Shown here one piece after another: positions 1-64,000 of a stretch of DNA of 64,000 nt; the stretch's first letter is position 1, and each line of letters begins with the position of its first letter. The notes under the pieces were generated by a model. The model had not been told where the DNA came from. It made no database searches and worked only from the letters and a program-made list of their open reading frames with translations. The DNA is from a virus (taxonomy: Duplodnaviria > Caudoviricetes). The stretch lies in the IMG/VR virus record IMGVR_UViG_3300048762_000252, positions 32,001 through 96,000 of that record; one strand, 5' to 3'. The position numbers and the translations under genes were made by a program.

Positions 1-4
1 GTAT

Positions 5-682
5 GTGTATGAAGAAATGGAACCATTTTTTATAAATGAATACAAAACATTGGTTCCTCAAGGATACAACATGACAACAGGTGGTGAAGGAAGTCCAACA
101 CTAACAACTTCAGAAGAGACCCGATACAAACGTAGCGAAGCTGCCAAAGCGCAACACGCCGATCCAGTAAAGAAAGCCACACATAAAGCCGCAATGAAAG
201 AGATGTCACAACGCCAAGAAGTACGGCAACAACGTTCTGAATCCGCTAATAAGCGTTGGTCTGATCCTGCATTTGAAGCAAAAATGCAAGTCAAATATGC
301 AACACCGGAATCTCAAGAAAAAAGAAGTAAAGCGGCTGCTCGACCTTGTTCTGAAGAGACAAAAGAAAAAATTCGTCAATCTCAAATAGGAAAACCAAGA
401 AGGCCGCATACAGTCGAAGAAAAGAATCGTTTGCAAGCTGCATGGACACCAGAAGCAAAAGAAAAACAAAGGCAAATAATGCTTGGAACGAAGCGTGGAT
501 CTTATCACATCGATCCGACTAAACCAAGAAAAAAGTTTTCTGAAGAAACACTACAACGAATCCGTGCCGCTGCTCAAAGGCGTGGTGAGTTAATGAAAGG
601 AAGAAAACTCTCTGAAGAAACCAAACAGAAAATGAGCATTGCTCAAAGCAACCGGCAAAAGGTCGCTAACGCTATATCCTAA
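5..682 (+). CDS. GIY-YIG homing endonuclease, C-terminal part with NUMOD3-like repeats (5' end outside window)
   Basis: EMEPFFI..Y.T..P.GYNMTTGGEG closely matches 35803-36807; repeated SEETK.K(M/I)S motifs. Confidence 0.8.
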   Translation: MYEEMEPFFINEYKTLVPQGYNMTTGGEGSPTLTTSEETRYKRSEAAKAQHADPVKKATHKAAMKEMSQRQEVRQQRSESANKRWSDPAFEAKMQVKYATPESQEKRSKAAARPCSEETKEKIRQSQIGKPRRPHTVEEKNRLQAAWTPEAKEKQRQIMLGTKRGSYHIDPTKPRKKFSEETLQRIRAAAQRRGELMKGRKLSEETKQKMSIAQSNRQKVANAIS

Positions 683-696
683 ATATAGATAATAAT

Positions 697-2505
697 ATGG
701 CATATAATTTGTTCGGGTTTTTATTTCGTGATAAAAAGAAAGGTACGCAAGAGCAACCTCTATCATTTGCGCCACCATCGAACGATGACGGTGCCATTGT
801 CATTGAACAAGGTGGTGCGTTCGCATCTGTAATCGATCTAGACGGCATTGTCAAGAATGAAATCGAACTTATCACCAAGTATCGTGAAATGTCACAACGT
901 TCCGAAGTTGAAGGTGCAATTAGTGAGATCGTCAACGAATCCATCGTCACAGAAGAAGAGAAGTCACCTGTAGCTTTGGTTGCAGATAAGCTGAATTATT
1001 CTGAAGACATTAAAAAGAAAATCACAGACGAATTCGAGAATGTTTTAAACATGCTGGACTTCAACAATGAAGGACAAGACATTTTCCGGCGCTGGTACAT
1101 TGACGGGCGACTGTACTTTCACATGGTGATTGATCCACAGAACCCACGTGATGGCATTCAAGAAATCCGATACATTGATCCACGCCGCATCAAGCCAGTC
1201 ATTGAAGTTGAAACCTTCATATCGCAAGATGGCGTACCGATGCAGACAGAAAAGCAGCGGTACTATGTTTACAATCAATTTGGAACAGATGCTACTACAG
1301 CGACCACGGGTGTGAAAATTGCATGGGATTCGATTTGTTATGTTCATTCAGGCATCCAAGAAACAAACAATACGATGATTTTGGGCTATCTTCACAAAGC
1401 TTTGAAGCCATCAAATATGCTTACAATGATCGAAGATGCCAGTGTCATCTATCGTCTCTCACGTGCTCCCGAGCGTCGTATTTTCTACATTGATGTTGGA
1501 AACCTTCCAAAGTTGAAGGCCGAACAGTATCTCAAAGACATCATGTCGAAGTATAGAAACAAGATGGTCTATGATGCTACGACAGGCGAAATTCGAGAAG
1601 ATAAAAAGTTTCTCAGCTTCATGGAAGACTATTGGCTACCACGTAGAGAAGGCGGCAGAGGCACGGAAATCAGCACGTTGCCGGGTGGTGAAAATCTTGG
1701 TGAGATGGCTGACATCGAATACTTCAAAGAGAAATTATATCAGGCTCTCAATGTGCCGGTCAGTCGCTTGAAGAGTGAATCAACCATGAGTTTCGGTGGA
1801 CAGGGAGAAGTCATTACCCGTGAAGAAGTAAAATTCGGCAAGTTTGTTTATCGTATTCGCAATCGGTTCACTGAGTTATTTGATGTATTGCTTTCTACAC
1901 AGTTGATGTTAAAAGGTATCATTGCGAAGGAAGATTGGAGAGTAATTCGTCAGAAAATTTTCTACAGCTTTTTGAAAGATACCTATTACTCCGAAATGAA
2001 AAATTTGGAAATTTTACAAAGCCGTATTGCCGCAGTTCAAAATTTCATGCAAGTTGCTGGCAAGTTGGTTTCGTGGGAATGGGTGCGGCGTAATCTCTTG
2101 ATGCAGACTGACGATGAGATGAAACAACTCGACAGTCAAATGCTTAAGGAAAAGTCTGATCCTCGTTATCAATCTCTTGAAGCCATGACTGGTGGTATGA
2201 TGCCTCCGGGTGGCGGTATGCCGGGTGATATGGGCGGCGGTATGGATCAAGGTATGGGTGGTGGCGCAGGCGAAGAAGGTGGAGAAGAAGGTGGGCAAGA
2301 AGGTCCAGAACAGGATGGACAGGAACAAGGTGATGAAGACGAACAGCAACAAGGTCCACCATCGCCAGGACCGACACAAGAACAAATTCCTGCAACTGGC
2401 GGTGATGATGGTGCAAGATCAGGAGAAGAAGAAGAACCTCTTGACCCGGACGATCTGCCCACAGAACGAGTAACCAGAAATATAGAGCGGCTGTTCCAAC
2501 GTTAA
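697..2505 (+). CDS. gp20: T4-like portal vertex protein with Gly/Glu-rich C-terminal extension
   Basis: FRRWYIDGR, IYRLSRAPERRIFYIDVGNLPK.KAEQY, EDYWLPRREGGRGTEI.TLPGG hallmark motifs. Confidence 0.98.
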   Translation: MAYNLFGFLFRDKKKGTQEQPLSFAPPSNDDGAIVIEQGGAFASVIDLDGIVKNEIELITKYREMSQRSEVEGAISEIVNESIVTEEEKSPVALVADKLNYSEDIKKKITDEFENVLNMLDFNNEGQDIFRRWYIDGRLYFHMVIDPQNPRDGIQEIRYIDPRRIKPVIEVETFISQDGVPMQTEKQRYYVYNQFGTDATTATTGVKIAWDSICYVHSGIQETNNTMILGYLHKALKPSNMLTMIEDASVIYRLSRAPERRIFYIDVGNLPKLKAEQYLKDIMSKYRNKMVYDATTGEIREDKKFLSFMEDYWLPRREGGRGTEISTLPGGENLGEMADIEYFKEKLYQALNVPVSRLKSESTMSFGGQGEVITREEVKFGKFVYRIRNRFTELFDVLLSTQLMLKGIIAKEDWRVIRQKIFYSFLKDTYYSEMKNLEILQSRIAAVQNFMQVAGKLVSWEWVRRNLLMQTDDEMKQLDSQMLKEKSDPRYQSLEAMTGGMMPPGGGMPGDMGGGMDQGMGGGAGEEGGEEGGQEGPEQDGQEQGDEDEQQQGPPSPGPTQEQIPATGGDDGARSGEEEEPLDPDDLPTERVTRNIERLFQR

Positions 2506-2522
2506 ATTAAGAGGTGGCAGCA

Positions 2523-2954
2523 ATGTCTGAAAGTTTATCAACATATCAAGGTGAACCATGTAAATGTGGTGCTACAGAAAAATATGTAAAGAATAAGAAT
2601 TGTGTTGGGTGTGCGAGAAAACGTAATCGTGAAACTGTACGCATATGGAGACGCAATCATCCTGAACGGGTAGTGAAACAAAATCATAATTACAATTTAA
2701 CACACCGCAAACAAATAACTGAGAGAAACAGAACACGTCTGTATGGAATTTCTCCAGACATGTATAATCATTTGATGTTCCTTCAAAAAGGTATCTGTAT
2801 TGGTTGCCCGAATCCCGCAACTGAAGTAGATCACGATCACAAAACAGGAAAAGTTCGAGGATTGCTTTGTCCTCTTTGCAATAAACTATTAGGTCTTGCC
2901 AAAGACAATCCAACAATACTTCATAATTTGGCAAATTATCTTGAAACATCATAA
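2523..2954 (+). CDS. Endonuclease VII-family (His-Me) homing endonuclease
   Basis: YGIS..Y..M...Q...C.GC...VDHDHKTGKVRGLLC..CN..LG..KDNP..L.....YL. Confidence 0.88.
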   Translation: MSESLSTYQGEPCKCGATEKYVKNKNCVGCARKRNRETVRIWRRNHPERVVKQNHNYNLTHRKQITERNRTRLYGISPDMYNHLMFLQKGICIGCPNPATEVDHDHKTGKVRGLLCPLCNKLLGLAKDNPTILHNLANYLETS

Positions 2955-2970
2955 ACTAAATACTTTTATT

Positions 2971-3252
2971 ATGAAAACACAAATTTTTGGAGCTAATATA
3001 GGCTATGCGTATAAACGGAAACATCTTGAAATTCCTGCGGTTGAAAATCAAGAATTGAAACATCTTATCGAAAAACCTGTTATGGTGGTCGAAAACCATC
3101 CCAAAGTTGAGCCTGTTGTCGAAGAAACAAAATTGAGTGATAATAACGAAGGTGGCACAGGCGAAGGTGAGATTATAAACCACGCAGTTGAAGGCGGTTG
3201 GAAAGCAAAGCGTGATAAGAAAAAGACAATTCAAGAAAAGCCAGCGGAGTAA
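2971..3252 (+). CDS. hypothetical late protein
   Basis: ORF preceded by TAAATA (2957-2962). Confidence 0.55.
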   Translation: MKTQIFGANIGYAYKRKHLEIPAVENQELKHLIEKPVMVVENHPKVEPVVEETKLSDNNEGGTGEGEIINHAVEGGWKAKRDKKKTIQEKPAE

Positions 3253-3255
3253 TGA

Positions 3256-3894
3256 ATGTCTACAATACACATCTTATTTGGTACTTCATCTTTTGTTAAA
3301 AATAGAGTATTGGAAACGCTAAGTGGAAAATCAAATTTCACGGCGACTATACCTATTTCTCAGACAACTTATCTCGACGGTAAGGTTCCACAAACCGGAA
3401 CCAATCTAGGAACAATGGGTTATCGAATTGGAGCATCAGATAGAAATCCTGGCGAAATTTCTAATGAGATGGAAGGCTTTGTGGTGTTAAATCAAACCAA
3501 TGGAAAAGTGTTTCAAACCATTGGTGGACAATGGTGTGCTTTAGGATCGATTGGAAATTTAGATTTTCTTGATCCTACTTTGCTTCCATCATGGTACAAT
3601 AATATTCCAAATGGACCTTCTGCATATCGAGTAGGATGTTTTGGTCTTGACGAATCAAATTATAGTGGCGCTGCGGATGGATATCCAAATGGATTTCTTG
3701 TGGAAAATCAATCCACCGGAAATGCTTTTGTAGTATCTGGAGGAACGGAAACCGATGGAGTTTGGTCTGGTGGAATATGGGGAACCGGGACTTTTTCAAA
3801 AGAACTTCAAACTGCATGGTTAGAGAATGAAGGTATCACCTATATTAGATCGGGTAATATGGTTTGCATAACAGGAAAGGCAAAAATTGCATAA
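3256..3894 (+). CDS. hypothetical (probably virion) protein with internal duplication
   Basis: GFVVLNQTNGKVF / GFLVENQSTGNAF repeat; lies in head operon. Confidence 0.6.
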   Translation: MSTIHILFGTSSFVKNRVLETLSGKSNFTATIPISQTTYLDGKVPQTGTNLGTMGYRIGASDRNPGEISNEMEGFVVLNQTNGKVFQTIGGQWCALGSIGNLDFLDPTLLPSWYNNIPNGPSAYRVGCFGLDESNYSGAADGYPNGFLVENQSTGNAFVVSGGTETDGVWSGGIWGTGTFSKELQTAWLENEGITYIRSGNMVCITGKAKIA

Positions 3895-3948
3895 TGCAAA
3901 GGGTAGCAACGAAAAGAGATAAATATTAATTTGGGAGAGCTATATCAC

Positions 3949-6090
3949 ATGAGTAAATCAATCGTCGGACTAATCGCAGAGAATCAATCAAGTGAAGCTG
4001 TCTCTGTCGTCAACAAGGCTTTAGCAAAGAAACTCTTGTGTGCTATTTCTGAACAAGCAAGTGAAGTCGCACGACAGGCGTATGGCACTCTCGAAGAGTA
4101 CTATGGTGGTGATGAACAACCGGACTACACGAACAATTCGGACAGCGCTTACGCTACATTCTTTCAAAACGCTTTACGCAAGTTTGGTGTTACGGGACCA
4201 GAAGACTTCAAAGATGATGTTACGAAACAACGATTTTTCGACTATGTAGACCATAATTGGAGGGCGCAAGACTCCGTACAGAATCCAATTCAAGGCGCTA
4301 ATGGCGGCAGCATGGAAAATGGCACACAGACACAACTTCCCGCTCCTGCTGCTCCACCACAAGCTCCAATAGCTCCTACGCAGGATTCTACACCAACTAC
4401 GGCCCAAGGTAATGATCCTAGTGTGGCTACAATGGCTCCAGCAGGGCCTACAATCAATCAAACGGCTCCAATGGGACAGCAAGGCTCAGATCCAACATTG
4501 AATGGCGCACAGAACCAGCAAACGTTTACTGGTCAGGGTCCAGCCGCCGATCAATATGCGGGTGGTTCTCAACAGCAGAGTAGCGGCTCCAATTTTGGTC
4601 TTCCAGATCAAAATGCTTGCCCATATTGCAAAGGTTCTGGTAAGGCAGCTTGCCCGACTTGTGGCAGACCTCACGGACTTGATAATCAACAACCGGGCGC
4701 TCCAGGCGGCGAAGATCAAGATCCAAATCTTGAAATTGGCCCAGAAGGTTCCGAAGACGGAATGGATGATGAACAGGGTCTCGAAGGTGGCGAACAAGAT
4801 CCTAATGGAGAAAATATCGACGGTGGTATGGGTGACGAAAGCGGCATGGAAGGCGAAGAAGGCGGCGATGAAATGGGTGCCGATCAACAGACTCCAGGCG
4901 GTGAAGGTGAAGATGTCGATGATCCATTTGACGATGAAGATGCCTATTCTATCGACGCAAGCGACTTTAATGGTGCTGGCGGCGAAGATGATGGTACTGG
5001 CGGTGCTGCTGGTGGCGAAGGTGGCGAAGATTTAGGTGACGACGAAGGTGGCAATTTAGGCGGTGAAGGTGAAGAAGAAGGCAGCGAAGATTTAGGTGAC
5101 GATGAAACCGGAGATGAAGAAGGTGACGAAGATCTAGGTGCCGATGACGAAGGTGGCGAACCTGATGATGAAGAAGACCCGGATTTAGAAGTTGGTGCTG
5201 AAGGTGCTGGTGATGAAGAAGGTGACGATGAAGCAGTAGTAGCTCCTAAAAAGGCTCCATTTGGTAAAGCACCCGCAAAAGTAGCTGAAGATTTTGGATT
5301 CGGATTAGACAATGCCGAAGATGCTGTGTTTCTCACTGAAGCTGGTTTAATGATGCAAGCAAAACCAGAGCCAGTCGATCCAGGTTTAAACAAAATCATC
5401 ACTTATGTCCAGCAACAATTGAGCAAGATCAAGAAACTTCGTAATACAATGCTCATGCAGCTTCGTAGACAACGTGCAGTGATTAAGAAAGACCCGGCAC
5501 TCGGACCTGAAGAAAAGATGGAAGCTTTGAAGCAACTGGCAATGATGGCAAAAGACAATCGCAAGTTCTTTAAGAGTCAAGCTAAACTCGTGAAAGCAAT
5601 GTTTACTGGCAAGTTGGCTGGTGAAGATGTAGGTGCTCCAGAAGAAGGTGCTCCAGAAGGCGAAGAAGGAATGGAAGGCCAAGACCAAGAGCAGCCACAG
5701 AAAGGTGGATTCCCACCAGTTGAAGGTCAAAACCTGAAGATCCGGGATGATGAAGGCGAAGGCGAAAATGGCGAAGAACCAGAAGTAGAAGACGATGGAG
5801 AATCCGATGAGAAACAACCGGCAAATAATTTTCCACCTAAGAAAAAAGGATTTCCACCAGCCGCCAATGACGATGAAGATGAACCAGAAGCAGATGATAA
5901 CGGCAAGCAAAAGTTTCCCAAAGCCAAAGGCATGACGGAAGACGAACTACAAGAATATGAAAGTTCAGCAGCAATTGAAGGCAAGATCAAAATGCTGCAT
6001 ATGCAGATCTCTTCGCAAGGCGACCCTGGCGGTAGGCGCAGAGCAGCATTGAAAAGTCTGAAAAACCAATTGGCGATGGCACGGAGTTAA
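3949..6090 (+). CDS. large acidic prohead-core protein with gp67-like N-terminus
   Basis: N-terminal helix pattern like T4 gp67; Y..FF..AL.KFGV..P..F.....K..FF.YVD..W motif; CPYCKGSG..CPTCG Zn finger; long D/E/G tracts; between gp20 and gp21; late promoter ~3919. Confidence 0.7.
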   Translation: MSKSIVGLIAENQSSEAVSVVNKALAKKLLCAISEQASEVARQAYGTLEEYYGGDEQPDYTNNSDSAYATFFQNALRKFGVTGPEDFKDDVTKQRFFDYVDHNWRAQDSVQNPIQGANGGSMENGTQTQLPAPAAPPQAPIAPTQDSTPTTAQGNDPSVATMAPAGPTINQTAPMGQQGSDPTLNGAQNQQTFTGQGPAADQYAGGSQQQSSGSNFGLPDQNACPYCKGSGKAACPTCGRPHGLDNQQPGAPGGEDQDPNLEIGPEGSEDGMDDEQGLEGGEQDPNGENIDGGMGDESGMEGEEGGDEMGADQQTPGGEGEDVDDPFDDEDAYSIDASDFNGAGGEDDGTGGAAGGEGGEDLGDDEGGNLGGEGEEEGSEDLGDDETGDEEGDEDLGADDEGGEPDDEEDPDLEVGAEGAGDEEGDDEAVVAPKKAPFGKAPAKVAEDFGFGLDNAEDAVFLTEAGLMMQAKPEPVDPGLNKIITYVQQQLSKIKKLRNTMLMQLRRQRAVIKKDPALGPEEKMEALKQLAMMAKDNRKFFKSQAKLVKAMFTGKLAGEDVGAPEEGAPEGEEGMEGQDQEQPQKGGFPPVEGQNLKIRDDEGEGENGEEPEVEDDGESDEKQPANNFPPKKKGFPPAANDDEDEPEADDNGKQKFPKAKGMTEDELQEYESSAAIEGKIKMLHMQISSQGDPGGRRRAALKSLKNQLAMARS

Positions 6091-6091
6091 T

Positions 6092-6514
6092 ATGAATTTC
6101 TTAGATTACATCAAACAAGGCGATGCAGTAAATGCTACGGTACTGATTGAAACCGTACTGAAGCAAAAAACACTTGCACACATTAAGGAACAACGCTCTG
6201 TGGTTGCCGAAATTACCTACAACTTGGCCAAGCAAGAAGATATTGTTGAAGCCGCACATCCGTGGTCGGGCGAATTGACAAAACGTGGGTATAAGAAGAT
6301 TGGAACCCGCCATACTAATGAAAAAAATCTTGGAAGCGTAACAAACCATGATTATTCTCATCCAAATGGATATAAAATCACTTTGCGTAAACATAATCAA
6401 GGTACAGGACATGGTTTCCATATTCAAAGAGCTAATGATGAAAAATCAACTATCTTTGGTGGCGATTTAGGATCGTTGAAATCTAACTTACATTTGATTC
6501 ATAAAGAGGAATGA
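6092..6514 (+). CDS. gp67-like N-terminus fused to a His-rich module
   Basis: MNFLDYIKQGDAVNATVLIETVLKQKTLAHIKEQRSVVAE resembles gp67; IVE spacer then LTKRGY..YSHPNGY module. Confidence 0.7.
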   Translation: MNFLDYIKQGDAVNATVLIETVLKQKTLAHIKEQRSVVAEITYNLAKQEDIVEAAHPWSGELTKRGYKKIGTRHTNEKNLGSVTNHDYSHPNGYKITLRKHNQGTGHGFHIQRANDEKSTIFGGDLGSLKSNLHLIHKEE

Positions 6515-9165
6515 AAATGAAAACTCTACTTGAACAAGAAAACGGTGCTCTAGAAGTAACTTCTACTATTGAGAGTATGTTAAAGCAAAAAACTCTTGAA
6601 GCTATTGAAGAAACTCGAAAACAAGTCGCTGCTGATACCTTTAGCATGAATTTTGAATCTGCCGATTCAGAACTTCAAGAAGCTATTGAAGCTGCTTACA
6701 ATGGCGAAGAGCAATTGGACGAATGGCCGAAGGCAGATACCACCGTTGACCATCCACTAGCAAAAGAACTGGCATCAAAAGCTCTTTATAACCACAAAGA
6801 ATACCATAATGGAAATCATGATGCCACTCATGGTGGATGGGCAATGCATGATCTTCATACATGGGCAAAAAACTATGCCAGGAAAAAAGATAAGGGTGTC
6901 TACGATAAGGAACTAGCGGTTAAGGGCCTCACCCACGCTATTAAAAATTCTGAAGCATCGACCTTTGGAAAACCACACGGAACAAAACACGGGCAGAAAA
7001 TTACCGGCGCTACACGCACGCAAGCCGCTCGCCACTTGCTCCCGCATGTGGAGAAGTTGATGAAGCAACACCAAAAGCCGGTGAAGGAAGAAAAAATAGT
7101 CGAAACAACCAAAATTTCTAAATCAGAAGATCCAATGGGCGTAGCTGGCACTCTTGGATTAACGACGAAAGATCCATGGGAAGAGAATAAAAAGCGAGCA
7201 GCCTTACCCATAGGTTTGTGGAAACACCCAAGCACTAGTAAGAAGAAAAAGTTTAGCCTGCTCTACAAACCAAAAAAAAAATCTAAAGCTCGTCTGACCG
7301 AAAAGCCGGTGACTGAAGAAGAAACAATAGATCAACATTGCGGTGGGTGCAAAAAGGATTTAACAAAGCATCATGGACAAATTTACCGCTTTTCAGTGCC
7401 ATCTATGCCGATAGGCAACTATCGTAGTGTAGATTTTTGTTCAACTAAATGCGCCACTTTGGATGCAATGAAAAATAAAGTGAATGAAACAGAAGCTCAT
7501 TATACCGGGCACAAAGATGGAAAAGTTGAACGATTTTCTTCAAATACACCGCCAACACAGAAATCACATGGACACCTTTATAATGCTGTGACTGGCCCTT
7601 TCAAAACAAAACGGGCAGCAGATTGGGCTGTGAAAAATCAAGGCAACCCACATTTTCATCATGTCAATGATGCAGAAAAATTATCTAAACTTGAAGTAAA
7701 CGAGCTTTATAGTGATTCTTTGATTCGTCATCTTGATCGTGATCCAAGAGCATCGGAACAAAAACCCAAAACAAACACAACATTAGCAATATTGAAAAAA
7801 CTTCATGCAGCCAATTATCCAAAGTTTGAAGTTTCACCAGATATACAAAAAGAAGAAGAATTTAATGAAGGTAGAAAACCTCATAAAAATCCATTAATGC
7901 ACGCACGGCTGACCGATCATGGATTTGAATATAAGGGAACGAATAGTGGATTTCAACATTACAAAAATTCAGAAGGACACAGAATAAAACACAAATTTCC
8001 AACACCGAACGGTAATCATAGTTTTACCCATGAAGATCCATCTGGAAAAGTAGTTTGGAAAAGTCCTTCTGCGAGCGATACAGAAATTCATAAGCATCTT
8101 GAAAAGCATTTTCCGACAGGAAAACTCGGGGAAGCCCGTGATCCATTCGGATTTGGTAAAAAACATTTGGCACAGTTGGGTGTAGTAGATAAGATAATTA
8201 AAAAGCAAGTCGCTGCAAAAAAGACACCTTCAACATTTCAAAGAGATCTTGATGATTGGCGGAAACATGATCGTGGCGCAATACCAAAAGGTAAATTAGG
8301 TGAAGAGGACATTACTGAATTTCAAGGGTATGGTCCAGCCGATCCGAACCATCCACTAAATCGTAATTTGGCACAAAATAGATCAAATAGTCCTATTACT
8401 CGTAAAGTAGCACCGTCGAAATTTGGGTATAAACCCGTTGATCCAAATCATCCATTAAATCGAACCGAAGCCGAACAACCACACAAATTAGATACTCCAT
8501 CACCGGAAGAAGCAAAAAAACATTTTAAATGGGCGCAACAAGTTCGTACTAAGGCCAGCAAAGGTCAAGGTGAATTTGATAATAAATGGAAGTCTGCAAA
8601 AACAGATAAAGAAAAACATGCACTGAAAGTACATGCATTTCAAAACAATTATAACATTCCTTGGGAACAAGGTGTTAATGTTCGAAGCAGATCTCCAATT
8701 CATGACTTTGCTACAGAAGAAGAAGTAAACGAAGAATATCTCACAGAAATTAGTCAAGCGATTCCGTGGCCTGCTCGTTCCAAGCATTTAGGAAGCTATA
8801 CAAGAAAGAAAGGTGAGGAAGGAGCATATAATCATCCTGAAGGGCACAAGCTTGAACTTCATAAAGATGCTGAAGGAAAACCAAATGGTGAATGGACACA
8901 TACCACAAAAGATGGAAAGGTAAAGAAGGGTACGGGTATTGGAAATTTGCATGTACATTTGATGAAAACACATGGAAATTTCGATGAAAGAGTAAAACAT
9001 CATATGCAAAACACTGGTGTTAACAGTCTGTCTCACGCAATGGGCGCACTCTCTTACAAACACCACAAAAAACACGAAGGAGATCCTGAAGATAACGCTG
9101 TAGAGTACAAAGCAATGCATAAAGCCGATATGAACCTCTCAAAGCGGGATCGAGGAGTAAGGTAA
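6511..9165 (+). CDS. gp67-like head-targeted polyprotein of His/Lys-rich modules
   Basis: IESMLKQKTLEAIEE.RK.VA shared with preceding ORF; more than 10 acidic (L/I/V/F)-x-E spacers. Confidence 0.7.
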   Translation: MKMKTLLEQENGALEVTSTIESMLKQKTLEAIEETRKQVAADTFSMNFESADSELQEAIEAAYNGEEQLDEWPKADTTVDHPLAKELASKALYNHKEYHNGNHDATHGGWAMHDLHTWAKNYARKKDKGVYDKELAVKGLTHAIKNSEASTFGKPHGTKHGQKITGATRTQAARHLLPHVEKLMKQHQKPVKEEKIVETTKISKSEDPMGVAGTLGLTTKDPWEENKKRAALPIGLWKHPSTSKKKKFSLLYKPKKKSKARLTEKPVTEEETIDQHCGGCKKDLTKHHGQIYRFSVPSMPIGNYRSVDFCSTKCATLDAMKNKVNETEAHYTGHKDGKVERFSSNTPPTQKSHGHLYNAVTGPFKTKRAADWAVKNQGNPHFHHVNDAEKLSKLEVNELYSDSLIRHLDRDPRASEQKPKTNTTLAILKKLHAANYPKFEVSPDIQKEEEFNEGRKPHKNPLMHARLTDHGFEYKGTNSGFQHYKNSEGHRIKHKFPTPNGNHSFTHEDPSGKVVWKSPSASDTEIHKHLEKHFPTGKLGEARDPFGFGKKHLAQLGVVDKIIKKQVAAKKTPSTFQRDLDDWRKHDRGAIPKGKLGEEDITEFQGYGPADPNHPLNRNLAQNRSNSPITRKVAPSKFGYKPVDPNHPLNRTEAEQPHKLDTPSPEEAKKHFKWAQQVRTKASKGQGEFDNKWKSAKTDKEKHALKVHAFQNNYNIPWEQGVNVRSRSPIHDFATEEEVNEEYLTEISQAIPWPARSKHLGSYTRKKGEEGAYNHPEGHKLELHKDAEGKPNGEWTHTTKDGKVKKGTGIGNLHVHLMKTHGNFDERVKHHMQNTGVNSLSHAMGALSYKHHKKHEGDPEDNAVEYKAMHKADMNLSKRDRGVR

Positions 9166-9825
9166 ATGGCAATTCAAAATCCAAATTCATCCGGGCAAGG
9201 TCATGATCCTGATCACGAAAAAAATCCGTACCATGCAACACTTGTGAAACATGGTTATGAATATTCACATTCTACTCCTGTAAACCATTCTGCATATTCA
9301 GTATCTCCATCACACCCGGATTATAAGAATCAGGACATTCGTGTTCACCATTCTTATAAACACAAAGATTTAAAGGACCATGTTGTAGGTGTGTCTCCTT
9401 CAAAAGATGGAGGTCACAAATGGGATGTTCATAAATTGGGTCAAGGAACAAGTTTCACCGGAACTGGCTGGTCAGCGTTAGACAAACATCTGAAAGGTCA
9501 CCTTGCACGTGCAAAAAAGAAAGCAAATGCAGTTGAAGGGTTAATTCGTTCTAAACTTAACACCGCTCTCACTGAAGCAAAAAAAAATGTGGCTACATCT
9601 TTATTTGAAACCATCACAACAATGCCGACAATGCCAAAATCTTTGTCGTCAGGAGTAGATAAACATCAACAAAAACGTCAACAAATTCAAGCACTCCAAG
9701 TAAAGATTACTGCGCTGCAAGGTAAAATAGCCACATCAAAAGATCCAACTGCGATGAAACAACAACTTGCTATTCAGAAATCAAAATTAGAAACGGCGAA
9801 ATTGGAACTTGCAGTGGTGAAATAA
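9166..9825 (+). CDS. His-rich module, internal gp67-like helix and C-terminal coiled coil
   Basis: LVKHGYEY...W..H...GTGWSALDKHL; VEGLIRSKLNTALTEAKKNVATSLFE. Confidence 0.65.
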   Translation: MAIQNPNSSGQGHDPDHEKNPYHATLVKHGYEYSHSTPVNHSAYSVSPSHPDYKNQDIRVHHSYKHKDLKDHVVGVSPSKDGGHKWDVHKLGQGTSFTGTGWSALDKHLKGHLARAKKKANAVEGLIRSKLNTALTEAKKNVATSLFETITTMPTMPKSLSSGVDKHQQKRQQIQALQVKITALQGKIATSKDPTAMKQQLAIQKSKLETAKLELAVVK

Positions 9826-9826
9826 T

Positions 9827-11263
9827 ATGCCTTGGCAAGAGTCAGATGTCGAAAAGCATTTCAAAGGGCTATCTTCTAAAGAGAAAAGACAATGGTGTCA
9901 TGTCGCAAACGGGGCCTTAGAAGCTGGAGATGACGACGGAACGGCCTGTCACAAAGCTAATGGTGTGGTTAAAAAAAATCGCATGGAATCTGAAATACAA
10001 GAAGGTGAAAGATTTTACGATCAACGAACAAAATTGTTTAATCACCCGGCTAGACATGACGGCGCATCTCATGGGCAATATGATAACTATGTAAAAGGAC
10101 TTCACGATTTACATGATGGGTTATCTAAAAAAATAGGACCATTAGTTAAGAAGTATGAGAATAACAATAAAACTCATCCATCGTCAGGACAACCATATAG
10201 CAAACATGCAAAATTTCTTAAAGTGGGGTTAGCAGCAGCGGCACAACATTTGTCTGGTGTTTATGGAAAACATGCTGTTGACAAAGCGGACGCCAACGTT
10301 GTCGGTGCAATAAACGCCGATAATGCGTTAAATATGATGCATCAACTGAGCGACCATTTGGCACAGCATTTTAAAATACACGAATCTATTGAATCAAAGC
10401 TGTATGCGAAAGCCATCGCAATGGTCGAAGCTGTCCGTATGCAGCAAATCGCTGCTATATTTGAAGGCGCACTTGACAATCAACCTGAAGGTATCCTACA
10501 CAAAGCTGGTTGGACTCAAACAAAAGAAAAAGGCGACAATAAAATTTATACTCATACTGCACAAGATCATCGAACCTGTGCAGCTTGCAAATCTGGAATT
10601 CGGCACGATCATAATCCCATTGATAGTATGCATGGTCATGAGATTCATGTGAGTAAAAATGGAAATTGGCGGCATTACGACGGCGACAAATGTCTAGGTG
10701 CCGGTTTCACTGGCGAGAAGATGCGAAAGCATTTGGGTGAAGCTGTCCTAAACGAAGCCGATCCTAAACCACGGGTAGAAGTAGACAATGCTGGAAAGCC
10801 TGTAATACCAAATCGCCAACATTACTTGATGTACTTTCAGGACATGCAAGCTGGACATATCAAAGATGCCTTGCGTAGCGCCCACGAACGATGGGCCGCA
10901 GCAGAAAAAGTTGCATTAACTGCTCGTCAAGCATCTTTGGCAAATAAGAGTCAGTCTGTTAAAGACCAAGCAGCAATGGCGGCGGCGCATTTACAAGCTC
11001 TTGGTATTGAGTTGTCTGTCGGTAATTTGGTACTGAAGCAAAAGCAAAACAAGATGGGAAAAGAAGTTAAAAAGCAAAATGTGAAAATCAAAAGTCATGC
11101 TAGAACAGTTGGAAAAGTTGTAAACACTGTTATGAAAGGATCAAGTCCGCTTGCGAAGATGTTAGCCAAAGGTGTTGTGAAAGCTTTCACACCAAAGCCT
11201 GTTACTGTTAACAAAACAAAGAATTATTTGGCGACACCGAAAGCACCAAGAGTTTCAAAATAG
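9827..11263 (+). CDS. modular head protein: ChaB-like N-terminus, His-rich modules, basic tail
   Basis: MPW..........L...EKRQW.HVAN.AL..G.D...A...AN.VV; IQE/IHE/IFE/LGE/LNE spacers. Confidence 0.6.
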   Translation: MPWQESDVEKHFKGLSSKEKRQWCHVANGALEAGDDDGTACHKANGVVKKNRMESEIQEGERFYDQRTKLFNHPARHDGASHGQYDNYVKGLHDLHDGLSKKIGPLVKKYENNNKTHPSSGQPYSKHAKFLKVGLAAAAQHLSGVYGKHAVDKADANVVGAINADNALNMMHQLSDHLAQHFKIHESIESKLYAKAIAMVEAVRMQQIAAIFEGALDNQPEGILHKAGWTQTKEKGDNKIYTHTAQDHRTCAACKSGIRHDHNPIDSMHGHEIHVSKNGNWRHYDGDKCLGAGFTGEKMRKHLGEAVLNEADPKPRVEVDNAGKPVIPNRQHYLMYFQDMQAGHIKDALRSAHERWAAAEKVALTARQASLANKSQSVKDQAAMAAAHLQALGIELSVGNLVLKQKQNKMGKEVKKQNVKIKSHARTVGKVVNTVMKGSSPLAKMLAKGVVKAFTPKPVTVNKTKNYLATPKAPRVSK

Positions 11264-11270
11264 CGACGAT

Positions 11271-11280
11271 GTATAAATAT
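11271..11280 (+). promoter_or_regulatory. T4-type late promoter TATAAATA
   Basis: GTATAAATAT, with ATG at 11285. Confidence 0.75.
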
Positions 11281-11284
11281 CTTT

Positions 11285-12127
11285 ATGCCTGCATTTATTA
11301 ATTTAGAAGCGCATAAAGAACAGATTGTTTCGCTATATCAATCTGCGAAAGGATGTCCAGAGATTTGTCAAATCTTGCAATCGTCATTTGGGATAACTGT
11401 AAAGACATGTAAGTTATGGTCTCAACTTAAACGTTGGCAAGTTATTACTCGGTCCAGAGAGTGTCAACGATATACTATATTATCCAATGAACAAAAAGAC
11501 ATCATTGATGGAATGTTATTAGGAGACGGTTCTTTGCGTACTTATCGAAAGACACCGCAAATAGTCTTAACCAGCATTCATCGGGAATATGTTGATTTTT
11601 TAAATACTCTTCTTCCCATAAAAACACGGATAGCCGAACGACGATTAAGACAAAAAGTCATGTTTGATAATATTTCTTATGATTGTAAGCCTAGCTTTGA
11701 ATTGGTATCTGTCAGTGACAAAGTGTTGTTTGAATTTTGTAAAAGATGGCTGTATTTAAGACACAAAATAATTCCTAATGATTTGACTTTTACTCCAACA
11801 ATGATTCGCCATTGGTTTTATGGTGATGGTAGCACTTCATTTCTAAAGCGCAAAAATCGAAAAATTCAGAATTCTACTGTTCATCTTACTTTTTGCACAA
11901 ATGCTTTTACTGAAGACGAGTGTCATCAACTATGCTATCAATTTGAAAAGATAGATTCAAATCTTAAATTTTTTGTTAATCACACACAAAAAGGGCAACC
12001 GATTATCAAAACAACACGTCAAGCTGCTATTAATACGTTTTTTGATTACATAGGAGATTGTGAAATTTCGTGTTTTGATTATAAATGGAAACGTCCAATT
12101 ACTAAATACATGGTAGGTGCATCATGA
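11285..12127 (+). CDS. free-standing LAGLIDADG homing endonuclease with N-terminal HTH-like region
   Basis: IIDGMLLGDGSL and HWFYGDGST motifs; paralog of 48551-49360. Confidence 0.88.
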   Translation: MPAFINLEAHKEQIVSLYQSAKGCPEICQILQSSFGITVKTCKLWSQLKRWQVITRSRECQRYTILSNEQKDIIDGMLLGDGSLRTYRKTPQIVLTSIHREYVDFLNTLLPIKTRIAERRLRQKVMFDNISYDCKPSFELVSVSDKVLFEFCKRWLYLRHKIIPNDLTFTPTMIRHWFYGDGSTSFLKRKNRKIQNSTVHLTFCTNAFTEDECHQLCYQFEKIDSNLKFFVNHTQKGQPIIKTTRQAAINTFFDYIGDCEISCFDYKWKRPITKYMVGAS

Positions 12128-12777
12128 AACTTCTAACCGAACAAAACGAAAATGTGATTGTAGAAACCGTATCAGAACCAACTGGAAAATCATATTATAT
12201 TCAAGGAGTGTTTCTTCAAGCAAATGTTCAGAACAGAAATGGTCGCATTTATGGGTTGCCTATTCTTGAAAAAGAAGTGACTCGTTATAACCAAGCTTAC
12301 ATTTCACAACGAAGAGCTTTGGGCCAGCTTGGACATCCAGACTCTCCCACAATCGAATTAGAAAATGTTTCTCATCTTATTATTGATCTTTTTCAAGAAG
12401 CAAATAATTTTATAGGAAAAGCGAAAATCTTAGACACTCCAATGGGAAAAATTACAAAAAGTCTCATTGATGAGGGGGTCAAGCTTGGGGTCAGTAGTCG
12501 TGGAATGGGATCACTTAAAGAGAACGGTCGGGGCGTTCAAGAAGTTCAAGATGATTTTTATTTGGCTACAGTGGACATTGTAGCAGATCCGTCTGCACCT
12601 TCCGCATTTGTACAAGGTATCATGGAAGGAAAAGAATGGGTGTGGGACAACGGTGTCTTAACTGAATCCAAAGTAGATGCTATCAAGCGCACATTGACAA
12701 AAAAGAAGTTCTCAGAAAAGGCAATGCTTGAAGCGTTCGACAGCTTTATGAAGAACCTTTCTGGACAGTCTTTTTAG
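12124..12777 (+). CDS. gp21: prohead core protease
   Basis: YIQGVFLQA...NRNGRIY, ALGQLGHP, GVSSRGMGSL, DIVADPSAP.AFV.GIME. Confidence 0.97.
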   Translation: MKLLTEQNENVIVETVSEPTGKSYYIQGVFLQANVQNRNGRIYGLPILEKEVTRYNQAYISQRRALGQLGHPDSPTIELENVSHLIIDLFQEANNFIGKAKILDTPMGKITKSLIDEGVKLGVSSRGMGSLKENGRGVQEVQDDFYLATVDIVADPSAPSAFVQGIMEGKEWVWDNGVLTESKVDAIKRTLTKKKFSEKAMLEAFDSFMKNLSGQSF

Positions 12778-13804
12778 CCCACTGTTTGAATGACGGTATG
12801 CCAAGTTTTTCAATTTGGTAAGCAGCTACTTTCTTACAGATAGCGATAAACTCAGCATCAGTTAAATTGCGTTTGATGTGTTGAAGTTTCTTGTCTATCC
12901 ATTGGACATTTCCATTGACATAGCCTTTTGAACTGTCGATGCGATCAAGAGAGGCGTTGCCATACTCTTTTCTTCCCTTATAATATCGCATTCTTAGTAT
13001 TTTGCCGGTGAGCGCACACTTTCTATTTTGTTTCAAAAATATGTCCCATACATAATCAATGGCGATGGAAAGTTCAATCTCTCGCCTTTGTGCATTTTGT
13101 TTGATTCTATACCAAGTTGTCTGTCCTATTTCACCACAACCTTTCCACTGAGCATGTTTGTTCCCTTTAAATTCAAATTTTTCTTCAGATTTTTCTTCTG
13201 ATAGTAGGTTTGGAAAAATACGACCAATGTTTTTTTCTTCCGCATGGCGTGCCACATCCTTACAAGTTTGAATAAATTCGGATTGTTCCCAATTCAATTT
13301 TATTGGTTGAAGGCACTTGTCTATCCATTGAACATTTTCAACTGTATAACTTCTATTGGAGTCGATTCGATCCAGGGAAGCATTACCAATGTTTTTACGG
13401 TCTTCCCATTTATACATTGTCAATTCAATGCCAGTCAAAGCGCATTTTCTTGACTGCTGTTCGAATAAATTCCAGGCTTCTTCCTTTGTAATTTCAAATG
13501 GAATGTGACGCTTAACCGCACACAATTTCAAGACACACCACTGTCGGCCTGTTATACTTTCGTATCCTTTCCATCTAGGATTTCCCTTTCCTCTAGTGCT
13601 AATATTCCTACAATTCGGGCAGTTACTATACAGCAGCCTTCTGTTTTTGATGGCAGTAACCCATTCATGTGAACATATATTACATTTCCACAATGCTTTA
13701 AAATGACTGCCCTTACTGTAATCTGAAAATTTCTTTTCGTTTTTTTCGTGCCATTCATTAAGTAGCCGAGTTTCCCATTCCTGGATATTGTGTGGTTTTG
13801 CCAT
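12746..13804 (-). CDS. tandem-domain HNH homing endonuclease with Zn ribbon, antisense within head operon
   Basis: two copies of Q.RKCALTG...GNASLDRIDS...Y...NVQWIDK; N-terminal WKC..C.HEW. Confidence 0.85.
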   Translation of the reverse strand: MAKPHNIQEWETRLLNEWHEKNEKKFSDYSKGSHFKALWKCNICSHEWVTAIKNRRLLYSNCPNCRNISTRGKGNPRWKGYESITGRQWCVLKLCAVKRHIPFEITKEEAWNLFEQQSRKCALTGIELTMYKWEDRKNIGNASLDRIDSNRSYTVENVQWIDKCLQPIKLNWEQSEFIQTCKDVARHAEEKNIGRIFPNLLSEEKSEEKFEFKGNKHAQWKGCGEIGQTTWYRIKQNAQRREIELSIAIDYVWDIFLKQNRKCALTGKILRMRYYKGRKEYGNASLDRIDSSKGYVNGNVQWIDKKLQHIKRNLTDAEFIAICKKVAAYQIEKLGIPSFKQWAKKTVQKGSS

Positions 13805-13861
13805 ACAATTACTTAGACATCAAAGGTTCATCACATCATATCCTTTCAAAAATCAACACTT

Positions 13862-13869
13862 TATAAATA
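13862..13869 (+). promoter_or_regulatory. late promoter for gp22
   Basis: TATAAATA followed by GGAG Shine-Dalgarno and ATG at 13911. Confidence 0.75.
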
Positions 13870-13910
13870 ATAACCAGATTGTGATTTTCTTAAATCACGG
13901 AGTGACAAAA

Positions 13911-15386
13911 ATGGCAAAAAGAATTGAAGATAAAATCATGGACATTCTTAACAACACTCAATTGGATGAAGGTGCCTCTTGGGAAAATCTCGGAGGCCCG
14001 ACGCCGAGCGAAACCTTGAAAGGCCCTATTGACTATGCAAAGAATGTGCAGAAAGCGCATGTACCACAAGCCCATCCAATTCCGGGTGTTGGCGAAATTG
14101 GCAACGAAGAAGCCGATCAAAACGACCCAATCACTGATGTAGTTGATGATATGGACGAAGACGAAATCTATGAAGCCGAAGACGAAGACGAAAAGGACGA
14201 CGAAGAGAAAGAAGAAGGCGATGGCGACGAAGACGAAGATGATGAAGATGAAAAACTCGAAGAGACTTTCTCATCCCTGTTGCAGCGTCTTGCCGAAGAA
14301 GATGTTGATGAAGACGAAGGCGAAACCAGTTTGAAGGATGCCGATGCTGATTTTGGCACACCAGAAGAAACTCTTCCTGATGTTGACAGTAAGCTAGAAA
14401 ATCCAGAAAGTCTTCTAACAAAAGCACCTGGAATCAAGGTTGCTGAAGAAGAGATGGATGAAGAAGAGATGGATGAAGACGAAGGCGAAACCAGTCTGAA
14501 GGATGCTGATGATGATTTTGGCACACCAGAAGAAACTCTTCCTGATGTCGATTCTAAACTCGACAAACCAGATTCATTAGTAACCCCGGCTGTTGGAGCA
14601 AAGGCTCCGAATCCAAAGTTTGTTGAACATGACACAGATGTGAAGGAAGATCTTGATGCTGTTTTTGCTGGTACCAAATTGTCCGAAGCAGCCAAAGCAA
14701 AAGCCGCAACAATTTTCAAGGCCGCTGTAATACGCAGAGTCAACGAAGAAAAGACTCGTGTCCAGCAAGTTGCCACCAGAAAGCTGAAAGAAGCATTTGC
14801 AATTTTGAAAGCACGTTCCGAACAGAAGCAAAATGTATACGAATCCAAGCTGACTGGACAAGTTGACCGCTATCTCAACTATGTGGTTGAGAATTGGATG
14901 GACGATAATCGCTTGGCTGTTGAGAAGGGCATTCGTGCCGAACTTGCAGAAAGCTTTATTACTGGTCTGAAGAATCTCTTTGTAGAACATTACATTGAGG
15001 TACCGGAATCCAAGGTTGATGTTCTTGCAACTCTTGGTAAAAAGGTTACAAAGTTGGAATCGAAGCTAAATGAATCGATTGAAACGAACACCAAGATGCG
15101 TGCTTCCTTGAATGCATATCGCAAGGAAGAAGTGGTTCGTGCAGTATCGGGTGGACTTGCAGAGACACAACGTGAAAAGCTGACAAAATTGGCAGAAGGC
15201 GTTGATTACACAACCCGTAAAGAATTCGCAGCAAAGTTGGTTTCTCTGAAAGAAGCGTATTTCCCAAAGTCACCTAAAACGGTGAAGAGAGAAGAACAGC
15301 CGCTTTTGGAGTCTGTACAAAAACCAGTGAACAGCGAAATGGCAGTATATACAAAAACACTGTCGAAGATGAACAAGAAAGACTAA
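13911..15386 (+). CDS. gp22: prohead core scaffold protein
   Basis: LSE..K.KA.TIF.AAV, VD.YLNYVVE.WM..N.LAVE.GIR.ELAESFI.GLK.LF.EHYI.VP; position between gp21 and gp23. Confidence 0.95.
   Translation: MAKRIEDKIMDILNNTQLDEGASWENLGGPTPSETLKGPIDYAKNVQKAHVPQAHPIPGVGEIGNEEADQNDPITDVVDDMDEDEIYEAEDEDEKDDEEKEEGDGDEDEDDEDEKLEETFSSLLQRLAEEDVDEDEGETSLKDADADFGTPEETLPDVDSKLENPESLLTKAPGIKVAEEEMDEEEMDEDEGETSLKDADDDFGTPEETLPDVDSKLDKPDSLVTPAVGAKAPNPKFVEHDTDVKEDLDAVFAGTKLSEAAKAKAATIFKAAVIRRVNEEKTRVQQVATRKLKEAFAILKARSEQKQNVYESKLTGQVDRYLNYVVENWMDDNRLAVEKGIRAELAESFITGLKNLFVEHYIEVPESKVDVLATLGKKVTKLESKLNESIETNTKMRASLNAYRKEEVVRAVSGGLAETQREKLTKLAEGVDYTTRKEFAAKLVSLKEAYFPKSPKTVKREEQPLLESVQKPVNSEMAVYTKTLSKMNKKD
14307..14580 (+). 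repeat. two-copy direct repeat (165-bp period) in gp22
   Basis: DEDEGETSLKDAD.DFGTPEETLPDVDSKL starting at 14307 and 14472. Confidence 0.9.
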
Positions 15387-15408
15387 CTGTAGTAGAAAGT
15401 AGATACAT

Positions 15409-15416
15409 TATAAATA
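15409..15416 (+). promoter_or_regulatory. late promoter for gp23
   Basis: TATAAATA upstream of the capsid gene. Confidence 0.8.
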
Positions 15417-15461
15417 CTAAAGTTGGTCTTAAATGGACTAATGGAGAGAGAGAGACGGACT

Positions 15462-16835
15462 ATGAATATTTCCGAACAACTAAGAAAGAAGTGGGCAGAT
15501 GTCATTGACCACGAGGCTCTACCCAAGATTGCTGACGCACATCGCAGAGATGTAACAATTCAGATTCTTGAGAATGAGCAACGTGCAATCAAGGAAGAGA
15601 AGGAACAACTTCTCCGTGAAGCCGCCCCAACAAACAATTACGGTTCAGGTAACATCGGCGCATGGGACCCGATTTTGATTTCCCTTGTGCGTCGTGCAAT
15701 GCCTAACCTGATCGCTTACGACGTATGCGGTGTGCAGCCTATGACCGGCCCAACAGGGTTGATCTTCGCAATGCGCTCCAAATACTCTACAATGGCCTCA
15801 ACCAACCGTGTTCCTGGAACCGGCTTGTTCCCTGATGGCACTGGTACAGACCCGAATGAAGCATTCTTCAATGAAGCTGCAACAGGCTTCTCTGGTTTGG
15901 ACCCGACCCTGGGAACCCCAGGACAGGTAGTTGGCGCACAGGGAAGCAATCCATTTGCTTCCACACCAATGTCTACATCTTACCTAACTGGTAGTGCAAT
16001 GACAACGGCAGAAGCCGAAGCATTGGGCACTTTCCCATCTGGTCCTTATCAATTCAATGAAATGGCACTTAGCATTGACAAAGTAACTGTCACTGCACAG
16101 AGCCGTGCATTGAAGGCAGAATACACGATGGAACTTGCACAAGACTTGAAAGCAATTCACGGCTTGGATGCAGAGACGGAACTTGCGAATATTCTCAGCA
16201 CAGAAATTCTTGCTGAAATTAACCGTGAGATCATCCGCACTCTGTACTTCATCGCTAAGGTGGGTGCTCAGAAGTCTGTCGCAGTTCCAGGTACTTTCAA
16301 CCTTGATACTGACTCTAATGGCCGTTGGCTTGAAGAAAAGTTCAAGGGTATGTTATTCCAGGTGGAAAGAGATGCAAACCAGATCGCACGTGAGACACGT
16401 AGAGGTAAAGGTAACTTTATCATCTGCTCGTCCGACGTTGCTTCTGCGTTGGCAATGACAGGTATCCTGTCTTATGCTCCAGCACTGGCAACCAATTTGA
16501 ACGTCGATGATACCGGCAACACATTCGCTGGTGTATTGAAGAATAATACAAAGGTCTTTATTGATCCGTACTTCAATAACACTGGTGACTTGAACACCGA
16601 ACTCTTGATGGTTGGATACAAGGGTAGTTCTCCGTATGACGCAGGATTTTTCTACTGCCCTTATATTCCATTGCAAATGGTGCGTGCAGTTGGGGAAACT
16701 AATTTCCAACCAAAGATAGGTTTTAAGACAAGATACGGACTTGTTGCAAATCCGTATTACACTAATGCTGTTGGTGCAATTACAGCCACATCGAACCCGT
16801 ATTACCGCTTGGTCAAGGTAAAAAATTTGCAGTGA
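15462..16835 (+). CDS. gp23: major capsid protein
   Basis: DPILISLVRRAMPNLIAYDVCGVQPMTGPTGLIFAMRS, SRALKAEY..ELAQDLKAIHGLDAE.EL, FQPKIGFKTRYG; probable LLRE/A maturation site. Confidence 0.99.
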   Translation: MNISEQLRKKWADVIDHEALPKIADAHRRDVTIQILENEQRAIKEEKEQLLREAAPTNNYGSGNIGAWDPILISLVRRAMPNLIAYDVCGVQPMTGPTGLIFAMRSKYSTMASTNRVPGTGLFPDGTGTDPNEAFFNEAATGFSGLDPTLGTPGQVVGAQGSNPFASTPMSTSYLTGSAMTTAEAEALGTFPSGPYQFNEMALSIDKVTVTAQSRALKAEYTMELAQDLKAIHGLDAETELANILSTEILAEINREIIRTLYFIAKVGAQKSVAVPGTFNLDTDSNGRWLEEKFKGMLFQVERDANQIARETRRGKGNFIICSSDVASALAMTGILSYAPALATNLNVDDTGNTFAGVLKNNTKVFIDPYFNNTGDLNTELLMVGYKGSSPYDAGFFYCPYIPLQMVRAVGETNFQPKIGFKTRYGLVANPYYTNAVGAITATSNPYYRLVKVKNLQ

Positions 16836-16871
16836 TAACTGCTTTATTTTCAATCACTTAGAATCAGAAAC

Positions 16872-16907
16872 AAAGAGGCTCCAATGAAAATTTGGAGCCT
16901 CTTTTTT
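16872..16907 (+). terminator. rho-independent terminator after gp23
   Basis: AGAGGCTCCA...TGGAGCCTCT stem followed by a T-run. Confidence 0.88.
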
Positions 16908-16937
16908 GAGTGAGATTACACTTGTCTATATAGTTTT

Positions 16938-17804
16938 ATGAGTCAACAACAATTCTATGTTTACGTTTATTACGATCCAAGAAATAATCAGCCATTCTAT
17001 GTTGGTAAGGGTTGCGGACGCCGATGTTATGACCATCTTAAAGAGACGGAAGACAAGACAGATAACATCTTCAAGTGGCGAAAAATAAATTCCATTAGAA
17101 ATGATGGAAGCGAAGCAATTGTCAAAAAAGAAATAGAGAATCTTTCAGAAGAACATGCGTATGAACAAGAAGCCGTTCTCATACGTCAATATGGACGAGC
17201 AGGAATAGATCCAGGAGGCATTCTTACTAACAGATGTGAAGATCTGCGACCGCCATCAACAAAAGGTAAAAAATTTAGTGATGAGCACAAAGCCAAACTC
17301 AAAGCAGCATATTGGAAACGAGTGTCGCAACCAGGATATGTTCACCCATGTAAAGGGCAGATTGTTCAGCAACATGTAAGAGAAGCCGCTCGTCAAGCTA
17401 ATCTTGGAAAATCTAAAAACCGAAATTCTGTTGAAAAGATGCGCCAAAAGAAAATTCAATTGCTTTCCGATCCAACAAAACATCCTATGTTTGGACGCCA
17501 CCACACAGAAGAAGCAAAAAATAAGATTAGCGAAGCAAATACTGGTCATAAATTATCAGCAGAGCATATTGAAAAAATAAGACAATCTAATCTTGGAACT
17601 CATTGTAGCGAAGAAAGGAAGCAAGCAATAGCTAAAGCCTTAGCCGCAGAATGGAAAATTACTGATTCACAAGGAAATTCATTTACAATTGAAAATTTAA
17701 ATGCTTGGTGTAAACAAAAAGGACTTACATCTCAAAATTTCATAGCGGTGTCGAAAGGAAGATTACCTCACGCTTACGGTTTCAAGTGCGAGAAGATTTC
17801 ATAA
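16938..17804 (+). CDS. GIY-YIG homing endonuclease with NUMOD3 repeats
   Basis: FYVYVYYDPRNNQPFYVGKG...R; HHTEEAKNKISEA. Confidence 0.88.
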   Translation: MSQQQFYVYVYYDPRNNQPFYVGKGCGRRCYDHLKETEDKTDNIFKWRKINSIRNDGSEAIVKKEIENLSEEHAYEQEAVLIRQYGRAGIDPGGILTNRCEDLRPPSTKGKKFSDEHKAKLKAAYWKRVSQPGYVHPCKGQIVQQHVREAARQANLGKSKNRNSVEKMRQKKIQLLSDPTKHPMFGRHHTEEAKNKISEANTGHKLSAEHIEKIRQSNLGTHCSEERKQAIAKALAAEWKITDSQGNSFTIENLNAWCKQKGLTSQNFIAVSKGRLPHAYGFKCEKIS

Positions 17805-17813
17805 ATACAAATA

Positions 17814-19766
17814 ATGCAAACCTTTTTCCAGTTCACTGAAGCCACGCATTGCGAATCACCATATAAAGAATGGGGAATTATACATCCTCACACTGGAGAA
17901 ATTACATCTGGCGACGATCATCCAACTGCTAATAGTCATCCAGATCTGATAAAAAAGTTGCATCCTCACCGAAAGGTTTCATTTTTTTCACCAGATACAA
18001 AAAAAGCAGATTACGCTCGATATGCCCTTGATGGTAGTCGTAGTCGAGCCGGGGCATTGTATCTTCAGACAAATGATAGGAACAAAAAAGGTGTACTACA
18101 AGCCTGGAAGAATTTGCCTGTGCATTCATCGGGCAAAGTAGTGTTGATACATAATCAAAACAATGGCAAAGAAATGTTTCATGATGATGCCAGAAAATTT
18201 CTAGCAAGATCTGAAAGCTTTTTGAAACCAAATTTTCTTCATTTAATAGAATCCGAAGCTGACGATTATAAAGGCTGGATGAGTCCTTCCGGTCATCCAC
18301 ATTACTTTGAATCTTGGAAGGAACACGCAGAAAATCACCATCCAGAATATTTAAAAGGTCATCCACGGCGTGTATCATCTAATCATTCTTGGGAATCATC
18401 TAATCATTCAGATAATTGGGACACAGCACAAATTACTGGTGCATTGAAACAAGGTTATGTTCGATTTGGGAAGTCAAAAGACAGCATACATGGGTTTCAT
18501 ACTTTTATTCATTATGATGCAAAGCATCCACAAGGACACAAGACTGCTCTTCACACTCTTGAACATTTGAAGTTAGGTCATAATGAACCTGTGGCAATTT
18601 CCGGTCATTGCGGAAGCATATTTTCATACAACGTCAATCAACAATTAGGAGATAGCGGAGTTTTGACATCTTCTCAAGCAGCTAGAGAGTTACACAGACG
18701 CATAAGAAAACTCAAAGAGTCTTATCTGGATGAAGGTTTCATAAATTTCGGTGACTTCAATTTAGAACAAAAATTCCATTACTACAATCAACTTTTATTC
18801 GGCAACAAGGTTCCGCCGTGTCCAATTGTATGGTCCGATCTGAAGGGAAAAGTCGGTCTCACCACCTTCATGCACAGAGGCAGAGAACTAGTTCCCGGTT
18901 CAATGAAAATTGAAATTTCCACTCGATTTAAACGAACAGAAGAAATGCTCAATTCAACACTCATCCATGAAATGATTCATGGTTACTTGGCTGTGAAAGG
19001 ATATCCAGATGAACAACATGGATTTCGTTTTAGAGCGGTGGCGTATCAATGTACACAGACAACTGGCATAACAATTGCCGTTACTGATTTGCTCACAGAT
19101 CTAGAATTAACGTCACCACATGATGTAGAGACCACAGTTTTATTTTGTCAAAGTACACGAGATAAACAATGGTTCGGTATTTTCTACAACGGCACAGCGT
19201 TTGATGATCCACGAAAGCAGAATGAATTGAAAGCATATTGGGGAAGAGCGGGAGTGCTTCCAAATAGTTTTGGTAATAATGAAATCTTGGTGATTAAAGT
19301 TCAAAGCAGCTTGATGACGAAATATAACACTACTCGTTCTATATCTCATCAAAAATGGTATGGTGTATCTGAATCTGAAGCACAAGACATACTCCAGCAT
19401 GGCAAGATTTTATTCAAAATCGTATCTGGGTCTGTATCGCATGAAGATGCTGCTAAGATGATGCCGTCGAAAATGACACTTGTGGTATTGCGAACTAACC
19501 CTCGCACAAACGAAACCGCAGTGTGTTTCTATATGCCAAATTTGGGACATGATATTTTCTCACTCAGAGCGATCAAAGAAAATTGGCAAAAATATTTTCA
19601 TCATGGATACAATGTAGAAATTTTCTTTGCCAATACAACAGTTTTCAATCGTGGATTCAAAATGCTCCGTGATCCAAATAAAGTTACCATATATGTACTG
19701 AAGCCGGATACAGTAGCAGAACTGCGGAGAACTGCTCAGTATCTAGAGCGGTGGGTACAACAATGA
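17814..19766 (+). CDS. putative capsid-internal polyprotein ending in a SprT-like zinc metalloprotease
   Basis: IP-like N-terminus MQTFFQFTE; F..YN..LF...P....W...TLIHEMIH......HG..F; late promoter at 17802. Confidence 0.75.
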   Translation: MQTFFQFTEATHCESPYKEWGIIHPHTGEITSGDDHPTANSHPDLIKKLHPHRKVSFFSPDTKKADYARYALDGSRSRAGALYLQTNDRNKKGVLQAWKNLPVHSSGKVVLIHNQNNGKEMFHDDARKFLARSESFLKPNFLHLIESEADDYKGWMSPSGHPHYFESWKEHAENHHPEYLKGHPRRVSSNHSWESSNHSDNWDTAQITGALKQGYVRFGKSKDSIHGFHTFIHYDAKHPQGHKTALHTLEHLKLGHNEPVAISGHCGSIFSYNVNQQLGDSGVLTSSQAARELHRRIRKLKESYLDEGFINFGDFNLEQKFHYYNQLLFGNKVPPCPIVWSDLKGKVGLTTFMHRGRELVPGSMKIEISTRFKRTEEMLNSTLIHEMIHGYLAVKGYPDEQHGFRFRAVAYQCTQTTGITIAVTDLLTDLELTSPHDVETTVLFCQSTRDKQWFGIFYNGTAFDDPRKQNELKAYWGRAGVLPNSFGNNEILVIKVQSSLMTKYNTTRSISHQKWYGVSESEAQDILQHGKILFKIVSGSVSHEDAAKMMPSKMTLVVLRTNPRTNETAVCFYMPNLGHDIFSLRAIKENWQKYFHHGYNVEIFFANTTVFNRGFKMLRDPNKVTIYVLKPDTVAELRRTAQYLERWVQQ

Positions 19767-19848
19767 AACAACTACTTTGGAAAATATGCCCGTACAAAGA
19801 TCTAGTTTTCTTAGCTACGATCCTGATTTTTCTTCTTTGTAGGTAAGA

Positions 19849-20070
19849 TCAGCAATGAAATAAGTAGTGCATGTGCGTTTCTGGATTTTCTTCACATGGG
19901 CAAGGGTGAGGTTGACCGCTATGAAATTGCTTGTCTTCTGAAAGCGTCCATTGGCTTGCAATGCCAGTAGGATATCTTTCATTCAACCGCTTTGTGATTT
20001 CTTCGAGCGTCAGTGATGAACATACGCTTGCGTTACAGATTCCTATGCTGTATGCTTCAAAGTCCTTCAT
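19849..20070 (-). CDS. small Cys/His hypothetical protein
   Basis: AGGAG SD before MKDFEAY; SVCS...PTGI...W...P.PC......H..F.C. Confidence 0.6.
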   Translation of the reverse strand: MKDFEAYSIGICNASVCSSLTLEEITKRLNERYPTGIASQWTLSEDKQFHSGQPHPCPCEENPETHMHYLFHC

Positions 20071-20747
20071 TTCTTTCTCCTTATTACCTTTTCTTCGGTG
20101 TGTATCTTGCACGGATAATTTAAAATGCCACCCTGTTGCGTCAAGATGCATGTTTTATCAGATTGAATGCGACGAGCTTGATACATTTCCAACGCTTCAG
20201 CAAGTTGCGACTTTGTGATATGTGGAACATTGTTGCCAAACCAAAATTCAAACACATAGCTGTCTGGTGTAGTGCATCCAGATACACGATAACTTTTTTG
20301 TTCTGGTGATGTCCACCAACCATGGAATTGGATGAGTAGGTGGATGAATAGATTGATCTGCTATAAATGCACTCGTGCGTGCGCCTACGAAGACACCAAA
20401 GACCACCAAAAATGCGACAGCGAAAAAAGATAAGAGCTTCATACTAAACGCTATAGTGTAGATTGGCCATTCTCCATCTTCCGGCTGATACAATTTGCCC
20501 TGGCCGGGCAAATTTTCAGCCTTCAAAATGGCTAAAAACGGATGGGCGGGTCGATTGGTTTAAAAATCATTTAGCCACCTTTTCCACATGCCTCTATTTG
20601 CTCTTTAGAAGCCACGTAGCCTGCTTTGGCGAGTTCAGCGTGGATAGATGGCTCCAAAACTTTCATGCCAGCCAGGAGCCTTAAAACGCCAGATACAGCT
20701 ATGCTTTTCATACTTTCAGTTTAGCAAAGATATACTTTGGTGTCAAA

Positions 20748-21347
20748 TTAGGAAACGTAAGCGGTGATTTCGTAGTGATTCGATTCCATTTTGTGCCAAG
20801 AGACGGCCATGTAGAGACCATTGCCAATATCGCACGGCGGATGCAAACGGCCATCAGGATCATTGACTTGACCGACGACAGTACGATCTTCAAATTCATG
20901 CCAATTCAAACCGCACGAAGCGATGGCATCTTGGATCATACCGAAGGCGTGAGCCTTGCCGGGATGATAGGTCTTGTTGATCGGCATCAGTAAACCATTA
21001 AGCTTGTTTTTGGCTTTTCTCTTTGTGGATGCATCCATGGTTGTGGTGTATGGATCACGATAATCATCATGCTGGCTTGATACATAAGAGACGATTTCGT
21101 ATCGACCACTCTCCATGCGCTTCCAGGTCATCGTAAAGTAGATGTCCGCACTCACTTGGGCGTGCAACCGACCTTCGTCGCCATGTACGTGGTCACGTAC
21201 TTTGCTTGGGTCCAAGTCATGTCTTACCAGCACGCCGGTAATGTCATTAAGAGGCATTCCAATATGACGTTGAAGATTGACCGATTGAAGTTCCGTATTG
21301 ATCTTGGCGGTAAGAGCTTTGGTTTCGGCTGGTGAGAATTTTTTCAT
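20748..21347 (-). CDS. late hypothetical protein with duplicated domain
   Basis: YFTMTWKRMESGRYEIVSYVS / YMAVSWHKMESNHYEITAYVS; TAAATA-N5-ATG. Confidence 0.7.
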   Translation of the reverse strand: MKKFSPAETKALTAKINTELQSVNLQRHIGMPLNDITGVLVRHDLDPSKVRDHVHGDEGRLHAQVSADIYFTMTWKRMESGRYEIVSYVSSQHDDYRDPYTTTMDASTKRKAKNKLNGLLMPINKTYHPGKAHAFGMIQDAIASCGLNWHEFEDRTVVGQVNDPDGRLHPPCDIGNGLYMAVSWHKMESNHYEITAYVS

Positions 21348-21595
21348 GAAAGTATTTATCTCTTGTGGCGGGTAATTCAAGCGGGAACGAAAACCCGGTT
21401 CCAGGATTTATCTGGACACCACACCCGCCACAAAACCTTTAACCGATTGCCCAACTTGGTCTGGTACCGTCTTGAGCAGCAAAAAGAGCTTCAGTGCGTT
21501 CCTTATACGTGGGCGCTTTGCCGGTTAGACGTTCGTACAGTCGAAGCCAGCCCTGGTATTTTTCTGCCACTCTGCCTTGAAGTTGGATAATCATG

Positions 21596-21967
21596 TTATT
21601 TTTCCGAATCTGCGTAATGCCACCCATCAACTCCAGCAACCATTGCCTTTGCCAGAAGCGATGCGCCGACACGAACTGTCGAACCAACGAAGAGAGATCT
21701 CCGTGGTGTGCCCACAATCTTGGTGATTTTCACCGTCGCCGTCGTGCGGTTGATCTTGATTACCAGCGCTTCGTATTGGACGGAATCGTAGGTGAACTTC
21801 ACCGGATCACCAGCCATGATTGCCGAAAGTGTGACCGCAGCGGCAGCTTGCCGTGTGCTGGTGGAAAGTGGCAAAGATGGATTGTATGTATTCAACGCAT
21901 TCAGTATGGCTGTGCGCTCGATAGTCGATGCCGTGGCGCAAAACGTGAGAACATCTGTGAGCGTCAT
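21596..21967 (-). CDS. hypothetical protein, SH3-like C-terminus
   Basis: GDPVKF.......V.KINRTTATV...RV.ASLL. Confidence 0.5.
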   Translation of the reverse strand: MTLTDVLTFCATASTIERTAILNALNTYNPSLPLSTSTRQAAAAVTLSAIMAGDPVKFTYDSVQYEALVIKINRTTATVKITKIVGTPRRSLFVGSTVRVGASLLAKAMVAGVDGWHYADSEK

Positions 21968-22311
21968 TTCAGCCCCTTGAGTTTGGCAACAACATCTTCT
22001 GGCAGATTGTACTTTATCACACTTCTCATCCAATCTCGATGCCCATCCCATGTCTGTGTCATATTTTCAATCCTTCAATCCAGTACCAGTTCTTCACGAA
22101 AATGCCAGATAGCGGTGGCCGCAGCGAAGTCCAGATGATGCCATTGGCGTATGCAACGGGTGGCTTCCACAGCGTTTAATACTGGACCGTTGTAGAAAGT
22201 TTCTCCATCCCAGGACATTTCCATTTGTCCGTTCGCAACTACGACTTGAAGTTTCGTTCCATTCATGACTTAAGAATAACATAATCTCGACTAGAATGTC
22301 AATAGGTACAT

Positions 22312-22593
22312 CTAATGAATTTCCATGCGGCGTTCCATTTCGATGTATCGTTTGTAATCTTCCGGCGACACTCGTTCTTTGCCTGTACCGTTGCACGCTC
22401 CACACTTCGGTTGGCGACCATGACGATCCGTATTGTCGTATAAGCCACCGCCGCCGCAAGCGAAGCAAGGAATGGACTTCCAGCCTTCAACGAATCGCTT
22501 GTAATAGGCAGTGCGGGCGGCTTTGCGGGATTTATAATCGTCAGCGGCCAGCACAGCCATACGCAGTCGAGACTCTTCTTGATAATCGTTCAT
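22312..22593 (-). CDS. small DnaJ-type Zn-finger protein
   Basis: CFACGGGG...CGACNGTG; leaderless behind a sigma70-type promoter. Confidence 0.65.
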   Translation of the reverse strand: MNDYQEESRLRMAVLAADDYKSRKAARTAYYKRFVEGWKSIPCFACGGGGLYDNTDRHGRQPKCGACNGTGKERVSPEDYKRYIEMERRMEIH

Positions 22594-22599
22594 GATTTG

Positions 22600-22628
22600 A
22601 GCATATCACAAACAGAGCCGAAAGTCAA
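22600..22628 (-). promoter_or_regulatory. sigma70-type early promoter
   Basis: TTGACT-17-TATGCT, ATG 6 nt downstream. Confidence 0.65.
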
Positions 22629-22642
22629 GAAAGATGTATCAA

Positions 22643-22921
22643 TTATTTTGGTCCGAAAACTCGTCCCAATTCCAAGTTCCATGCTTCTTTAAATTCGGGG
22701 GTTTTGTACAGATCGGTTAAAGCGGTTCGTTCAGGACGTGGCAATACCAAAATCCAATCGGCTGGAAATTTGTCACCATCCACGAATTTCCCGTGCGCCG
22801 GGTCATGCTCTTCTTGAATCCGGCCACATATAGCGCAGCCTTCGCCTGTGTACGTGCGATGCAATGTGTATGGATGATTGTCGATCTTTCGGTACTCTTC
22901 ATCCGTGAGCTTCATCTTCAT
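22643..22921 (-). CDS. hypothetical protein
   Basis: ORF downstream of promoter 22973-23001. Confidence 0.5.
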   Translation of the reverse strand: MKMKLTDEEYRKIDNHPYTLHRTYTGEGCAICGRIQEEHDPAHGKFVDGDKFPADWILVLPRPERTALTDLYKTPEFKEAWNLELGRVFGPK

Positions 22922-22972
22922 ATGGGGCGGCTGGTTCCGCTAACCCAACCGCCCTTTTGCCTTTTTGATTTT

Positions 22973-23001
22973 ATTGTAGCATGAAAGCATTACGGTGTCA
23001 A
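22973..23001 (-). promoter_or_regulatory. sigma70-type early promoter
   Basis: TTGACA-17-TACAAT with extended TG. Confidence 0.7.
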
Positions 23002-23013
23002 TAGATGTAGAAA

Positions 23014-23090
23014 TGGAGGGCCTGAAGAGACTTGAACTCTCATTGTCCATTTACGGTATTTCGTTTAGGAAACGAAGCCGGTACAGGCCC
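23014..23090 (-). tRNA. non-canonical tRNA-Arg(CCT) lacking a D-arm
   Basis: acceptor GGGCCTG/CAGGCCC-TCCA, anticodon arm TTCGT-TTCCTAA-ACGAA, T arm GAGAG-TTCAAGT-CTCTT. Confidence 0.75.
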
Positions 23091-23567
23091 CTTCAATACC
23101 CCTGCATGTACTGCACCATGACAATTGTGACAGAGAAGTACGCAACTGTGTAGTTCCTGCTTTATACGCAGCTTCGACCAACCTCGCATGTGCGTAAAAT
23201 TAGGATCTTTCTGAGCGGGATCTGTATGATGAACGGCTAAGGAACACTGAAATTTTTTGTACCCGCAGATACGGCATTTTCCACCTAGAAAGTCTCGTGC
23301 AAATTGTTTTCGCCCTTCACATCGTGTCTTGTTGTAAGTAGCGTGACAAACCATGCACATTGAACGCATCTTGCCATAAAAGCAAGAAGGGTTTTCTTCT
23401 TCACATTGAACACAGAAAAAAGCAGAGACATAGCCGATGGGTCTGGTCCGGTGCAAACCGAAGGGAGAGCATTTAAGGCAATAACGACGTGCGCTAAGAT
23501 TCCTTTTCTTACCAAACACAAATACAAAATTGGGAAAGCAACTTCCACAGTTGTCACAGATCGGCAT
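23040..23567 (-). CDS. tRNA-associated HNH endonuclease
   Basis: GGKC.ICGY......L.VHH.DP..KD...E...C.LLCHNCH..VH. Confidence 0.85.
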   Translation of the reverse strand: MPICDNCGSCFPNFVFVFGKKRNLSARRYCLKCSPFGLHRTRPIGYVSAFFCVQCEEENPSCFYGKMRSMCMVCHATYNKTRCEGRKQFARDFLGGKCRICGYKKFQCSLAVHHTDPAQKDPNFTHMRGWSKLRIKQELHSCVLLCHNCHGAVHAGVLKGPVPASFPKRNTVNGQ

Positions 23568-23586
23568 AGTTCACTCTTCGTAAAAT

Positions 23587-23665
23587 TGGTATCCCTGACT
23601 GGACTCGAACCAGCATTGATCCATTTACTCGGCTACGCATTAGAAGTGCGTTGAGATACAGGGAC
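23587..23665 (-). tRNA. non-canonical tRNA-Arg(TCT) lacking a D-arm
   Basis: GTCCCTG/CAGGGAT-ACCA, ACGCA-CTTCTAA-TGCGT, GCTGG-TTCGAGT-CCAGT. Confidence 0.75.
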
Positions 23666-23671
23666 ATAACT

Positions 23672-23746
23672 TGGTAGACCCGGCAGAATTCGAATCTGCA
23701 TTTTAGCGTTCGGGGCGCTATATCCTTTCCGTTGGATGACGGGTCC
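23672..23746 (-). tRNA. tRNA-Arg(CCG)
   Basis: cloverleaf; TAGCG-CCCCGAA-CGCTA; CCA end. Confidence 0.88.
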
Positions 23747-23752
23747 AAAACT

Positions 23753-23857
23753 TGGTGGAGTGAACGGGAATCGAACCCGCCATCTCTGGCCGAGAATGCC
23801 ACTTTCGCTCGGTGCCAACCGATCCCAACCGCCGATGGCTGGACACGTTTTCACCCC
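23753..23857 (-). ncRNA. 105-nt tRNA-like RNA with Ala identity (G3:U70, A73) and atypical body
   Basis: GGGGTGA/TCACTCC-ACCA acceptor, GCGGG-TTCGATT-CCCGT T arm, three internal hairpins. Confidence 0.7.
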
Positions 23858-23863
23858 AAAACT

Positions 23864-23939
23864 TGGTGGACCGGGTGGGAATCGAACCCACAACTTCTTG
23901 ATTAAGAATCAAGTACTCTGCCAATTGAGTTACCAGTCC
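23864..23939 (-). tRNA. tRNA-Lys(CTT)
   Basis: cloverleaf; CTTGA-TTCTTAA-TCAAG; CCA. Confidence 0.93.
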
Positions 23940-24172
23940 AAAACTTGTTTGCCTTCTACATTTGCCGTAACATTCCAATCCGGCAAACCATTATTCACAC
24001 CAGCTTGTTTAGCTTTGTGCTTCATCTGGAGCGATACTTCGCTCATTTTCAGCACTGGCTTCACTTGCGGTTCTCTTGCAACTGCTCTACAATCTTCTTC
24101 CAGGCATACGTTGATGTACCCTGGATGGTTTCGGGCGGGAGTAAATTCCTCGCCGCAAATTCTACAAATCAT
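23930..24172 (-). CDS. small Zn-finger protein inside the tRNA cluster
   Basis: MICRICGEEF...C....C with AAGGA SD. Confidence 0.6.
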   Translation of the reverse strand: MICRICGEEFTPARNHPGYINVCLEEDCRAVAREPQVKPVLKMSEVSLQMKHKAKQAGVNNGLPDWNVTANVEGKQVLDW

Positions 24173-24240
24173 TTTCTTTTCCTTCTGCCGCTCCCGGCTA
24201 AATTCACGGTCACTCAACAGCGACAGCGAAAAACTAAACT

Positions 24241-24314
24241 TGGTAGCCATCCACAGAGTTGAACTGCGATTCTCTGCATGTCATACAGGCGTCCTACCAT
24301 TGGACGAGACGGCC
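24241..24314 (-). tRNA. tRNA-Val(GAC)
   Basis: GGCCGTC/GATGGCT-ACCA; CTGT-ATGACAT-GCAG anticodon arm. Confidence 0.8.
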
Positions 24315-24359
24315 ACTTTAAACTCAAACCTACAAAATGCACTAATCATAAATATATTT

Positions 24360-25085
24360 ATGACTTTACTAAAAGAACAAATTCTAAACTTGAGATCAAA
24401 AGGTTATTCATACAACCGCATTCAAAAACAACTTAAATGTTCTAAAGGAACAATATCCTTTCATTGTGGGAAAGGACAAAGAGATAAAACAAATATTCGT
24501 TGTCAAATAAATCGAAAAAAGAATCCCACATTTACATGTACTCATTGCGGGATTGCCTTTCATCGAAAAAAGAGAAGCTCTATTTTTCCAAACAATCCTT
24601 TTTGCTCAGTTGATTGTTTTCGTAATCATCAACAATCTAAATGGAAATGTAAAAAGTGCAATGTTCAAATCAATAAAAGACGATCATATTGCAATCAATG
24701 TCGGAAAAAATACATACGACCACGAGTTGTATCACCATACACATCAACGAAAAGGCACCGTCAACGCATCAAAGAACGGGCCGTAGAATATAAAGGCGGC
24801 AGTTGCGTCGTTTGCGGATATAATCGTTGTCTTCGATCTCTTGAATTTCATCATATAGATCCTAACCAAAAAGATTTCACTATTTCACAAGGTTCTCATC
24901 GATCTTGGAACGATATAATTTCTGAATTAGATAAGTGTATTCTTATCTGCTCCAATTGTCATTGTGAAGTTCATGATGGTATGATTTCAATAGATGATTT
25001 GGTAGTCCCGGCTGGATTTGAACCAGCGACCTCCGGTTTCGTAGACCGGCATTCTGAATCCGCTGAACTACGGGACCACATTTAA
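24360..25085 (+). CDS. HNH endonuclease with HTH and Zn fingers, antisense to tRNA cluster
   Basis: KGGSC..CGYNRC..SLEFHHIDP..KDF...ELDKCILICSNCH.EVH; TAAATA-N5-ATG. Confidence 0.88.
   Translation: MTLLKEQILNLRSKGYSYNRIQKQLKCSKGTISFHCGKGQRDKTNIRCQINRKKNPTFTCTHCGIAFHRKKRSSIFPNNPFCSVDCFRNHQQSKWKCKKCNVQINKRRSYCNQCRKKYIRPRVVSPYTSTKRHRQRIKERAVEYKGGSCVVCGYNRCLRSLEFHHIDPNQKDFTISQGSHRSWNDIISELDKCILICSNCHCEVHDGMISIDDLVVPAGFEPATSGFVDRHSESAELRDHI
25000..25077 (-). tRNA. tRNA-Arg(ACG)
   Basis: CCGGT-CTACGAA-ACCGG; CCA. Confidence 0.93.
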
Positions 25086-25103
25086 AATAAATTTTCAAAG
25101 AAC

Positions 25104-25179
25104 TGGTTGGCGTGGATGAATTTGCATCATCACTCTCCATCTTATCAGGATGGCGCTTCACTATTTAAGCCACACGCCA
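25104..25179 (-). tRNA. tRNA-Ile(GAT)
   Basis: CCATC-CTGATAA-GATGG; T loop TGCAAAT; CCA. Confidence 0.85.
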
Positions 25180-25217
25180 GTAAAACTTTTCTCAATTAAT
25201 TTTTGTGCTGAAATTTT

Positions 25218-25293
25218 TGGTGGGTCTGACGGGCAACGATCCCGCAACTTCTTGGTTAAAGGCCAAGTACTCTGCCAATTGAGTTACAGACCC
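25218..25293 (-). tRNA. tRNA-Lys(TTT)
   Basis: CTTGG-CCTTTAA-CCAAG; T loop ATCGTTG; CCA. Confidence 0.9.
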
Positions 25294-25355
25294 AAGAATT
25301 GAATCTGCGATAGCAGCCAGCCACACACACAGCACAACGAATGCAATAGCGGGCG

Positions 25356-25406
25356 CTATCGCTTTCGTTTACTAATGCTCCTGACTCTAATTCGTGTGCG
25401 TGTCAT
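25356..25406 (-). CDS. putative leader peptide MTRTRIRVRSISKRKR of the tRNA operon
   Basis: 16 codons plus TAG between late promoter and first tRNA; codons match downstream anticodons. Confidence 0.6.
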   Translation of the reverse strand: MTRTRIRVRSISKRKR

Positions 25407-25427
25407 AGTCTTTGCCTTGCCTTTTCG

Positions 25428-25435
25428 TATTTATA
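25428..25435 (-). promoter_or_regulatory. late promoter for the tRNA operon
   Basis: perfect TATAAATA on the - strand, 135 nt upstream of tRNA-Lys. Confidence 0.75.
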
Positions 25436-25546
25436 CGCCGTGAGAGGGCAGACTACCCCACGGCACTACTTAATGCGCCCTACCAAGGTTTCGGTGACCT
25501 TGATTCATCAGCGGTGAACTGTTGCGTTTCACCAGCTTCATTTACT

Positions 25547-25954
25547 ACTTTACCACTGTTCTCTGAACTTGTCAAGATCTAAAATAGCCATGATAACTCG
25601 CCTTGCGGCGCAAAGTGTTATCCAAGGTACGATCTTTCAACCGCACAATCATCATGGCTCCTGGTTCGATGTTTCCATCAACCATCTTCTTTACTCTACC
25701 ACGGATATTAAATCCTGTCAAGTCCTATGTTTGGCCGATGTGGTGTACGACGCATCGGCCAACAATTTGAACGGGAACCTCAAATGAGCGGCAGCGACCT
25801 CACACACCGTTCGTTGCGTGACCGCATCATTCGACTCGGCTTGACCGCCCCGCATTACCGGGTAGAGCCGATTCACCATCAGCGGCGTTTACCTTGCGAT
25901 CTGGAAAACCGGATGGCTCAATTTCAATATAACACAAAGCCGGAATGCTGTCAA
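25547..25954 (-). promoter_or_regulatory. three tandem sigma70-type promoters
   Basis: TTGACA-17-(TG)TAAAGT 25547-25575; TTGACA-17-(TG)TAGAGT 25693-25721; TTGACA-17-(TG)TATATT 25926-25954. Confidence 0.65.
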
Positions 25955-25992
25955 GTCGGCTTATGAAGATATTCATAATCTAAATATAGCCT

Positions 25993-26402
25993 ATGATTTG
26001 TAACACATGCAAAAAGCCACTTGTTGGGCATCAAACAAAATACTGTTCAGTACGATGCAAAACACCGATACCAATCAAAAACACAATAATTATCAAGCGC
26101 AGAAGAAGCGTGCTCTCCTTAGAAAAATTGAATTTGTTCGTATGCTAGGAGGCAAGTGCGCCGTTTGTGGATATCAAAAAAATTTAGCAGCACTCACTTT
26201 TCACCACAATGATCCAAATCTCAAAGAGTTTGAATTTGATCGAAGAGTACTGTCAAATTTTAATTCTGAACGACTGTTATTAGAGATCCAAAAATGCACG
26301 TTACTTTGTTCTAATTGTCATGCTGAACATCACAATTCAGATAAAGAATTTTGGTGGGTCTCTTCCACGTCGTCTCGCACAAAAACATCTGTACGCTTGT
26401 AG
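25993..26402 (+). pseudogene. frameshifted HNH endonuclease of the tRNA-associated family
   Basis: MICNTCKK...KYCSVRCK from ATG 25993 is out of frame with the HNH domain; one A missing at 26059-26062. Confidence 0.7.
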
Positions 26403-26563
26403 ACGGCATGAATGATCTTTGGTCTTTTTGCCAAGTCGCCATCATAAGGGCATTCATAATCGCACAGGCCGTTCTCGATTACATAACCACATTCACCACA
26501 TACATCAACTACGAATTCTCGTTCTGTAACTTGTCCTGGAGTTGGTCTCGGTATCGGTATCAT
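26330..26563 (-). CDS. small Cys-rich hypothetical protein
   Basis: CGECG...CDYECP; coupled to upstream ORF. Confidence 0.5.
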   Translation of the reverse strand: MIPIPRPTPGQVTEREFVVDVCGECGYVIENGLCDYECPYDGDLAKRPKIIHAVYKRTDVFVRDDVEETHQNSLSEL

Positions 26564-26958
26564 AGTTTCACCAATTCTTTATTATACTCCACGCACCCGG
26601 CGCAAAGCAACATCAAGCTGTAAGTCCGGGCTTTACCGCTCTTTTTGATTTCTGTGAGCGTTACCGGCTCTTTTTCTCCGCACAGTTCACAAGGTTCAAC
26701 TTCTTCTAAAATCAACCGTGGGCAAAGCTCATGAAATTGTGCTGTGCATTTTGTGACGTAGCCCATAACACTAAGAATTATTTGTCGTGGCGCTGGTGGA
26801 ACGAACGCCACGATACGATAATCTTCTGGTACCAAAAGCTCTTCGAGAGGCATTCGGTACATGTCCCAAACTGTGATGCCGTTATAGTTCATTGCTGGTA
26901 ATTTCATCCAGCATAATAGCATACAATTCGGTTTTTGACAAATCCTGGTACTTGTCAC
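26560..26958 (-). CDS. hypothetical protein
   Basis: ORF with CELC...CAGC. Confidence 0.5.
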   Translation of the reverse strand: MTSTRICQKPNCMLLCWMKLPAMNYNGITVWDMYRMPLEELLVPEDYRIVAFVPPAPRQIILSVMGYVTKCTAQFHELCPRLILEEVEPCELCGEKEPVTLTEIKKSGKARTYSLMLLCAGCVEYNKELVKL

Positions 26959-27466
26959 GCCGTTTTTTGTTTCCGTACAACACCGAGATGATTCGATTAG
27001 AAATCCGATCCGCCAAATTCTTTTCCGCTTCCGTTGCTTCTCTCATAATTTTTTACCATTTAAGTTCTTAGCTACCCGCTGCACAAGTTTTCGATCTTCG
27101 TTCGTTCTTTTTCGAAATGCTACGTTCGTCCAATATTTTGGATAAAACCAAATCCACCAACTGAGTTTGTCTTTTGCTCTATGATAAAAACATGTTGTCT
27201 TGGGTGTACATCGACACGGATATAGGAAGAACCCAATGCGGAGTTTCCAATCGTAATACCCTCTTAACAATCGTTTCCTATCTTGTTTCATAAATCAATT
27301 AGATGAAAAGCAATCATACAAGGGCCAACAGCGATTCCCCAAATACGGATACGCCGTCCGTTGACATTGCTACAGTAGGAATTTCTAGTTCCTCTGTAAA
27401 ACTTTGGTCTGTGTGAAAGAATGGTCTTTATGTATCTCCACATTCAAAGTCTCCAAGCGCCGCTTT

Positions 27467-27829
27467 TCAATCATTCATACGAAAAATCATTTCTGAAATC
27501 AAGAAAATCAAAAATGCAAGTTGTTTGGCATCATTTGGTGTTGAAGTCTCCCGCATCATGCGCTCTTTATACTCAAATATTTGTTTATATTGATCACGCA
27601 CGGCATTTACCTTTGCCACACTTTCAACGTCCTGGCTTTCAACCACTGTTGATGCTTCGCTCGATTTGAATTGTTCGATGTTATCGAGACAAAAGCGAAC
27701 TGCTCGTCTGATGAACTCCGATCTATTTAATTCCGGGAGTTGTTCTTTGATTACTTGATCCATCGCCGCAGTTAGCGTGGATGAAAGCCTCAATAATATC
27801 TTATCGTCTTGTATTTTTTGTCCAGCCAT
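27467..27829 (-). CDS. ribbon-helix-helix (CopG-like) DNA-binding protein
   Basis: ILLRLS..L..AMD.......LNRSEFIRRAV; GAGGT SD. Confidence 0.7.
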   Translation of the reverse strand: MAGQKIQDDKILLRLSSTLTAAMDQVIKEQLPELNRSEFIRRAVRFCLDNIEQFKSSEASTVVESQDVESVAKVNAVRDQYKQIFEYKERMMRETSTPNDAKQLAFLIFLISEMIFRMND

Positions 27830-28155
27830 AATACCTCTAGTTGTTTAATCTAGTGGTATATATCACGGCTATTTTCCGATATGTCTATGAAAACCTTCCA
27901 TCATCACGACAAAGAGACAACCGGCTAATAATCCTGCAATAAGTGATTTGATTAGCTCCATTTTATCCTGCGTCATACATTCTGATGTAAGTGCCGCAAT
28001 CGGCGCAATGCACATCACCGTCTCGCCACATTTCATCATAGTTTCTCACTTCATAATTCCTGCTGCCACACTTCGGGCAAGCTTTGTAATCGTTCACTGC
28101 ATGTCCAATCGAACCGTCGTCTTTCATCTAATTGTCTCCGTGCATAAATATCTTT

Positions 28156-28542
28156 ATGAACTGCATCATGTGTCAATGCTCATTTGACTTTAAAAAAGAC
28201 AAAAAATTTTGTTCTCTTAAATGTAAGAATAAGTTTCATGGAAACTCTGAATTTCAAATTCAACGTGGACTGAAAAGAAAAATCAAATACATTAACGAAC
28301 GAGGCGGCGGATGTCAAAAATGTGGATATAATAGAAATTATGCAGCATTATGTTTTCATCACCGAGATCCTACATTAAAAATATTTGAAGTTGAATTGAA
28401 TAAAATTTCATGCCTTTCTCAAGAAAGAGTTAACGCCGAAGTCCAAAAATGTGATATTCTTTGCCATAATTGTCATATAGAAACACATTTTCCAAAGTAT
28501 ATGGTACCCGGCCATGGAATCGAACCATGTTCTAGTCGATAA
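28156..28542 (+). CDS. tRNA-associated HNH endonuclease (antisense)
   Basis: GGGCQKCGYNRNYAALCFHHRDP..K.F...EVQKCDILCHNCH.E.H; TAAATA-N5-ATG. Confidence 0.88.
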   Translation: MNCIMCQCSFDFKKDKKFCSLKCKNKFHGNSEFQIQRGLKRKIKYINERGGGCQKCGYNRNYAALCFHHRDPTLKIFEVELNKISCLSQERVNAEVQKCDILCHNCHIETHFPKYMVPGHGIEPCSSR

Positions 28543-28593
28543 TCTGTCGAGACCGCTTATAGGGCGGCTTGAGAAACCATCCTCCCACCGGGC
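28502..28593 (-). tRNA. tRNA with TAT anticodon (Ile AUA) and long variable arm
   Basis: GCCCGGT/GCCGGGT-ACCA; GCCGC-CCTATAA-GCGGT; TCGA..TCGA variable stem; CATGG-TTCGATT-CCATG. Confidence 0.8.
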
Positions 28594-28598
28594 ACAAG

Positions 28599-28829
28599 TT
28601 ATTCACCGATGGTCAGTGATATGAGATGTTGCCGTCGTTCACGTTTGATGAGCGGCAGGATGCTGTACGAAAACAAGGCGCTGGCGAAGTTGGTAATGGC
28701 AGAGATGCCACCGACCATAACGCCAAACAGATCGTTAGTGAGGAAGGCCCACGCAAACAAAGCTACGCAAATAACGCCCAGGAAGGCGTTAAAGCGGTAG
28801 TCGAATTGTGGAAGCCGGTTCATATTCAT
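28599..28829 (-). CDS. small membrane protein (2 TM)
   Basis: two hydrophobic stretches; sigma70-type promoter at 28831-28859. Confidence 0.55.
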   Translation of the reverse strand: MNMNRLPQFDYRFNAFLGVICVALFAWAFLTNDLFGVMVGGISAITNFASALFSYSILPLIKRERRQHLISLTIGE

Positions 28830-29040
28830 TAGTGTACCATAAGATATTTAGTTCGTCAATATGTTCCGTCCAGCATCGATGGATCGTAACTGCCATCTGG
28901 TTCTTGCTCGATTGACAATCCTTTTTCTTTGTATTCTTGGATACGGCGTTGATACTCCGCTTTATGCTGTTCGTATTCTTCTTCGTTTTTTGCGTTTAAT
29001 GCGGCCAAATATGGCGTGCCGATATAAGTTCCCATCAATC

Positions 29041-29631
29041 TCATTTTGATTCTACCGGACAGCCAAGACAATATACTTTGGACGGCGTACTTAGCTTTAC
29101 ATTTAGTTCTTGTCGCAATCGCATAAGTAATTTACCAAGCATATTTTGTCCTGGTTTATTCTTACATCCTTGACATTTACAATCTCCATAAAAATTGTCG
29201 TGCCAAGAGTTAGATTCAATTAACATTGCATCGCCGGTATCGAGAAGCTTCTGTAATATGCCCCAATTCTGCGTAAATTTCGCTTTCAGGATATCGTACA
29301 TAATGTCCAGTTTGGTTTCTTCCCAATCTGGACGCAGTGTGACGCAGGACCCGGCTGTTTTGGCTTGTCCTGGAGTGGTAGGCATCTCACCGCCAGTTTC
29401 AAATACATACACCAGAACAGTTTTTTGTTCTACTGGATCGTCCGTTTTGGCCCATTGATAAGCGTGCTCCGATGTGGAGAATTTTTTGTTTCTCCATGTA
29501 AGAGGACTGATGTAGAAATTGCTTAGAAAGTCGTATTCATTTCGGAACGCATCAATAAAGACCTCTCCGAAGGAATTAGTGTGTTCGACAGGAAGGCTTG
29601 TCTGAAGATGTGGTTGCGGCTGCTGTTGCAT
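29041..29631 (-). CDS. NADAR (YbiA-like) family protein
   Basis: LSNFY, SEHAYQ.AK, R.DWE..K..IM...L.AKF.Q, L..TG...LIE....D.F.G, G.N.LG.LLM.LR. Confidence 0.93.
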   Translation of the reverse strand: MQQQPQPHLQTSLPVEHTNSFGEVFIDAFRNEYDFLSNFYISPLTWRNKKFSTSEHAYQWAKTDDPVEQKTVLVYVFETGGEMPTTPGQAKTAGSCVTLRPDWEETKLDIMYDILKAKFTQNWGILQKLLDTGDAMLIESNSWHDNFYGDCKCQGCKNKPGQNMLGKLLMRLRQELNVKLSTPSKVYCLGCPVESK

Positions 29632-29688
29632 GAAGTAAGTATACCATGTGTTTTTATTTCGTCAATACATCGCTTTTTGCAAGATTTT

Positions 29689-30543
29689 TCAGGCTTTTTG
29701 CTCGCCGCTTTTCCAACTGCGCCAACATGATACGCAATTGGGAATAAAGACTTTCGACATGCGAAGGCGAGTCTCTTCAAGCTCTTCAAATTTCCACGAC
29801 AAAAAACCCATTGGCCAAGCTCCAAAATTACAATATGTAACTGCCCCGTTTTCGAGTACAGTCATTGATTGGTTGCTTTGGTGTGCATGACAATATGCGC
29901 CAAACATGCGGAGCATATCATCTCCAAGTTCGTTGTTGTAAGCACGTCCAACCGGAGCCACGGCCCGTTCTTCCTCTTTCGGATCTTTGGTCGCAGTGAA
30001 CCCCCAATCCTCTTTGAAACCTGGATTCTGTGATTCAAGCCATGCAAAGGCACGATCACCAACACCAGCCGGATGAAAACGATCTCGACTGATGCCAATG
30101 TAAATCGGAGGTCCAGACGAAGAGAGTTTACGAACTGTTGCCAAAAATTTCTGTCTTGGTTGCTCAAGAGTCACCCACCAGCCATTCGTTACGATACGAA
30201 GAGGAACAAAGTGCATCGCTTCGAGCAAATCGGGGTAGTTTGGAATAGTGGTTATCTCGCCGCCCATTACATTAAGCCAACTGACATGACCTTCAAAACA
30301 AGTGCGAACCTGTCTGGCAATTTCTACGGTCATTCGTTCATGCCGTTTTGGTCCGCATTCAAAACAACAATGGGCGCATTGATAGGGGCACTTAGTTGTC
30401 AGCCGTACCGTAATTACACGTCCCTTTGGCGGTGCGGTCAATTCAGACGACATAACCGGCTCGATGTCCTTTCCATAAACGGCTTTGTACCGGGCGACAA
30501 CTTCTTTCCAATCTTCCGGTGTAGCGCAACGAGTGCTTGCCAT
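29689..30543 (-). CDS. radical SAM protein
   Basis: LTTKCPYQCAHC (CxxxCxxC), MGGE, TNG. Confidence 0.9.
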   Translation of the reverse strand: MASTRCATPEDWKEVVARYKAVYGKDIEPVMSSELTAPPKGRVITVRLTTKCPYQCAHCCFECGPKRHERMTVEIARQVRTCFEGHVSWLNVMGGEITTIPNYPDLLEAMHFVPLRIVTNGWWVTLEQPRQKFLATVRKLSSSGPPIYIGISRDRFHPAGVGDRAFAWLESQNPGFKEDWGFTATKDPKEEERAVAPVGRAYNNELGDDMLRMFGAYCHAHQSNQSMTVLENGAVTYCNFGAWPMGFLSWKFEELEETRLRMSKVFIPNCVSCWRSWKSGEQKA

Positions 30544-31032
30544 GATGATCTCGACATCATTGATGTCAACCAGACCAGATTATCGCTCACACAAAACGAC
30601 ACGCTAAGGCCGATGCGATATGGATTTATTGTCTGCTTTAAAAATACCGGTTATTCTGCCGCCAGTTGTTGTAGTAGGCAACTCGATTCAATAAAGTTGC
30701 CATGTTGTCAGAAATAGCCCAAATAATTACAACCACATCCCGGCCAAGCCAAATCTGCCAATGATCTTTTTCGTTGACCTTAATGACTCGAATGCGGATA
30801 GCCCGTTGCTTTTCACGAAAAAGAGCTTTCTTCGTCATTTCTAGATTTTCATCGTTTGTAGACATTATTCAGTTCCTTCGACTTCCCGATCAAATTTATT
30901 CAGACAGTCGTTAGCGTCAGCGCCATGCTCTTCAAACAACTCATGGACGCTATCGCCCATTTCACAAAAAAGAAGCGCTCTGAGAGCTTTGATTTCACCT
31001 GGAGTCAAATTGAGTTCGTTTGCCATGATTTA

Positions 31033-31155
31033 TTATTGCATAGATGCATCTGCTTTGTCAATAGATGCTTCTAAATAATTTGCAGCCGCCCGAAGAAGAG
31101 TTGGATTGTCCTCAAATTTGCCAATAGAAAGATTGCAACGGTCGCAGAGCAAACC
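31033..31155 (-). pseudogene. C-terminal remnant of an Endo VII-family endonuclease
   Basis: GLLCDRCNLSIGKFEDNPTLLRAAANYLE with no start; matches ends of 2523-2954 and 46505-46930. Confidence 0.8.
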
Positions 31156-31156
31156 A

Positions 31157-31636
31157 CTAAATCCTTGATAAGCAATCACTTCCGTAGCCCGATAAAATCG
31201 ATTCTGGAACAGTCAACATTCGTCCGCAGCGTCCGCACTTACCAGCGTGCCAAACTTCCATTCTCGGTGTGTCCAGGCCAGCGTTGATGTGAGTAAAGGC
31301 CCAATTAAAACCAGCCACCGGAGCGGAATCCATCGTCAATTTCGATGCACGGGTGGTGAAAAATGTGAAACCGCTTGTGGTAGCCTTGATCTGGCCGATG
31401 TAGCTGTAATTCACCCAATTGTCAGGGCCGGTCAGATAGCTTACCATCCAAGACTCGCCGTATTTCTCGCTGGCGGGTTTGTGGGTCACTTTGAAAGTAT
31501 ACCGAGTGCCGCTTTTCAATGAGACCAGCGTGAAGATTGCCTTGCCAGCCAGCATGAAATTCTTGGCAGCGGCAGGAGATGCCAGCTTTGCAGCGGCGTG
31601 TACGGTGGCTTCGTTGCTTTCGATGTCGTTAAGCAT
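31157..31636 (-). CDS. conserved phage protein with C-terminal Zn finger (DUF6011-like)
   Basis: FTL.S..SG.RYT.KV...WH.GKCGRCGR.LT.PESI..G.G..C. Confidence 0.7.
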   Translation of the reverse strand: MLNDIESNEATVHAAAKLASPAAAKNFMLAGKAIFTLVSLKSGTRYTFKVTHKPASEKYGESWMVSYLTGPDNWVNYSYIGQIKATTSGFTFFTTRASKLTMDSAPVAGFNWAFTHINAGLDTPRMEVWHAGKCGRCGRMLTVPESILSGYGSDCLSRI

Positions 31637-31703
31637 GATCCAAGAATAGCACAAAGACATCGAAAACGCAATAGATACACCTAAAAATTATGGTCCTTTA
31701 GAA

Positions 31704-32102
31704 TCAATAATTTGGATGGTTGCCATGTGAGTGCCCGGTTTCGGCAATATAGTCGGCTTCTTGAGACTCCATAAAAGCCATGTCATTGCTCTTCAGAAGC
31801 TCACCAGTCAATTCCTGGGTGGCATAGGCTACGATGCCTTCACCGTCCGCTTCAAGGGCGTAGGCAGCTTCTAATGCGAAATATAGAGGTTTGGTAAAGG
31901 TGACCGGCGCAAGCCATTCTGTAGCACCATTGTCGCCAGGAACTTCTTTCCAGCCAAGATGGAGTAAAAAGGTCTTCTTTGCAATGAATACCAAAAGGTT
32001 CAAGGCATCAATTTCGTAATCGTTAATGGGCATCAATTTGGATGAATCATTTACATCCAAGATAATGGTTTCTACTAATTCGATTGCGTCAGGCATTGTC
32101 AT
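31704..32102 (-). CDS. hypothetical protein
   Basis: co-oriented ORF with SD. Confidence 0.5.
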   Translation of the reverse strand: MTMPDAIELVETIILDVNDSSKLMPINDYEIDALNLLVFIAKKTFLLHLGWKEVPGDNGATEWLAPVTFTKPLYFALEAAYALEADGEGIVAYATQELTGELLKSNDMAFMESQEADYIAETGHSHGNHPNY

Positions 32103-32112
32103 TTTGTAACCC

Positions 32113-32499
32113 TCAGATTAGGTGATTCGCCCAAATAAAGTGGCGAATATACTCCAGTGTTTCGTCAATGTTGAGAACTAAAATCTTGCTAATAGGTGGG
32201 TCTCTGAGTTCTGAAAGTTCTTTCACTACCCAATCTTTCCCAAATGCTGGATTGGCGGTATCTGTTGCGACACCAATAACACAGTCCAACGCATCGAAGA
32301 ATGTGACTTCAACTTTGTGTGTTGCATTAAAGCCATTCTCCCAAATAATACTAAGGGCAAATTGTGTATCTTTGATCCGGCTGGCTTCGAGTTTGTGTTC
32401 TTCCATGTGTTGAAGAAAAGTTATCAGCCCTTTGGCGTGTTTTTTAAGGGCAAACATTTCTTGCACATACATTTCGATCAATTTAGATGGCGGGAACAT
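32113..32499 (-). CDS. hypothetical protein
   Basis: co-oriented ORF. Confidence 0.5.
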   Translation of the reverse strand: MFPPSKLIEMYVQEMFALKKHAKGLITFLQHMEEHKLEASRIKDTQFALSIIWENGFNATHKVEVTFFDALDCVIGVATDTANPAFGKDWVVKELSELRDPPISKILVLNIDETLEYIRHFIWANHLI

Positions 32500-32839
32500 T
32501 TCACATCCAAAATTCTGTGTCCGGTATTTCCTGTTTACCAGTGGTAGGATTGATACGTACCACAACAGCATCACACTTGGCACATGTGCCTATCGTGACG
32601 CCATCGCCACGGGACATGTATACAGAGACGCCGCAGCACGGCGATTCTTTCACTGGCTCTTCTGATTCGGTCCAACCAACCTTTGCCCATGGACTAACTT
32701 TTTTCATCATTTTCCTCTAATTGATTTAGATATTCTAGAGCGTATTTCGTCGTTGTGGTTTTTTCCGCAATTTGCTATCTTTGCCAGTATTTCCGGGCGC
32801 AGGCATAAGAGCCAATTTAACATTGATTCAAAATTCATA

Positions 32840-33265
32840 TTAAATGGTGGTATCCACAATTTCTTCACCTTCCAAATCTTGAAAACGATCTTGCATCTGC
32901 TGAACCTTTTCGGTTGGAACGCCATGCAAATTCCTTGCAGCAGCAATCTTCGGATCAACTACGAGACGAATCACCTTCACATCATAGCCATACTTAGCAG
33001 CGAGATCCAGGTAGCCTTTGAATTCCCACAACTTTGTGTTGGTGTTATCGAGTACCACAGTGTTTTCGTTTCGTTGAAGGGCGGCTTCAAATTGATGAAA
33101 GCACCAAGAATGAGCGTTGCCCAATTGCTTCGGATCAAAGGTGTAAACGCCGTCCTTAATGAAGTAGTTATCGGCGCTGCATACAAAAGCATTTGGAAAA
33201 TGTTTTTGAACATATGTCGTTTTGCCACCGCCGCTAATTGACCTCATGATAATTACAGTTCTCAT
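32840..33265 (-). CDS. P-loop polynucleotide-kinase-like protein (AAA_33/N4BP2-like)
   Basis: IMRSISGGGKTT, SADNYF, AH.WC, VLDNTN..WE...Y, RN.HGVP. Confidence 0.88.
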   Translation of the reverse strand: MRTVIIMRSISGGGKTTYVQKHFPNAFVCSADNYFIKDGVYTFDPKQLGNAHSWCFHQFEAALQRNENTVVLDNTNTKLWEFKGYLDLAAKYGYDVKVIRLVVDPKIAAARNLHGVPTEKVQQMQDRFQDLEGEEIVDTTI

Positions 33266-33289
33266 ACAAAACCAGTATACCACGTACAT

Positions 33290-33901
33290 CTATTTCTTGT
33301 CAAGGGTTGGAACCCGTTGAATTTTTCCAAATTCGTATTGAAGATTCACGGTAGTGCAAGGCTCCAAATTGAACACGATTCCTATGTTCTTTCCGCCCCA
33401 AAAGTCGCTATTTTCTCGGATGTGGGCAAGCTCCAAATCTCCATCGTATAAAAATAACGAGATGCTGTTTTCGTCTTCGTCTGCTCTAAAAATCTTACCA
33501 CATTGTTTACGAAGCATGGTTTCACAACTTCGGACGATAATGGGAAAATAACGAGCGCCAGTCGTTTTCGAAAACAGAATTTGGTATTCAAGACTGTAAA
33601 TTTCTTGGGATCGTTCAATTTCAAATACTTTTCCGTGTTGCCAGATCACCAACGGCAAGCGATATTTTGGTCCGGTCTTAGATTCCAAAAACTCACGGGC
33701 GGCGTCGAATGCTGCCGGTGCCATGTTTTGACGTGGAATTAGATTTGGTCGAAGTGATGCGCTTTTTCGTATCGACAAAACTGGAGTTTCGATTTGGATG
33801 AACCTAAAGGCAGGGTTCACCTTATTCATCTCAAGACCTAAATACCGAGTGAAATATCGAATCAGCGTTTCCCGAGTTTCTATTTCGTTATTACTATACA
33901 T
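33290..33901 (-). CDS. degenerate class II aminoacyl-tRNA synthetase-like (GlyRS-like) protein
   Basis: QIETPVL, LRP, LPLVIWQHGKVF, LEYQ; the motif-2 Arg is not evident. Confidence 0.5.
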   Translation of the reverse strand: MYSNNEIETRETLIRYFTRYLGLEMNKVNPAFRFIQIETPVLSIRKSASLRPNLIPRQNMAPAAFDAAREFLESKTGPKYRLPLVIWQHGKVFEIERSQEIYSLEYQILFSKTTGARYFPIIVRSCETMLRKQCGKIFRADEDENSISLFLYDGDLELAHIRENSDFWGGKNIGIVFNLEPCTTVNLQYEFGKIQRVPTLDKK

Positions 33902-34349
33902 TTAGGGACCGTAATAAACAAGCAAAAATTGAGCGCAAGCGCAATGCTTATACCAAGCGCAATGACGAGCGCCCATTGCTTTCTCGTCATCAAAAAATTG
34001 TTGTTCTTGGATTCATTCTCTTTTTTGCTACCCGCCACTGCGGACAGCGTTGTGAACTCAGTACCAAATTCCATGCGAATGTTCTCCTATACTCATTATA
34101 CCCAAAAACAGCAAAGCACCGACAACAATCACGGCAGAGAAGATTGTCAGCTTCACGATCAAAGAAGCCTTTTCCCAACGATACTTCCAAGATTTCCATC
34201 CAGTTACCGGACGGAAATAAACATTGATGCCTTCGATTTTTTCTACGACAAGAAGTTGTCCGTCGATTTCTGTAAATTGTCCAATGGAAATTTGGTCAGC
34301 ATCCAAAACGGCGGTAGATCCGAGATTTACTAATTGCTCCATTACAATA

Positions 34350-34535
34350 TCACCGATTTGCTGCCACTTTTTTACAATGACTTACAAAGACTTTTGATGA
34401 CATAGCTCTTTTCATGGAATTGCATGTCCAGCAACACGAGACACAATTTTTAATAGTGTACCCATCGTTATTATCAACTCTATCAATTCCATTACAATAA
34501 ATCATATTTTTTGCGTAATCCTCTGCCATAACCAT
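34350..34535 (-). pseudogene. HNH endonuclease C-terminal remnant
   Basis: NGIDRVDNNDGYTIKNCVSCCWTCNSMK only. Confidence 0.7.
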
Positions 34536-34536
34536 G

Positions 34537-35097
34537 CTACATAATAATATTTTTTGAATATATAACAGATTCGTATAATAACATTCCTTGTGTTATCGTG
34601 CGATAACTAGCGCCGGGATTCTCACGCATCCCTTTGTAAAACTCAGGGAGATTTTCTGGTATGTAGCCTCTTTTTACATCATTCAAATACGTTTGGTCAA
34701 CTGACATAGCATACATACCTTCTGTTTTGAAGTCACCAAAAAATTCATCGGCAATGTCTTTTGGCTGGCGATTTGGATTTTGAGAGAGAAGCCAACAGAA
34801 ACCGATCATTGGTGAACGGTGCTTTCCAGCAGAACAACACAGATACACAAGTGGATACTGCATCTCTAAGCACCAGAAGTCCAGAATTTTTTTCGTGGCA
34901 AAAAAAGGAAGATATCCCCAAGATTTTGAAATTTCGTTGATAGGAATCCATCGAAACAATGGATGCTGCATAAGGGACCAATCGAAATCGTCCGTTGTGG
35001 AAAGAATTGCAGTCGGGTTGTATTTTAGGGCATCCTTTTGTGGTCCAATTTGAATATTGAACTTTGGGATGCCCCGTGAGATGCGAATCAAACTCAT
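34537..35097 (-). CDS. dual-specificity/tyrosine phosphatase-like protein
   Basis: VYLCCSAGKHRS (CX5R). Confidence 0.75.
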   Translation of the reverse strand: MSLIRISRGIPKFNIQIGPQKDALKYNPTAILSTTDDFDWSLMQHPLFRWIPINEISKSWGYLPFFATKKILDFWCLEMQYPLVYLCCSAGKHRSPMIGFCWLLSQNPNRQPKDIADEFFGDFKTEGMYAMSVDQTYLNDVKRGYIPENLPEFYKGMRENPGASYRTITQGMLLYESVIYSKNIIM

Positions 35098-35301
35098 TAC
35101 AGCTTTTTTATCCCGGCACGAGTTAACTGGCCGATTTCGGCAGGTGACAGATCGTAGACGTAAGCAGTTTTGCCGTTCGTTCCACGAATCGTTAGGTTTG
35201 TTCCGACATATTCACCAGAACCACGAGCGTATTCACGAAACATCATCAAATCGGGTGTAGCAACAGCTTTACTTGTTTTCATGCTTTCAGTATAGCACGG
35301 A

Positions 35302-35802
35302 TTACGACGCTAATCCAAGGTTAGCTTTGCGCTTCAGGAATTCCAATTCCCATGGCGTGTATTTGCGTAGAAGAAGAACATCTTCAAAAACACCACCAAC
35401 ATAATCCATCCAGTTAGCGCTAGAATCAGCTTCGGCTTTCAGCATCGCTTTTCCAACGGACTGTGCAACTTCACCATACATTCGTTCCGGCAGAATAATG
35501 CCTACAGCAGTATTGGCGTAGTTGAGGCCGGGTTCCTGGAACATAGTGAACGGATATGTGGTCTGGCCGGTCATGAATTTGTATAGGTTGCCCAAAGCCA
35601 ACGAGTCGCCACCATTCAAAATAACCCAAGTTTTGTGGTTCTTCGAAAACTCCCGAAGCATGGCGAATTTGGCTTCTGCGCTTTTCGTTCGCTTGCCCTT
35701 CAGTTCGGTAAGGGTAGACCAAAGCTGATCTAAAGCGTGTCCCGCTTGAATTCCAGCCTGGATTCCTTTACAGTAAAAATTGGAGAACGCTATATATCTC
35801 AT
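35302..35802 (-). CDS. Pth2-like peptidyl-tRNA hydrolase
   Basis: GIQAGIQAGHA, HKT.VILNGG, F.EP.LN...TAVG. Confidence 0.65.
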   Translation of the reverse strand: MRYIAFSNFYCKGIQAGIQAGHALDQLWSTLTELKGKRTKSAEAKFAMLREFSKNHKTWVILNGGDSLALGNLYKFMTGQTTYPFTMFQEPGLNYANTAVGIILPERMYGEVAQSVGKAMLKAEADSSANWMDYVGGVFEDVLLLRKYTPWELEFLKRKANLGLAS

Positions 35803-36807
35803 ATGAGCAATTTTACCACAAATCACAAATCAGAGTCAATAGCAAAAATTTATATTATTGAAAACCTGATAAATCATAGAAAATACATCGGTTTTACAAC
35901 GGCATCTTTACAGTCCAGGTGGCGCAAACATGTTTACAGTGCCAAAAAATCGAAATATTATTTGCATCGAGCAATCCGAAAATATGGGAAGGAAAATTTC
36001 TCAATTGCCGAAATCTACAGTTCTAAAAATGTCGAACATACCTTACATGAAATGGAACCATTTTTCATTAAGCAATTTGACACATACGAAAATGGCTACA
36101 ACATGACAATTGGAGGCGAGGGCATAATTGGGTGTAGAAGTGTTCGCCATCCACATTCTCCAGAGACCATTCAAAAAATGAAAGATGGCTGGACCCCAGA
36201 ACGCCGTGCCGAAGCATCAAAACGATTTTCAGAATTACCACGCACTGATGAACACAACGCTCGTATTGCTGCTGCACACAAAGGTTGTAAAAAATCTCCT
36301 GAAGCAATTGAAAAACATCGCAAAGCAATGACTGGTCGTAAATTATCAGCCGATCAAATTCAAAAAATGAGAGAGCGGGTAGTGACTGAAGAAACACGGA
36401 TGAAGATGAGTAAAGCCAAAAAAGGACAGCCGCAATCAAGTAAGTCTGTTGAAAAACGTGCAGCAGCAAATCGTGGGCAAACTCGCACACCACATCAAAT
36501 TGAAGCCAATAGACAAACACAATTAGCATTACATAGAAAGCATACAGAAACAGAAATTCAAAAAATGAAGAACGCAAGGCGGCTGTATTTGGAACATAAT
36601 GAAAGCAATGCTACGAAAAATTGGATTTTGTGGCACAAAAATGAATCAACTCCATTTTTTGTTAGAAATCTTGAAAAGTGGGCCGCTCAAAAAGGCTTGC
36701 GTGGAGACTCTTTACAAAAAGTGGCTAAAGGCATCCGAAACAGCGATCATGGATATAGAGTGTGGAGAGAAGATAAGTGCCCAGAAGAAATTAAATGTTC
36801 ATGCTAG
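35803..36807 (+). CDS. GIY-YIG homing endonuclease with NUMOD3 repeats (antisense)
   Basis: KIYIIENLINHRKYIGFT...RW..H; GYNMTIGGEG. Confidence 0.9.
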   Translation: MSNFTTNHKSESIAKIYIIENLINHRKYIGFTTASLQSRWRKHVYSAKKSKYYLHRAIRKYGKENFSIAEIYSSKNVEHTLHEMEPFFIKQFDTYENGYNMTIGGEGIIGCRSVRHPHSPETIQKMKDGWTPERRAEASKRFSELPRTDEHNARIAAAHKGCKKSPEAIEKHRKAMTGRKLSADQIQKMRERVVTEETRMKMSKAKKGQPQSSKSVEKRAAANRGQTRTPHQIEANRQTQLALHRKHTETEIQKMKNARRLYLEHNESNATKNWILWHKNESTPFFVRNLEKWAAQKGLRGDSLQKVAKGIRNSDHGYRVWREDKCPEEIKCSC

Positions 36808-36839
36808 AATGTTCGGGCTGTGCCTGCGGAGGAAGAAGT

Positions 36840-38687
36840 TCAATCTTCGTAGTATGGAAATTTTTTGAGATGGTCAATCAAAGAATCTTGACTTTCACCT
36901 TTGGCTGAATGTTTATTGCCTTTGTATTTCCAATTTTGAGAATCTCGATTTAGATGAATTTCATGCCCACTCTGCGGATGTTTGTAAATTTCATGAGTGG
37001 GTGTCGCTTCATGAAATTCAAATCCATGCGACCAAGGAGTTTTCCACATAGGATGTCTAGTGCTTTCATATACTCGTGCCATGGCTAACTCAACCAAAGC
37101 CTTTTTGAAGTTCATATCTTTATCAGATTCAAACACAAATTCAACGCCTTCACCCTCCACTAAGCGCACAGAAACGGCGTTGATGATAGCGTTCATTTTT
37201 GCGGCTTCTTTGGCTTCAATTTTGGAATGCATCATTACGGCATTGCCAGTGACTACAAAGCTCTCTTTCATATATGGAGCGTTTACATCTTTGACAGTAT
37301 AATCTTTTGTTTTTGGATTTTGCTCTTTGAATTTTTCAATTACATCTTTTGGTGTCCAATGTGGCGTATCGGCGGCGTCACCTGTATAACCACGAACATG
37401 AAGAGTTTTGCTTGGATGGTGAACATGAATGTAACCACGTTTCACTTTATCAAATTTTTCTCCTGATGTCGGTATGCTTTTACCATGAAACCAATTAGCA
37501 TGTGCGGGACTAGCATGGAAATGATATGCTTTTGAAACAAAGGCTTTGCCATTATGATGCGCCCAAATATGTTCTGGCATTTCTTCTTCAATTATAAAGC
37601 TCTCCGCTTGATTTGCTGCGGTAGTGCCTTGCGGTTTTCCATTTCCAGGTTGCTCCTGATCTACAATTTTCATATGGTTTGCACCGTAACCTTTTTCTTG
37701 AAGCCAGCGCAAAATATCCATCGGGCCTTTTGCACGATAACGATCAATTGCGTTACCACTTTTGTCTTTTACCGCAATTGAGTAGTCCTTACCAATCTCA
37801 ACTGTCAAACCACGTTTTGATGTCGCACTCTGCTTAATTGGAGTTTCATCTGCGGATTGAAAGGCTGGATTATTTGGGTCTTCTTGTTTTTCGTTCCCTT
37901 GTGGCTCATCACTTGGTTTTTGTGGTTCGGCGGCAACTGCATTAGCATGACTGATTGGTTGCTGTTCTGGCTTGGCAGATCCTTCATCACCCATTTGTTG
38001 TCGAGCTTGCGCTTGAACTTGTGATGCGCCACCAGTGGATGCTATCGGACTTGCTTGATTTGGTGGCTGTGTATCACCTTCGATATTTTTATTGCCAGCT
38101 ATAGAGTTGCCAAATGCCGACTGCGTTCCAGTTTTTTTAACCTGGAAGAAAGTACGATAATGATGTTTTTGGGTTTGTTCAATTTCGTACTCTGGGTTCG
38201 CTGCCACAGTGTCCATGGAGATTGAGCGCAAAATCATTTTTAATTTTCCGTTAGAAAGATCGTCTAAGATGAGATTTCCCGGCTTTGCCTTTTGGACAAA
38301 ATCAATAATGCAATGAGTAATCGTAATCCAAATTGTGAGGGAATCTTCATGCGAAAGAGATATGTCCCACTTCATGAAAAATTCAGGACTTCGATTGCTG
38401 AAGAAGGTGACATAAAAAGTGGCATCACTTGTTTGATCTGTATTAGGTTGTCCCGGTGGTGCAAAAGCGTCTGGTGCTGGCGGCATTCCTCCTTGTGCCG
38501 GTTCTGGTTGACCGGAAACATCACCAACTTGATGAAATGTGACTCTTACTTCGCCCCCATCAGGGGCGATGAACCCACATTTCCAGATGGAAGTTCCTTT
38601 ACCATCTGTCTCTGGTTGTCGCTGTGCAATCCATGTCCATTGGATCGGCGTGGGTTGAGGTGGCGAATTTTGTTGATTGATGTTCAT
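36840..38687 (-). CDS. late modular protein with His-rich modules
   Basis: TAAATA-N6-ATG; IIEEE, MKE, VYE spacers; C-terminal HGFEF...YKHPQSGHEIHL..W module. Confidence 0.65.
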   Translation of the reverse strand: MNINQQNSPPQPTPIQWTWIAQRQPETDGKGTSIWKCGFIAPDGGEVRVTFHQVGDVSGQPEPAQGGMPPAPDAFAPPGQPNTDQTSDATFYVTFFSNRSPEFFMKWDISLSHEDSLTIWITITHCIIDFVQKAKPGNLILDDLSNGKLKMILRSISMDTVAANPEYEIEQTQKHHYRTFFQVKKTGTQSAFGNSIAGNKNIEGDTQPPNQASPIASTGGASQVQAQARQQMGDEGSAKPEQQPISHANAVAAEPQKPSDEPQGNEKQEDPNNPAFQSADETPIKQSATSKRGLTVEIGKDYSIAVKDKSGNAIDRYRAKGPMDILRWLQEKGYGANHMKIVDQEQPGNGKPQGTTAANQAESFIIEEEMPEHIWAHHNGKAFVSKAYHFHASPAHANWFHGKSIPTSGEKFDKVKRGYIHVHHPSKTLHVRGYTGDAADTPHWTPKDVIEKFKEQNPKTKDYTVKDVNAPYMKESFVVTGNAVMMHSKIEAKEAAKMNAIINAVSVRLVEGEGVEFVFESDKDMNFKKALVELAMARVYESTRHPMWKTPWSHGFEFHEATPTHEIYKHPQSGHEIHLNRDSQNWKYKGNKHSAKGESQDSLIDHLKKFPYYED

Positions 38688-39427
38688 AATTAGTATTTAT
38701 CTTAACTGCAAGATACCCTTTAGTGCCATTTGATTTTGCACAATGCCCTTCATCCAGGTTATGATTTCTACAGAATTTACGAAGATTCACATGAACTTCT
38801 TTGTGACCATCAGGAAATGTAATTTCCCATGTGTTAGACAATTTCGTTAATGTTTGTGCTGATGGCTTTTTGCCAAGCTTCATAACAGATATTTTTGCTC
38901 GTATTTCTTCTGATCGAGGTTTACCAAAATTTGGATTTTTCACCACTGTTTGCAGCAGACATTTTTCTTTTTGTTTCTTCTGATGCTTTTTTACCTTTTT
39001 GTGCTTCAGACATATTGCGTCTCGTTTCTTCAGAGCGTTTTTTATGGATTCTTTTTGTCAATGCAGTAGATATTTTTGCTCGTGTTTCTTTTGATAGTTT
39101 AACACCAAAGGTGTTTCCAGCAGTCGGTGAGAAATTGTAAAGAGTATTTTTACCCCATTCGGCATCAATGTACATTTGTTCGATTTTAGTCAGTTGTAAT
39201 TTGTCATCGACATATTCAATTACAACAAATTCAAAGGCATTTGCACCGTACTTATTCCAGGCTCGTTGAAGATGTAAATTATTATGTTTGTGTTTATTTA
39301 AAAGGTGTTTGTGTGCGTTCCATCTTTTTCGAAAACACACGGCGCTCCCAATGTAATGCTTCAATGTAACCAGACAAATGATATTATAAATGCCACTTTT
39401 CGAAAGATTGTAAATAGAAGAAGACAT
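38599..39427 (-). pseudogene. frameshifted GIY-YIG homing endonuclease
   Basis: SGIYNI..L.T.KHYIGSA; NUMOD3 run continues in another frame (SGEK|NPNFGKPRSEE) across an A5 run at 38936-38940. Confidence 0.75.
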
Positions 39428-39502
39428 CGGAAACCAACTCCGTTTGTTTAGGCTGTGTTGCGAAGCTATGAACTTCACATACAGCCGTTTCTATTTATAC
39501 TT

Positions 39503-39985
39503 CTATTTAGTTTCTTTTACTTTGACTTGCGGCATTGGTGCCCAAAACTTTATACGGGCACGAAGTCGTTCATTTTTGATTTGTTGGACCACACAAATTG
39601 CAGAAATTTCTCCATTATAAGTACTATCCCAATCCGTTTCACTTGGGCTAGTATCACTAAAATGACTTGACTTTTGGTCATATTGATATGGATGACTATG
39701 GCAATCCCCTAGAATTTGTGTACCAGTCTGTTTTGCTTCCCGTTTTGCTTCAGATCTCCAATTCGGCTGTATATTGACATGACACGGCGTACAATGAGAA
39801 TCAACATTTGTGGGATAAAACAGACTATCAATTACAATTTTTTCTTCATTGGTATGACCTAACAAATATGCAAATACTTCACGAGGAAAATTCTCCTTGG
39901 CTTTTTGTTTGAACGCACCAATAATTTTTTTGGAAACATAAATTGTAACTGGTTTGTAGACTTGCGCTACCGCTTGGCTTCCCAT
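39503..39985 (-). CDS. JAB/MPN+ metallo-isopeptidase
   Basis: PREVFAYLLG ... GDCHSHP ... SPSETD; late promoter ~40003-40008. Confidence 0.85.
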   Translation of the reverse strand: MGSQAVAQVYKPVTIYVSKKIIGAFKQKAKENFPREVFAYLLGHTNEEKIVIDSLFYPTNVDSHCTPCHVNIQPNWRSEAKREAKQTGTQILGDCHSHPYQYDQKSSHFSDTSPSETDWDSTYNGEISAICVVQQIKNERLRARIKFWAPMPQVKVKETK

Positions 39986-40057
39986 GTGCTCTCCTACAAA
40001 GGTATTTATGGTTTGAGAGCTAGTTTTATGTTTTCAACGACTTACAAAGATATACAT

Positions 40058-40726
40058 TTATTGCGTATCATCGGCATCATAGACAGGAGCAAAAGGATAA
40101 GCCACTGCGCCATGAGGTTGTGCAAACAAATCTCCAAATGCTTTCTTCATAGAAAGATGAATAAACATTTGTTCTTTGGAGTCATCCAAAGCATTATGCG
40201 TGTGTTTCAGCGCCGGATTGAACCAGGATCTTGGAAACCGTTTTTTAGATGAATCGTGATATGACTTCTGAAGCAAACACATAGCCATTGTTTTCATATC
40301 TAATGCGCTAAAACCTACACAGGACTGCCCCAAAAATTTGCAAAGATACCAATAAAGCCAAGTAAAGTCGAAGCCGCTCGGATAACAAACGATTAATGGA
40401 GATTCTTTTCGTTCTTTTGCAATACAATGCACAACAGTCTGAAATCGCTCCATCGCCAACTTTGGTGCGATATGATTTTCCGTCATGCGCCGCCATAAAC
40501 CAGGATTTTTGCTTTCCTGTACGGCCCACCATTTCATTGTATCTGGATTTTGCACAGCATCTTCAAGCGGAAAAATGTTCTCCAAATACTCGTAGAGCAC
40601 ATTGCCTTCGGAGTCATAGAATACTGCCCCAAGTTGCAACATGGAGTTGATGCCGGGGCATGGACCATCAGCCTCTACGTCCACTGACACATAAAATTCA
40701 CGAATCCTCTTTCCCATATTCTTCAT
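40058..40726 (-). CDS. DEDDh 3'-5' exonuclease
   Basis: SVDVEADG, FDF, LDMKT, HNALDD. Confidence 0.88.
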   Translation of the reverse strand: MKNMGKRIREFYVSVDVEADGPCPGINSMLQLGAVFYDSEGNVLYEYLENIFPLEDAVQNPDTMKWWAVQESKNPGLWRRMTENHIAPKLAMERFQTVVHCIAKERKESPLIVCYPSGFDFTWLYWYLCKFLGQSCVGFSALDMKTMAMCLLQKSYHDSSKKRFPRSWFNPALKHTHNALDDSKEQMFIHLSMKKAFGDLFAQPHGAVAYPFAPVYDADDTQ

Positions 40727-40940
40727 TATACCATAGTTTAGAAAACGAAAGGTTCGTTTGAATTACCGATGACACGGAGCATGTCCGTGCCTTCCGTGCG
40801 GCACAATTCAAGCATCCGTTCACGCTTCTCTTCATACGTGTCTTCAATAATCATATCTGCCTTTCTGTTAATACCAAGCTTCCCATAGAATTCTCTCAGT
40901 AATCATACCGGCTTTGTGCATCAAGAATAACAATTCGTAA

Positions 40941-41351
40941 TCAGGCTTTGATAAATCCTGGGAATGCGACATTGACAAGTTCCTTTGTGATACCGTATTT
41001 CGATAAATCCTTGTTGACAACATCTATCAAAGCTACGGCATCTGCTCTGTCAATTGCTTCCAAAATTTGTCCCAATAGAGCAGTCTTACGTTCTGGTTTA
41101 AGTTCATACGAATCCAAAAAAATGTAAAGCCGACGAACTTCTACATATAGTGAATTCGATGCGTAACCATCTGTTTCTAGGTTTTCACGATATGGTAGAA
41201 TTTTTACATCAAACTTAATTTCTGGATCGAGCGCCATTGAAAGCAATTGGCGCAACATTGTTGTGTCGTTAGTCCGAAGTATTTTTACTTTTTCTTCTTG
41301 TGTGGATGCTTCAGACACTTCTTTCAAAATATCGGCAAAAATTTTTCTCAT
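40941..41351 (-). CDS. conserved T4-like hypothetical protein
   Basis: EK..IL...D...L..LL...DP.....LY.E.RRLY.F...QILE; next to rnh. Confidence 0.65.
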   Translation of the reverse strand: MRKIFADILKEVSEASTQEEKVKILRTNDTTMLRQLLSMALDPEIKFDVKILPYRENLETDGYASNSLYVEVRRLYIFLDSYELKPERKTALLGQILEAIDRADAVALIDVVNKDLSKYGITKELVNVAFPGFIKA

Positions 41352-41363
41352 ATGTATTCTCTT

Positions 41364-42281
41364 TTAGAAGTCTTTAATTTCGGAGAGTAGATTTTTCATC
41401 CTATTCTTAATCAAGTAACCATAAATCATTTCCCGGCTTCCGATTACCGGAATGTTGAATTCATCTAAAATGGCAGTTTCAACGGAGGCGGGAATTTCAT
41501 CCAAATCTATAAGTTTCTTGTTTCTATAGTAGTTAGACTTTGTGCTTTCATCTGGGCAGAAAGTTTCTATCGGCTGGCCGTACCAGACATTGACTTTGGC
41601 TTGATAGATGGATTTTTGTTTGATGTTATTGACCAAGGAGTCGTCGGCACTAAGAAAATTAGGGACGCCATCACCTTTATCACCATGTAGAATGTGCTCA
41701 AAGAGAAACTTAGCCGGGTCTGTGGTTATTAATAATTTGTCTTGCACTGGCCCATATTGATGGACATTTGAATATTTTTGAAGCTGTTCGAAGTCGTGAT
41801 CGCCTGATACAATCAGGATTCCTTCTTGTTCGTGATGATGTTTTGCAAGGACACCAATTACATCATCTGCTTCAGCACCAGGAACATCCATGACTTTATA
41901 CGGAAAGTTTTCTTTGATTTCTGTGCGAAGATCATTCAAGATACGGAACACGAGTGACCAGTCAATGCCAGAATCATCTCGATCCTTTTTACGATTGGCT
42001 TTGTAATATTTGAACGCAGACTTGCGCCAATAATTCACATTGTCTGTCGCTATGACAAGCCGTCCAAATCGTTTTCTGAATCCTTTGTTGATTCGTCTAA
42101 TAGAACTAAGTGCCATATGACGAAGCATAGGTGGGTTAACTTCGCCAACATCTTCGGAATATTCACCATCTTGCTCGGCAAGCCAACGACGTTCAACAAT
42201 TCTAGCAGGATCATTTTTGCTTTGTTTAAGCTGAACATGAAGAGATGCTACAAAAATTTGAGAAAAATCAACCAAAATCAT
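41364..42281 (-). CDS. rnh: T4-like RNase H (5'-3' exonuclease)
   Basis: MILVDFSQI, YWR...F.YYKANRK, EADDVIG, SGD.DF.QL, GD.GDGVPN. Confidence 0.95.
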   Translation of the reverse strand: MILVDFSQIFVASLHVQLKQSKNDPARIVERRWLAEQDGEYSEDVGEVNPPMLRHMALSSIRRINKGFRKRFGRLVIATDNVNYWRKSAFKYYKANRKKDRDDSGIDWSLVFRILNDLRTEIKENFPYKVMDVPGAEADDVIGVLAKHHHEQEGILIVSGDHDFEQLQKYSNVHQYGPVQDKLLITTDPAKFLFEHILHGDKGDGVPNFLSADDSLVNNIKQKSIYQAKVNVWYGQPIETFCPDESTKSNYYRNKKLIDLDEIPASVETAILDEFNIPVIGSREMIYGYLIKNRMKNLLSEIKDF

Positions 42282-42300
42282 AATTGCTCTATATACTTAC

Positions 42301-43128
42301 ATGATTATCTATACAATCACAAACACGGTTAATGGTAAAAAATATGTTGGGCAAACAATTTTTTCGTTGGAAAAGCGAATTGCTGCTCATAAAAACACGG
42401 CCAAAACCAAAAATTATCCATTATATCGAGCATTTAAAAAATATGGTCTTAATTTATTCTTAATCGAACAAATTGATGCTGCGATAACGAAAGAAAGTTT
42501 AGACGAAAAAGAAAAATTTTGGATAAAAGAATTTGATACAGTAGTTCCGAATGGATATAATGTGCAATCTGGTGGAGAAGGTGGCAGCATTCCAGGCACC
42601 ATGTCTGATAAAGGTCGTCGCCGAATTGGAGAAGCCGCCAGAAAACGAATGACAGGGCGGATTGTTTCCCGAGAAACACGAGAAAAATTACGCCAAAACG
42701 CTACTGGAATTGTATTTACAGAAGAACGTAAACATCGCATCAGTGAAGCAAACAAAGGTAAGTCCAGAAATAAAGGCCACATTATGTCCGAAAAAACAAA
42801 AGCAAAAATAAGTGCGGCGCATAAAGGCTTACCAATTTGGAATAAAGGAAAAACACTTGGTCCACTTTTAGAAAAAACAAAAGCTAAAATTAGTGCAGCT
42901 TTAAAAGGAAAATACAAAGGCAAACCAAGTCCACTCAAAGGACGAATAATTGGTCCATATTCAGAAGAAAGAAAGCAAAAAATGAGAGGCAAACCAAGTC
43001 CGCTCAGAGGGAGAAAATTTGGACCGCTTTCAGAAGAAAGAAAAGCTAAGATTAGTGCGGCTTTAGCTGGCAAAAACCGTGGTCCATATAAAACATCCAT
43101 CACAAAGCCATTATGTCACAAGTTCTAA
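42301..43128 (+). CDS. GIY-YIG homing endonuclease with tandem NUMOD3 repeats (antisense)
   Basis: IIYTITNTVNGKKYVGQT; KAKISAA x3, GKPSPL.GR x2. Confidence 0.9.
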   Translation: MIIYTITNTVNGKKYVGQTIFSLEKRIAAHKNTAKTKNYPLYRAFKKYGLNLFLIEQIDAAITKESLDEKEKFWIKEFDTVVPNGYNVQSGGEGGSIPGTMSDKGRRRIGEAARKRMTGRIVSRETREKLRQNATGIVFTEERKHRISEANKGKSRNKGHIMSEKTKAKISAAHKGLPIWNKGKTLGPLLEKTKAKISAALKGKYKGKPSPLKGRIIGPYSEERKQKMRGKPSPLRGRKFGPLSEERKAKISAALAGKNRGPYKTSITKPLCHKF

Positions 43129-43312
43129 TTTTGTCAATTCTTTTTTAGAAATGCTAACCAAGCGGAGAAAACAGGCCAAGCATTTTGAACATATAAGATT
43201 GTTCCCACCAATAGGAATGCATACACTAAAATTACGATGGGACCATATTTATTTTCTAAGTAAGCACCAATGATTCCACCAATGAAACCTGCAACCATTG
43301 TCATAAAAATTG

Positions 43313-43687
43313 TCATACTTCTCCCATCCAACCATTACGACAGACAGCCTGTAGAGTACGCTTTGTTGGCGCTACAAAGGGCGTAGACGACACGTATACA
43401 TCTGAATCGAGTTTGGATACGTCTGCCCACGGTAAAGCAAATTTACGACCACAAGAACACTCATAAAATTGATCGCCACGCCGGTAATGCGGAGCTTTAT
43501 GGAAGGTGTGACAAAAGTAGACACCAAAATTTTCAATCACTTTTTCCCACTGCATTAATGGCTTCAATGGAAGTGTAGTTTTCGGTAATGATTCGTCTAG
43601 ATGTTCCGTGATGTGAGCAACTGCAAGTTCTCGCCCAAGAGTCATTTGATGAATAATCAAATAAGTTCGTGCCCACCGTTCTCTCAC
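43313..43687 (-). CDS. hypothetical protein
   Basis: ORF with C..FH and CSCG. Confidence 0.45.
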   Translation of the reverse strand: MRERWARTYLIIHQMTLGRELAVAHITEHLDESLPKTTLPLKPLMQWEKVIENFGVYFCHTFHKAPHYRRGDQFYECSCGRKFALPWADVSKLDSDVYVSSTPFVAPTKRTLQAVCRNGWMGEV

Positions 43688-43819
43688 TTTCGCCGGGTAG
43701 TTTCACGGCGCACTAAGTGTGCATCATTATTAGAGCCGGTTTCCCATTTCTCTTCCCAAGTTTCTTCAAATAGTTCATCCATAGATGTAAGTATAGCAAG
43801 AAATATAAAGCATGTCAAG

Positions 43820-44620
43820 CTAGTGCAAGGTTCGTAAAATAATGGAATCCCGACTTAAACGTGGACTAATTTCTTGCGGCACGGCCCTTATAGAATCCCA
43901 ATATTTTTGCATTTCGGATGGAGTCTTTTCAATAAATTCGTTAATTTGAATTTTTGGTTTGCGAATGGTTTTCGTGGTGGATTGTTTTTCGTCGTAATTG
44001 AGAATTGTTGTACCTTTGGCTGAAAGACCGGCATCACTTTTGGCAACGTAGCAACCCAATTTTCGAACCTTGACATTATATACCCACAATTTTATAGCGC
44101 CAACCAACTCCGCTGGTTTTAAACTGAAGATCCCGGTTTCGTTGTCTTTTTCAAGAAATAACACTTTCTTCACAATTTGCCCTGGTGTTTTTTCTTTGCG
44201 CTTGCGACTGCCATTGTTGAATCTCCCTTTAGCGGCATCGTCGTGTTTCAACGCCTTAATGCCTTTGAAGAGAGCGAGAGTCAACTTCATTTGCGCCTTG
44301 TCATAGTTGGAATATGCTTCAATAAAAAACGTATCGCCAGCTAACGCAGCCTTTAGATCTTCACAGGTCTTGGCATACTGATGATTTAGGATTTTGATTT
44401 CTTTCGTAGAGAGCTTACAAAGCTGTGTGATAAGAGATGGCTCGAACGCCTTCAGCTTGCGGATGCGAATGCGTTCGAGCAAAGTGTCAACATGCATCAT
44501 TGCAAGAACTAAAAGTTCATTTTCCGCACGAAACGGTTCTTGCGGCTTCGGTTTAGATACTTTTTCATCGGTTACTATCATACTCGACTTTTGAAAACTG
44601 TCAAGCCAATTTAACATCAT
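43820..44620 (-). CDS. conserved T4-like hypothetical protein
   Basis: L.GA..LWVYN.K.RKL..Y.A....GLS.KGTTI..YDE..S..KT.RKP. Confidence 0.7.
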   Translation of the reverse strand: MMLNWLDSFQKSSMIVTDEKVSKPKPQEPFRAENELLVLAMMHVDTLLERIRIRKLKAFEPSLITQLCKLSTKEIKILNHQYAKTCEDLKAALAGDTFFIEAYSNYDKAQMKLTLALFKGIKALKHDDAAKGRFNNGSRKRKEKTPGQIVKKVLFLEKDNETGIFSLKPAELVGAIKLWVYNVKVRKLGCYVAKSDAGLSAKGTTILNYDEKQSTTKTIRKPKIQINEFIEKTPSEMQKYWDSIRAVPQEISPRLSRDSIILRTLH

Positions 44621-45194
44621 TTAGCATTTGCATTATTTTGTCAGCATATAGATGGTACCGCCGATGAACATTATATACCCGTATTTTTTGTGTTGGAGTT
44701 TTATTTTTATATGGTCCTAATGTTAAGGCTCTTCCAACATAACGGATTCCGTCTTCGACGGTTTTGAACCGAGCTTTACCGGAATTCCATCCAAAAATAT
44801 TATTGTGGCGATGAACTCTTCCGCAACCAGATTCAATAAATGCAAAAGTAGGAAGAAGTTTCCAATCAATTTTGTTTGCGTCCGCAACCTGTACGAATAG
44901 TTTTGCGTACTTAGCTCCCGGTGAATTGTTCTGAATGAAGAAACGTCGGATCTTTTCAATACGCAGATCAACGTCTTCTGCTAAGATAGGTACTGTAATT
45001 TGTGCTTTTATTGCACAAATTGTTGCTGTCTCATAACAGATTGTTGCATTAAGAAAATGCGATAGGGAAGCGACCTCCTGTTCACAATTCCCGGCACAAA
45101 TTTCTTCTAAATCTTTATAAGCACTAGCGGTGATACTGCCATAAAACCCCATAAAAAACAGGAGTATTACTGCACGAAACATCGTTTGTGACAT
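44601..45194 (-). CDS. lysozyme-fold/glucosaminidase-like protein with N-terminal signal or TM segment
   Basis: IDWKLL...A..ESG.G....NN.FGW; late promoter. Confidence 0.65.
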   Translation of the reverse strand: MSQTMFRAVILLFFMGFYGSITASAYKDLEEICAGNCEQEVASLSHFLNATICYETATICAIKAQITVPILAEDVDLRIEKIRRFFIQNNSPGAKYAKLFVQVADANKIDWKLLPTFAFIESGCGRVHRHNNIFGWNSGKARFKTVEDGIRYVGRALTLGPYKNKTPTQKIRVYNVHRRYHLYADKIMQMLNDVKLA

Positions 45195-45403
45195 AGTATT
45201 ATTTAGCTGGCATGGAATTTTCTACGTTAAAATGGTTATATAACTTCTCCAGCGCAGCGCACAATTCTGTAAAATTTGTACGGGCGAGATACACATCATG
45301 CGCTAGGTGCTTTATGTCAAGCAACTCGTTATATGTGCCTGTAGATATGACAGGCGGAAAAGTATCAGTTATCATTATTTTCTTTCCGTGACTCTTACGG
45401 TCA

Positions 45404-45661
45404 CTACAATACATCAATTATCCGATCTGTGCGAATGGTTCGCCATCCTTCGACATTCAGATCCCATAAGGTTATAAGATTCGGAGATGGCTTTTCAAGC
45501 TTCACCGTTTCTCCTTTCTTTTTTGGAAGCAAATCTTCTTTTAGTGTTCCTTGCAATACACGGACTTCATCATCTGCTTTGCGATATCTTATTTCTACTA
45601 TTCTACTATGCAGCATTGCCAACAAAGTGTCCCTATTGTAGCCAAGTGTTTCTGTACTCAT
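45404..45661 (-). CDS. WYL_2/Sm-like small protein
   Basis: V...Y.K.D...R...GTL...WDL....WR..R.D. Confidence 0.7.
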   Translation of the reverse strand: MSTETLGYNRDTLLAMLHSRIVEIRYRKADDEVRVLQGTLKEDLLPKKKGETVKLEKPSPNLITLWDLNVEGWRTIRTDRIIDVL

Positions 45662-45665
45662 GAGA

Positions 45666-46508
45666 TTATTGTCTCACGATTTTCAATTTCGTCAACTGGA
45701 CATCATATGTTATAGGCAATTCGTCATCGTCATCAGTTCTCTTTCCTGCATCAATTGGGATGTTTTTTGTAAACTTACCATTCGTTGAATCGTTTGTTCG
45801 GTTCACTTTCTGTTTGCCTGAAATAACGGTGTCTAGAAGAACCTTGATAGTACGAAACACTGTACGCTTTTCACCATTTGGTTCTAGCTGAAACCGAGTC
45901 GGCGTAGCGTGCATTGCAAAGCAATCGCCAAGCCAAATCTTACCTTCCAATCTAGTTGGTAATTCGTAAAAAATACCATTATTGCCGTTACGATCAGTCA
46001 CGTGGAATATTGTACCGCCCTTTGTGGCATCATGTTCTCCAACTTTAATAAGCTTTACGAAGAAGCGATCTTCCACATTAAGCGTGCCCATGTATTCATC
46101 GGGTTTGGTAATTTTGGCTTCGCTTTTCAATGGGTTTAAAGACTTTGGCTTTGCAGGTTTCAGCTTTGCATAAAGGGTGGGCATCGCCACCACATATGGA
46201 AATGTGAGAGGCGTCACTTCATCCGCTTTAACAGTTTTCACACATGTCTGATACATCGCTCCATCATCTGATGCACAAATTTTTTTGTAATCTGGAAGCG
46301 TGTCTAAAATGCGGAAAAATTCGATCATTTCATTTGCGAATTGCCAGAATTCTGGCTCCACATCGGGAAGCGGATTTGCTTTAAGTGTTGCTAAAACTTT
46401 TGTTATCGTATTGGTGGTAGCGTTTTTCGTCGGTGCAATGTAGCCGCCATCAGCATGAATCACATGCAATGTGGTCGCAACAACGGTTCGAAGAGGATGA
46501 TTACTCAT
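45666..46508 (-). CDS. hypothetical protein (possible OB fold)
   Basis: long co-oriented ORF. Confidence 0.55.
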   Translation of the reverse strand: MSNHPLRTVVATTLHVIHADGGYIAPTKNATTNTITKVLATLKANPLPDVEPEFWQFANEMIEFFRILDTLPDYKKICASDDGAMYQTCVKTVKADEVTPLTFPYVVAMPTLYAKLKPAKPKSLNPLKSEAKITKPDEYMGTLNVEDRFFVKLIKVGEHDATKGGTIFHVTDRNGNNGIFYELPTRLEGKIWLGDCFAMHATPTRFQLEPNGEKRTVFRTIKVLLDTVISGKQKVNRTNDSTNGKFTKNIPIDAGKRTDDDDELPITYDVQLTKLKIVRQ

Positions 46509-46930
46509 ATCGAAGTCTCTAAGTATGTGATTGCATGTCGTAGAATTGTGGGATTGTCCTTTACTAATCCTATCATAAGATTACAATTGCCACATAACAA
46601 TCCTCTAATTTTTCCAGTTTTGTGATTATGGTCAACACATAAACTTTTGTGTTCTGGTGCTTTTTCTGAACAGATAGCGCACCCGCAGTTTTGGCACATT
46701 AACATTTGTTGGTAATTGTTTTCCGTGATACCAAATTTCTTTTTAAGCAGATGCTTTCTATAAACAGCTTTGCCAGCATCAGATTTTCTATATGCTGTCC
46801 GTAGCTTTTTATCAACGACTGATGTTCTTTTACAAAATACACAATTACGATTACAGTTGTACCGCAAAGTGTTGCCGCACTTTTTGCAAGGTAAACCGTC
46901 GTATGTATTTTCATTATGCTGCTTCGACAT
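46505..46930 (-). CDS. Endonuclease VII-family homing endonuclease
   Basis: FGIT...Y..M...Q...CAIC...LCVDHNHKTGKIRGLLC..CN. Confidence 0.88.
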   Translation of the reverse strand: MSKQHNENTYDGLPCKKCGNTLRYNCNRNCVFCKRTSVVDKKLRTAYRKSDAGKAVYRKHLLKKKFGITENNYQQMLMCQNCGCAICSEKAPEHKSLCVDHNHKTGKIRGLLCGNCNLMIGLVKDNPTILRHAITYLETSI

Positions 46931-47004
46931 TATATTTCATTCTAGCACACCACCGCAAATTTAGCAATCTAAGGCATTGCCGCCCATGACGAGTGGGCCG
47001 ACCA

Positions 47005-47748
47005 TCATATGAATTTAATTTTTATGCTTCCATTATCCACTTCAATAACGTGGCGCAAATGGGTATCAATGCAATAGTTGATGCTGTCCGGTATTTGCTT
47101 ACATCGAACTTCTTTGCCGTAGCTATGCCCAACAATTTGGTTCAATCCATTGATGGGAATAAATTCAGTTGACCAATCCAACCAGTCCACGCCGCCCACA
47201 CGAGCGGGACCATCACGGCCCCGACCAGCAGCAAGCAAAGACGTGACCTGTTGACAATAACGGAGTTTCCACATTGCTTCTTCTTCAAGTGCGAGAAGCG
47301 ACTGTTTATCAAATCCCAAAAATGGATTGAGTAATGATGGATGAATGCCAGCGTGTGATATCAACCATTCCTTCGATTGCACATTACCAAGTTCTTCATC
47401 ATTGGCGGGCGTGCCGATCCAGTGCATGAGTTTGAACTTTTTCCAATGATCGTTGTCATTCAGATGTTGGCGAACAATTGCCAACTTGTTTTTATCAAAC
47501 CCACTGCACATCACACCATCGAATGGAAAGGCATAATGCATATCATGGTTGCCCCAAAGAAAAACGTACTTTGGGTTGCCGATATTCTCTGCTAACCATT
47601 TCACTGTTTCATGCGTCTGCCATGTAAGACCAGCCCATGAGTCGAACCAATCTCCGAGAAAAATTATTTGATCTGCATTCGGGTACTGTTTAAGAATACT
47701 TTTTAGCCGCACTATCTCTTCATGGACATCACTTACTATAAGAATCAT
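47005..47748 (-). CDS. calcineurin-like metallophosphoesterase
   Basis: SDVH, GDWFD, GNHD, SHAG, VGHS. Confidence 0.92.
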   Translation of the reverse strand: MILIVSDVHEEIVRLKSILKQYPNADQIIFLGDWFDSWAGLTWQTHETVKWLAENIGNPKYVFLWGNHDMHYAFPFDGVMCSGFDKNKLAIVRQHLNDNDHWKKFKLMHWIGTPANDEELGNVQSKEWLISHAGIHPSLLNPFLGFDKQSLLALEEEAMWKLRYCQQVTSLLAAGRGRDGPARVGGVDWLDWSTEFIPINGLNQIVGHSYGKEVRCKQIPDSINYCIDTHLRHVIEVDNGSIKIKFI

Positions 47749-48550
47749 GATTCACTTAAATTTTCATCTTCTACCACAATTCGGGCATTTCACTTTCAGG
47801 ACGTTGTACACCGTCTTACATCGGCTGCAACGCCGATGCCAAATGGGTGGATGTGGACGTTCTATTTCAACATCCCCATCTGCTTCATCAAGCGGTTCAA
47901 CTTCTGTTTCTTCGATACTGCCGATCTCCACAAAGCATCTCTCTCGCATTCGAGCCTCTTTAAAACAGGAATTACTTCGTTTGACCACAGCCGGTATTCT
48001 TTGGCACGTCCAGCGTAATGCCCATGCCAAAAACCAAGAGCATAGCCCGCCAGCATGGGCAACGAGAGCCATGCATGGTCCAGAGCAAACTTTATTATAG
48101 CACAATTTGACAGATCCGGTATCATGTGTTAATATATCTATATGGGACGGATTTGGACTTGGCCACGCAAAGATTTATCAAAATTCGTTTATCAAGAAAT
48201 TGCTGACGAACTCAACCACGATTTTCACACAGTTCTACATGCCGATGCAACTGCGGTTGGGATTTCCATTGTGCCTGTTTGCCCATTAGATTTGCGACGA
48301 TTGGCTGCAAATATAGAAGCTTCTCGTGTGTTAGCAAAGAGACCAAAAATGACGGTAACAGTAACCGACTGTGGGATTATATGTATTCGGTAAATCTATA
48401 TATTGGAGAGGACATCTCCAATGACAGTAAAAGTCGTATTTAAAAACCCAAACGGAAAAACAGATTCCGGTCAATCATTTCTAGTAAGCAGGTTTGAAGC
48501 TCACAACACATTTTTGAGCTTTGCTACTATTTTCGGAACGCCGTGCTTTA

Positions 48551-49360
48551 TTACTTTTTAACTCCATGCTTCGGATATTTCCATTTGTACTTATACTGTT
48601 CTATCTCAGATGAACCAATATAATCCAAGAATGTCTGGACTGTAAGTGCCCTGGCACTTACAAGAACTGGCCCATCATTTACATTGAATTTTAATTGCGG
48701 ATCAATTTCTAATAATTTTATACGAAGCATTTCGACTTCATCTTTCGTAAAGCCATTTGTTGCAAAAGTCATTCGCACCTTATTGTTTTCTATCCATGAT
48801 GTAGAGCCATCACCATAAAACCAATGTATACAAGTTACCGGAGTTAAAGTAAGAGACTGTGGAATAATTTTTTTATCGAACGGGTACCAAAATGTCCGTA
48901 TTTTGTTAAGCGACAAATCTGTTGAAGTTCTGTAATGATAAGACGTTTGTCGATAAATTTGTCTATTCTGAAAGTATCCATTTCCGCCAGGGCGAACACG
49001 TATTTTTGCTTGAAATGGAAGAATTTTCTGTAATTGATCGCTATATTCTTTGACAATTGTTCCAACACTTAATGAATTTGTTTGTCTTTTTGATTGCTTT
49101 CCTATATAACCATCACCAAGCATAAGACCATTAATAATTTCTATCGCTGTTGAAGTTAATTCCGTCTGTCGCCGACACACTTTTCCTTGTTTCCGTAAAG
49201 GAATTTTCCATCGATGAAGAGCATTCCAAATACTTACATTACAAATAATGTGGTCTAAACGAGTTGCAATGCTTTGTCGAATCTCATCTAAACTATTACC
49301 TGAATTATAAAGATCGATAATAGTTTGTTTATAGTCACTACAGAATGCTTGTTGGTTCAC
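48551..49360 (-). CDS. free-standing LAGLIDADG homing endonuclease
   Basis: IINGLMLGDG, HWFYGDGST; paralog of 11285-12127. Confidence 0.88.
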   Translation of the reverse strand: MNQQAFCSDYKQTIIDLYNSGNSLDEIRQSIATRLDHIICNVSIWNALHRWKIPLRKQGKVCRRQTELTSTAIEIINGLMLGDGYIGKQSKRQTNSLSVGTIVKEYSDQLQKILPFQAKIRVRPGGNGYFQNRQIYRQTSYHYRTSTDLSLNKIRTFWYPFDKKIIPQSLTLTPVTCIHWFYGDGSTSWIENNKVRMTFATNGFTKDEVEMLRIKLLEIDPQLKFNVNDGPVLVSARALTVQTFLDYIGSSEIEQYKYKWKYPKHGVKK

Positions 49361-49365
49361 ATCAA

Positions 49366-50451
49366 CTATTTAGACACCATTAATTTTTCAATTCTTGGTT
49401 TGAAGATTTTTTGATCATTTTTGTCCGTTAGAGCAACAGGTTGATTATTTTCATCCTTATCGAATCCTTTAATCTCAGCCCTACGGTTTTTGAACTTCCC
49501 AACTCGTAAAATATCTCCAACATTCAAATCAGGAAGTTTTAGTGTGTCTTCTGCCTCTTTAATTCCATGTTTTGGACAAGGACCACTACTTACCCTCCAG
49601 AGACATTTAGGGTTCTTACAATATTTTTCGGGATGCGCTTCTTTGTGTTTTCTAACGTCACCTTGAACATTTTCTTTCTGTAGACTATGTGCAAGATCTT
49701 TCATCGCATTGGATTTTCGACGCATTTCTTCATCATGTTTATCTTGTGCTACGCCTCGACAATTACTGCATACCCCATCTTTCAATTTTCGATTTTTATG
49801 ACATACATTACATTTTATGCTTTCGCTCAATTTTTCAGCCGCTTCAGCAAGTTTTTCATCATGAATACCAGCCAAATGAGAATCCAGTTCTTTGTGCCCT
49901 TCACCACTTTTGCTTACGGAGAGATCTGGATTATAATGCTCCCACTTATTATGTCCATTCCAATACGTGAGAACATGTCCGGTCGTTGGTTGTGCGTAAA
50001 TAGTGGTTTTTGAGTTTGACTTGCGGGACCGCACATAGCCATGTTTACGTGCTGCTGCACTTATTTGATATTGTTCAGCCGCTTCCATGAGCTTCTTTGC
50101 TTTTTTTGGATCAGTTAGGACTTCCGTTAAAGTTTCATCCAAAGATTTGCTGTATGCATTCTCAACTACCAAATCTCCAGTCTTGGAATTATAATGTTCT
50201 ACAGCTAGTGTCACAAGCGCCGAAAGAGACTCCATGCGTTGCGGATCTACCAGGACATTTGTAGACGATTTCTTGAGACCGCTTTTTACATCTTCGTTTA
50301 TACGTGCCTTAATTATATGAACTGTCGCATCTTTTCCATGTGTGTTGACGACCTCAGAAATATGTTTCAATATAGGTGCGATCCGGCCAGTAACAGATTG
50401 CGTCACAATACACTTTCCGGCTTTGTTATGGAGTTCGTAGAGAAAATTCAT
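49366..50451 (-). CDS. late modular (putative head) polyprotein
   Basis: late promoter ~50472; LDE/LTE/LME/LAE/LSE/IKE spacers; KHGY..Y..P.TGH.L...W.H module; Zn-finger modules. Confidence 0.65.
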   Translation of the reverse strand: MNFLYELHNKAGKCIVTQSVTGRIAPILKHISEVVNTHGKDATVHIIKARINEDVKSGLKKSSTNVLVDPQRMESLSALVTLAVEHYNSKTGDLVVENAYSKSLDETLTEVLTDPKKAKKLMEAAEQYQISAAARKHGYVRSRKSNSKTTIYAQPTTGHVLTYWNGHNKWEHYNPDLSVSKSGEGHKELDSHLAGIHDEKLAEAAEKLSESIKCNVCHKNRKLKDGVCSNCRGVAQDKHDEEMRRKSNAMKDLAHSLQKENVQGDVRKHKEAHPEKYCKNPKCLWRVSSGPCPKHGIKEAEDTLKLPDLNVGDILRVGKFKNRRAEIKGFDKDENNQPVALTDKNDQKIFKPRIEKLMVSK

Positions 50452-50888
50452 AATGGTTGGTCCTTATTTGTATTTATCTGAAAAAATTTTCCTAAAATGC
50501 TCTTATTATAATATTCAAAAGAACCATTTGGTAATTTGGCTCTAAGTACATTCCTTTTGAATTGCTCTTCGATTTCGGCATAAGTCACTTCTTTTTTGGT
50601 TGGATAAAAATTTAGAATTTCTCTTGTGAATTTGTCTTCGCCTAGTCTAGCAACATCATCCAAAAGAAATTCACTTGATCCAAAATATTTCTTCCAATTT
50701 GACTCTGCAATGATGACTTTACGATTTACTCTACCGGGCACTTTCTTTCTTCTGCGAGTCTGGACGTATTTTTTCCCCACATAGCGCATTCCTGTATCAT
50801 CATTTTTAATACAATACACAAAGCCTACGCAATTTTCTGGTATTTCTTCCACTTCTTTGTCATGATACATCCAAGGCTTCATGCCCAT
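50448..50888 (-). CDS. short GIY-YIG-like endonuclease conserved in T4-like phages
   Basis: GFVY.I.N...G..YVGKK, ESNWKKYFGS. Confidence 0.75.
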   Translation of the reverse strand: MGMKPWMYHDKEVEEIPENCVGFVYCIKNDDTGMRYVGKKYVQTRRRKKVPGRVNRKVIIAESNWKKYFGSSEFLLDDVARLGEDKFTREILNFYPTKKEVTYAEIEEQFKRNVLRAKLPNGSFEYYNKSILGKFFQINTNKDQPL

Positions 50889-50890
50889 AT

Positions 50891-51082
50891 TTAGGCATAC
50901 CTTTCTTCATTCCTTTCGTCATCAGTATAATCCAAATCTCCATCATCATCTTCTTCGTCTATCTGTTCTAGATCTTCTGAACAAAAAGCACAGAAAGATG
51001 GTGTAGGCAAATCTTCTGTAAATTTGATATGATATTTTGCCCCACAGTAATTGCAGGACACATTTCTCCGCACATCCAGCAT
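50891..51082 (-). CDS. small Zn-ribbon acidic protein
   Basis: C..C.A.Y......P.FC.FC plus acidic tail. Confidence 0.6.
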   Translation of the reverse strand: MLDVRRNVSCNYCGAKYHIKFTEDLPTPSFCAFCSEDLEQIDEEDDDGDLDYTDDERNEERYA

Positions 51083-51205
51083 GTTTCTCTCCCAACCAGT
51101 TGGTTTAACTCAATTTAGCAAGAGAGATATTTTGACCTACTTCTAAACTGCCTGCCTTACAGCATGATAACCTTTTGTTTTATACACGAAGCGTCGGTTT
51201 GAACA

Positions 51206-54200
51206 TCACTTCTTTCCAGAATTAAAGTCCACAGGACAAACTCCGGTATCGCACCCTATATGCTCACGACCAATGTCTTCAGTGAGTTTTGCAGCCTGTA
51301 TTTTTTCAACGATGGATGAGAATTTCTTTTCACTGATTGATTCTTCCGGTTGATATTCATAGCTGGAAGTATCTTCTTGTGGCATAATCGAACAGCATCG
51401 TACTTGTGACTGATATTTCAAAATCATCTTTTTAAAATGGTCGAAGTCCGTCAGATTCGGCTTATATTTGAGCGTATATGAAATTTGCCCACCGTAAATG
51501 TCTTCTACCGGCTTGCCATCAGGAGTAACGCCGCAAATCCAATACTTCTCACCAAGCATGAGCCATTTGAATTGTTCTTCAGGTGTGGCATTCGCCGCTG
51601 TAACCAACTTATCACCCATACCAAGCGTTGTGATTGTCGGTTCGGTTGGAAATCCTACAATAGTTGTATTTGTATATTGCGTTAATTTTCTAACAGGGTA
51701 TCCAGCTTTCTTGTATACTTCTACAAGAGGGTCGTCATTACTGAATTGAACCCATCGTAGAAAATATTCCATTGACGGAAGGTGCCATCCTTCCGTCAAA
51801 CCAAACAATTTACTAACAGACCCACTCGGTTTAACGGTAGTGATTGTATGTGGCGGTTTCACCCCAAGTTCTTTTGCATAGCTTTGTGCTTCTTCATACA
51901 CAATATTGTTGAAACGAGCCATTTGCATCCAAAATGGTTTGGATTTTTCTTCATCAATCAGATCCTTAAATCCAAATCCGAAAAATTTGTACGCAAATTC
52001 ATGCACGCCTGTTATACCTACTCCGATACGATTGGTGCGTTGAACTTCTTTGCTATAGATTGAATCCATAAGGTTCACACGCATAAGCGCACGAGTTGAT
52101 ACTCTAAACGCTTCTTCAGCTTCTTCAATTGTGTTAGCATGAAACGGTACAACATCTGCCAAACAACAAAAACCACCAAGTACATTTAATGGGATTTCTC
52201 CGCACGGGTTTACGATGGTATGGTACTTCTTTTTCTTGGCACGCTTTGCTAGTCTAGACATCAATATTTGTGTATCATCATTAATCTGATATTTTTTTGA
52301 TCCAACATAATCACCACGATTCAGATCATTCCATCCATCGTCTTTCTGAACAAGCAAATGAGAGTTGATAAATCCTGGTTCACCAGTACCGTCTGCGTAT
52401 GCTGCACTACAGACCATCTTGAACACTTTTTTAGCGTGCTTGGCACGTGGAGTTTTGTCTTTAGGATTCTTCACAAGTGTCCAAAATTCATCATCAACAG
52501 TAACAGAGTTGTTCGATGACCAAAGAAATGCGTTTGGATGATTGTTCTTACGGAAATCTAAAATTTGAAACGTATCTTTACCATGAAATTCCAACGGACG
52601 TTTGATTGTGATAAAATCGAAGCTGGTAGAATCGCTCCAATGCTTTGTGGACATGCGTGCTGAATTGTGTACCAAAACGCCTTGACAGACAAAACAATTA
52701 CCATCAGCAACTTCCAAATCGTAAGTTTTAGACGGCATCCCACCAGAAATAGCAATGACTTCTTGTGGGTAATAACACGTAGAAATTAATGTATTATTCT
52801 TCCAAGCATCGTATGAGCTATTATTGTTAGTCGCAATCCGACCTTTTATGTCACTGTATGTGAGCTTTCTTTCAAAAATTGCTTTCGTTACAAATTTACA
52901 AGGGTAGGAATCTTGATGCCCCCGATGTTCATTTGTTGTCAGAGCCTTTGCGCCTGATGTCAAAGTTGAAAATTGAATTTTATTACAATTATTGATGAAA
53001 TTCAAACTTCTCTGAGGTTTCCATCCTTCTCCTTTCGGTTCAGATTCATTTAGCCGCAGCATTACACCAATTGATGCTGCGAGGGCTTGTAAATCTTCAA
53101 CCCAGGAAAAATAAATTGAAGTTACCAATTTTTGTGGTCTGTTTTTTGTACACCCATCGCTGTCCATCACTCCTTGCAGATATGCTGCACGTATTTCTGG
53201 AGAAGCCGACTTAATAAAATTGGGAATTTTCAACAGTGTATTGGGTTGTTTGATGTGCTTGAAGAAATATGAAGCAAGAGATTTGCTACTCACTCGCACC
53301 TGTTTCATGTTTCCTACATCACTAATAACTGCTTTTACACCAAATCGTGATAGTACATCTGCCGCCCGTAACGCAATATTTTCGTATTCTTTGTCTTGTG
53401 AAATTCTAATGTTTCCGTGGGTGTCAGTCAACTCTACGTATCCATCACCATGAATCAGACCAATCAACCACGCAACATCAATATCAAGAGCAGGAATTAT
53501 AATATCCATCAACGTAGTAGCATGTGGCGACCGGACATAATCATCAGAAGGCAAGTGCGTCAAACCGCCCTCATCTATAGTAGGAATCCAAAACAGTCGA
53601 TCACCAACCGATAACTCACTTGCTAACTTCCATTCATAGGAATCAACACCGGTAAGAATGGCAACTCTATGATTTGGAGTGCATACAAGTTTTCCATTCT
53701 TATAAATTACAGTAATTGTTTCTTGTTCTCCTTGATTGAAAGTTGCAGTGACAGGCTTCCATCCATTTGGCGTCGATACTAAATCACCTATAGATACATT
53801 TTCAATGGCCTTAAAACCTGCATTCTTCACCAGGACTCGTTGGCCTTCAGCAATACATCTTCTTGCACCACCGACAAGCACGCATTCGGCAAAGTAGTGG
53901 TCCAGGTACATCGCTTGCTTCCAGGGCGATAAACCGGCTCCCTTGAGGCTTGCAGCCTTGTTAAACGCATCCATAAGAGCAACAGGACCGCTGGCTGGCC
54001 GATTTTGCATTCCTTTGATTGGTAGACCTTTGGCACGAACTTTCGAAAAATCTAAAATGAGCATTTTCTCTGCATGAATTTTTTCAAATGCAGCATTCTC
54101 CCAAATTTCCAGACCCTTAGCCCACCCTTCTCTGGAATCTGGAATTTCATACCACATAACATTGGGACCTTCTTTGCCATACTTATGGCGGGCATCACGC

Positions 54201-54682
54201 ACACATTCATGCGCCGATTGGTTAAAATCTGGATGAGAGGAATCCAATACACAACGAAGATTTGGTGCGTTATCCCAATTCACTAACATCATATCATCGT
54301 CATAACAGCGACCTACACCAGAGCCATTAAGTAGAAGATAAAAGAGAAGGAATGACGAAGATGCAGTACTGCAATTGGTAAAGCATTCCATATTCCTATT
54401 GGGTTGTGTTTCATCACCATGTTGAAGATGTCTTCCAGACATGAGTGTGTTGCCATTGGCTATGTGTTTGCGAAGTAAAAGATATTCGGCTTCAGATGAG
54501 TGAATTGAACCATCAAAAAGAAGACTGTTACCACGAGCAACACGAGTAGCAACATCCAACCATGTTTCCCATTCTCCATTTTCTTTTTTTCTTAGCACGG
54601 TTCTCTCGGCGATAGCGAGACCCATACCTGAAGAAATAGGACGAAATGAAATAGATGGAACGGTGTTCTGTGATTGCGACAT
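51206..54682 (-). CDS. nrdJ: class II (B12-dependent) ribonucleotide reductase with intein
   Basis: SGR.L, FTNCS, G.GVG, DSREGW, ASGP, VGGARR|SA, NPCGEI, TVKPSGS.SKL, C-terminal C..G.CP. Confidence 0.92.
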   Translation of the reverse strand: MSQSQNTVPSISFRPISSGMGLAIAERTVLRKKENGEWETWLDVATRVARGNSLLFDGSIHSSEAEYLLLRKHIANGNTLMSGRHLQHGDETQPNRNMECFTNCSTASSSFLLFYLLLNGSGVGRCYDDDMMLVNWDNAPNLRCVLDSSHPDFNQSAHECVRDARHKYGKEGPNVMWYEIPDSREGWAKGLEIWENAAFEKIHAEKMLILDFSKVRAKGLPIKGMQNRPASGPVALMDAFNKAASLKGAGLSPWKQAMYLDHYFAECVLVGGARRCIAEGQRVLVKNAGFKAIENVSIGDLVSTPNGWKPVTATFNQGEQETITVIYKNGKLVCTPNHRVAILTGVDSYEWKLASELSVGDRLFWIPTIDEGGLTHLPSDDYVRSPHATTLMDIIIPALDIDVAWLIGLIHGDGYVELTDTHGNIRISQDKEYENIALRAADVLSRFGVKAVISDVGNMKQVRVSSKSLASYFFKHIKQPNTLLKIPNFIKSASPEIRAAYLQGVMDSDGCTKNRPQKLVTSIYFSWVEDLQALAASIGVMLRLNESEPKGEGWKPQRSLNFINNCNKIQFSTLTSGAKALTTNEHRGHQDSYPCKFVTKAIFERKLTYSDIKGRIATNNNSSYDAWKNNTLISTCYYPQEVIAISGGMPSKTYDLEVADGNCFVCQGVLVHNSARMSTKHWSDSTSFDFITIKRPLEFHGKDTFQILDFRKNNHPNAFLWSSNNSVTVDDEFWTLVKNPKDKTPRAKHAKKVFKMVCSAAYADGTGEPGFINSHLLVQKDDGWNDLNRGDYVGSKKYQINDDTQILMSRLAKRAKKKKYHTIVNPCGEIPLNVLGGFCCLADVVPFHANTIEEAEEAFRVSTRALMRVNLMDSIYSKEVQRTNRIGVGITGVHEFAYKFFGFGFKDLIDEEKSKPFWMQMARFNNIVYEEAQSYAKELGVKPPHTITTVKPSGSVSKLFGLTEGWHLPSMEYFLRWVQFSNDDPLVEVYKKAGYPVRKLTQYTNTTIVGFPTEPTITTLGMGDKLVTAANATPEEQFKWLMLGEKYWICGVTPDGKPVEDIYGGQISYTLKYKPNLTDFDHFKKMILKYQSQVRCCSIMPQEDTSSYEYQPEESISEKKFSSIVEKIQAAKLTEDIGREHIGCDTGVCPVDFNSGKK
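52664..53857 (-). mobile_element. 398-aa intein with LAGLIDADG endonuclease
   Basis: starts CIAEG, block B TPNHR, LIGLIHGDG / YLQGVMDSDG, ends YDLEV...VHN followed by Ser. Confidence 0.95.
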
Positions 54683-54689
54683 TTTTATA

Positions 54690-55010
54690 TTATCCTAGTG
54701 GTAATTTCCACTTATATTGCATTGAAGATACTTCTGAATTTCCTATGTGTTGAAAAAATTTACAAACTGTTTCGTCTCGTTTTGTTCGCATTACATGAGA
54801 TTTGTTGACATGCAATGGAAGTTCTACTTGTTTCAGTTTTTGTTGTAACATCGTACACCAAGTCTTGTTTTTAAGGTTGGCGCATTCTGTTGACATTGAT
54901 TATTTTTTCTCCGATAATGAAAAAGGTGAGTGTAATTTTAATCGGCATTACACTCACCGATTGTTATTTAGGTAAGATTCATTCTTCTAAAATCACTATT
55001 GTAAACAGTT
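54690..55010 (-). pseudogene. LAGLIDADG endonuclease C-terminal remnant
   Basis: FFQHIGNSEVSSMQYKWKLP matches the ends of the two intact paralogs. Confidence 0.7.
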
Positions 55011-55019
55011 ATGAGTCAT

Positions 55020-55889
55020 CTATTTACAGCAACCAATTTTTTGAACCAGTTCTGAATGATTTGGAACAAAATCTGTAACATATTCACGGGGTAATGAATT
55101 TCTATACGCTTGCCAACCAGTGTATTTGGCGTATCGTAAATCGTTTCCCATTGCCATACAGACATGTTCAAAAGGAGAGGCGTGTAGTGGGGTGTGATAT
55201 CGTAATCTGTCGTGAAGTTTAATGTCTTCGCTAAAATCTCTAACACCTTCTTGTGTTAAATATGATGTTCGAGCACATCTTCCGACCGATACTTGAATCA
55301 CAGTATCTCCACATTGTTTTTTTTCATCATCGGAAACATATGGTGTATGCCAATCACCAGAATTTAGTTCTTGTGGTATAGATGTGAAGTAAGCATATTG
55401 GGCCATGTATGCTTGTTCCTGAATGTCTGGTTGGGCATCCTTTTCGCAACGCAGTGCAAAATAATTTGACCATGCACCGCTATCACCGGTTACACAAACA
55501 GTTATCCAGGACCAAGGCTCTAACAGCCGATTGACGATTTGTTTATGAACATTCAAACCATCTTTATCAGCCATTGTTTTGGCGATTTCAATTGCTTGAT
55601 CTCTAGCACGCAACCAATAACGAATAGCAGCTTCCCGGTTGTCACCTTCTAAATTTTCTGCTGCTTGCATTCCACTTTGATTCACTCCCCAATGTTTCGG
55701 AATGAATGGGTCATCAATAACTCGTTGAAGAACTTTAGAAAATGGAATAGCTCGACTAGAACTTGCATTTCGAGCAAACATGCAGTGTGTATTAAATTCT
55801 GCATGAACAATCCGAGGATGAGTCAATTGCATTGTTGTCAGCCGGTGTCCATTACAGATTGAATCTTTTATAATTTTAGCTTCGTACAT
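55020..55889 (-). CDS. thyX: flavin-dependent thymidylate synthase (phage type)
   Basis: PRIVHAEFNTH.MF.RNASSSRAIP, HKQIVNRLLEPW, RCAR.SY, HASPFEH. Confidence 0.88.
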   Translation of the reverse strand: MYEAKIIKDSICNGHRLTTMQLTHPRIVHAEFNTHCMFARNASSSRAIPFSKVLQRVIDDPFIPKHWGVNQSGMQAAENLEGDNREAAIRYWLRARDQAIEIAKTMADKDGLNVHKQIVNRLLEPWSWITVCVTGDSGAWSNYFALRCEKDAQPDIQEQAYMAQYAYFTSIPQELNSGDWHTPYVSDDEKKQCGDTVIQVSVGRCARTSYLTQEGVRDFSEDIKLHDRLRYHTPLHASPFEHVCMAMGNDLRYAKYTGWQAYRNSLPREYVTDFVPNHSELVQKIGCCK

Positions 55890-55898
55890 ATTTTCTCT

Positions 55899-56684
55899 TT
55901 ATTTGTTTGTCATCTTCCTTTCTATTTGATATAAAGAAAATTCGTATTTTGAAATCTTTGTGTTGCTTCTTGTCTCTACGGACATTTGATTGTATTGAAG
56001 ATCAAATGTATACGATATTGGTCTGATCGGCGTGCCGCATCTAACGATCCGTTTTTTCTCTACAAAGGTCGGCGTAATCGGTAAGCAATTAACGGGAACG
56101 ATCAACGAAAAGTTTTCGTCCAATACAGGCCCAACAAGAGAATATGGCGTTGGGATAACGTACATTTTTCTGTCACGAATTGCGATGTCACCAAACGAGC
56201 CAAACGCCGGAATACTTGTGTTCAAATGGGCATAGCGATTTGTGTTGAAAAAAGAACCATGACAGATTACTACATCTAACACGGGAAATGATTTGCTCTT
56301 TGTTTTTGGGTATCTACCAAAGGCATAGAACAAAGATTTGTCTTCAAAGATGCCTGATGGCAAGTGGCTGTTTGCGTCAAATGTATTATCTCTACCAGGA
56401 ACTTCCAATCCTTTGACCTCATATGCTTCGTTTGAAGCATGAAGAAGGAAATCTGGAAACAAATTTCTACCTTGTGGATCTACAGACGAAGCAATCTTTG
56501 TTAAGCGATCATGAAACCAATTTTGAAAATGGAACTCTTTGTCATTCGCCTCTGTTCGGTGTATTAAGCAACCAGTGTGGATGGCATCAAAACACTCTTG
56601 CAGTAATTCAAAACAAACGGTTGAAAATTGTGGTATGGACTCAAATTCACTCTCGTCTTCATCATCAAATGGGTTGTAATTCAT
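55899..56684 (-). CDS. PD-(D/E)XK restriction-endonuclease-like protein
   Basis: N.FPDF........YEVKGL, D.NS.LP. Confidence 0.55.
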   Translation of the reverse strand: MNYNPFDDEDESEFESIPQFSTVCFELLQECFDAIHTGCLIHRTEANDKEFHFQNWFHDRLTKIASSVDPQGRNLFPDFLLHASNEAYEVKGLEVPGRDNTFDANSHLPSGIFEDKSLFYAFGRYPKTKSKSFPVLDVVICHGSFFNTNRYAHLNTSIPAFGSFGDIAIRDRKMYVIPTPYSLVGPVLDENFSLIVPVNCLPITPTFVEKKRIVRCGTPIRPISYTFDLQYNQMSVETRSNTKISKYEFSLYQIERKMTNK

Positions 56685-56772
56685 ACTCCTTTCTGTGCCA
56701 ACTGTGCCAAACAAAAAGGGAATCCCGAGCGAGACTCCCTCATTGCAATACTTAAGCCCTTGGTAGTTACGT

Positions 56773-57144
56773 TTACGCTGCCAAAGCAGCTTCACGCTGA
56801 CGGCGGCGAAGAGCCTTTGCTGCTTCCCGGTTGTAAACGAGCCTTAAATTTGATGCCCGATTGTCAAAAATATCACCGTTCTTATGACGAACGGAAACTC
56901 CACGTCGCAGCGCTTCTGGGCCAAAATGAACAAACGCTACTGCCTTGTGGACACGTGCGTTATACTTCTTGCCTTCAAGATGCACTGTTACTCGTGGTTC
57001 GTATGTAAATCCGCCGATTTCTAGGCCCTCTTTGTTAAAGACGCAGCCTGTACGTGGGTCAATGTAATAATTTCTTGCAAGTTGTTGGACGGCACGGAAA
57101 TGTGTGCTTCGTGGGCGTCCGTTCATGTACGTAGTTTGTTTCAT
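56773..57144 (-). CDS. HNH (HNH_3-type) endonuclease-like protein
   Basis: RVHKAVA...VRHKNGD..DNR.SNL. Confidence 0.75.
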   Translation of the reverse strand: MKQTTYMNGRPRSTHFRAVQQLARNYYIDPRTGCVFNKEGLEIGGFTYEPRVTVHLEGKKYNARVHKAVAFVHFGPEALRRGVSVRHKNGDIFDNRASNLRLVYNREAAKALRRRQREAALAA

Positions 57145-57402
57145 ATTTTTACACCTTAGACAAATTTTTTGTCTTCGATTTTAGCGTATGGTGTGATCGC
57201 AACGTAAGCGTCTACTTTTTCAATTGCTTCTTCTTCAGAATCAGCATGTGTGAATAGAGTTTTATATGTCGGTTGACCGTTCGAAAGGATCGAACGAGTT
57301 AGCGAATTTGGATCGAAATCCTGTTGCTCTTGGAGAGCTTTCAACTCATCTTCTGAAGCGTAGGCAATGCGAAAAGAGTAAACGTTCACGGTTTCACTTT
57401 CT

Positions 57403-57762
57403 TTAGAATAACATTAATTCTGAATATGTCAAGTTCTGCGGGCTATGCTCCCATGCTGTTACCTGAGATAAAATTTCTGTAGGCAGTTTGACAGTGATTT
57501 TTTTTCTGGATGCTTCGTCCTTCATCTCTTCTACCATCATGTCGATTTCATCTCGCCGATCTTGAAGAACTTCGAGTAGTATCGCCACTTCATAATCAGA
57601 AAGATCGAAATTAGACACTTCAAGTAAATCTTCTGTATCAAGTTCACAGAAATATACATAAAGATCTTCATCGAGGCTCCAAGAAAATCCTTCGGAGCTT
57701 TTTGGCTGCTTCGGAGTGATGTTTACCAAAGTTTGCAATGTGAAGTTTTTCTTTGTGTTCAT
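57403..57762 (-). CDS. acidic hypothetical protein
   Basis: co-oriented ORF. Confidence 0.5.
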   Translation of the reverse strand: MNTKKNFTLQTLVNITPKQPKSSEGFSWSLDEDLYVYFCELDTEDLLEVSNFDLSDYEVAILLEVLQDRRDEIDMMVEEMKDEASRKKITVKLPTEILSQVTAWEHSPQNLTYSELMLF

Positions 57763-57813
57763 ATACCAAGCGTCGGTTATGTTTGGATAATTTCTAACTT
57801 TGAATAAGAACCT

Positions 57814-58398
57814 TTATTCGCCACCACTTACTGCCATCAAAATGTGCATCAAGCCAACCCCCTGTTGTCTCGCATCATCAAGAGCATTATGATTAATTTC
57901 AAGTCCTTCGCTCCATTCGTCCGGTAGAAGACTACGTTCCGCTTCAGAATACGGAACAGCGAACAAAATTGAAATTGCTGTACGGATATCAAATGCCCGA
58001 TTGCGTTTAAATAGATCATTTACTGCATCTTCACCGATAAATTTGTAAAGATACCAAAATAGGAATGCTGAATCAAAGGCTGATGGATTCGCTGCCAAAA
58101 TATGAGGTTGTGGTAAAGCAATGCACCAATCGTAAAACTCTTTCATAACTACAACTGGATCACGGCGTTCCTTGCGAATGCGTTTCCATTCTGCCAAATT
58201 TTTCATCCAAAATTCCATTGTGCCTTGACTGCGTTCGGAACCATCCCATTCTTCTAATGCGGCATAAAAATGACTGATTTCTTTGCCGCCTCTGTATGCA
58301 ACGGCTCCTAAAGCAATCATTGAGTGAACGCCTGCTACAAGCCCTGTTGTTTCTATATCAAAACTAATGATCGTATCCTTTTCTAATAATCTATGCAT
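57814..58398 (-). CDS. second DEDDh 3'-5' exonuclease
   Basis: SFDIETTG, FDSAF, FDIRT, HNALDDA. Confidence 0.88.
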   Translation of the reverse strand: MHRLLEKDTIISFDIETTGLVAGVHSMIALGAVAYRGGKEISHFYAALEEWDGSERSQGTMEFWMKNLAEWKRIRKERRDPVVVMKEFYDWCIALPQPHILAANPSAFDSAFLFWYLYKFIGEDAVNDLFKRNRAFDIRTAISILFAVPYSEAERSLLPDEWSEGLEINHNALDDARQQGVGLMHILMAVSGGE

Positions 58399-59488
58399 GT
58401 CCTTTCCTGGCGTTCCCTTTACGATTCGCCCAATGCTGAAGTTCCAATTTCGCACGCTCTCCGCTAAAAAGATTCATGTCAATAAGCTCACGAATCTTTT
58501 CTGGTTTGTATCCATTCATTACCATCAAGTTAATATCTTTTTCTTTGATGTTTTCCGGCCAAATGCAGACAGAATAACCATTTTCAATAGCCCTAGCAAT
58601 TTTTTTTATAGTGTCAACTTTGTGTTTTTCGTTGTCGTAAACAATGGCGATTCTGTCCCGTGGAAATCCAGATGGAATATCGCTACCCGCCATTGCTATA
58701 GCATGTGGTAAAAATAAGCTGTCAAGGGGTCCTTCCACACAGTAAATCCGTTCCTGACTCACCAATGAGATTTTATGCATCCCAAAAATTCGTGGCGCAT
58801 CTTTGTCTGCCTTGATTGTGATGTATCGGACGGCTCCGGGTGCATCCACCCACTTATTCAATGCTTTGTCATACTTTGGTTGTGATCGGCCTTGCATAGC
58901 AATCAATTGATGCTTGGTGTCAAAAAATGGAATGATGATACGGCCTTCTTTTATCAAAGCAAACTGGTGTCCTGGCAAAAATTTGTCAACTACTGCTGGA
59001 AAATCATCAGTCCAATAGAGTTCTTTCAGTGCATCTGCCGGTAGTTTGCGCCAATCTAGATACGCACGGGCAGGATGATCCGGTCCAAGCGTTGCGATAG
59101 CAGGACATCCGACAAGGGCTGTAGGTTTGGCTGGTTTGTACTCTTTCTTCTTTTGATAATTTTTGACTACTTCAGCAGGATCTTCATCTTTTTGTCTTGG
59201 ATGTGCTTGACCTTTGTCAAGATACGACTCGTAGATGTATTCTTTGTAAATTGATGAATCTAATTCTTGGATTAATTTGCCAAACGGCAAACAAATTCCG
59301 CAATTATGACATTTGTAATATAATCCGTCGTCTCCTCGAAGTATATAACCTCTAGTTTTATACTTTTTCTTTTTTGAATCGCCGCAAATAGGACAGGATA
59401 CTGTATAAATATAATCAGCTTTCTTTTTAAAATTGCGAAGAAGTGGACGAATTTTCATTACATATTGTTCGTCAACATATAAGCTCAT
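58391..59488 (-). CDS. gp61: T4-like DNA primase
   Basis: CPICGDS....K.RG...YKCHNCG, R..IPF, QGRS, VEGPLDSLF, YDNE, KDIN.M. Confidence 0.95.
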   Translation of the reverse strand: MSLYVDEQYVMKIRPLLRNFKKKADYIYTVSCPICGDSKKKKYKTRGYILRGDDGLYYKCHNCGICLPFGKLIQELDSSIYKEYIYESYLDKGQAHPRQKDEDPAEVVKNYQKKKEYKPAKPTALVGCPAIATLGPDHPARAYLDWRKLPADALKELYWTDDFPAVVDKFLPGHQFALIKEGRIIIPFFDTKHQLIAMQGRSQPKYDKALNKWVDAPGAVRYITIKADKDAPRIFGMHKISLVSQERIYCVEGPLDSLFLPHAIAMAGSDIPSGFPRDRIAIVYDNEKHKVDTIKKIARAIENGYSVCIWPENIKEKDINLMVMNGYKPEKIRELIDMNLFSGERAKLELQHWANRKGNARKGHA

Positions 59489-60254
59489 GATAGCCTCAAT
59501 TTATAAAATCACCAATATCGACAACGGCAAACAATATATTGGATACACAAAAGGAAATATTAATTTTCGTTGGAAAAAACATTTATCAAATGCGGTACGT
59601 GGGTCTAAAAACATATTACACCGAGCAATTAGAAAGCATGGTGAAAATTCCTTTATAGTAGAAATTATTTACCAATCGTGGGAACCAAAATACTGTTTGA
59701 ATGTCATGGAAGAATATTTTATCAAAGCGTACAACACTCATTATATTGATGGCATTGGATACAATATGACTCATGGTGGAGACGGCAGCGATGGGATGCT
59801 TGGTAGACATCATTCCTTTGCTACACTTCTTAAATTGAGAAAACCACGCATCAATAAAGGTAAACTTAGACGACCTTATAGTGCCGCATACTGTGAAAAA
59901 ATGAAAGGAAAAAATTTGGGAGAAAAAAATGGAATGTTTGGCAAAAAACCTGCCAATTATGGAATTCCAATGAGTGAAGAGCAAAAGCAAAAATTGAAAC
60001 AAGTATGGAAAAATCGTTCTGATTTGAGACAAAATTATTCTAAGAGGATGAAGCAAAACAATCCCATGCACAATCCCGATGTGGTACGCCGCACAATAGA
60101 AACTATAAAACAAACCGGAGCCTGCGCTGGAGGAAATAATGGAAGAGCAAAACCATGTAGCATCAATGGAATTACATATGCTACCATTGGCGATGCCGTT
60201 AAAGCTTCCGGGAATTCTCGATACGCAATCAAAAAGCGTTGTACATTTATTTGA
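59487..60254 (+). CDS. GIY-YIG homing endonuclease (antisense)
   Basis: SIYKITNIDNGKQYIGYT, GYNMTHGGDG, GEKNGMFGK. Confidence 0.9.
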   Translation: MIASIYKITNIDNGKQYIGYTKGNINFRWKKHLSNAVRGSKNILHRAIRKHGENSFIVEIIYQSWEPKYCLNVMEEYFIKAYNTHYIDGIGYNMTHGGDGSDGMLGRHHSFATLLKLRKPRINKGKLRRPYSAAYCEKMKGKNLGEKNGMFGKKPANYGIPMSEEQKQKLKQVWKNRSDLRQNYSKRMKQNNPMHNPDVVRRTIETIKQTGACAGGNNGRAKPCSINGITYATIGDAVKASGNSRYAIKKRCTFI

Positions 60255-60308
60255 CATCGCTCTTTTATTAAAACACGAAACCGAATAATGTCAAGACGGT
60301 AGGTGTAC

Positions 60309-60797
60309 CTATTTCACTCCAGTTTTGTGAATTGTATCGGCCAGTTTGGAATGCCCAAAAATTTTGTCCGCAAATATACGTGGATCAACCGGGTCTGGGC
60401 CTACAATTTCGAGTTTTCGGCGTACTGGCACCCCAGGTTCGGCAAAACTAGGCTCACCTTTGCGCTGGATGCCGATTCCTGCGATTTGGGCGTTCCCGGC
60501 TGCATTTGTTGGCATGGGACCGCCCATAGAGCCACCTTCGTCTTCGGACACCTTCTTGGGCTTCTTAGGCGGCTGCAAAGCAGGATTCCAATTGTGCTTG
60601 CAATTACCGCATTCACGAAACGGTCCAGACTGCTTTACATGTCCTTTTATTCTACAGATTGGACAAGTTTCTGCGCTCTCTGAAACATCTTTGCAACGGC
60701 GGCAATGCTCGTTATCGGCTGGTGCATAACTGCTTTGCTTTCGACTTTTGGATTCTGATAAGGTTGCGTCTTTTTTAAACTGCCTAAATGTCTTCAT
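60309..60797 (-). CDS. putative head protein with IP-like N-terminus
   Basis: MKTFRQFK..TLSE; Zn-finger module; VSEDE..PTNAAG...IAGIG...EPGV. Confidence 0.6.
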   Translation of the reverse strand: MKTFRQFKKDATLSESKSRKQSSYAPADNEHCRRCKDVSESAETCPICRIKGHVKQSGPFRECGNCKHNWNPALQPPKKPKKVSEDEGGSMGGPMPTNAAGNAQIAGIGIQRKGEPSFAEPGVPVRRKLEIVGPDPVDPRIFADKIFGHSKLADTIHKTGVK

Positions 60798-60834
60798 ACT
60801 TTTCCTTAATATCTTCTCAAGTCTAAATACCAAT

Positions 60835-61354
60835 ATGAATATTTATCATACACGTCAAGAAGCGTTGTCAAATGGAAGCACCTTCTATCAAGGAAAGCCT
60901 TGCAAAAATTGTTTTTCTATTTTACGGTATGTTAGTACTTATGCTTGTGTTAACTGCTCTAAAGCACCAAATGATAATAAACGAGCAGCATCAAAACGTT
61001 GGAAAAACAAAAATAAATCTCATATTAAAGAATATCGAAAACAATGGCATGTCCTTCATAAAGAAGAAGAAGATCAATACAAAAAAGAATGGCGTTTACA
61101 ACGTCTAATCATTGATCCAGAATATACTTGATACTCCACAACATAAACAACAGTTATTATATTTTGCTTTCAAAACCTTCCAATCTTTTACTGAATGAGT
61201 TCCTTCCGCCGCATGTATTTCTGAAGATCATATCATCCCTTTGTCCGCTAACGGAACTAATTACATCACAAACATTCAGCCGTTATGTATGTCTTGTAAT
61301 TCAAAGAATTTTCAACGGTTTCGTAAATTTGGAATACAAATCGATTATCGTTAA
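60835..61354 (+). pseudogene. disrupted HNH endonuclease (antisense)
   Basis: YQGKPCK.C...RY.ST..CV.C N-terminus stops at 61131; EDHIIPLS..GTNYI.NIQPLC.SCN.K at ~61223 in another frame behind a stop. Confidence 0.75.
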
Positions 61355-61932
61355 ATTTCAACGACATCATCACGACTCACTACAACTATTTTGTTGGGAT
61401 AACCTTGGACCGCCAGTTGGAATACTTCAACACCCAAAATCTTTGTAATTGGTTTCAAATTCTGCTTTGCAACGATAATGGTTCCTTTTCGTAACTCATC
61501 TCCCTTTACATCTAACATGTTGTTGTTGAGCTTGTACTTGCCTTGCTGTAAAAGCTCTTCTTCCAGATATTCTTCTGTAATAAGTGTTTCGTCAACCGCA
61601 TCGTTGTCTCGCAAAAAGCTCATGAATGTTTTTTCCATAATCAATACTCCTTCATCATCTCCTAACTGTTCTTTCAACAAGAACAATGCGGCTGCGTAAG
61701 TTCCAATTTTTGATTTTCCACCAGGAATCTTTTCAATGAGCCTTTTGATATTCATTACAAGTCGATGAAATAGTGTGTATGAATTTGCTTGTTCAGAAGT
61801 CATTTTATCAGTTTTAATTAATAACTTTCCTCTGGCATCAATAACTCCTAATTTGAATGCTTCAGTTTCGTCAAAAGGAGTTACTAACAATTTGATAAAT
61901 TTATACACTAACCAAGCATCAATCAAACCCAT
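61351..61932 (-). CDS. conserved T4-like hypothetical protein
   Basis: Y.FIKLLVTPF..T.AFKLG.ID..G...YT.FHRLV.NIKR. Confidence 0.75.
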   Translation of the reverse strand: MGLIDAWLVYKFIKLLVTPFDETEAFKLGVIDARGKLLIKTDKMTSEQANSYTLFHRLVMNIKRLIEKIPGGKSKIGTYAAALFLLKEQLGDDEGVLIMEKTFMSFLRDNDAVDETLITEEYLEEELLQQGKYKLNNNMLDVKGDELRKGTIIVAKQNLKPITKILGVEVFQLAVQGYPNKIVVVSRDDVVEI

Positions 61933-61933
61933 T

Positions 61934-62326
61934 TCAAATACCTCGTAAAACTGTAATCAACCTTGCGTCGAGCGCAATATCTGATGATATGATGTCTTTT
62001 CCATTAATTCCAATTACTCGATCAGACATAAAATTCAAAAAAACTAACACCGTTTTCAGCATTGGCCACAAATCCGGTTCTAACCGAAAAAAAAGAATTC
62101 GAGTCGCTGCTTCAATACCAAATACATTAAACAAAATAATAGTGTGGTTAAGAATCAACCTTTCTTTCAATACACCTTTTGTCTGATAACGTTTAAACAA
62201 GCGTTTGATATATTTGATACGATCATAGTCTTCTACAAATTCCTGCGTGCCTCGGCTAGCCGGATTGTCGTAACACTTCGCTGCATAAAGAAGGATGTTT
62301 TCTTCTGTTAAATTTTGAAAAATCAT
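61934..62326 (-). CDS. conserved T4-like hypothetical protein
   Basis: LTE.N.LLYA...YDNP....EF.ED..R.KYIKRL...LKERLILNH.I...NVFG. Confidence 0.75.
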   Translation of the reverse strand: MIFQNLTEENILLYAAKCYDNPASRGTQEFVEDYDRIKYIKRLFKRYQTKGVLKERLILNHTIILFNVFGIEAATRILFFRLEPDLWPMLKTVLVFLNFMSDRVIGINGKDIISSDIALDARLITVLRGI

Positions 62327-62327
62327 A

Positions 62328-62633
62328 CTATATCGTGTACAATCTCCCACTCACCGCTGTGTCGGATGGCACGATCTTCTTATTGAGATTATCATCTTCG
62401 TTGCCATCAACTTCAAGTTCAGTAAACAACCGATCATCAATTCCGATGTCAGGAACGAGTTTTTGTTTTTCGGTCATATCAAAATCAGGCACGGTGTCAG
62501 GGACTCCTGCTGTATCTATATCATCTTCGGTGGTCAATTTTTTCTTTAGTTCGTTAAATGTTTTGGGATGACTTTCGACAACGCCACCGACAATGACTTT
62601 TTTACGTTTGATGGTAGGAAGATGACGAGTCAT
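62328..62633 (-). CDS. hypothetical protein
   Basis: co-oriented ORF; internal KTFNELKKKLTTE resembles the IP-like motif. Confidence 0.5.
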   Translation of the reverse strand: MTRHLPTIKRKKVIVGGVVESHPKTFNELKKKLTTEDDIDTAGVPDTVPDFDMTEKQKLVPDIGIDDRLFTELEVDGNEDDNLNKKIVPSDTAVSGRLYTI

Positions 62634-62662
62634 GCCCGCCGAAATTTCATTTTCAGTAGTTA

Positions 62663-63892
62663 TTACTTTTTTTTTTCTTTCTTGAGTTGGTCTGTTAACC
62701 TTTTTGCCGAAGCCAATGCACTATCATAAACATTCTCACCTGGAAACGCACCACCACTACCCTTTTCTACTCCATTGTGTTCATGCCAAAAGTTATCCCC
62801 CTTTTTAGTGAGATAAAACGAATGTCCAGATGGGTGATGATAAGTATCGTCTCCATGAAGAGGAGAATACTCAAATCCATGGCTGGTTAGATGTTGATGA
62901 ATGTCGCCCTTAGTTGCTCTAGCTTCAGTTATTCTTTTTTTTACAAGTGGCTTTTTTTCATCCATATGATAACCGCCGCAGCCACATCCCGGAAAAGTTT
63001 TTTGTGTACATTTAATCATGGCATTCTTTTTGGGAAAATGCTTTTCTAATTCTTCCTTAGACCATATTTCTGTTACTGGCGAAGAAACATGACTAATGCT
63101 ATGGTGTGTTCCCGAAAATCCTTTTCCATTTGCACCACGGTTTACATCGAATTTATGACCTTTGTATTCAAATTTAGAACTACCGCTTCCAGCGAAACCA
63201 GATTTTCCGCCTGGAAGTTGTTTTACATCCGGTTCTGATGTAAATTGGGAATTTCCACTTTTAGCATGTTTTGCATATAAAGACTTGAATTTTTTGACTA
63301 CTGGATGATCTGGAGTCGGAGAATCCATACTTACAGTTTGTGATCTTGCCCATTCATCATTTTGTGATTCGGATACAATTTCTTCACCAAAACCAACAGC
63401 CTGTGCGCCGTGTTCAATCGTTGCATCGAGTGTGTAGACACCGCCAGTCTTCTGGTATGTCACCACAAGATTCAGCCCGCCAGGAACACGATCTTTGATG
63501 CCATCATCGCCGCTTACAAAGCCGTCAGGAGAACCAAGCACACCAAAGCGGCCACCAAACTGTGAAAGCGGAACTTCTACTCTTCCTTGTTCGCCGGTCA
63601 TGAGAATCTTTTTTAAATCGAAGTTGATACCAATCATCATGAGTTTCTTCCATAGAGCATTTAATGGCATATATGGATTAAGATATTGTTTATTTGCAAT
63701 ATCATGGCAATAAGCATTCAGCTTTTCTAACATTTCCGGTCTTTCGACGGAATGCGCCGCACTATCTACATCGTCCACAGCTTGAACTGATGGGACACCC
63801 GCTGAACAGTCTGGAGAATTCCATCCTAACCACTCGTTAAGTTCTTTTTCAATAGGATGTAATTCATCTTGTAATTGTCTATAAGTTTTCAT
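62663..63892 (-). CDS. putative capsid-internal polyprotein
   Basis: MKTYRQLQDE N-terminus; LNE/VSE/VTE/ITE spacers; C-terminal LTSHGFEY...YHHPSGH module. Confidence 0.7.
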   Translation of the reverse strand: MKTYRQLQDELHPIEKELNEWLGWNSPDCSAGVPSVQAVDDVDSAAHSVERPEMLEKLNAYCHDIANKQYLNPYMPLNALWKKLMMIGINFDLKKILMTGEQGRVEVPLSQFGGRFGVLGSPDGFVSGDDGIKDRVPGGLNLVVTYQKTGGVYTLDATIEHGAQAVGFGEEIVSESQNDEWARSQTVSMDSPTPDHPVVKKFKSLYAKHAKSGNSQFTSEPDVKQLPGGKSGFAGSGSSKFEYKGHKFDVNRGANGKGFSGTHHSISHVSSPVTEIWSKEELEKHFPKKNAMIKCTQKTFPGCGCGGYHMDEKKPLVKKRITEARATKGDIHQHLTSHGFEYSPLHGDDTYHHPSGHSFYLTKKGDNFWHEHNGVEKGSGGAFPGENVYDSALASAKRLTDQLKKEKKK

Positions 63893-64000
63893 AATCCGGC
63901 TCCGGCAGTTTCCATTTGTAATTGAAACACTCCAAGTTAAAATACGGTTTTATATGTTCAAAGAAACATTGAACAGTTTTTCTCTTAGATGCTTTTATTA

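What the first reader, a model, noticed from the sequence alone, without database searches (positions are those of the whole stretch)
23014..23665. Two rearranged tRNA-Arg genes: D-arm missing, D-loop-like segment placed 3' of the anticodon arm, with covariation
Seen: t1 GGGCCTG-TAC[CGG]C-anticodon arm(CCT)-ATA[CCG]TAAATGGACAAT-T arm-CCA and t2 GTCCCTG-TAT[CTC]A-anticodon arm(TCT)-AGCC[GAG]TAAATGGATCAAT-T arm-CCA. Only 7 nt link the acceptor and anticodon stems. The bracketed triplets differ between the genes but stay complementary (CGG/CCG versus CTC/GAG), while the D-loop-like TAAATGGA is invariant. Inference: an alternative tRNA topology in which the variable region supplies the D-stem partner and the GG that docks on the T-loop. 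Two divergent copies covering AGA and AGG argue for function rather than decay, and both codons occur in the leader peptide. Standard tRNA scanners may miss these genes.
Basis: partly seen in the sequence, partly recalled or inferred. Interest (0 to 1): 0.85.

Follow-up and report, generated by a model that had tools for sequence, protein, structure and literature searches.

The report
Two rewired phage arginine tRNAs
Two genes in this T4-like phage are very probably working arginine tRNAs whose D-arm is rebuilt from two strands lying on either side of the anticodon arm, a layout that is not a cloverleaf, that gene finders miss, and that I found in no paper although hundreds of phages carry it.

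Summary
t1 (23014-23090, minus strand, anticodon CCT) and t2 (23587-23665, minus strand, anticodon TCT) have normal acceptor, anticodon and T arms. There is no D hairpin. A 3-bp helix spans the anticodon arm and is followed by a D-loop-like TAA-N-TGGA segment.

ARAGORN misses both genes. Rfam's tRNA model finds only t2, with the D arm deleted. My scans of viral contigs and phage records gave 143 distinct members. The helix covaries through more than ten sequence types and is 98.7% paired in a set not selected for it. RNAalifold predicts the same helix on its own. A Levitt-type pair also covaries: A-U in 121 members, G-C in 5, one exception.

Only 9 real members turned up among 185,579 prokaryote species' genomes, all on metagenome-bin contigs. 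In kuravirus-type coliphages the same genome slot holds either a rewired or a normal tRNA-Arg(UCU).

Most likely these are functional AGA and AGG decoders that keep the L-shape through a block transposition of the 5' D-strand plus D loop. Expression and charging are untested.

This scan has already met the family on at least 49 other genomes. Neither those agents nor I found a paper describing it.

The parts
23587..23665 (-). t2: rewired tRNA-Arg(UCU), 79 nt including the encoded CCA
   Evidence: Sequence. R1 model 89.2 bits. RF00005 36.9 bits with the D arm deleted. Not called by ARAGORN.
23653..23655 (-). t2 helix-2 5' strand, CTC (takes the place of the 3' D-strand)
   Evidence: Pairs with GAG at 23628-23630. 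These are family columns 11-13 and 42-44, 98.7% paired with covariation.
23628..23630 (-). t2 helix-2 3' strand, GAG (takes the place of the 5' D-strand)
23642..23644 (-). t2 anticodon TCT, in loop CTTCTAA (U33, A37)
23615..23627 (-). t2 D-loop-like segment TAAATGGATCAAT (equivalents of A14, A15, G18, G19, A20 and Y48)
   Evidence: GG is kept in all but one aligned member. The A15/Y48-type pair covaries.
23014..23090 (-). t1: rewired tRNA-Arg(CCU), 77 nt including the encoded CCA
   Evidence: Sequence. R1 model 68.7 bits. No RF00005 hit at E<=10. Not called by ARAGORN.
23078..23080 (-). t1 helix-2 5' strand, CGG
   Evidence: Pairs with CCG at 23054-23056.
23054..23056 (-). t1 helix-2 3' strand, CCG
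23067..23069 (-). t1 anticodon CCT, in loop TTCCTAA
23042..23053 (-). t1 D-loop-like segment TAAATGGACAAT
   Evidence: family alignment.
23040..23567 (-). HNH endonuclease ORF lying between t2 and t1. Its last ~16 codons read through the 5' part of t1.
   Evidence: ORF list. phrog_2255 HNH endonuclease, E 3.5e-33, residues 1-163 of 175. In other phages the TCT and CCT genes lie 4-7 nt apart, so this ORF looks like an insertion into a tandem pair.
23672..23746 (-). Canonical tRNA-Arg(CCG), 6 nt upstream of t2. The spacer AGTTAT resembles the AGTTTT spacers of the neighbouring tRNAs.

Best explanation
t1 and t2 are functional phage arginine tRNAs for AGG and for AGA (plus AGG by wobble). They belong to a large, phage-borne family that is not a cloverleaf.

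Compared with a normal tRNA, the block made of the 5' D-strand plus the D loop (positions 10-21) has moved. It no longer sits between position 9 and the 3' D-strand. It now sits between the variable region and position 48. The chain therefore runs:
1. acceptor 5' strand, U8, A9, one nucleotide;
2. three nucleotides that act as the 3' D-strand, then a 26-like nucleotide;
3. the anticodon arm;
4. a 3-8 nt linker;
5. three nucleotides that act as the 5' D-strand;
6. U-A-A-(N)-U-G-G-A..A-U, giving equivalents of A14, R15, G18, G19, A20, A21 and Y48;
7. the T arm and the acceptor 3' strand.

Shown here: all four helices exist and covary, the helix spanning the anticodon arm included. The GG, the A after it and the U8-A9 dinucleotide are conserved. 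The R15/Y48-type pair covaries.

Inferred:
- The rebuilt D-stem stacks on the anticodon stem.
- GG docks on the T loop, so the L-shape and the anticodon-to-CCA distance are kept.
- The host ArgRS charges the molecule through the A20 equivalent, C35 and U36.
- RNase P, EF-Tu and the ribosome accept it.

The two genes complete the phage's arginine set (ACG, CCG, UCU, CCU).
For: Anatomy.

Family size: 76 distinct members in a first set and 143 in all. One subtype occurs in 266 cultured-phage records and is mostly unannotated or mislabelled tRNA-OTHER, tRNA-TERM or tRNA-Leu.

The helix across the anticodon arm:
- My scanner and search pattern 2 did not select for it.
- It is 98.7% paired. The middle pair is GC 37, UA 24, AU 15. 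The inner pair is GC 37, CG 36. No shuffle of 500 reached the observed score.
- At least ten further helix sequences occur among CCT members.
- RNAalifold predicts the identical structure unaided.

Tertiary signal: the R15/Y48-type pair is A-U in 121 members, G-C in 5 (at least 4 lineages) and G-G in 1.

Identity signal: all but one of the Arg-anticodon members (TCT, CCT, ACG, TCG, CCG) have A after GG (the exception reads GAA in place of GGA). The only two non-Arg members seen (TAT, CTT) have T there.

Model separation: 89.2 and 68.7 bits for t2 and t1, against at most 27.4 for ordinary tRNAs.

Demand and supply:
- AGA is 22% of Arg codons in 141 long ORFs and AGG is 5%.
- The genome has no cloverleaf Arg-UCU or Arg-CCU.
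- 128 of 137 loci with a rewired TCT gene have no ARAGORN-called Arg-tct in the fetched flank, and none of 42 loci with a rewired CCT gene has an Arg-cct.

Same-slot swap: kuravirus TH42 has the rewired gene where the related coliphage 101114UKE3 has a cloverleaf tRNA-Arg(tct). The match including the upstream flank is 96% identical.

Phage-borne: one pattern scan of one genome for each of 185,579 prokaryote species gave 9 real members, all on metagenome-bin contigs. The same pattern gave more than 115 hits in IMG/VR.

Placement: t2 sits 6 nt after tRNA-Arg(CCG), with a spacer like its neighbours'.

Plausibility: E. coli's translation machinery accepts a synthetic D-arm-less tRNA without adaptation (PMC11551756).
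Against: - No expression, processing or charging data.
- Single-sequence folding does not recover the 3-bp helix. The z-scores are modest, -2.5 and -1.3.
- The three-dimensional equivalence is reasoning from canonical tRNA geometry, not a model or a structure.
- t1 has a U discriminator, which from my own knowledge is unusual for bacterial tRNA-Arg, and it gets no Rfam tRNA hit at all.
- The HNH ORF reads through the first 51 nt of t1.
- 9 of 137 loci also carry a cloverleaf Arg-tct, so the rewired gene is not always the sole AGA decoder.
- The five nearest cultured relatives by capsid protein lack the family.
Confidence: 0.72

Rival explanations
1. They are working tRNAs, but of the loose D-armless kind seen in mitochondria. 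On this view the 3-bp helix merely lengthens the anticodon hairpin, and the long 3' segment is a flexible connector rather than a rebuilt D-arm core.
For: The secondary structure is formally a three-way junction. D-armless tRNAs work in mitochondria, and a synthetic one works in E. coli. The helix is only 3 bp long and nearest-neighbour folding does not favour it.
Against: The connector is not free to vary. U8-A9, U-A-A, GG-A and A-U before the T stem are conserved across 129 distinct aligned sequences. The A/U pair switches to G/C together in at least 4 lineages. That is what canonical core contacts predict. Total length, 74-76 nt before CCA, is that of a full-size tRNA, not a shortened one.
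Confidence: 0.12
2. They are tRNA mimics that are not used in decoding. They could act, for example, as decoys or sponges for host nucleases or toxins that attack tRNA-Arg, or as competitors for a host factor.
For: Phage tRNAs are known to counter tRNA-cleaving defences (abstracts of PMC10264068 and PMC10802454, listed). The cluster is rich in Arg and Lys tRNAs. The unusual body could escape or trap an enzyme that reads the D-arm.
Against: The family covers TCT, CCT, ACG, TCG and CCG with intact 7-nt loops, U33 and A37. It keeps the 7-bp acceptor, the discriminator and often an encoded CCA, and keeps A after GG in Arg-anticodon members but not in the two non-Arg members seen. It replaces a normal tRNA-Arg(UCU) at the same slot and usually lies where no cloverleaf Arg-UCU is found nearby.
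Confidence: 0.08
3. They are cis-acting DNA or RNA elements of the tRNA cluster rather than tRNAs. Candidates are homing sites for the neighbouring HNH endonucleases or processing signals.
For: An HNH gene lies between t2 and t1 and another lies antisense nearby. HNH genes abut family members in other phages.
Against: Compensatory changes in four RNA helices show selection on an RNA fold, not on a DNA site. Most members have no HNH gene beside them.
Confidence: 0.03
4. They are decayed tRNA pseudogenes that lost the D-arm.
For: Finders miss them, and t1 gets no Rfam hit.
Against: There are 143 distinct members, with 95-100% pairing in every helix and pervasive compensatory change.
Confidence: 0.01

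Closest known systems
Canonical class I bacterial and phage tRNA-Arg (Rfam RF00005). Examples: this window's tRNA-Arg(ACG) and tRNA-Arg(CCG), and the cloverleaf tRNA-Arg(tct) of Escherichia phage vB_EcoP-101114UKE3.
   Same: 7-bp acceptor stem, U8-A9, 5-bp anticodon stem with a 7-nt loop (U33, C35, U36, A37), T arm with a TTCRANT loop, discriminator and CCA, GG plus A as in the D loop, overall length, and placement in phage tRNA clusters. In kuravirus-type coliphages the two forms even occupy the same genome slot.
   Different: There is no D hairpin between position 9 and the anticodon arm. The D-stem equivalent is formed by strands on either side of the anticodon arm, and the D-loop motif lies 3' of that arm, where the variable loop should be. 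ARAGORN fails on all 186 family occurrences tested, and RF00005 scores only about 37-39 bits or nothing.
D-armless mitochondrial tRNA-Ser(AGY/UCU) of animals (review PMC7609411; PMC9427863)
   Same: No D hairpin and a short connector between the acceptor and anticodon stems. By coincidence it also reads the AGN box.
   Different: The mitochondrial forms are shortened. They lack the GG/T-loop contact and adopt a looser shape read by adapted synthetases (PMC9427863 abstract; PMC11551756). The phage family is full length, keeps the core motifs and must use an ordinary bacterial machinery.
Synthetic 'mini HisT', a D-arm-less tRNA usable by E. coli (PMC11551756)
   Same: It shows that bacterial HisRS, EF-Tu and the ribosome tolerate a tRNA without a D hairpin.
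   Different: It is an artificial deletion of positions 11-25 and needed a pnp mutation to be stable. The phage tRNAs are natural and keep, in another order, what mini HisT lacks.
Circularly permuted and split tRNA genes (Cyanidioschyzon merolae, Nanoarchaeum). This comparison is from my own knowledge and was not checked here.
   Same: The order of tRNA segments in the gene differs from the textbook order.
   Different: In those cases processing restores a normal cloverleaf RNA. Here the order differs inside one continuous transcript, and nothing suggests cutting and rejoining.

Membership tests
Canonical cloverleaf tRNA (Rfam RF00005) | 7-bp acceptor stem closing the molecule, discriminator, CCA end | tested here: met
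   t1 has 7 of 7 pairs. t2 has 7 of 7 including G1-U72. CCA is encoded in both.
Canonical cloverleaf tRNA (Rfam RF00005) | Anticodon arm: 5-bp stem, 7-nt loop with U33 and a purine at position 37 | tested here: met
   Loops TTCCTAA and CTTCTAA, with 5-bp stems.
Canonical cloverleaf tRNA (Rfam RF00005) | T arm: 5-bp stem with a TTCRANY loop | tested here: met
   Loops TTCAAGT and TTCGAGT.
Canonical cloverleaf tRNA (Rfam RF00005) | D hairpin (stem 10-13/22-25 closed by the D loop) between position 9 and the anticodon arm | tested here: not met
   Only 7 nt lie between the acceptor and anticodon stems. In the Rfam alignment, 15 D-arm positions are replaced by 4 nt.
Canonical cloverleaf tRNA (Rfam RF00005) | Score at or above the curated gathering threshold (29 bits) | tested here: inconclusive
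   t2 scores 36.9 bits. t1 gives no match even at E<=10.
   t1 CGG/CCG and t2 CTC/GAG. The family is 98.7% paired with covariation.
A-U segment between that helix and the T stem | tested here: met
   Both genes have TAAATGGA..AAT. Family alignment.
   89.2 and 68.7 bits, against at most 27.4. Both genes were in the seed alignment, so part of the score is by construction. Members not in the seed score 44-79 bits.
Functional arginine tRNA | Arginine identity set of bacteria: A20, C35, U/G36 (from my own knowledge of E. coli ArgRS) | tested here: inconclusive
   C35 and U36 are present. An A follows GG, as A20 does, and the two non-Arg family members have T there. Whether ArgRS can read it in this context is untested.
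Functional arginine tRNA | Transcribed, end-processed, arginylated and used on the ribosome | not testable with these tools
D-armless mitochondrial-type tRNA | Shortened body without the D-loop/T-loop contact motifs | tested here: not met
   Full length (74-76 nt before CCA), with conserved GG and a covarying 15/48-type pair.

The most novel reading that the evidence does not exclude
A natural, translationally active tRNA that is not a cloverleaf exists in bacterial systems and is common in phages, classic coliphages and Salmonella phages included. Its D-arm is topologically permuted yet rebuilds the standard L-shaped core. If so, the cloverleaf connectivity is not required for the tRNA fold or for recognition by bacterial RNase P, ArgRS, EF-Tu and the ribosome, and current gene finders overlook a whole class of tRNA genes.
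Probability: 0.6. Interest if true: 0.9.

Novelty: new variant of a known kind. Interest (0 to 1): 0.8.

Why it matters
Recent papers still state that all bacterial-type tRNAs are cloverleaves and that non-canonical folds occur only in mitochondria (PMC11551756; review PMC7609411). A rewired but apparently isosteric tRNA would be a natural experiment on which features of tRNA are connectivity and which are three-dimensional shape.

It would also supply new scaffolds for orthogonal tRNA design.

It would correct the tRNA inventories and codon-supply analyses of hundreds of phage genomes, where these genes are unannotated or mislabelled as Leu, Val, suppressor or 'OTHER'.

Finally, it raises the question of why phages keep this form. 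Escape from host enzymes that read the D-arm is one testable idea.

Tried and rejected
- Megablast of the cluster against cultured phages gave no match. blastn with t1 alone gave only T-arm-level hits.
- My third IMG/VR pattern was too loose and gave mostly noise.
- Pfam did not recognise the ORF between the genes. PHROGs did, as an HNH endonuclease.
- Single-sequence MFE folding did not show the 3-bp helix.
- The 92-nt ARAGORN 'tRNA-Ile(tat)' at 28502-28593 is not a rewired member, as I checked. It has a D hairpin and a long variable arm, and scores only 16.7 bits with R1.
- The five cultured phages closest by capsid protein (Mosig, Melnitz, S-SKS1, HTVC008M, DLP_6) have no member.
- Seven literature searches for a D-armless, rewired or non-cloverleaf phage tRNA found nothing relevant. 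The library lacks most subscription journals, so this does not prove that no description exists.
- My first two regular expressions for the base after GG mis-parsed some sequences. The statement about GGA rests on reading the printed alignment rows, in which one CCG member shows GAA instead.

Full report
**What is in the window**

The window is part of a 166.6-kb IMG/VR virus record with 41.5% G+C, rated 79% complete. It encodes a T4-type portal protein, scaffold protein and Gp23 capsid protein. The capsid protein is about 60% identical to those of aquatic T4-like phages: Pelagibacter phage Mosig, Methylophilales phage Melnitz, Synechococcus phage S-SKS1 and Stenotrophomonas phage DLP_6. The host is unknown.

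A minus-strand tRNA cluster runs from 25293 to 23014. ARAGORN and Rfam call six of its genes: Lys(UUU), Ile(GAU), Arg(ACG), Val(GAC), Lys(CUU) and Arg(CCG). The finding concerns two further elements at the downstream end of this cluster.

Each has:
- a 7-bp acceptor stem;
- U8-A9;
- a 5-bp anticodon stem with a textbook 7-nt loop (anticodon UCU in t2, CCU in t1);
- a normal T arm, a discriminator and an encoded CCA.

Only 7 nt separate the acceptor stem from the anticodon stem, so there is no D hairpin. A triplet in that connector (CTC in t2, CGG in t1) is complementary to a triplet 3-4 nt after the anticodon arm (GAG, CCG). After that comes TAAATGGA(T)CAAT and then the T stem.

ARAGORN misses both genes. 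Rfam's tRNA model reaches 36.9 bits on t2 only by deleting the D arm and inserting 17 nt in the variable region. It does not report t1 at all.

t2 starts 6 nt after the CCA of tRNA-Arg(CCG). Its spacer, AGTTAT, resembles the AGTTTT spacers between neighbouring tRNAs.

An ORF lies between t2 and t1 and matches HNH endonucleases (phrog_2255, E 3.5e-33). Its reading frame simply runs on into t1 until a stop codon.

**It is a large family**

blastn found an unannotated look-alike in Agrobacterium phage Atu_ph04. It also found look-alikes in many coliphages, Salmonella phages and Klebsiella phages. One 82-nt subtype alone is present in 266 cultured-phage records: Felixounavirus, Vequintavirinae, Asteriusvirus such as 121Q, kuraviruses, T5-like Klebsiella phages and Streptomyces phages. 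In these records it is mostly unannotated or labelled tRNA-OTHER, tRNA-TERM, tRNA-Leu(taa) or tRNA-Val.

Four of my five motif scans of IMG/VR were read with my own scanner. The fifth was too loose and gave mostly noise. The scanner demands acceptor, anticodon and T stems, an NCU-type loop and a 4-9 nt connector. It does not demand the extra helix. The result was 143 distinct members, 107 with TCT and 36 with CCT.

A covariance model (R1) built from 76 of them scores t2 at 89.2 bits and t1 at 68.7 bits. The window's ordinary tRNAs score at most 27.4 bits. Members that were not in the seed alignment score 44-79 bits.

**The extra helix is real**

In alignment A1 the three pairs of this helix were selected neither by the scanner nor by search pattern 2. 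They are 98.7% paired. The outer pair is CG 73 and UA 3. The middle pair is GC 37, UA 24 and AU 15. The inner pair is GC 37 and CG 36. None of 500 column shuffles reached the observed covariation score, and sliding the partner by one to three columns drops pairing to about 40%.

RNAalifold, given only the alignment, predicts exactly this structure.

CCT-type relatives of t1 add the following helix sequences: CAG/CTG, CGC/GCG, ACC/GGT, CAC/GTG, CCC/GGG, CCT/AGG, CGA/TCG, CGT/ACG and TCC/GGA. One subtype, which appears as the G-G exceptions in the counts, can instead form four pairs, UGGC with GY(G)CA, with a bulged G.

The weak point is thermodynamic. Folding of single sequences does not find a 3-bp helix.

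**The core motifs behave like a D loop**

U8-A9, the U-A-A after the helix and the A-U before the T stem are nearly invariant. The GG-A is kept in every Arg-anticodon member but one, including members retrieved with a pattern that said nothing about this segment.

The third letter of U-A-A and the base just before the T stem change together. The pair is A with U in 121 distinct sequences, G with C in 5 (at least four lineages) and G with G once. This is the behaviour of the R15-Y48 Levitt pair of ordinary tRNAs.

The model also pulled out rewired members with the anticodons ACG, UCG and CCG, and single members with UAU and CUU. Arg-anticodon members have A after GG, except one CCG member that reads GAA in place of GGA. 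The two non-Arg members have U. In bacteria A20, directly after G18-G19, is a main arginine identity element (my own knowledge). The pattern is therefore suggestive, but it rests on only two non-Arg sequences.

**How I think it works**

In a normal tRNA, the strand 22-25-26-27..31 forms one continuous side of the stacked D and anticodon helices. The strand 39..43-44 followed by 10-13 forms the other side.

In this family the chain goes U8-A9-N, then three nucleotides in the place of 23-25, a 26-like base, and the anticodon arm. A short linker follows, then three nucleotides in the place of 10-12. The chain then runs directly into U(13)-A14-A15-..-G18-G19-A20-..-A21-A-U48 and the T stem.

In other words, the block 10-21 has been transposed from the 5' side of the anticodon arm to the 3' side of the variable region. 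The three new joints (9 to 22/23, 44-47 to 10, 21 to 48) connect residues that are neighbours in the canonical L-shape. That statement is my reasoning from the known yeast tRNA-Phe geometry. It is not a model.

The helices and the motif covariation are shown. The isosteric L-shape, charging by ArgRS and decoding are inferred.

**Evidence for use as tRNA**

- The phage uses AGA for 22% of its arginine codons (11 per 1000 codons) and AGG for 5%, counted in 141 long ORFs.
- The phage has no cloverleaf tRNA for these codons. With t1 and t2 its set is ACG, CCG, UCU and CCU.
- Of 137 loci with a rewired TCT gene, 128 have no ARAGORN-called Arg-tct in the fetched flank, although a median of four other tRNAs lie there. 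None of 42 loci with a rewired CCT gene has an Arg-cct. Eleven loci carry both rewired types, often 4-7 nt apart. This suggests that the HNH gene in this window was inserted into such a tandem pair.
- Kuravirus TH42 has the rewired gene just after a conserved upstream flank; the match including that flank is 96% identical in the related coliphage 101114UKE3. In the same place 101114UKE3 has a cloverleaf tRNA-Arg(tct), with the same anticodon loop and T arm.
- E. coli's translation apparatus accepts a synthetic D-arm-less tRNA without adaptation (PMC11551756).

**Distribution**

The same pattern was scanned over one genome for each of 185,579 prokaryote species. It gave 35 hits. Of these, 26 are chance matches without stems. 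The other 9 are real members, all on contigs of metagenome bins and none in an isolate genome. I did not check whether those nine contigs are phage-like.

The five cultured phages nearest by capsid protein lack the family. Its spread is therefore patchy and probably horizontal.

**Rivals**

- Decay is excluded by the conservation pattern.
- A purely DNA-level role, such as an HNH homing site, does not explain compensatory changes in four RNA helices.
- A loose, mitochondrial-type D-armless tRNA is possible. It does not explain the conserved and covarying core motifs or the full length.
- A non-decoding mimic or decoy cannot be excluded without charging data. It fits poorly with the same-slot replacement of a normal tRNA-Arg and with the complete arginine anticodon series.

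**Novelty**

Seven full-text searches found no description. A 2020 review of non-canonical tRNAs has no phage case. A 2024 paper states that all known bacterial tRNAs are cloverleaves. The library omits most subscription journals, so an older description cannot be ruled out.

This scan has met the family before: 52 notes on at least 49 other genomes, with the same reading and the same failure to find a paper. One of those notes records a later check giving 93/100 for the observation and 55/100 for the bold reading. Another says that part of the same claim fell when checked elsewhere, without saying which part.

Noticed in passing
window 23753-23857 (-): A 105-nt tRNA-like RNA sits between tRNA-Lys(CUU) and tRNA-Arg(CCG), spaced like a tRNA. 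It has a 7-bp acceptor with G3-U70, discriminator A, CCA and a normal T arm. Its body is a long hairpin with a 9-nt loop, followed by a CCGAG/CTCGG hairpin whose 13-nt loop contains a D-loop-like AAAGUGG. There is no anticodon-type loop. ARAGORN and Rfam do not call it, and blastn finds nothing in cultured phages.
   Followed up: partly
window 28502-28593 (-): The 92-nt gene that ARAGORN calls tRNA-Ile(tat) has a 3-bp D stem, C instead of U at position 33 (loop CCTATAA) and a long variable arm (TCGA/TCGA hairpin). This is unusual for an isoleucine tRNA. It is not a member of the rewired family (16.7 bits with R1).
   Followed up: partly
window 23040-23567 (-) and about 24402-25085 (+): Two HNH endonuclease paralogs (both best matching phrog_2255) lie inside the tRNA cluster. 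Both reading frames run on into a tRNA gene before reaching a stop: t1, and tRNA-Arg(ACG) antisense.
   Followed up: partly
window 25354-25404 (-): A 16-codon ORF (MTRTRIRVRSISKRKR) follows a TATAAATA late-promoter-like box upstream of the tRNA cluster. It is rich in Arg, Lys and Ile codons, including one AGA and one AGG, and a terminator-like hairpin starts within its last codons. Whether it is a leader peptide was not tested.
   Followed up: no
window 51206-54682 (-): A 1158-aa ribonucleotide reductase ORF is interrupted by intein and homing-endonuclease domains (LAGLIDADG_3, Hom_end, Intein_splicing).
   Followed up: no
L316:3566-3642 (+), L309:11003-11080 (-), L073:1178-1253 (-), L010:8742-8817 (-), L337:6312-6385 (+): Rewired-type tRNAs with other anticodons occur in other viral contigs: UAU (Ile) and CUU (Lys), both with GGT instead of GGA, and ACG, UCG and CCG (Arg). 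The design is therefore not confined to AGR decoders.
   Followed up: partly
L038:1590-1650 (+) (Escherichia virus TH42): Just downstream of TH42's rewired tRNA-Arg lies an orphan T-arm plus acceptor 3' half ending in CCA. It looks like a remnant of a displaced cloverleaf tRNA.
   Followed up: no
G000:C1:102736-102809 (+), outside the window: ARAGORN reports a 'tRNA-???' with a two-base anticodon (cc). R1 gives it only 13.8 bits.
   Followed up: no

Follow-up and report, generated by a model that had tools for sequence, protein, structure and literature searches.

The window, by which we mean the whole stretch of 64,000 nucleotides that was analysed, corresponds to bases 32001-96000 of one phage contig, which is 166,602 bp long. 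The scaffold and major head proteins of this phage gave matches to T4-type families, and its head protein is ~60% identical to the head proteins of pelagiphage and cyanophage myoviruses, with no close relative of the phage found among GenBank phages. On the minus strand of the window, an array of tRNA genes opening with tRNA-Lys(UUU), which starts at 25293, is preceded by a leader that contains a short open reading frame (ORF), a T4-type late promoter motif and several overlapping helices (H1-H4). From the farthest upstream promoters to the end of the array, the features are the following.

25954-25926 and 25721-25693, minus strand: two further sigma-70-like promoters, in tandem upstream of the next one
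25547-25575, minus strand: sigma-70-like early promoter (TTGACA, 17 nt, TAAAGT), the nearest of the three in tandem
25437-25464, minus strand: stem-loop abutting the late promoter, predicted from the sequence for early-promoter transcripts only
25428-25435, minus strand: T4-type late promoter motif TATAAATA, invariant in all seven known leaders
25415-25418, minus strand: weak Shine-Dalgarno-like AAGG, 8 nt before the ATG
25356-25406, minus strand: leader ORF, ending in TAG, whose 16 codons comprise after Met 6 Arg, 2 Lys, 2 Ile, 1 Val, 2 Thr and 2 Ser
25394-25403, minus strand: 5' arm of H1 (codons 2-4) from folding, the extended form of which begins 3 nt before the ATG
25355-25362, minus strand: shared strand b, GCGATAGC, running from the last Arg codon through the stop codon to the base after it
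25337-25350, minus strand: 3' side of H2, consisting of GCTATTGC, the proximal partner of b, and an extension that pairs with 25368-25364
25322-25330, minus strand: 3' arm of H1 (GU tract), from folding
25307-25318, minus strand: 3' arm of H3, with which b pairs distally: GCTATCGC plus GGC, its end 12 nt short of the tRNA
25301-25308, minus strand: H4, a conserved leader segment complementary to nt 1-8 of tRNA-Lys, just past the distal arm
25218-25293, minus strand: tRNA-Lys(UUU), gene 1 of the array (ARAGORN, Rfam)
23017-25179, minus strand: remainder of the tRNA array (ARAGORN, Rfam), interrupted by HNH endonuclease genes

The genes of the array follow each other on the minus strand in the order Lys(UUU), Ile(GAU), Arg(ACG), an opposite-strand HNH gene, Val(GAC) and Lys(CUU), and then a 105-nt tRNA-like element, Arg(CCG), Arg(UCU), a second HNH gene and Arg(CCU). 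Six of the eight array tRNAs were called by ARAGORN. Arg(UCU) (23665-23590, 36.9 bits) and Arg(CCU) (23090-23017, 35.4 bits), both non-canonical, were found by Rfam only, for which the gathering score is 29. The 105-nt element (23753-23857, minus strand) lies in register within the array and has tRNA-like acceptor and T arms without a normal D or anticodon arm; it was missed by ARAGORN and gave a weak tRNA-Sec-like Rfam match of 18 bits. Four HNH endonuclease paralogues are located in or beside the tRNA genes (23040-23567 on the minus strand; 24358-25085, 26007-26402 and 28132-28542 on the plus strand), and two of the four run antisense into a tRNA 3' end. Another tRNA, 92 nt long with a UAU anticodon and a long variable arm, is encoded 3 kb upstream of the leader (28502-28593, minus strand), directly after a small membrane-protein gene. 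Its position is kept in three relatives (L006, L007 and L014) and it has no leader cassette.

The motif TATAAATA occurs 20 times in the genome. Since 16 of the 20 copies lie at most 25 nt upstream of a same-strand ORF of at least 70 codons, head genes included, the motif can reasonably be read as a T4-type late promoter, and we infer that it is used as one. The initial annotation of this locus had placed the motif at 25435-25428 and the ORF at 25406-25356, and every coordinate proved right: the ATG stands at 25406, the TAG at 25358-25356, and the product has 16 residues. A sigma-70-like promoter was found 30-140 nt upstream of TATAAATA in each of the six leaders examined in this respect (that of the window, L001, L006, L007, L014 and L016), so the ORF would head early as well as late transcripts. 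A stem was seen at the position matching that of the upstream stem-loop in the printed upstream sequences of L001, L006 and L007, as judged by eye without folding. Each of the two farther promoters, 25954-25926 and 25721-25693, is followed by 100-200 nt without a conserved ORF, and the equivalent regions of the relatives differ in sequence.

Elsewhere in this genome, at least seven TATAAATA motifs have the ATG of an ORF of at least 238 codons only 5-7 nt further on. One example lies in the window at 11272-11287 on the plus strand, and further short-spaced pairs were found outside it at genome positions 26472, 122779, 152054, 154997 and 162649. This spacing suggests leaderless or near-leaderless late mRNAs in the phage. 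Another recurring module consists of TATAAATA, a short A-rich spacer and a strong stem-loop (39499-39450 on the minus strand of the window; genome positions 16390, 139809 and 127449, all on the plus strand), and may represent a late promoter with a 5' stabilising hairpin.

Relatives of the leader were sought by anchoring on neighbouring conserved proteins and by leader patterns, and six further versions were obtained from public contigs (L001, L006, L007, L014, L016 and L104). All seven leaders share one layout, which begins with TATAAATA and continues through 16-21 nt with a GAG or AAGG to an ATG, 13-15 sense codons ending in Lys-Arg-Lys-Arg, a TAG or TAA stop codon, 55-79 nt of leader RNA and tRNA-Lys(UUU). 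The ORFs are 14, 15 or 16 codons long, so that their differences are multiples of three. The five terminal codons, Lys-Arg-Lys-Arg-stop, change at third positions only, and one Arg position alternates between the synonymous AGG and CGG. The leader ORF is also the sole closed ATG ORF of at least 8 codons common to the seven sequences. As a reading frame it is conserved in seven phages. The GAG of the relatives lies at -10 to -13, the zone in which Shine-Dalgarno-like motifs peak before the long ORFs of the window genome; together, the conserved frame and the Shine-Dalgarno-like motif support translation of the ORF without proving it.

Other searches extended the family no further. An exact 20-mer of the hairpin had no match in IMG/VR, a search with a 26-mer of tRNA-Lys returned only one unrelated array (L003), which has no leader, and a metagenome scan returned only a 1.2-kb contig. 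Beyond the known members, pattern scans gave chance matches only (L008, L011-L013, L020-L101). Several short Logan or JGI contigs (L015, L017-L019, L103 and L105) stop before the leader.

In the folded leader RNA, the region of the start codon and the GU tract are the two sides of H1, inside which lies H2, the hairpin formed by strand b and its proximal arm and reaching into the Lys-Arg codons. Strand b is the 5' arm of both H2 and H3. The distal arm of H3 ends 12-17 nt before tRNA-Lys across the seven leaders, and the energy of this helix is -23.7 to -26.6 kcal/mol in all of them. H1 and H3 cross, with their 3' arms 0-4 nt apart or overlapping, and are therefore mutually exclusive. The hairpin at the stop codon, its perfect alternative partner close ahead of the tRNA and the helix joining codons 2-4 to the GU tract, all three pointed out in the initial annotation, were recovered by folding; the start and stop codons do lie inside mutually exclusive helices. 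A pseudoknot holding H1 and H3 together was also considered and was ruled out by the linker of only 0-4 nt.

Covariation was assessed by swapping helix arms among the seven phages and comparing the energies obtained with own and with swapped partners over 5040 permutations. Own partners were favoured for H2 (4/5040) and for H3 (11/5040); both helices co-vary. In L007, for instance, an A-to-G change is compensated by T-to-C, and L001 has a matched A/T insertion. For H1 the same test across the seven phages was not significant (1818/5040), and the case for this helix is made by its conservation and by one divergent pair of arms, that of L007, in which the sequences differ and pairing is kept. 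The complementarity of H4 to the first tRNA exceeded that of 90-100% of shuffles in all six leaders tested, which was rarely so for other tRNAs.

The leader folds have z-scores of -1.3 to -3.0. Between the two states, H1 with H2 (state A) and H3 (state B), the energy gap varies from -2.2 to +6.8 kcal/mol across leaders, and state A is favoured by 6-7 kcal/mol in the window and in L001. When codons 1-9 were masked, as by a ribosome footprint, the fold moved to H3 in four of six leaders; when the end of the ORF was masked, H1 alone remained. In four leaders the codon stretch for Arg-Ile-x-Ile-Arg coincides with a small palindromic hairpin.

The codons of the ORF match the array that it precedes. 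As the initial annotation had stated, 11 of the 15 sense codons of the leader are readable by array tRNAs, through seven of the eight anticodons. By the number of array-matched codons, the leader ORF ranks first among 1251 short ATG ORFs genome-wide, and 11 matches were reached by none of the 45,072 fifteen-codon windows taken from 164 long ORFs. Array-cognate codons make up 73% of the leader versus a background of 21% in the long ORFs of the phage. The match is not due to chance. A further claim, that the synonymous Arg codons are sampled separately, did not hold: four distinct codons among six Arg codons is what the codon usage of the genome leads one to expect (P = 0.64).

L007 comes from the record designated G001, a contig of 405,631 bp on which 42 tRNA hits fall into several blocks. 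The blocks are sorted by amino-acid class (Pro/Leu/Ser; Asp/Thr/Glu/Gln/His; Thr; Asn; Trp; Arg/Lys/Ile/Val), and most of them have their own promoter and short ORF, with L106, L107, L108 and L110 as further loci of this contig. At several blocks a sigma-70-like -35 box is fused to TATAAATA, which would then act as the -10 element. Five tRNA singletons or pairs have no cassette.

Besides the Arg/Lys/Ile/Val array, five other tRNA blocks of G001 have a promoter and a short ORF directly upstream, giving six cassettes in total before different arrays. The ORFs were chosen by a simple rule applied by eye. An ORF of 31 codons, in which 22 of the 30 residues after Met are Leu, Ser or Pro, precedes the Pro/Leu/Ser block; one of 15 codons, with seven Thr encoded by all four Thr codons, precedes two tRNA-Thr genes; and one of 8 codons with Thr, Gln and Asp precedes the Asp/Thr/Glu/Gln/His block. 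Weaker cassettes lie before tRNA-Trp and tRNA-Asn, where the Trp and Asn matches add little. The true assignment of leaders to arrays was the best of the 720 permutations at both the amino-acid and the codon level. That leader codons should track array anticodons thus holds inside G001 (1/720), but not among the seven Arg/Lys/Ile leaders, whose arrays differ little: the use of CGG does not follow the position of tRNA-Arg(CCG), in a comparison to which the nearly identical arrays lend little power.

Several G001 cassette ORFs begin with Met-Thr-Arg-Thr. This start appears to be generic, and because it is common to several cassettes it would account for the two unmatched Thr codons of the window leader. 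In several cassettes of G001 the ATG lies 5-8 nt after the promoter motif, a spacing like that of the at least seven other TATAAATA-ORF pairs in the window genome. A degenerate pattern for the Thr-rich sister leader matched only a protein C-terminus.

As the initial annotation had said, there is no poly-U terminator in the leader. H2 and H3 are followed by mixed tails, U/G or C/U/A, in which 9 nt contain 3-6 U and no U run, and the phage's own terminators, for example that after the head gene, are canonical and have U-tracts. A generic terminator scan flagged H2, but such matches were no commoner than in shuffled sequences. H2 was rejected as an intrinsic terminator on account of its poor tail, the non-specificity of the scan and the fact that H3 would form too late to act as an antiterminator. 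Downstream of the stop codon the window leader is structured, with 15 C to 17 G, and becomes G-poor only in the last 13 nt before the tRNA; as this RNA is not both C-rich and G-poor, a Rho loading site is not evident. Past the hairpin, some of the sister cassettes are rich in C and poor in G. A search of 20000-32000 against Rfam at E <= 1 found no T-box, only tRNAs and chance matches.

The leader combines a short 5' ORF, translatable as judged from its sequence, an enrichment in codons cognate to the tRNAs that follow it and mutually exclusive helices overlapping the ORF, and has no intrinsic terminator among its alternative structures. The term attenuator, under which the locus was first described, is borne out as far as the conserved ORF, the exclusive helices H1 and H3 and the covariation of H2 and H3 are concerned, but does not apply in the classical sense. 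Since no terminator-type U-tract is present, the leader is not a classical attenuator.

We favour the interpretation, with a probability of roughly 0.55, that the tRNA-array transcript begins with a translated leader of regulatory function, one of a family of codon-matched cassettes in a T4-like phage lineage. The leader probably lets ribosomes report tRNA supply. Transcripts would start at the late promoter and also at the upstream early promoters, and the ribosome would then read 14-16 codons; for ~70% of these, the tRNAs required (Arg, Lys, Ile and Val) are encoded in the array that follows. In state A, strand b would pair locally in H2, nested in H1, which would cover the start codon; in state B, it would pair with the distal arm 12-17 nt before tRNA-Lys to form H3. 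The position at which the ribosome dwells on array-cognate codons would select between the two states. A ribosome on the first half of the ORF would remove H1 and favour H3, and one on Lys-Arg-Lys-Arg or on the stop codon would block both H2 and H3. It is a weakness of this scheme that the first and the second half of the ORF each contain Arg codons, at which pauses would push the fold in opposite directions depending on the half; the Lys codons are found only beside the stop.

Because a terminator is absent, the likeliest candidates for the output are access of Rho and, at the first tRNA, the processing or the stability of the precursor, and we make no choice among these. In its full form, the proposal is that this phage lineage runs ribosome-read 'tRNA supply meters', with each tRNA block headed by a mini-gene written in its own codons, where slow decoding would flip a terminator-less switch and yield more of those tRNAs through Rho access or precursor processing. 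We hold this full form tentatively, at somewhat below even odds. The initial annotation had proposed a similar scheme, in which ribosome stalling on depleted or cleaved host tRNAs switches on the replacement tRNAs. This interpretation is supported in part: the reading frame, the helices and the tracking in G001 speak for it, whereas the missing terminator, the sampling of Arg synonyms and the lack of fine tracking among the seven leaders do not. Its link to anticodon-nuclease defences is speculative.

It is conceivable that the ORF is translated for a general purpose, such as protection of the 5' end, exclusion of Rho or a single remodelling of the leader per transcript, without any measurement of tRNA supply, and that the codon match arises since the phage writes the ORF in codons that it can supply. 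Conservation of the ORF and of the two-state fold would be expected here as well, no terminator or other identifiable output element was found, and the distance of 5-8 nt between promoter and ATG in G001 equals that of ordinary TATAAATA-ORF pairs, of which the window genome has at least seven others. We nevertheless consider this unlikely, since it fails to predict peptides rich in Leu/Ser/Pro, in Thr or in Arg/Lys/Ile before just the matching blocks (1/720), or a share of array-cognate codons in the leader (73%) so unlike that of the long ORFs (21%).

The same sister cassettes bear on whether the product itself matters, as an arginine-rich RNA-binding micropeptide acting on the adjacent hairpin or on the tRNAs, with the folds merely controlling its synthesis. 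In E. coli, the tpr ORF lies downstream of tRNAs, and we know of no switch and no function for it. This small protamine-like ORF in the tyrT tRNA transcript (PMC3141248) resembles the leader ORF in being small, very basic and co-transcribed with tRNA genes, and is a precedent for such a micropeptide. The leader peptide is highly basic and well conserved, and its C-terminal Lys-Arg-Lys-Arg is invariant; the peptides encoded at the same position in G001, however, are non-basic and of very different composition, 14-16 residues are very few for a folded function, and covariation of the helices offers an explanation of the wobble-only variation too. A function of the peptide thus seems quite improbable to us. 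That covariation, strong in H2 and H3, would also suit a non-coding structured RNA with an incidental frame, serving as a processing signal for RNase III or RNase E or as a small stable RNA of the kind carried by the T4 tRNA cluster. The fold z-scores and the coincidence of the Arg-Ile-x-Ile-Arg pattern with a palindromic hairpin in four leaders point the same way. An incidental frame, however, would hardly keep its ATG invariant and its stop as TAG or TAA, change its length in threes, exchange AGG for the synonymous CGG and remain the only conserved ORF, and the agreement between codon composition and arrays in G001 would be left without a reason. We give it the lowest odds of all.

Regulation of this kind by a translated leader has several relatives among known systems. 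The thr, ilvGMEDA, his and trp operons of enterobacteria are controlled by multivalent leader-peptide transcription attenuators, with which the phage leader shares a short ORF rich in product-relevant codons and overlapping, mutually exclusive helices. In these attenuators the position of the ribosome picks the fold, as we propose here, and the Thr-rich cassette of G001 resembles thrL in composition. In contrast to them, the genes to be regulated are phage tRNA genes and not biosynthetic enzymes, and the leader has no hairpin followed by a U-tract; its shared strand carries the stop codon instead. The pheST operon, which encodes the Phe-tRNA synthetase of E. coli, is controlled by leader-peptide attenuation with an intrinsic terminator. 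There too a component of the translation apparatus is governed by the decoding of cognate leader codons, but the regulated gene is a synthetase, whereas the phage leader precedes tRNAs and shows no such terminator. In tnaC, the ribosome stalls in response to the peptide together with free tryptophan and covers a C-rich site of Rho loading, so that a ribosome at the end of the leader ORF governs the RNA past the stop codon without an intrinsic terminator, as it may in the phage; the tnaC site is C-rich, whereas the post-stop RNA of the phage leader is not.

Within T4 itself, the ribosome-binding sites of gene e, soc and I-TevI, all of them normal protein genes, are hidden by a hairpin. The likeness to the leader lies in the T4-type phage, in TATAAATA beside a stem-loop and in early and late transcripts with different 5' ends. 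In the 97 nt that precede tRNA-Gln, the T4 tRNA cluster lacks any such leader ORF. Full-text searches of the literature yielded no account of a leader peptide ahead of phage tRNA genes.

Very little has been described of the control that phages exert over their tRNA genes, and feedback logic of this sort has so far been reported for operons of amino-acid biosynthesis and of synthetases. If a leader ORF senses the decoding of the codons that its array serves, the tRNA genes would come under direct feedback control, and, with no terminator present, the output step would be a new one as well. The proposed RNA switch is well defined and can be mutated, and seven natural variants of it exist, which opens the idea to direct testing. 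Why phages carry tRNA genes is debated between codon compensation and escape from tRNA-cleaving defences (PMC10264068, PMC11464382, PMC11555353), and phage tRNAs as counter-defence are established background. If the proposal is true in its full form, the leader would place a feedback loop on the tRNA genes themselves, able to answer depletion of host tRNAs of any cause.
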